Part shown: positions 1 through 19,143 of the stretch, one piece after another
How positions within the stretch are numbered: position 1 is the stretch's first letter
Layout: each line of letters opens with the position of its first letter
NCBI GenBank assembly: GCA_039715015.1
Contig: JBDLIE010000051.1
Location: 1-19,143, forward strand
DNA length: 19,143 nt
DNA from: Thermodesulfobacteriota bacterium
Lineage (GTDB): Bacteria > Desulfobacterota > Desulfobulbia > Desulfobulbales > SURF-16
Direction: 5' to 3'
Notes under the pieces: model-generated
Databases searched by the model: none
What the model was told of the DNA's origin: nothing
What the model saw: only the letters and a program-made list of their open reading frames with translations
Made by a program: the position numbers and the translations under genes

Positions 1-149
1 GTGGTAACAACACCGCTACCATCAGCGGAGTTCATGTAGGCACCTTCTACGAAGTAGTAACCGGTCACTGAGAACTCAAGAGCCTGAGCTGCGGTGGCCA
101 TACCTGCTACCAGACCGAGGGCAGCTACAGTTGACAGTATTTTTTTCAT
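1..149 (-). CDS. 5' fragment of a secreted / outer-membrane (porin-like) protein with a Sec signal peptide; the gene runs off the left edge
   Basis: The reverse complement of 1-149 reads MKKILSTVAALGLVAGMATAAQALEFSVTGYYFVEGAYMNSADGSGVVT with no stop before the window edge. It has a K-rich n-region, a hydrophobic core and an AQA cleavage motif, followed by alternating aromatic/aliphatic residues typical of a beta-strand. An AAGGAG Shine-Dalgarno lies on the minus strand at 158-163, 8 nt before the ATG (147-149). It is absent from the ORF track because it is open-ended. Confidence 0.6.
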   Translation of the reverse strand, partial: MKKILSTVAALGLVAGMATAAQALEFSVTGYYFVEGAYMNSADGSGVVT

Positions 150-503
150 ATCTCTTTCTCCTTAAGAAAAATGTATGCGGGTCGTTCTGACCCATCCCCT
201 AAACATGGTGGTGAAGTTTTAACAGCTGCAATAACGAAAAACGTTCTCCCACCTCATAAACTTGCTGACCATTAGACTGAAAAGAGCAGGGGGAGTCAAG
301 TTTTTTTTACTGCGCCAATATCCCATTATTTCCAGAAAGGGCAGGAAACAACACCTTAAGTTTAAAAAATTGTATTTTGTTTTCAGCTATTTTTTAGAGG
401 TGGATAAGTTTTTCCAGTGCCCTGGTAGCGTTACCTAGCAATTCTGCCCCATATATTGTGTCAGGGAGTAAAATTTTTTTTGGAAACACTTATTTATGAA
501 ATT

Positions 504-525
504 TGATCATTATTGCTCAATAATC
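504..525. promoter_or_regulatory. AT-rich palindromic operator candidate (Fur-box-like) in the long divergent intergenic region
   Basis: The sequence TGATCATTATTGCTCAATAATC contains the 7-2-7 palindrome ATTATTG-CT-CAATAAT (509-524). Its ATCATTATT segment matches 8 of 9 positions of the 3' half of the classical Fur box (ATCATTATC). The call is by eye only. Confidence 0.2.
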
Positions 526-782
526 TACCCGCCTTGAGCTCGATAAATTGCTTTGATGGTAGGATGACCCCTGGGCGCGAAACAGGGGTGAAAAGCAGAA
601 GGTTAATTATTTATCGCCAGGAGGGCCGGGTTCCTACACAGTGTTGGAGTTTGGCAACCGGCTGAAGATGAATGGTTATCCTTTTTTTATTGTCGTGCTT
701 ATGCTATTTGTGGCTTGAAGATGGTCATGTAGTCTCGGTCCTGGTTATACTGGACGAAAAATCCCTGCAAGGAGAGAAAAAG

Positions 783-1388
783 ATGGTCAAAAAAGAAACC
801 CTTTATATCGTTGCCCTGATTACCTTTGGTGTTGGTTTTATCAGTGGCGTCATATTTTCCGCCGTCAAATCGACACCCATGGACGATGGCCGCAACCATC
901 CTCCCCAGCAAGCAACAGCCCAGCCCCAACAGCAGGACAAAACAGAAGCGATCAAGGCCCTTGAGCAGACGGTCGGCAAAGAACCACAGAATTACGAGGC
1001 CTGGGTCCGCCTGGGTAATAATTATTATGATACGGGCCAGAATGAAAAAGCGATAACCGCCTATGACAAGGCCCTGGCCATCAATAACGGATCAGCCAAT
1101 GTCTGGACTGATATGGGCATCATGTACCGCCGGACCGGTCAGTTTGACAAGGCCATTGAGAGCTTCGAAGAAGGGGCCAAACGGGACCCTTCCCATATCT
1201 TCTCCCGTTTTAACAAGGGGATCGTCCTTCTTTCCGATCTCAACGATACTGCCGGTGCCATTGCCGCCTGGGAAGAGGTCCTGGAGATCAATCCCGCCAC
1301 AACAACCCAAAACGGGAGAAAGCTCAGCGATTGGGTTGCCGAACTCAAGGCCTCTTCGCCAGGCTCAGGGACCGGCGGCGCGAGGTAG
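783..1388 (+). CDS. membrane-anchored tetratricopeptide-repeat (TPR) protein
   Basis: The ATG at 783 is preceded by GGAG (771-774) with 8-nt spacing. The N-terminus MVKKETLYIVALITFGVGFISGVIFSAV is a single TM anchor, followed by a Q/P-rich linker. TPR-like repeats follow (NYEAWVRLGNNYYDTGQNEKAITAYDKALAINNGSANVWTDMGIMYRRTGQFDKAIESFEEGAKRDP). The last ~12 codons (ASSPGSGTGGAR) lie inside a repeat copy (1354-1375). Confidence 0.8.
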   Translation: MVKKETLYIVALITFGVGFISGVIFSAVKSTPMDDGRNHPPQQATAQPQQQDKTEAIKALEQTVGKEPQNYEAWVRLGNNYYDTGQNEKAITAYDKALAINNGSANVWTDMGIMYRRTGQFDKAIESFEEGAKRDPSHIFSRFNKGIVLLSDLNDTAGAIAAWEEVLEINPATTTQNGRKLSDWVAELKASSPGSGTGGAR

Positions 1389-1404
1389 TTTGAAATGATG
1401 TTCG

Positions 1405-1439
1405 CTGAGCTTGTCGAAACGCCCTTCGACAGGCTCAGG
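1405..1439. repeat. tight hairpin made of two inverted copies of the CTGAGCTTGTCGAA repeat core
   Basis: CTGAGCTTGTCGAA (1405-1418) and TTCGACAGGCTCAG (1426-1439) are reverse complements with one mismatch, separated by a 7-nt loop. Confidence 0.85.
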
Positions 1440-1477
1440 GGGCCTCTTGTTGAGATTATTGGTACTTAAGAGACAAA

Positions 1478-1786
1478 ATGCCAAAAGGTTATATGTACAT
1501 ATTGGAGTGCTCAGATGGGAGTTACTATACTGGGAGTGCAAGGCATTTGGGGCAGAGGATAAACCAACATTTAAATGGTGAAGGCGCGAATTATACCCGC
1601 AAGAGATTGCCGGTTAAATTGGTGTATATGGAAGAATTTCCAAGAATCGACGAGGCATACTGCAGAGAAAAACAGGTACAAGGATGGAGCAGAGCAAAGA
1701 AATTAGCTTTGATAAATGGAGATTTTAAAAAATTGCCTGAGCTGGCGAAGCCCTCTGCTCCCTTCGACAAGCTCAGGGAGCGGTAG
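1478..1786 (+). CDS. GIY-YIG (URI-domain) nuclease family protein, YhbQ/COG2827-like, 102 aa
   Basis: The protein shows the GIY-YIG signature: MYILECSDGSYYTGSARHLGQRINQH ... NYTRKRLPVKLVYMEEF ... EAYCREKQVQGWSRAKK. That is the YxY(I/V)L...YYTG motif, a conserved Arg, and the E..K.W.R.KK helix. The C-terminal residues PFDKLRER are encoded by a repeat copy (1760-1778). Confidence 0.9.
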   Translation: MPKGYMYILECSDGSYYTGSARHLGQRINQHLNGEGANYTRKRLPVKLVYMEEFPRIDEAYCREKQVQGWSRAKKLALINGDFKKLPELAKPSAPFDKLRER

Positions 1787-1895
1787 TTAGGTCGATTCGT
1801 GGCTTATCGCATTCCCGGCTCCTGAGCTTGCCGAAGGAGGTACCCTCTTCCCCTCAACCACATTCCCCCTCCCGGTCCCTGAGCTTGTCGAAGGG
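1760..1895. repeat. cluster of three copies of the CCCTGAGCTTGTCGAAGGG palindromic repeat family
   Basis: CCCTTCGACAAGCTCAGGG (1760-1778) is the exact reverse complement of CCCTGAGCTTGTCGAAGGG (1877-1895). A third, direct copy CCTGAGCTTGCCGAAGG lies at 1821-1837. The last copy abuts the mutM stop codon (1896-1898). Confidence 0.85.
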
Positions 1896-2717
1896 TTATT
1901 TCTGACATTGTGGACAGAAGAAGGTGGCGCGGCCGGCTATGGTTTGCTTTTTAATAATGCCCGGACATTTTTTGCATCTTTCACCTGCCCGGCCATAGAC
2001 GGCAAGTTCCAGCTGAAAATAGCCGGGCTTGCCTGAGGCGTTGAGATAATCGCTGATGGTGGTGCCGCCGCTTTTAATGGCCTGGGCCAGAACGCCTTTG
2101 CTTTTATCAACGATGGCTTGCCAGTGCGCCAGGTTGAGGGAACCGATGGGCATGGTGGGGTGGATGCCCGCTGCAAAAAGGATTTCATTGGCGTAGATAT
2201 TGCCGATTCCCACCACAACCTGGCTGTCCATCAGAAAATTCTTTACTGGTTGGAGTCTCTTGCCAGCCCTCTTTTTTAGATATTCAGCGTTAAAGTCTTC
2301 CCAGAAAGGTTCCGGGCCTAATTTGGCCAAGGGATCAGTCTGGGCAGAGACCATATCCTGGACAACCACAAAGCCAAAACGCCTGGTGTCGTTATAACGC
2401 ATCTCCATGCCGTCATCGAAAGAGAAGAGAAGGTGATCGTGGAGGGCTTGGGGCGCTTGGGCAGGGAAGATGCCGAGACGGCCGGTCATGCCCAGGTGGA
2501 TCAGGAGGCGACAGCCACTATCCATCTCAAAGAGGAGATATTTGGCCCGTCTACTCAAGTTTTTTATTCGCGCGCCGCAGATTTTTTCCTGCAGGTCAGC
2601 CCGGGGTATGGTCAGTCGTAATTCTTTTGGGCCACAGAAGATCTCTTTGATAAGGCGACCTTCGACATGGGGTTTGAGGCCCTGGCAGATCACCTCCACC
2701 TCTGGTAATTCCGGCAT
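1896..2717 (-). CDS. mutM: formamidopyrimidine-DNA glycosylase (Fpg/MutM)
   Basis: The N-terminal MPELPEVE carries the catalytic Pro2/Glu3. An H2TH region is present (NIYANEILFAAGIHP). The C-terminal zinc finger is CKKCPG...FFCPQCQK. The length is 273 aa. Confidence 0.95.
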   Translation of the reverse strand: MPELPEVEVICQGLKPHVEGRLIKEIFCGPKELRLTIPRADLQEKICGARIKNLSRRAKYLLFEMDSGCRLLIHLGMTGRLGIFPAQAPQALHDHLLFSFDDGMEMRYNDTRRFGFVVVQDMVSAQTDPLAKLGPEPFWEDFNAEYLKKRAGKRLQPVKNFLMDSQVVVGIGNIYANEILFAAGIHPTMPIGSLNLAHWQAIVDKSKGVLAQAIKSGGTTISDYLNASGKPGYFQLELAVYGRAGERCKKCPGIIKKQTIAGRATFFCPQCQK

Positions 2718-2742
2718 GGTGTAGAGTTTCCCCCTTTATTTT

Positions 2743-2820
2743 TGTAGGAGCCCACCCCTGTGGGCGATTTTAGGATCTGACAGTAAAATTCATTATCGCC
2801 CACAGGGGTGGGCTCCTGCA
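2743..2820. repeat. REP-like palindromic element (GTAGGAGC family), 78 bp, two inverted arms
   Basis: AGGAGCCCACCCCTGTGGGCGAT (2746-2768) is the exact reverse complement of ATCGCCCACAGGGGTGGGCTCCT (2795-2817). Each arm also contains its own small hairpin (GCCCAC..GTGGGC). It lies between the DUF2721-like gene and mutM. Confidence 0.85.
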
Positions 2821-2857
2821 GGGGGCGGGAAAGGATAGTTCAATAGGCCTCTATTCC

Positions 2858-3256
2858 TTACTTCTTCTCCATCATTCGTAGTTCGAGCTTCAGGGCATGT
2901 TCGGAGATGAGAATCTCCTGAAAGGCGAGGGCCAAGGAGGCCAGCATCAGCGTCAGGCTGAGCCCGAAGATAATCTTGCCCACTGAAAGCACGCCAAGAA
3001 AAAGAAAGGTTATACAGAGAACGCAGCAAAAAAGGGCTGCTACCCCGCAGAGCTGCATATTGCGGATCAGAAAAACCCGGCGGCGGAGAATGGTGATCTG
3101 TTCGGCAACCACCTCGTCGGCCACCTCTTGATAGAGCGAGTGGAGGCTGCGGATTCGCTTGCTTAAGGCAACAAAGCGATTGGTATAGGCAACCAGGAGC
3201 AGGGATACTGCGGGGAAAAAAAGAGCAGGGGTTGTGAGCGTGATTTCGTAGGGCAT
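2858..3256 (-). CDS. small three-TM membrane protein, DUF2721-like
   Basis: The 132-aa protein has a hydrophobic N-terminal segment followed by NRFVALSKRIRSL. A central amphipathic helix ends in LRRRVFLIRN, and two further TM segments follow. This layout matches my recollection of DUF2721 (PF11026). It lies 72 nt downstream of the tri-domain gene, in the same direction. Confidence 0.6.
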   Translation of the reverse strand: MPYEITLTTPALFFPAVSLLLVAYTNRFVALSKRIRSLHSLYQEVADEVVAEQITILRRRVFLIRNMQLCGVAALFCCVLCITFLFLGVLSVGKIIFGLSLTLMLASLALAFQEILISEHALKLELRMMEKK

Positions 3257-3328
3257 ATTTTTGAAGGGCTAGAAGTTAGAGAAGTTACAGGAGATAGAGA
3301 ATCGGCATTAACCACCTTCTCTACTTCT

Positions 3329-6300
3329 TTATATTCGCAGGAACTGCAGTTGGGCAGTTTCCTGCCTATCTCTAGATTCCCAGAGCAGACACTGTTTACG
3401 AAGGCACTCCCGGTTGTCACGGTGCTGGCTGCAGGCCAGGCTGGCATCAGCTGCCAGCTTTGTGCCGAGGAACTCTTCAGAGAGAGCGGCAACCTCGCGC
3501 AGGGCCACATAGGTTTCGCGCTGACAACAGCGGCCCGCCTTTATTTCAGCAATTTCAGCAAGAACACGGGCTGTGGCGCTTTGGGCCATCTGACGGGCTT
3601 TAGGGGTGAGAGGTGTGGCGTCAAAAAGAACGGCAAAGGCAATGCCCACGCCGGTGGCTGCCCCGCAGCTCCCTAGAAAACCGCAGGCTCCACCCGGAAC
3701 CTTGGAGCCCCGTTCAATACCGGTGAGGATATCGCCACTCCCAATGGCAAGACCGCTGTTGCGGGCTGTGGCCAGGATGATCCCCGGAAGCATGGCATGG
3801 TGTTCCGGACCATGCATGGGAATGGCATGCTGGGCCCTGATCTCTTCAAGCAGCGAGATCATATCTGCATCCTTGCTGTTCAGGCAGATTTGTCTGATGA
3901 TGGCCAAGCCTTCCTTCTGGTGACATTGGTCGCAGACAAAATGGCCGTCAGGGCACCTGATATTGGCCCGGAATTCCTGGCCGCAATAATGACAACCAGC
4001 CTTCACCGCTTTGCTGTTATAGGAAAGGGTGTTGCCGCAGACCATGCAGTCCTGTTCCAGTTTTGCCTGATTATCCTCTTGGCCGCAGCAGGGCTCAGCC
4101 GCCTTTTCATCGCAGCAACCTGTCTGCTCAGGTGGCGTCGTGCAGCAGGAATCACCAAGGCTGGCCAGAGGCTGGGGCGCCGCCCCCCAAGGCGACTTCG
4201 TGCCGGGCGTGCAGCAGGAAGAAATCATCTCCATATTGGTCACTGTGCCTGTATCATCGACAATAAACACTGAGTCACCCAAGGCCTGGACATCAGGGTG
4301 AGGAAGGCGGGTACGTTTGCCCTTAAGGAGCAGGTGGCCGTTTTCGGTATGGACAGCGGCGAAGGGGCCCCGATAGATGACCTCCACCTCCTTAATGGCG
4401 GCTGGTTTCCAGGCCCGAAAGGTCAGGGAGTAAAACTGGGCGTCCTCGACCTTGCGGTAGGGAAAACGTTTGACAAGTTCCATGGCGGTGAAGCCGGAGG
4501 CGCGCAGCATGGCCATCAGGTCCTCTTGGAGCATGGCGCCGCCCAGGCACTCACCACGAAACTGCTCGTCATTTTTGATGGTGGTGGGGATGGCTTCATC
4601 GGTGACAATGTCAGAGACCACCAGCCTGCCGCCTGGCTTTAAAACGCGGAGCACCTCTTGGAAGGTTTGACGTTTATCAGGGCTGAGGTTAATCACGCAG
4701 TTGGAGATCACTGCATCGGCACAGCCGTCCGGCAGGGGAATCTCCTCCAAAAACCCTTTTTTAAACTGGACATTGGCATAGCCCAGCCGCGCTGCCACCT
4801 CGTCAACTGAGCCACGGGCCAGCTCCAGCATGGCATCGGTCATATCAATACCATATACCTGGCCATCTTCACCCACTCTCTCGGCAGCCATGAAACACTC
4901 AACGCCGCTGCCGCTGCCCAGGTCAATCAGGGTTTCGCCGCTCACTGGCGCTGCATCCTGCACAGGGCTGCCGCAGCCGTAGGAACGCTTTTTAGCCACC
5001 TCAGGAATGAAATCAGCGTCCGCCTGGCCATCTGCAAAAGGATTAACGATATCCTTGTTGGCAGCCTGGGCGGCCTGACCGTAAAACTCGCGTACCGAGG
5101 CATGACCATCGGCCAGGGCCACCACACAGTTACAATGGGTCAGGGTGACAGATTTGCCGTCCGGACAGTCATAGCGCACGTCTCCCATCTTCAGGGCCAG
5201 CTCGGGCCTATGGGGATCAGGATAGGCCTTGGCCTGTTTACCAATAAGCCATAAAGCCACCCCGTTATAAAGCGCCACATAGGGGTCATGACCGCTGAAT
5301 TGGCCAGCGGCCAGATAGGAGTGGTCGATATCACCGCCACCAATCAGAAATTTGAGGGGGTTTTGATCATAGCTGCTGCCCTGTAGGGTGGCATGGCGAA
5401 TGGTGTCCAGCACTGGGCTGGTACGCCACACATCCTCCAGGCCCTGCTCCAGACTGCCGCAATCAAGTTCGGGCACTGCCACCAGGGCCGGTGAAGGGTA
5501 GATATGCCCGTCCGGCCCTACAGCCATTGATTCCCAGCCGGCATTGCTAAGGTCAAAACGAGTGCCAGGGGTGGCAAAAACCTGGGCCCGCAGGGTCTCT
5601 ATATTGTCGATACTTACCCCCAGACTTTGTGCCTCCTCTTGGGCGGTAAGAAGCTGAGGCAGAATCTCGGCCGGGGCCACATGCTGCTCTTGGCTGCCCT
5701 TGCCACGCTGAAAATGCCAGAGAAAATGAACAGAGTTGCCGCGCTTTGCCGCCAGGCGGACAATTTTCACCATATCAGCAAGATTGTTGCGACAGACCAC
5801 CATGGAGATGGTGGCCGAGAAACCCGCCTCTGCCACTTTGTCGAGGTTAGTCATCAACCATTTGAAGGCACCTTTGCCGCGAATTTGGTCATGACTCTCC
5901 TGCAGGCCGTCGACACTGATCTGAAAATGAAGACGCGACGGATCCACATCGGCAAGGGCGGCCAGATGTTTTTCAAGAAGCAGGCCGTTAGTGAGCACCA
6001 CAACATGGTTCTCCGGTTCAGCCAGAAGATTTTTGATGATATTGCTGAAATCAGGATAGATAAAGGGTTCGCCGCCGGTAAAAAAGAAGAGGCGGCAGCC
6101 TAAGGAGCGAGCCTGGGCCAGAGCGCTATCGAGTTCTTGCCGAGGCAGGCTTTCCCGGCAGGCCGGTCCGGCAGCAAAGAGGCAATGCTCGCAGCTGAGG
6201 TTGCAATGGTTGGTGATATGAAACCAGCACTCCTTCAGCTCTTCCATCTCTATGTGTTCGGCCCGGCCTTGGTAATTGGAAGCCGTGGGCCTGCAGAGCT

Positions 6301-6469
6301 GGGAATAGAGAGAGTGCTCGGCCAGGCTCTGCGGCGGGTTGCCGGCAAGAAGATGGTCAATAATGGGTTCGGCTTCAGGGGTGGCCACCAGCCAATCAGG
6401 CCTGTCTGGGAGAACATAAACCGGGATGGACAAGGTGTCGAGACGCTGCCAAGTTGGAAGAGGAGTCAT
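3329..6469 (-). CDS. tri-domain protein: radical-SAM domain + ArsM-type As(III) SAM-methyltransferase domain + CC-rich linker + C-terminal zinc-ribbon/HGPEHH (DUF5714-like) domain
   Basis: It is one uninterrupted ORF. The radical-SAM motif CNLSCEHC lies at 6182-6205, with GGEPFIYPDF downstream. The methyltransferase motif I is LIDLGSGSGVEC. ArsM-type cysteines sit in YGCGSP (Cys codon 4973-4975), ISNCVINL (4697-4699) and GECLGGA (4547-4549), spaced 92 and 50 residues apart. The linker has four CC pairs (4078-4222). The C-terminal region has CMVCG..CHYCG..CPDGHFVCDQCH, HGPEHH and GGACGFLGSCGAA. The start is taken as the ATG at 6469 (MTPLPTWQRL...); the ORF stays open upstream to 6565. Confidence 0.85.
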   Translation of the reverse strand: MTPLPTWQRLDTLSIPVYVLPDRPDWLVATPEAEPIIDHLLAGNPPQSLAEHSLYSQLCRPTASNYQGRAEHIEMEELKECWFHITNHCNLSCEHCLFAAGPACRESLPRQELDSALAQARSLGCRLFFFTGGEPFIYPDFSNIIKNLLAEPENHVVVLTNGLLLEKHLAALADVDPSRLHFQISVDGLQESHDQIRGKGAFKWLMTNLDKVAEAGFSATISMVVCRNNLADMVKIVRLAAKRGNSVHFLWHFQRGKGSQEQHVAPAEILPQLLTAQEEAQSLGVSIDNIETLRAQVFATPGTRFDLSNAGWESMAVGPDGHIYPSPALVAVPELDCGSLEQGLEDVWRTSPVLDTIRHATLQGSSYDQNPLKFLIGGGDIDHSYLAAGQFSGHDPYVALYNGVALWLIGKQAKAYPDPHRPELALKMGDVRYDCPDGKSVTLTHCNCVVALADGHASVREFYGQAAQAANKDIVNPFADGQADADFIPEVAKKRSYGCGSPVQDAAPVSGETLIDLGSGSGVECFMAAERVGEDGQVYGIDMTDAMLELARGSVDEVAARLGYANVQFKKGFLEEIPLPDGCADAVISNCVINLSPDKRQTFQEVLRVLKPGGRLVVSDIVTDEAIPTTIKNDEQFRGECLGGAMLQEDLMAMLRASGFTAMELVKRFPYRKVEDAQFYSLTFRAWKPAAIKEVEVIYRGPFAAVHTENGHLLLKGKRTRLPHPDVQALGDSVFIVDDTGTVTNMEMISSCCTPGTKSPWGAAPQPLASLGDSCCTTPPEQTGCCDEKAAEPCCGQEDNQAKLEQDCMVCGNTLSYNSKAVKAGCHYCGQEFRANIRCPDGHFVCDQCHQKEGLAIIRQICLNSKDADMISLLEEIRAQHAIPMHGPEHHAMLPGIILATARNSGLAIGSGDILTGIERGSKVPGGACGFLGSCGAATGVGIAFAVLFDATPLTPKARQMAQSATARVLAEIAEIKAGRCCQRETYVALREVAALSEEFLGTKLAADASLACSQHRDNRECLRKQCLLWESRDRQETAQLQFLRI

Positions 6470-6751
6470 AAACCTAATTAGTTTTTGAAATAAAACACAG
6501 GGACACAGAGTGCGGACAGGTAAGAGTTTTTCTGTGGGCTCTGTGGTGTGAAAAAACAGTTTCATACTTTTTTATATCCCACCAGTGCTGAAGGACAAGG
6601 ATTTATTTAAAGATGTGATGAATTTACAAGGGGGAAGAGAAGGGAAAAGAAGCTTTTATTCCCTTGTAATGCAACTTCCTTGTTATTTCTAACTCCTTTA
6701 TCTTCTACTACTGCCATGGTATGTTGCCTCTTCAAAAAATTGAGGATAACC

Positions 6752-7450
6752 ATGCGTTCATATGAAAGAAATAATAACGAGTTGCGCCCGGTAAGCATTG
6801 AGCGGGGTTTTCAGCCCGGCGCCGATGCCTCGGTGCTGATAAAAATGGGTAATACCCATGTGAGCTGCGCTGTCACCATCGAAGAGAAGGTGCCGCCTTT
6901 TTTGCGCGATACCGGTAAGGGCTGGATCACTGCCGAATACGGTATGCTGCCCTGTTCCACCAATAGCCGGATGCAGCGCGAGGCGGCCCGGGGTCGTTCC
7001 GGCCGCACCTACGAGATCCAGCGCCTCATCGGCCGGGCCCTGCGGATGATGGTGGATCTGGACACCATTGGCGAGCGAACCTTACGCGTTGACTGCGACG
7101 TGATTAATGCCGATGGCGGCACCCGCACCGCCTCCATCACCGGTGCGGCTCTGGCCATGAAAGATGCCTTTGCCAAGCTGGATGAGACCGGGACCTTGGC
7201 CATGCCGGAGCTCACCCCAGTGGCTGCCATCAGTGTTGGTGTCGTTGAAGGCGAGGCCAGATTGGACCTTGACTATGTTGAAGATTCCAGCGCCGAGGCG
7301 GATGCCAATTTTGTGATGACCGGGGACGGCCGGATTATAGAGGCCCAGTCCACGGCCGAGGGTCAGCCCTTTAGCCGCACCCAGTTTGATCAGCTCCTTG
7401 ATCTGGCTGAAAAGGGCGTGGCAGAGCTGCTGGAGTTGTGGCAGCAATAG
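6752..7450 (+). CDS. rph: ribonuclease PH
   Basis: [20 protein letters not shown]..., [29 protein letters not shown] and [19 protein letters not shown] align closely with E. coli RNase PH. GAGGA lies at 6742-6746, upstream of the ATG at 6752. Confidence 0.95.
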
Positions 7451-7455
7451 GTTAT

Positions 7456-7480
7456 GGAGGAGCCCGGCCCTCCGGGCGAT
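7456..7480. repeat. single arm of the GTAGGAGC REP-like family
   Basis: TGGAGGAGCCCGGCCCTCCGGGCGAT has the same layout as the left arm at 2743-2768, with a compensatory change in the inner stem (GCCCGG..CCGGGC versus GCCCAC..GTGGGC). The following spacer (GACTGTAATTTCAT) resembles the spacer at 2779-2793 (GACAGTAAAATTCAT). Confidence 0.7.
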
Positions 7481-7502
7481 TATAAGACTGTAATTTCATG
7501 CT

Positions 7503-7630
7503 CTAGGAGCAGCCCATGGGCATTCGAAGTCTTCGCTTATCTCCTTTGGGGGCACCAGTCCGCCGGCAGTGAAGAGCTTTTTTCTGTTTCGGGCACGTCC
7601 CCTATCGCTCACAGGGGTGAGCTCCTACGG
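7503..7630. repeat. MITE/REP-like element, ~128 bp, with TAGGAGC...GCTCCTACGG inverted ends
   Basis: It starts with CTAGGAGCAGCCCATGGGCATTCGAAGTCTTCGCTTATCTCCT and ends with TATCGCTCACAGGGGTGAGCTCCTACGG. It shares its ends and the 23-nt core TTCGAAGTCTTCGCTTATCTCCT with the element at 11793-11902. Confidence 0.8.
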
Positions 7631-7646
7631 CGTACGTAAGAGTTCC

Positions 7647-7672
7647 GTCATTCCCGCCTCTGCTGGAATGAC
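7647..7672. repeat. short hairpin GTCATTCC-N10-GGAATGAC
   Basis: It has a perfect 8-bp stem and a 10-nt loop, directly after the repeat element. Its function is unknown. Confidence 0.6.
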
Positions 7673-7728
7673 TTGAACAAAAAAACGGCAAAATTCAACA
7701 TTCGAAATTCAAGCTTTTAACAGTATAA

Positions 7729-8841
<1,113 letters not shown>

Positions 8842-8912
8842 GAACTTCTTGTAATAATAAGAATGTTAAATTTATGTCGTTTTTGACGTAATAGAAATTT
8901 GGAGGAAAAGTA

Positions 8913-9248
8913 ATGTCCACTTTAGCATACGCTGCTGATGCCGCTTCAGGCGGAGGCCCCAGTACCCTGGCCAGTTTTGTGCCGATGATTCTCATTTTCG
9001 TTGTTTTTTATTTCCTGCTTATCCGTCCCCAGCAGAGAAAGGCCCGCGAGCAGCAGAATTTTTTAGGCAACCTGCAAAAGGGTGATGAAGTAGTAACCAG
9101 CGGCGGCATTTATGGCAAGATCACCGGTCTTACCGATACCGTGGTTACTCTGGAAATCGCCGATAGCCTGCGGATTAAGGTTTCCCGGTCAGCAATCTCC
9201 ATGTCTGCCGATGCTGCCCAGAAGCCGGCCTGTACCTCAAGCGGCTGA
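8913..9248 (+). CDS. yajC: preprotein translocase subunit YajC
   Basis: It has a single TM (FVPMILIFVVFYFLLIRPQQRK) followed by GDEVVTSGGIYGKITGL..VVTLEIA. It sits directly after tgt, the classical arrangement. GGAGGA lies 7 nt upstream of the ATG. Confidence 0.9.
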   Translation: MSTLAYAADAASGGGPSTLASFVPMILIFVVFYFLLIRPQQRKAREQQNFLGNLQKGDEVVTSGGIYGKITGLTDTVVTLEIADSLRIKVSRSAISMSADAAQKPACTSSG

Positions 9249-9280
9249 GCCAGCAAGAGATAAAATCGCCGGGTGCGATT

Positions 9281-9330
9281 AAAAACAAAAAAGGCCTGCT
9301 GACAAAATGTCAGCAGGCCTTTTTTGTTTC
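9281..9330. terminator. bidirectional rho-independent terminator shared by yajC (+) and the U32 gene (-)
   Basis: A perfect 13-bp stem AGGCCTGCTGACA / TGTCAGCAGGCCT (9292-9304 / 9308-9320) is flanked by an A-run upstream and a T-run downstream. Confidence 0.85.
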
Positions 9331-9349
9331 TATCCTACCGGGATCGGTA

Positions 9350-10579
9350 TCAGCGTACTCTCCGTACCAAACCGTACTGCTGCCAGGATATATCTTTGTC
9401 GGCAAAGACCTTGACAGTGAGGCCTGGGTTGGCCTGTTCTAAGGGGCCATCGTCTAAGGTACGAACCTCTGTAACGATGAAGGGGATATTCTGGAGGCCT
9501 GGCCCCATGTATTCAAGCTCATCGCCGGGCCTGATGACGTTGCGGATTTCCATCAGTACCGGACTGCCCTCCCCGGCAATGATGGCAGCGGGGACATAGT
9601 CCTGGGTGACCTTTGGGCCGCTGTAGAGCATATTGGCTGCATCCACCGAGCCATCGAAAAAATTCTCCGAATAGCCGCGGGAGCCCAGTTTGAGCACCTC
9701 GGTCATGAATTCCGGCGGCATCACTGTCTCGGAGGTGGGGTCTGCGGCCTGGGCCTCGGCAATATAATCAAGGGCGGCCCGGTAAATCCTGATGATCCCC
9801 CCGGCATAATAGATGCCCTTCATCCTCCCTTCAATTTTGATGGAATCCACCCCGGCGGCAAGCAGTTCCGGCAGGCGATTGATCAGGCAGAGATCCTTGG
9901 AGTTAAAGATGTAGACACCGCGCTCATCCTCCACCACCGGCAAATACTCGCCAGGTCTTTTTTCCTCCTCCAGCCGGTAATTATAGCGGCAGGGATGGGC
10001 GCAGGCCCCTTTGTTGGCGTCGCGGCCGGTGAGGTAGTGGCTGAGCATGCAGCGCCCGGAGTAGGAGATGCACAGGGCGCCATGGACAAAGACCTCCACC
10101 TTGGCGGCCAAGGTCTCTTTAACCTCAGCTATTTCAGCCAGGGACAGCTCCCGGGCCAGATTGACCCGGCTCGCCCCCATCTCTTGCCAGAACAGGGCCG
10201 CCTCCTTATTTGTGATATTGGCCTGGGTGGAGATATGGATGACCATCTCGGGGACGATTTTCCTGGCCATCCGGAAGATGCCGGGATCGGAGATGATCAG
10301 GGCATCGACGCCAAGGGCTGAAAGTTCGCGGAGATAGTCGGGCAGGGCGGCCAGGTCTCGATTATGGGCCATGATGTTGACAGTGACAAAGACCCGTACG
10401 CCGCGGTGGTGGGCAAAGGCCACGGCTGCCGCCAGTTCGTCGCTGTCAAAATTGACTGCCTTGGCGCGCAGGCCAAAGGCCTTGCCGCCCAGATAGACGG
10501 CATCGGCTCCATAATGGATGGCGGTTTTCAGTTTTTCAAGGCTACCGGCCGGGGCCAGCAGTTCAGGAGGGGAGATCAT
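9350..10579 (-). CDS. peptidase U32 family protein (YegQ/TrhP / YdcP/RlhA-like)
   Basis: The N-terminal ELLAPAGSLEKLKTAIHYGADAVYLGG is the U32 hallmark. Downstream are GVDALIISD, VHGALCISYSGRC and ACAHPCR. Which U32 subfamily it belongs to cannot be decided by eye. Confidence 0.85.
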   Translation of the reverse strand: MISPPELLAPAGSLEKLKTAIHYGADAVYLGGKAFGLRAKAVNFDSDELAAAVAFAHHRGVRVFVTVNIMAHNRDLAALPDYLRELSALGVDALIISDPGIFRMARKIVPEMVIHISTQANITNKEAALFWQEMGASRVNLARELSLAEIAEVKETLAAKVEVFVHGALCISYSGRCMLSHYLTGRDANKGACAHPCRYNYRLEEEKRPGEYLPVVEDERGVYIFNSKDLCLINRLPELLAAGVDSIKIEGRMKGIYYAGGIIRIYRAALDYIAEAQAADPTSETVMPPEFMTEVLKLGSRGYSENFFDGSVDAANMLYSGPKVTQDYVPAAIIAGEGSPVLMEIRNVIRPGDELEYMGPGLQNIPFIVTEVRTLDDGPLEQANPGLTVKVFADKDISWQQYGLVRRVR

Positions 10580-10748
10580 AGGTATATATCCACTTTATTA
10601 CCAGGCCAGCCTCAGGTATGGAGGCTGAAGAAATTGTCAAAGGCTATAAGGTCTGGTGGTCTACTTTATGGCAAACTTAAATCATAAATCTTAAAACCGA
10701 AATCTTAATCTCTTAACACTGGAAGTCAAATACAGTACAGTCTTTGTC

Positions 10749-11786
10749 ATGATGAATAATTTCCAAGACATAGCCGTAATCGGCGCTGGTAGTTGGGGCA
10801 CGGCCCTGGCCAAGTTGCTCAGCGACAAGGGGCACCGGGTTGCTCTCTGGGGCCACGATGAACAGCATATCGATGCCGTTCAGGCTGAGCGGCAGAACAA
10901 GAAATACCTGCCCGGCTTTGATTTGGCCGGCACCCTCACTGCCAGTCATGATCTTAAAAAGACCGTTGCCGGCAAACCGGTGATTCTCATGGTGGTGCCC
11001 TCCCATGTCAGTCGCGAGGTGTTTCGTCAGGTGCTTGTGGAGATGACCGGCGAGGCCATCATTATCTCGGCCGCCAAAGGTATTGAAAATGATTCTCTGC
11101 TCACCATGACCCAGGTTATGGCTGAAGAACTGAGAAAGGCCGGGAAAACTGGCAGGCTTGGCGTCCTTACCGGACCCTCTTTTGCTAAAGAGGTGGCTCA
11201 GCGCATCCCCACTGCCGTCAGTGTTGCCGGCCAGGACAAGGAGACGGCCCAGGCCATCCAGCGCATATTCTTCACTGATCGCTTCCGGGTCTATACCTCC
11301 ACCGACCTCATCGGTCTTGAGCTGGGTGGCGCCCTTAAAAATCCCATTGCCATTGCCGCCGGTATCTGTGACGGGGCGGGTTACGGTACCAACACCCGGG
11401 CGGCACTCATTACCCGCGGTCTTGCCGAAATCACCCGCCTGGGCGTCAAAATGGGGGCCTCTCCCCTGACCTTTGCCGGTCTCTGCGGTTTAGGTGACCT
11501 GGTCCTTACCTGTACCGGCGATCTGTCGCGAAACCGTACGGTGGGCGTCAAGCTCGGCCAGGGGCAGAGCCTGAGCGCTATCCTGGCTGAAATGGAGATG
11601 GTGGCTGAAGGTGTCAAGACCACCCGTTCCGCCTGGGATTTAGCGAACCGTGAAGGTGTGGAGATGCCCATCTTAGAGCAGATGTATAAGGTTCTGTATG
11701 AAGACAAGCCTTGCGATGAGGCGGTCCATGATCTCCTCACCCGTGACCAGAAGGGCGAGGATGAGTTCAGCGCCGCCTTAAGCTGA
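10749..11786 (+). CDS. gpsA: NAD(P)H-dependent glycerol-3-phosphate dehydrogenase
   Basis: It has the Rossmann motif IAVIGAGSWGTALA, plus GPSFAKEV, GALKNPIAIAAGI, LITRGLAEI and GDLVLTCTGDLSRNR. The start is ATG 10749 or 10752. Confidence 0.95.
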   Translation: MMNNFQDIAVIGAGSWGTALAKLLSDKGHRVALWGHDEQHIDAVQAERQNKKYLPGFDLAGTLTASHDLKKTVAGKPVILMVVPSHVSREVFRQVLVEMTGEAIIISAAKGIENDSLLTMTQVMAEELRKAGKTGRLGVLTGPSFAKEVAQRIPTAVSVAGQDKETAQAIQRIFFTDRFRVYTSTDLIGLELGGALKNPIAIAAGICDGAGYGTNTRAALITRGLAEITRLGVKMGASPLTFAGLCGLGDLVLTCTGDLSRNRTVGVKLGQGQSLSAILAEMEMVAEGVKTTRSAWDLANREGVEMPILEQMYKVLYEDKPCDEAVHDLLTRDQKGEDEFSAALS

Positions 11787-11792
11787 ATTTTT

Positions 11793-11902
11793 TGTAGGAG
11801 CACCCCAGGGGGTTCGAAGTCTTCGCTTATCTCCTCCGGGGCGACAAGAGGTGATCTTTTGCTTATCCCCCCCCTTATCGCTCCCAGGGGCGAGCTCCTA
11901 CG
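11793..11902. repeat. MITE/REP-like element, ~110 bp, same family as 7503-7630
   Basis: It runs from TGTAGGAGCACCCCAGGGGGTTCGAAGTCTTCGCTTATCTCCT to TATCGCTCCCAGGGGCGAGCTCCTACGG. It has terminal inverted GTAGGAGC/GCTCCTAC ends and the identical 23-nt internal core. It starts 7 nt after the gpsA stop. Confidence 0.8.
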
Positions 11903-11983
11903 GTATCCTGTTTCGAAAATGGCTGAAAAGGAGCGGTAAGCAGAAAAAATTATGCAAACCCCTGCCAAACATTCTAAGAAAAA

Positions 11984-13015
11984 ATGATCAAGCTGACCCA
12001 GACCGTTAAAGCCTCAGGTTGAGCGGCCAAAATAAGTCCGGGGGACCTGGACAATATTCTCTGTGGCTTGGAAATGCCCACAGATCCTAATCTCATTGTC
12101 GGCGCCTGCGGCTATGACGACGCCGGGGTTTATCGCCTTAACAACGACACTGCCCTTATCCAAACCGTGGATTTCTTCACGCCCATTGTCGACGACCCCT
12201 ACCATTTCGGCCAGATAGCAGCGGCCAATTCGCTGAGCGACGTCTATGCCATGGGCGGCAGGCCTATTCTGGCCATGAATATTGTCGCCTTTCCCATCAA
12301 TGTCATGAATAGGTCGATCCTCAAGGATATCCTGGCCGGAGGCCTTGATAAGATCCAAGAGGCAGGCGCCCTGCTCGTCGGCGGTCATTCAGTGGAGGAT
12401 GTGGAAACCAAGTATGGTCTGTCGGTCACAGGTACTGTCCATCCTGACCAGGTGCTGCTTAACTCCGGTGCCCAGGTTGGCGACCACCTCCTCCTCACCA
12501 AACCAATTGGCACCGGCATTCTGTCCACCGCTATCAAGGGTGGATTGGCCGATGACAAGTTAGAAGCGGAGATCACCAGCTGCATGGCCTGTCTCAATAA
12601 GGATGGTGGTGAGGCCATGGCTGGTTTGGCCCACGGGGCCACCGATATCACCGGTTTCGGCCTGCTGGGCCATGCCCAGGAAATGGCTGCTGCCAGCAAG
12701 GTTGCTATCCGTCTCGATCTGGCCGCCATTCCGCTTTTGTTCCAGACTTTGGATTTTGCTAATATGGGTATCATCCCGGAGGGGGGGCATAAGAATTTGA
12801 AGTTTTATCGTAAATGTCTGACAAGCTCTCTTCCTGAGGGAGATGTCATGGAACTTATTCTGGCTGATCCCCAGACATCCGGTGGCCTGCTTATCGCCGC
12901 TTCCCTGGAGAACATTTTGGAAATCCAGAAAAAAATTGCAGCCAGCGGCCATCCCTACGAAACAGCCATTATCGGTGAAGTTGTCGCTGGTGAAGCGGGC
13001 ACCATCACCATCTAA
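11984..13015 (+). CDS. selD: selenide, water dikinase (selenophosphate synthetase), selenocysteine-containing form with an in-frame UGA
   Basis: The tracked ORF (12068-13015) lacks the catalytic N-terminus. Reading the same frame from ATG 11984 gives MIKLTQTVKASG-U-AAKISPGDLDNILCGLEMP..., with TGA at 12020-12022. That position corresponds to the active-site Cys/Sec (E. coli has LTQYSHGAGCGCKISP). The 343-aa length matches SelD. The rest shows GYDDAGVY, VDFFTPIVDDPY.FG.IAAANSLSDVYAMGG and GGHS. Confidence 0.85.
12020..12050 (+). promoter_or_regulatory. UGA-Sec codon plus candidate SECIS hairpin
   Basis: Directly 3' of the UGA is CCA-AAAUAA-GUCC-GGG-GGAC-C-UGG (12027-12050). It can fold as an interrupted stem with a G-rich apical loop at the distance expected for a bacterial SECIS. 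The fold was drawn by eye only. Confidence 0.4.
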
Positions 13016-13021
13016 AATGAG

Positions 13022-13088
13022 GAGTTGAGAAGTAAGAAGCTGAAACGAGGATAACGTACCGTCTTCATAACTTCTTATTTCTCAACTT
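13022..13088. repeat. long imperfect hairpin downstream of selD
   Basis: GAGTTGAGAAGTAAGAAG (13022-13039) pairs with CTTCTTATTTCTCAACTT (13071-13088) at 16 of 18 positions (17 of 18 if one G-U pair is counted), with a 31-nt loop. Confidence 0.6.
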
Positions 13089-13102
13089 CACAAATTCTCA
13101 AA

Positions 13103-13145
13103 CAAAAAAGGCCGGGACAGCTTCAAACTGTCCCGGCCTTTTTAT
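13103..13145. terminator. bidirectional rho-independent terminator between convergent selD and pit
   Basis: An 11-bp GC-rich stem GGCCGGGACAG / CTGTCCCGGCC (13110-13120 / 13128-13138) is flanked by an A-run and a T-run. Confidence 0.85.
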
Positions 13146-13165
13146 GCGACTCTCTTTCCTGAAGC

Positions 13166-14479
13166 TTAAGGGGCGAGAACCCCGATCAGTGCATCAAGAA
13201 ACAGGGCCCGGCCGATCACAAAAAGGACAATGGACAGGATGGCGGCAATGGGCACCGTGATAAACCAGGAGCCGAAGATATTACGGGTAACATCGCGGTC
13301 AATACCGCCGAAACCTCGGGCCAGGCCGATGCCCATGATGGCACCCACCAGGGTGTGGGTGGTTGAAACCGGCAGGGCCATCCTGGTGCAGATCAGGACC
13401 GTGGCTGTGGCGGCAATATCAGCAGCCACCCCGCGCGAGGGAGTAATCTCGGTGATCTTGGTGCCCACTGTGGTCATGACCTTATGGCCATAGCTGGCAA
13501 GGCCAAGGACTATGCCACCACCGCCCAGGCAGAGAACCCAGGTGGGAACCCCCACCTTCATGCTGACATCGCCGGTCTGGAGAATATTGACAATGGCGGC
13601 AAAGGGGCCCACTGCATTGGCCACGTCATTGGCGCCGTGGGCAAAGGCCACCGAACAGGAGCTGATGATGACCAGAGGTACGAAAACCGACTCCACGGCC
13701 TCAAGCTGTTTGGAGATGGGCAAGTCCTTCTTGTCCTGGAGCTTGGCCTTAACATAAAACCGTGAGACAACGGCGCTGAAAAGAGCCAGGCCCACGGCTA
13801 TCACCAGCGACATATCGTCGGTGAGCCAGGTGATATTGCCGATAACATGCTTGAGCCCTTTATAGATCGTGGCCAGGCAAACAACAAAGATAAGGAGAAA
13901 GACGATGGCCGGGGTGTAGATAATGGCGGCCCGGGCCGGTCGGGTGCGGCCCAGGATATGGCGAGAGATAAATTTAAAGAGGATAAAGGCGCAGGCTCCG
14001 CCGACAACGGGCGAGATAAACCAGGAGGCGACAATCTGACTCATTTTAACCCAGTTCACGGCCTCAACACCGGCGGCGATAATGCCGAAACCTGCCACGG
14101 CGCCGACAATGGAATGGGTGGTGGAGACCGGCATAGCGATCATTGTCGCCACATTAAGCCAGATAGCGGCGCAGAGCAGGGCGGCAGCCATGCCGATGAC
14201 AATGATGGCCGCGGCCTCGCCCTCGCGCAGGCCCGGCAGATTGATAATCATGGAGGGGTCGACGATCCCCTTGCGCACTGTATTGGTGACATGGGAGCCA
14301 ACCAGGACGGCGCCGGCAAATTCGCAGAGGCCGGCCAGAATAACCGCCTGCTTGATACTGAGCGCCTTTGAGCCCACGGCATCTGCCATGGAGTTGGCCA
14401 CATCATTGGCACCAATGTTCCAGGCCATGTACAGGCCGATGACGGCTGTTACCCCGATGATAAAAATGGTTATATCCAT
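13166..14479 (-). CDS. pit: inorganic phosphate transporter, PiT family
   Basis: The duplicated PiT signature GANDVANS/GANDVANA occurs in both halves (WNIGANDVANSMA and AHGANDVANAVGP), with about 10-12 hydrophobic segments. The start is taken as ATG 14479 (MDITIFIIG...). The track's longer ORF begins at a TTG (14533), which I consider less likely. Confidence 0.9.
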   Translation of the reverse strand: MDITIFIIGVTAVIGLYMAWNIGANDVANSMADAVGSKALSIKQAVILAGLCEFAGAVLVGSHVTNTVRKGIVDPSMIINLPGLREGEAAAIIVIGMAAALLCAAIWLNVATMIAMPVSTTHSIVGAVAGFGIIAAGVEAVNWVKMSQIVASWFISPVVGGACAFILFKFISRHILGRTRPARAAIIYTPAIVFLLIFVVCLATIYKGLKHVIGNITWLTDDMSLVIAVGLALFSAVVSRFYVKAKLQDKKDLPISKQLEAVESVFVPLVIISSCSVAFAHGANDVANAVGPFAAIVNILQTGDVSMKVGVPTWVLCLGGGGIVLGLASYGHKVMTTVGTKITEITPSRGVAADIAATATVLICTRMALPVSTTHTLVGAIMGIGLARGFGGIDRDVTRNIFGSWFITVPIAAILSIVLFVIGRALFLDALIGVLAP

Positions 14480-14569
14480 ATAAAACAAAGGCTGAACACT
14501 CTCTCCCAAGGTGATCAACCCTCCTCCCTTCAAAAAATTAAAACAGATGGTCGGTTGCAGGCCGGACTT

Positions 14570-15247
14570 CTATTTATGAATCATGGCCCTTAAAAAGTCC
14601 CCGGCATTTTCCGCCTCATTGGCAATGGCGGAGAGTTTGAGCAGCATCTTTTCATAGAACATGATGTCGATGGGACTCACCTGGTCCTCTAGCTCGTAGA
14701 TGGCTTTGGAAAGTTTGCGGGCCAGTTTGTCGGCCTTCCACTCTTCCTCGCCCAAGGTGTTCGTGAGCTCAAGAACCATCCGTGCCTCAGCACCGGAAAA
14801 GGAGACCTCTGCCAGGTTCTTGAATTCTACTGCCGCGGTGAGCAGGGTGCCGCTGACCTGAAAAATCTGGGTAACAAAGTCCATGAATTTTTCATGGAGG
14901 TCCGGATGCAGCCTGGTTTTGCGGATCGTCAGAATAACAGAAACATCTTCGGCGTAGTCGGCCATTTTTTCCTGGCATTGCAGGAAACCGTCAAGCTCCT
15001 CCCGGTTCACCGGCAGGAAATAACGGCGGGGCAGATGATCGCGGATATCGTGTTTGAGCTGGTCCGCTTGATACTCCGTTTTCGATACCCGGTACTGGAG
15101 CTCTTCAAGCCACTCCCAATCCTCGGCAATGAGGGCCTCGATCATGGGCTTTACAAGCTCTACACACTCGTGCACCTTGCGGGCATGGTCAACAAGATGA
15201 CCAATGGGGGAGTTCCCCAGTAAGTCTCCAATAATTGTCATGAGCAT
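14570..15247 (-). CDS. DUF47 / TIGR00153 PhoU-like protein (Pit accessory protein)
   Basis: It is a ~225-aa all-helical protein lying immediately upstream of, and co-directional with, the PiT gene; this pairing is well known. AGGAG lies just upstream, and the second ATG (15241) has better spacing than the first. Confidence 0.8.
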   Translation of the reverse strand: MLMTIIGDLLGNSPIGHLVDHARKVHECVELVKPMIEALIAEDWEWLEELQYRVSKTEYQADQLKHDIRDHLPRRYFLPVNREELDGFLQCQEKMADYAEDVSVILTIRKTRLHPDLHEKFMDFVTQIFQVSGTLLTAAVEFKNLAEVSFSGAEARMVLELTNTLGEEEWKADKLARKLSKAIYELEDQVSPIDIMFYEKMLLKLSAIANEAENAGDFLRAMIHK

Positions 15248-15478
15248 ACTCCTAAATTGTAATGTCCGGTGGCATGGCTAAACGGCGCAACAGTACTTCA
15301 GCTTCAGGCCAAAGTCAACGTTGATCCTTCTGGGTGTAAGTTGCCGAAATAACGTTTGTTTTGTTTTGAAAAAGGCGCATGCGCTTAAAAAAATATCGCC
15401 TGGCCAATCCGTTTTAATGGTAGCATAACAGGGCTTAAAAAGGGTAGAAGGTTTGTGAAAGGCCCTTTTCTTAACTAA

Positions 15479-16768
15479 ATGTATAAAAAAAATTCCCTAA
15501 AAGCCATGAAACGCTCCCATTCCTCGCTGCCACCCTTTGCGGCTTGTCTGCAAATTGATGTTACCTCGCAGCCCGCGGTGAATTTCAAGCAGATACGAGA
15601 GGGCCTTGCCCAGCTTGCTCCGCAGCCTGCTACCCTCATTGTTCTGCCGGAACTGTGGCTGCACGGGTTTGACTATACGAACCTGCAAGAGCAAGCCGGC
15701 CAGACCGCCCACGTTCTTGGTCAGCTGCGTGAATTGGCGGCGGAATACGCAATTGTTCTGGCTGGCTCGCTTCCAGAAGCCGAGCAGGACCAGGTCTTTA
15801 ACACCCTGTTTATCATTAATGAACATGGCGTTGCCGGGCGCTACCGGAAACAGCACCTTTTTAATCCCTTGCAGGAAGATAGCCATTTTAACCCGGCTGA
15901 TAGCTTGGAGATGAAGATGTGTGAAGATGCACGGCTGGGCGGCTTGGTCTGCTATGATCTGCGTTTTCCAGAGCTGGCCCGTATTCAGGTCCAGCAGGGT
16001 GCCGAGGTTCTTGTTGTTTGCGGCCAATGGCCCCAAGCCCGGATCAGCCACTGGCGCCTTCTTCTTCAGGCCCGGGCTGTGGAAAATCAGGTCTTTGTCG
16101 TGGCCTGTAACAGGGTTGGGGAAAGTGGTGAAACCAGTTTCGGTGGCCACTCGATGATTATCGCCCCGGACGGGACCATTCTCCAGGAGGCGGGCGACGA
16201 AAGTCAGGTCATCGGCGCCGATCTGGCTGTGGATATGCCCGGCCAGGTGCGTAGCCGTTTTAATAGCGTTGCGCCAAGGCCTTGGCGTCTGGCTGATAAA
16301 AGCAAATTTGCCGATCTGGCCGCGCTGACCAAAACGGTGAGCATATATAAGGAATGCGGTCAGAAGGTGGTTTTTACCAACGGCTGCTTTGATATCCTCC
16401 ACGAAGGACACGTCACCTACCTGGAGGCGGCCCGTAAGCAGGGCGATCGCCTTATTGTCGGGCTTAACAGTGATTCGTCCATCCAGGCCATCAAGGGACC
16501 TAAGCGGCCCGTGAACAAGGAATCAAGCCGGGCCCGGCTGCTGGCCGGCCTGGGCTGCGTCGACCATATTGTCGTTTTTTCCGATGACACTCCCTTGGAA
16601 CTCATCACCACCCTCATGCCCGATGTCCTGATCAAGGGAGCTGACTGGCCCATTGATCAGATTGTCGGTGCCAAGGAGGTGCAGGCCGCAGGCGGCGAGG
16701 TGAAGACCATCGAGTTTGTCGGGGATTTTTCCACCACTGGTCTTATCGAAAAAATTCGCCAAAAATAA
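15479..16768 (+). CDS. fusion protein: carbon-nitrogen hydrolase (YafV/omega-amidase-like) + RfaE domain II-type D-beta-D-heptose-1-phosphate adenylyltransferase
   Basis: The N-terminal ~270 aa carry the CN-hydrolase Glu-Lys-Cys triad context (LIVLPELW; GRYRKQHLF; [12 protein letters not shown]), plus [23 protein letters not shown]. The C-terminal ~140 aa read [46 protein letters not shown]......LIKGADW...GGEV, which is the HxGH nucleotidyltransferase motif and the HldE C-domain pattern. The start could be 15479 or the ATG at 15506. Confidence 0.8.
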
Positions 16769-16864
16769 GGGACTTTTTCAGGCTTCTTTTAAAGGGTATC
16801 CTTCCCTGTTATCTCTTTGATATCGAAGCTTTTTTTAAATTTTTTAAAAAAAATACTTTCCTGT

Positions 16865-16894
16865 CTTGATTTTTCAAATGGCTATCCCTATTGT
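16865..16894 (+). promoter_or_regulatory. possible sigma-32-type heat-shock promoter upstream of groES
   Basis: CTTGAT (16865-16870), then 15 nt, then CCCTATTGT (16886-16894), compared with the consensus CTTGAA-N13-15-CCCCATNT. It sits about 250 nt upstream of groES, which is far, so the call is weak. Confidence 0.25.
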
Positions 16895-17146
16895 ATCGCC
16901 TCATGCAGGGAAAAAAGACCGAGTAACTTTGTCTTTTCCTTGCTTTTTTTTATGCGGAAGGCTGGCCAGTCCTTCACATGCGGCCAGTATATTTTGGTTT
17001 AATTTTGATGGCCTCGCAAAAAGTTCGGTACGGCCACCTGTACAGTGGCTATCGAACTGATTGAACGTCACATGGTTTTGGTGCCAGTGGCTTTTTACCT
17101 GAGCATCAATTTTCTCTATCTAACAACTCTTATATGGAGGCAGTAC

Positions 17147-17434
17147 ATGAAGATTCGTCCTTTAAACGATCGCATCCTTGTTAAACGTATGGCTAGCGAA
17201 GAAATGTCCGCTGGCGGCATTATCATTCCTGACAGCGCCAAGGAAAAGCCTGCTGAGGGCGAAATTGTTGCTGTTGGCCCCGGCAAGCTCAACGAAAAAG
17301 GTGAGCGTGTGGCCATGGATGTTAAAGTTGGCGATATGGTTCTGTTTTCCAAGTATGGCGGCACCGACATCAAGCTTGACGGTGAAGACTTTCTGATCAT
17401 GCGTGAAGACGACATCCTCGGGGTGGTTGAATAA
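17147..17434 (+). CDS. groES: co-chaperonin GroES
   Basis: [14 protein letters not shown]...[24 protein letters not shown].... It is 95 aa, with GGAGG at 17136-17140 upstream of the ATG at 17147. The upstream part of the tracked ORF (17045-17146) is not coding. Confidence 0.95.
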
Positions 17435-17470
17435 GACCTCTGTCTCATTTAATCAAACCTTCTGACTTAA

Positions 17471-19143
<1,673 letters not shown>

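Follow-up and report, generated by a model that had tools for sequence, protein, structure and literature searches.

A conserved radical-SAM, ArsM-type and DUF5714 fusion enzyme of Desulfobulbales that probably makes carbon-arsenic compounds without oxygen

The locus raises the question of what a single polypeptide joining a radical-SAM enzyme, an arsenite methyltransferase-like enzyme and a Cys/His-rich C-terminal region might make, and whether such a polypeptide is real. In the window (the whole stretch of 19,143 nucleotides that was analysed), an uninterrupted ORF of 1078 codons runs on the minus strand (3329..6565), and all motifs quoted from it in an earlier sequence-only reading were found in place. 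The start at 6565 assumed in that reading probably lies 32 codons too far upstream: about 117 of 120 homologues have a gap at ORF residues 1–32, and the 1046 aa of NCBI protein P0001 begin at M33, so the true start is most likely M33 at position 6469 (Table 1). Three Pfam domains matched the ORF, Radical_SAM (81.9 bits), Methyltransf_31 (118 bits) and DUF5714 (PF18978, 189.6 bits against a cut-off of 26.2 bits), and the domain order was RRE-like N-terminus, radical-SAM core, degenerate SPASM, ArsM-type methyltransferase, linker with CC pairs, zinc ribbon and DUF5714. These Pfam domains occurred together in 119 of the 120 protein clusters listed (identity 54–82%); the exception without Radical_SAM, P0020, is an 883-aa protein from a 3.9-kb contig. 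The length of the single ORF was 1012–1110 aa in 118 of the 120 clusters (883 and 995 aa in the remaining two), and each of the 80 genome loci returned, among them the complete Thiovibrio sp. JS02 chromosome, had the same single-ORF fusion. The three-domain fusion is therefore a real gene: an assembly or frameshift artefact joining two or three genes, which the earlier reading had allowed for and which nothing but the unusual length would favour, is refuted by the identical architecture in more than 100 clusters from independent sources and in 80 loci, and by an AF2 model that is confident everywhere but in the linker. The fusion enzyme is large, uncharacterised and conserved in sulfur-cycling Desulfobulbales.

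Table 1. Features of the fusion gene and its neighbours in the window
Feature	Residues	Position	Strand	Basis or remark
Whole gene, M33 to stop, 1046 aa		3329..6469	-	Homologues and NCBI protein P0001
N-terminal domain, three beta-strands then two helices	33-110	6236..6469	-	AF2 secondary structure
Radical-SAM core	111-330	5576..6235	-	PF04055 at 81.9-84.5 bits
CNLSCEHC, radical-SAM [4Fe-4S] cluster motif	C121/C125/C128	6182..6205	-	Kept in 119/120 homologues
Degenerate SPASM-like region	331-490	5096..5575	-	SPASM only 16.6 bits, under cut-off
C467 through H477-C478-N-C480	467-480	5126..5167	-	Invariant in 120/120 homologues
ArsM-type As(III) SAM-methyltransferase	491-780	4226..5095	-	PDB 5evj, 4fr0 at E about 1e-41
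YGCGSP, CmArsM C72 equivalent	C531	4973..4975	-	Alignment; invariant
ISNCVINL, CmArsM C174 equivalent	C623	4697..4699	-	Alignment; invariant
GECLGGA, CmArsM C224 equivalent	C673	4547..4549	-	Alignment; invariant
Disordered linker with vicinal cysteine pairs	781-835	4061..4225	-	pLDDT < 50
Zinc-ribbon-like module	836-888	3902..4060	-	Beta-hairpins, pLDDT > 80
DUF5714 all-alpha domain	889-1065	3371..3901	-	PF18978 189.6 bits; AF2 pLDDT > 90
Small membrane protein (DUF2721), downstream of fusion gene		2858..3256	-	
fpg (formamidopyrimidine-DNA glycosylase)		1896..2717	-	Present in 45/81 loci

By alignment and by the predicted model, the methyltransferase domain is of the ArsM type, as had been proposed. 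It comprises a SAM-binding domain, an As-binding domain and the ArsM C-terminal domain, with VREFYG at residues 491–496 and LIDLGSGSG at 546–554, and its top Foldseek matches were ArsM/AS3MT structures (E 5e-19, about 300 columns). The three cysteines named earlier align to C72, C174 and C224 of CmArsM with spacings of 92 and 50 residues, and this triad was kept in 120/120 homologues and also in every architectural variant. The fourth ArsM cysteine (C44-equivalent), which could not be located by eye, is indeed missing; it has been lost in this clade and kept in more distant fused relatives, so the suggestion of an already alkylated arsenical as substrate could hold for this sub-clade only. Among curated models, NF040538 gave 174 bits and NF008823 gave 227.5 bits, the latter under the NCBI cut-off of 263, which counts against a carbon-arsenic reading, as does the inability of a cysteine triad to tell As from Sb or other soft metalloids.

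The N-terminal domain gave no match in the Pfam search. Its modelled fold looks like a RiPP-recognition-element (PqqD-like) domain; a PDW motif (56–58) is invariant among homologues, and Foldseek aligned 461 columns to SuiB, a protein with an N-terminal RRE. In the radical-SAM core, GGEP (164–167) is invariant together with the CxxxCxxC motif, from which the domain looks catalytically competent, and its PDB matches were SkfB, anSME and PqqE. The auxiliary-cluster cysteine reported as missing from GPDGHIYPSPAL (residues 350–361) is replaced by Ser358; in fact, alignments to PqqE and to SPASM-retaining relatives showed that every SPASM cysteine is replaced (DLSNAG, YPS358 and GGGDIDHS), indicating a radical-SAM domain of SPASM lineage with both auxiliary Fe-S sites lost. 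A radical-SAM fold with an RRE-like N-terminus is typical of peptide maturases, a further point against a carbon-arsenic reading. Two assignments to known arsenic enzymes were rejected: ArsS, at 56.8 bits against a cut-off of 300, in agreement with the sequence-only reading, and ArsL, a family absent from the top 25 radical-SAM matches. At the end of this module, C467, H477 and C480, the last two within the HCNC seen earlier and now placed at 477–480, are kept in radical-SAM-first fusions and stand-alone relatives, and reversed-order fusions retain just the terminal H/N-C motif of this set; we regard these residues as a candidate substrate (metalloid) binding site.

The further Cys/His-rich domain noticed at the C-terminus consists of a zinc ribbon and DUF5714. 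In the linker before it, C784/785 and C807/808 are conserved and C817/818 and C826/827 are variable. The zinc-ribbon-like module, shared with stand-alone DUF5714 proteins, has nine invariant residues (C840, C843, C858, C861, C871, H875, C878, C881 and H882). Invariant in DUF5714 are C894, HGPEHH (918–923), CGFxGxCGAA (C961, C967), RCCQRE (C1013/1014), C1045, C1054 and C1059; the PDB structural search gave no match to this domain at E < 1, and the literature search found nothing on DUF5714.

Within the window there are no ars genes and the neighbours are housekeeping only. About 20 related loci have a DedA/VTT membrane protein where the window has DUF2721, and DedA adjoins the fusion gene in about 23 of 80 loci. 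Apart from fpg, which is probably not functionally linked to the fusion gene, no neighbour in Desulfobulbales is widely syntenic. The fusion gene looks like a vertically inherited core gene in Desulfobulbales, which is unusual for arsenic genes and, like the wide synteny with fpg alone, counts against a carbon-arsenic reading.

More informative contexts were found among relatives of the radical-SAM domain, of which 1.84 billion representative proteins contained only 117 matches at E<1e-30. This clade occurs as rSAM-ArsM-DUF5714, rSAM-ArsM, reversed ArsM-rSAM and stand-alone proteins, and in 6 of 8 variant contexts its members adjoin TIGR04282/TIGR04283, which NCBI names ‘arsenosugar biosynthesis glycosyltransferase’; this naming rests on genomic association with ArsS and is not known to rest on an assay, which counts against a carbon-arsenic reading. 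Three operons (L086, L089 and L090) read YdjY, DedA, flippase-like protein, C_GCAxxG_C_C and TIGR04283 (240–270 bits against a cut-off of 182), with ArsM-rSAM last, and L090 additionally has TIGR04282 upstream. Stand-alone relatives (L087/L088, L092, L093) adjoin TIGR04282 and/or TIGR04283, all above cut-offs, and in a Desulfocapsa sulfexigens MAG (L077) TIGR04282-like and TIGR04283-like genes lie directly upstream of the three-domain fusion itself. The variant contexts repeatedly contain DedA, C_GCAxxG_C_C and a disulfide-oxidoreductase gene, and a disulfide oxidoreductase lies directly upstream of the fusion in L029, L030, L037 and L044. No ArsS-type gene was present in the transferase-bearing clusters of relatives, so the radical-SAM clade occupies the ArsS position there. 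The variant contexts L084 and L091 are without these transferases; this and the window without ars genes also count against a carbon-arsenic reading.

Since relatives adjoin genes named for arsenosugar synthesis, the fusion enzyme probably makes carbon-arsenic compounds without oxygen. With moderate confidence, and from sequence and gene context, we take it for a self-contained enzyme with which strictly anaerobic Desulfobulbales form organoarsenicals, one that both makes a C-As bond and methylates it; the best reading would be a functional analogue of ArsM plus ArsS in one chain. Independent support comes from the radical-SAM clade, which precedes ArsM in some fusions and follows it in others, and which adjoins TIGR04282/TIGR04283. 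The dedicated anaerobic pathway supposed earlier thus gains support from relatives, and it is still something we infer for a window without ars genes.

In such an enzyme, trivalent arsenic would be held by C531/C623/C673 and methylated with SAM. A second SAM would be reductively cleaved by the radical-SAM domain to give a carbon radical, most likely 5′-deoxyadenosyl as in ArsS, which adenosylates DMAs(III) (PMC13598754), and this radical would add to the lone pair of an arsenical positioned near C467/H477/C480, forming the As-C bond. The ArsM step might come first, as in the arsenosugar pathway, or the radical-SAM step might, as in arsinothricin synthesis by ArsL plus ArsM, where ArsL binds As(III) via a Cys-rich tail (bioRxiv 10.1101/2024.02.01.577332). 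That this clade has lost its fourth ArsM cysteine speaks mildly for the radical-SAM step coming first. The CC-pair linker may be a swinging arm that captures the metalloid and hands it on, and DUF5714 may assist in thiol/disulfide chemistry or metalloid handling, as may the C_GCAxxG_C_C proteins that related operons encode separately. Where present, TIGR04282/TIGR04283, DedA/flippase-like proteins and the PRK06370-type disulfide oxidoreductase could serve product processing, reduction or export.

The same architecture could instead act on another soft metalloid or metal (Sb, Se, Te, Bi or Hg), as a general anaerobic enzyme for alkylating and handling thiophilic elements that would not be specific to arsenic. 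Three-cysteine sites accept several such elements, the C-terminal region shares homology (146–150 bits) with the N-terminal half of MbdU, a ‘metal-binding double selenoprotein’, relatives have a MerA/PRK06370-like disulfide oxidoreductase and DedA proteins among their neighbours, and AhpD, DUF2284 or UXPK-star fusions to ArsM-like methyltransferases are recurrent selenoproteins of anaerobes (PMC13188914). We consider this rather unlikely; the characterised proteins with the exact triad and fold are all As(III) methyltransferases, and the associated transferases belong to families accompanying ArsS. Distinctly unlikely is a peptide or protein maturase whose target is a peptide rich in cysteines, perhaps the enzyme's own CC-rich linker, and whose ArsM fold now serves to methylate thiols or other groups. 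Its radical-SAM half is best matched structurally by SkfB, SuiB (RRE included in the alignment), anSME and PqqE and among NCBIfam models by MftC, ScmF and StsB, and both the strand-helix order predicted for the N-terminus and the lack of ars genes in the window would suit a maturase; however, the clade has replaced every auxiliary-cluster cysteine, keeps the As(III) triad invariant and is linked to ArsS-partner transferases, and no small precursor ORF was conserved across 81 loci among the clustered ORFs of 90 aa or more. Quite improbable, finally, is an enzyme that modifies lipids, glycolipids or cofactors in a membrane-lipid head-group pathway, handles no metalloid and has structural or redox-active cysteines. 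Such an enzyme would suit the core-gene-like distribution in Desulfobulbales and the partners GT2, CofC-like nucleotidyltransferase, DedA, flippase-like protein, GDPD and patatin (DedA, LPG_synthase_TM and GT2 in L086, L089 and L090; GDPD and patatin in L092), but would leave the conserved ArsM ligand triad and C-terminal domain unexplained. Arsenosugar phospholipids would reconcile both, making it partly a sub-case of C-As bond formation.

Among known systems, the SPASM/twitch maturases (anSME 4k36-4k39, SuiB 5v1t, SkfB 6efn, PqqE 6c8v, MftC TIGR03962) have the closest fold and sequence profiles, with a TM-score up to 0.74 (anSME target), 93 bits for the MftC profile and, in SuiB, an N-terminal RRE-like domain; unlike them, the fusion has lost the auxiliary-cluster cysteines, no score reached a curated cut-off, and the clustered ORFs of 90 aa or more included no precursor peptide gene. 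MbdU (NF045648) shares the CC-pair region, zinc ribbon and DUF5714 (residues 805–1071 on profile positions 6–275), whereas the fusion has no selenocysteine and scores far under the cut-off of 600; stand-alone zinc-ribbon and DUF5714 proteins of 230–250 aa are widespread, and in the present protein this module follows a radical-SAM domain and ArsM. ArsS (TIGR04167), a radical-SAM enzyme of arsenosugar synthesis, works with ArsM and has the same partner genes as relatives of the fusion's radical-SAM domain, but the homology is generic only, this domain coming from SPASM maturase-like enzymes, having an RRE-like N-terminus and being fused to ArsM. ArsL plus ArsM of arsinothricin synthesis (RCCLKC-tail family NF040542) offer radical-SAM C-As bond formation followed by ArsM methylation, and the fusion's ArsM domain scores higher with the arsinothricin ArsM model than with the arsenosugar one (174 against 115 bits); those, however, are two proteins rather than one and are encoded in an ars operon of aerobes, and only the RCCQRE of DUF5714 and the HCNC after the radical-SAM module resemble the RCCLKC tail, which is absent. 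ArsM/AS3MT (CmArsM 4fr0, CrArsM 5evj, human AS3MT 8xt7) have the same fold along about 300 residues, C-terminal domain included, at 31–33% identity, with the SAM motif DLGSGSG, three As(III) ligand cysteines in register and a tail rich in Cys pairs behind the domain; in contrast to them, the fusion's domain is without the C44-equivalent cysteine, has an additional invariant C557 and is embedded in a 1046-aa protein encoded outside any ars operon.

The minus-strand ORF 3329..6565 was confirmed to be uninterrupted over 1078 codons, and all motifs quoted in the sequence-only reading were located at their places: CNLSCEHC at 6182-6205 (C121/C125/C128), GGEP, GPDGHIYPSPAL, VREFYG, LIDLGSGSG, HCNC at residues 477-480, and the ArsM cysteines C531, C623 and C673, at intervals of 92 and 50 residues. 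The open frame is real as claimed, and only its start had to be moved: since homologues lack the first 32 codons (about 117 of 120 in the alignment) and the NCBI protein of the same contig consists of 1046 aa, translation most likely begins, judging from these sequences, at M33 (position 6469). The 32 in-frame codons 5' of M33 (window 6470-6565) are unconserved among homologues, and the Shine-Dalgarno-like sequences of the two candidate ATGs are weak. The features assigned to the protein are summarized in the table below.

Features of the fusion protein encoded on the minus strand (residues in ORF numbering)
Feature	Residues	Strand	Basis
RRE-like N-terminus	33-110	(-)	three beta-strands then two helices, AlphaFold2
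Radical-SAM core	111-330	(-)	CxxxCxxC and GGEP invariant
Radical_SAM	117-271	(-)	Pfam
Degenerate SPASM region	331-490	(-)	alignment with PqqE and SPASM-retaining relatives
Complete ArsM	491-780	(-)	PDB matches, Foldseek, NCBIfam
Class-I methyltransferase	542-689	(-)	Pfam
Disordered linker	781-835	(-)	pLDDT below 50; conserved vicinal pairs C784/785, C807/808
Two-site zinc-ribbon-like module	836-888	(-)	eight Cys/His ligand candidates, all invariant
DUF5714 all-alpha domain	889-1065	(-)	pLDDT above 90
DUF5714 (PF18978)	890-1061	(-)	Pfam, 189.6 bits (cut-off 26.2)

By searching 5.8 billion proteins, 651 relatives were obtained at E < 1e-10, of which the best 120 were examined. All three Pfam domains were present in 119 of them (54-82% identity), and 118 had a length of 1012-1110 aa; the sole exception in domain content, P0020, was a protein of 883 aa without Radical_SAM on a 3.9-kb contig. 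The suspicion that two or three genes had been joined by frameshifts was thereby settled, the fusion being no artefact. When one genome of each GTDB species was scanned, 333 stretches encoding a relative were obtained, and in the best 80 of these the copies were full-length or truncated by a contig end. Those named at family or genus level among the best 80 were all Desulfobulbales (Desulfobulbaceae, Desulfurivibrionaceae and Desulfocapsaceae), including Desulfurivibrio alkaliphilus, Desulfurivibrio dismutans, Hydrosulfovibrio ferrireducens and Desulfocapsa sulfexigens, and the gene also lies on the complete chromosome of Thiovibrio sp. JS02. One full-length protein, P0117 (54% identity), is labelled as coming from the archaeon Methanococcoides sp. 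SA1, the other named sources being bacterial and mostly Desulfobulbales; this label could be due to assembly contamination or horizontal transfer.

Regarding the methyltransferase, the ArsM assignment of the sequence-only reading was upheld by profile search, solved ArsM structures being matched at E of about 1e-41 (phmmer against PDB), and by structure prediction, in which the 13 best Foldseek matches of the full model were all structures of ArsM or human AS3MT, with E values between 5e-19 and 8e-17 and 31-33% identity over 286-307 columns. The three cysteines fall in the columns of the As(III) ligands C72, C174 and C224 of CmArsM (YGC531GS, SNC623V and GEC673LGG, respectively), as had been proposed, and are invariant in 120/120 homologues and in all architectural variants; C557 is an additional invariant cysteine. 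The arsinothricin ArsM model (NF040538) gave 174 bits with an alignment reaching profile position 356/356, and the arsenosugar ArsM model gave 115 bits for this domain. The arsenite methyltransferase model NF008823 scored 227.5 bits, just under its curated cut-off of 263, because profile positions 1-35 and 243-272 were unmatched. By these comparisons the methyltransferase is ArsM-type, and methylation of As(III)/MAs(III) itself is predicted. Four-cysteine enzymes require a fourth, N-terminal cysteine (CmArsM C44) for the first methylation. Its equivalent, which had not been found by eye, is indeed absent, with no cysteine between VREFYG and YGCGSP. Since a CC pair occupies the C44 position in fusions of reversed domain order and in two more distant fused relatives, P0297 and P0290, the three-cysteine state is peculiar to this sub-clade.

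The radical-SAM core scored 81.9-84.5 bits against PF04055 (cut-off 29.5), with CNLSCEHC and GGEP invariant. An AlphaFold2 model built from a 58-sequence alignment (mean pLDDT 83, pTM 0.68) showed the overall SPASM/twitch fold of core and C-terminal extension, and the Foldseek search with it revealed structural likeness of this half to anSME (TMt 0.71-0.74), PqqE (0.69), SuiB and SkfB (both E 1e-11 to 1e-12). The auxiliary-cluster motif of SPASM enzymes (Cx9-15Gx4C ... CxxCx5Cx3C ... C) is absent from the fusion, PF13186 reaching 16.6 bits (cut-off 21.5): DLC is replaced by DLSNAG, YPC by YPS358, and CxxC...FxCGxGC by ...FLIGGGDIDHS, and the nearest SPASM-retaining relatives still have the original cysteines in these columns. 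The earlier remark that one auxiliary-cluster cysteine was missing therefore proved right and even understated, both auxiliary sites being lost in the alignments with PqqE and with relatives. Within the degenerate region, C467, H477 and C480 are kept in radical-SAM-first and stand-alone relatives, reversed-order fusions keeping only the terminal H/N-C motif at this site; C369 and C478 are conserved within Desulfobulbales only. A clade-wide replacement auxiliary [4Fe-4S] cluster at C369/C467/C478/C480 was considered and rejected, since C369 and C478 are unconserved in the nearest relatives.

This half is unlike ArsS, the arsenosugar radical-SAM enzyme, as had been noted: TIGR04167 ranked 24th with 56.8 bits (cut-off 300), the match spanning only profile positions 3-152, and clade relatives reached at most 76.7 bits. 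The family of ArsL, the arsinothricin radical-SAM enzyme with an RCCLKC tail (NF040542), was not among the 25 best NCBIfam matches, and the fusion sequence contains no RCCLKC. The best NCBIfam profiles were those of SPASM enzymes (MftC, 93 bits; ScmF, 85 bits; then NirJ2 and GeoRSP), all scoring far under their cut-offs, and no member of the family reached any curated NCBIfam cut-off. NCBI names the members 'DUF5714 domain-containing protein' or 'methyltransferase domain-containing protein'. The JGI name '7,8-dihydro-6-hydroxymethylpterin dimethyltransferase', carried by some full-length members, stand-alone DUF5714 proteins and one stand-alone radical-SAM relative (P0069, P0077, P0225, P0229 and P0246), is probably a transfer artefact, as no profile supports it.

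The C-terminal DUF5714 domain matched PF18978 at 189.6-193.2 bits (cut-off 26.2) over profile positions 1-172 of 173, and C894, HGPEHH, CGFxGxCGAA, RCCQRE, C1045, C1054 and C1059 are invariant in it. A Foldseek search of the PDB with its confident AlphaFold2 model gave no match at E < 1. Stand-alone proteins of 230-250 aa composed of zinc ribbon and DUF5714 are widespread, for instance in Clostridia; the gene context of one of them (P0230) was uninformative. The C-terminal region is also homologous to the N-terminal half of MbdU (NF045648, 146-150 bits), a 'metal-binding double selenoprotein' with CU where the fusion has CC pairs (PMC13188914); the fusion misses the 600-bit MbdU cut-off and has no in-frame UGA. 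Because a C_GCAxxG_C_C protein is encoded by its own gene in related operons and NCBIfam contains the paired families DVU_1555 (C_GCAxxG_C_C) and DVU_1556 (methyltransferase), homology of DUF5714 to C_GCAxxG_C_C was tested by hhalign against PF09719 / TIGR01909. The CGAxxG and CC motifs aligned with the same 46-residue spacing in a match that was weak overall (probability 20%, pairwise E 1e-3), and the fusion has no Pfam match to PF09719; given that probability homology is not claimed, and the two may be analogous. The invariant RCCQRE (window 3524-3541, residues 1012-1017) resembles the RCCLKC tail through which ArsL binds As(III) (bioRxiv 10.1101/2024.02.01.577332), the two sharing RCC alone.

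When 1.84 billion representative proteins were searched exhaustively by HMMER with the radical-SAM domain, only 117 were found at E below 1e-30, and their architectures were typed with domain HMMs built from the family alignment. Four were distinguished: rSAM-ArsM-zinc ribbon-DUF5714 (the majority), rSAM-ArsM of 776-850 aa (for example in Solidesulfovibrio sp. DCME), reversed ArsM-rSAM (P0300, P0305 and P0307) and stand-alone rSAM. Because the two domains are fused in both orders, the architectures are strong evidence that radical SAM and ArsM act in one pathway.

Eight variant contexts, which are not a statistical sample, were then inspected, and TIGR04282 and/or TIGR04283 lay beside the radical-SAM clade member in 6 of them. 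Each of the three reversed fusions is the last gene of a conserved operon (YdjY, DedA/VTT, flippase-like LPG_synthase_TM, C_GCAxxG_C_C, GT2, ArsM-rSAM), to which one locus, L090, adds an upstream CofC/DUF2064 gene; the GT2 belongs to TIGR04283 (240-270 bits, cut-off 182) and the CofC/DUF2064 gene to TIGR04282 (178 bits, cut-off 134). Around the stand-alone relative P0249 the order is rSAM, DUF547, DedA, PRK06370-type disulfide oxidoreductase and a fused TIGR04282+TIGR04283 gene; around P0291, also stand-alone, it is C_GCAxxG_C_C, TIGR04283, rSAM and TIGR04282. The stand-alone relative P0313 (L092 1611-4062) is followed by TIGR04282, GDPD (glycerophosphodiester phosphodiesterase) and a convergent patatin-like lipase gene, a context that hints at a glycerophospho-lipid end product. 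NCBI names both transferases 'arsenosugar biosynthesis glycosyltransferase', as partner families of ArsS, a label presumably derived from association with ArsS and not from assay. No ArsS-type gene was found in the clusters of clade relatives with TIGR04282/TIGR04283, where the radical-SAM clade occupies the ArsS position. Both transferases are missing from the other two contexts, L084 of Solidesulfovibrio sp. and L091, which holds a distant rSAM-ArsM fusion. At L084 (5172-11110), rSAM-ArsM without DUF5714 has SxtJ, DUF5989 and carbamoyltransferase genes upstream and a convergent TylF-type methyltransferase gene downstream. At L091, a PHO4 gene (6881-7987) lies directly upstream of the fusion, and DUF547 and DedA genes lie about 7 kb downstream.

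Within Desulfobulbales, neighbourhood clustering identified fpg as the sole widely syntenic neighbour (45/81 loci); DedA is partially syntenic and adjoins the fusion gene in about 23/80 loci, and a disulfide oxidoreductase gene is directly upstream in four (L029, L030, L037 and L044). Next to clade members, adjacent genes for a DedA/VTT membrane protein and a PRK06370/MerA-like FAD disulfide oxidoreductase occur repeatedly (L029 5713-7911; L087 10306-12609; L082 3485-5938), and DUF547 is recurrent too, directly beside the radical-SAM gene in L087/L088 and about 5-7 kb off in L029 and L091. The ArsS-type neighbourhood of TIGR04282/TIGR04283 with arsM is absent in the window and present at one locus, L077 in a Desulfocapsa sulfexigens MAG, where TIGR04282-like and TIGR04283-like genes (the latter 153.7 bits, partial and frameshifted) are directly upstream of the three-domain fusion. 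Frame changes break both genes at L077 549-1920 in this low-coverage MAG and are either sequencing errors or pseudogenes. Judged from gene order, the partner-gene operon has largely dispersed in Desulfobulbales, with remnants left.

In the window itself, a small DUF2721 membrane protein gene and then fpg are downstream of the fusion gene, and the surrounding genes are of the housekeeping kind (TPR, GIY-YIG, fpg, DUF2721, RNase PH, tgt, yajC, U32 peptidase, gpsA, AIRS, PHO4/PhoU_div and groES). Searches of the 19,143 nt for ars genes, tRNA and Rfam matches found none, and this neighbourhood yielded no functional clue for the fusion gene. A pair of PHO4 (PiT-type phosphate transporter) and PhoU_div/DUF47 genes (13166-15247, minus strand) is about 6.6 kb away; because PiT transporters also carry arsenate, this proximity, like that of PHO4 at L091, may connect the gene weakly with the uptake of arsenic, or may be coincidence. 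An ORF of 429 aa (15479-16768, plus strand) combines carbon-nitrogen hydrolase and cytidylyltransferase-like (NadD-type) domains, an unusual combination.

We propose a mechanism in which the ArsM domain would methylate thiol-bound trivalent arsenic and the radical-SAM domain would add a SAM-derived carbon radical to arsenic to form an As-C bond. The added group would most plausibly be 5'-deoxyadenosyl, which ArsS transfers to arsenic (PMC13598754), or alternatively 3-amino-3-carboxypropyl, which ArsL transfers (bioRxiv 10.1101/2024.02.01.577332). C467/H477/C480 may hold the arsenical, comparable to the ArsL tail, the linker cysteines may carry the metalloid between the sites, and DUF5714 may serve as a thiol/disulfide or metalloid-handling partner. 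Regarding the order of steps, the arsenosugar precedent and the four-cysteine relatives would favour ArsM first; in the fusion's own clade, radical SAM first would be favoured by the absence of the fourth cysteine and by the higher score of the arsinothricin ArsM model. As a family of explanations, a fusion enzyme that forms As-C bonds and methylates is the one we lean towards by slightly better than an even chance, with the caveat that vertical inheritance and a core-gene-like distribution, as in Desulfobulbales, are unusual for arsenic genes. Its most specific form, which we put forward tentatively as somewhat short of an even bet, is a third, independently evolved class of As-C bond-forming radical-SAM enzymes, derived from SPASM peptide maturases with loss of both auxiliary clusters, permanently fused to ArsM and providing a one-protein route to adenosyl/alkyl-methyl-arsenicals, with DUF5714 (by analogy C_GCAxxG_C_C) as a hitherto unrecognized metalloid-handling or thiol-relay domain. 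Such a class would serve Desulfobulbales that cycle sulfur anaerobically, together with relatives whose versions are split or reversed, and the products would be arsenosugar/arsenolipid precursors.

Action on another thiophilic element in place of arsenic is unlikely; were the substrate other than arsenic, a complete ArsM ligand triad would have been repurposed for different chemistry. It is quite improbable that the protein matures peptides or proteins and has turned its ArsM fold to another use: the radical-SAM fold and the N-terminus, which looks like a RiPP-recognition element in the model, would suit such a role, but the SPASM clusters are lost, the As triad is invariant, and no conserved small-ORF cluster that could represent a RiPP precursor gene was found beside the fusion in 81 loci, where ORFs of at least 90 aa were clustered and very short peptides could escape. 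A lipid or cofactor pathway without metalloids has a small chance. An assembly or frameshift artefact is rejected with practically no probability left, given the three-domain architecture in 119/120 best homologues and the copies in the best 80 of 333 loci.

These results bear on the organisms and enzymes behind arsenic transformation in anoxic sediments and paddy soils. To our knowledge, ArsS and ArsL are the only radical-SAM enzymes that explain complex organoarsenicals (arsenosugars, arsenolipids and arsinothricin). If the fusion is a C-As synthase, it would form a third class of enzymes with members in hundreds of Desulfobulbales species, including cultivable Desulfurivibrio, Desulfocapsa, Hydrosulfovibrio and Thiovibrio, and would give a first functional handle for DUF5714, the C_GCAxxG_C_C family and the TIGR04282/TIGR04283 transferases, as well as a natural single-chain model for channelling a toxic intermediate between polar and radical SAM active sites. 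In the library searched, we found no literature on DUF5714 or on the function of TIGR04282/TIGR04283, and none on a fusion of radical SAM and ArsM beyond family listings in selenoprotein reviews. ArsS and ArsL are known examples of radical-SAM enzymes paired with ArsM; what appears to be new, from the sequences compared here, is a third radical-SAM lineage that is SPASM-derived and cluster-less, its fusion to ArsM in both orders, and the DUF5714 module appended to rSAM-ArsM.
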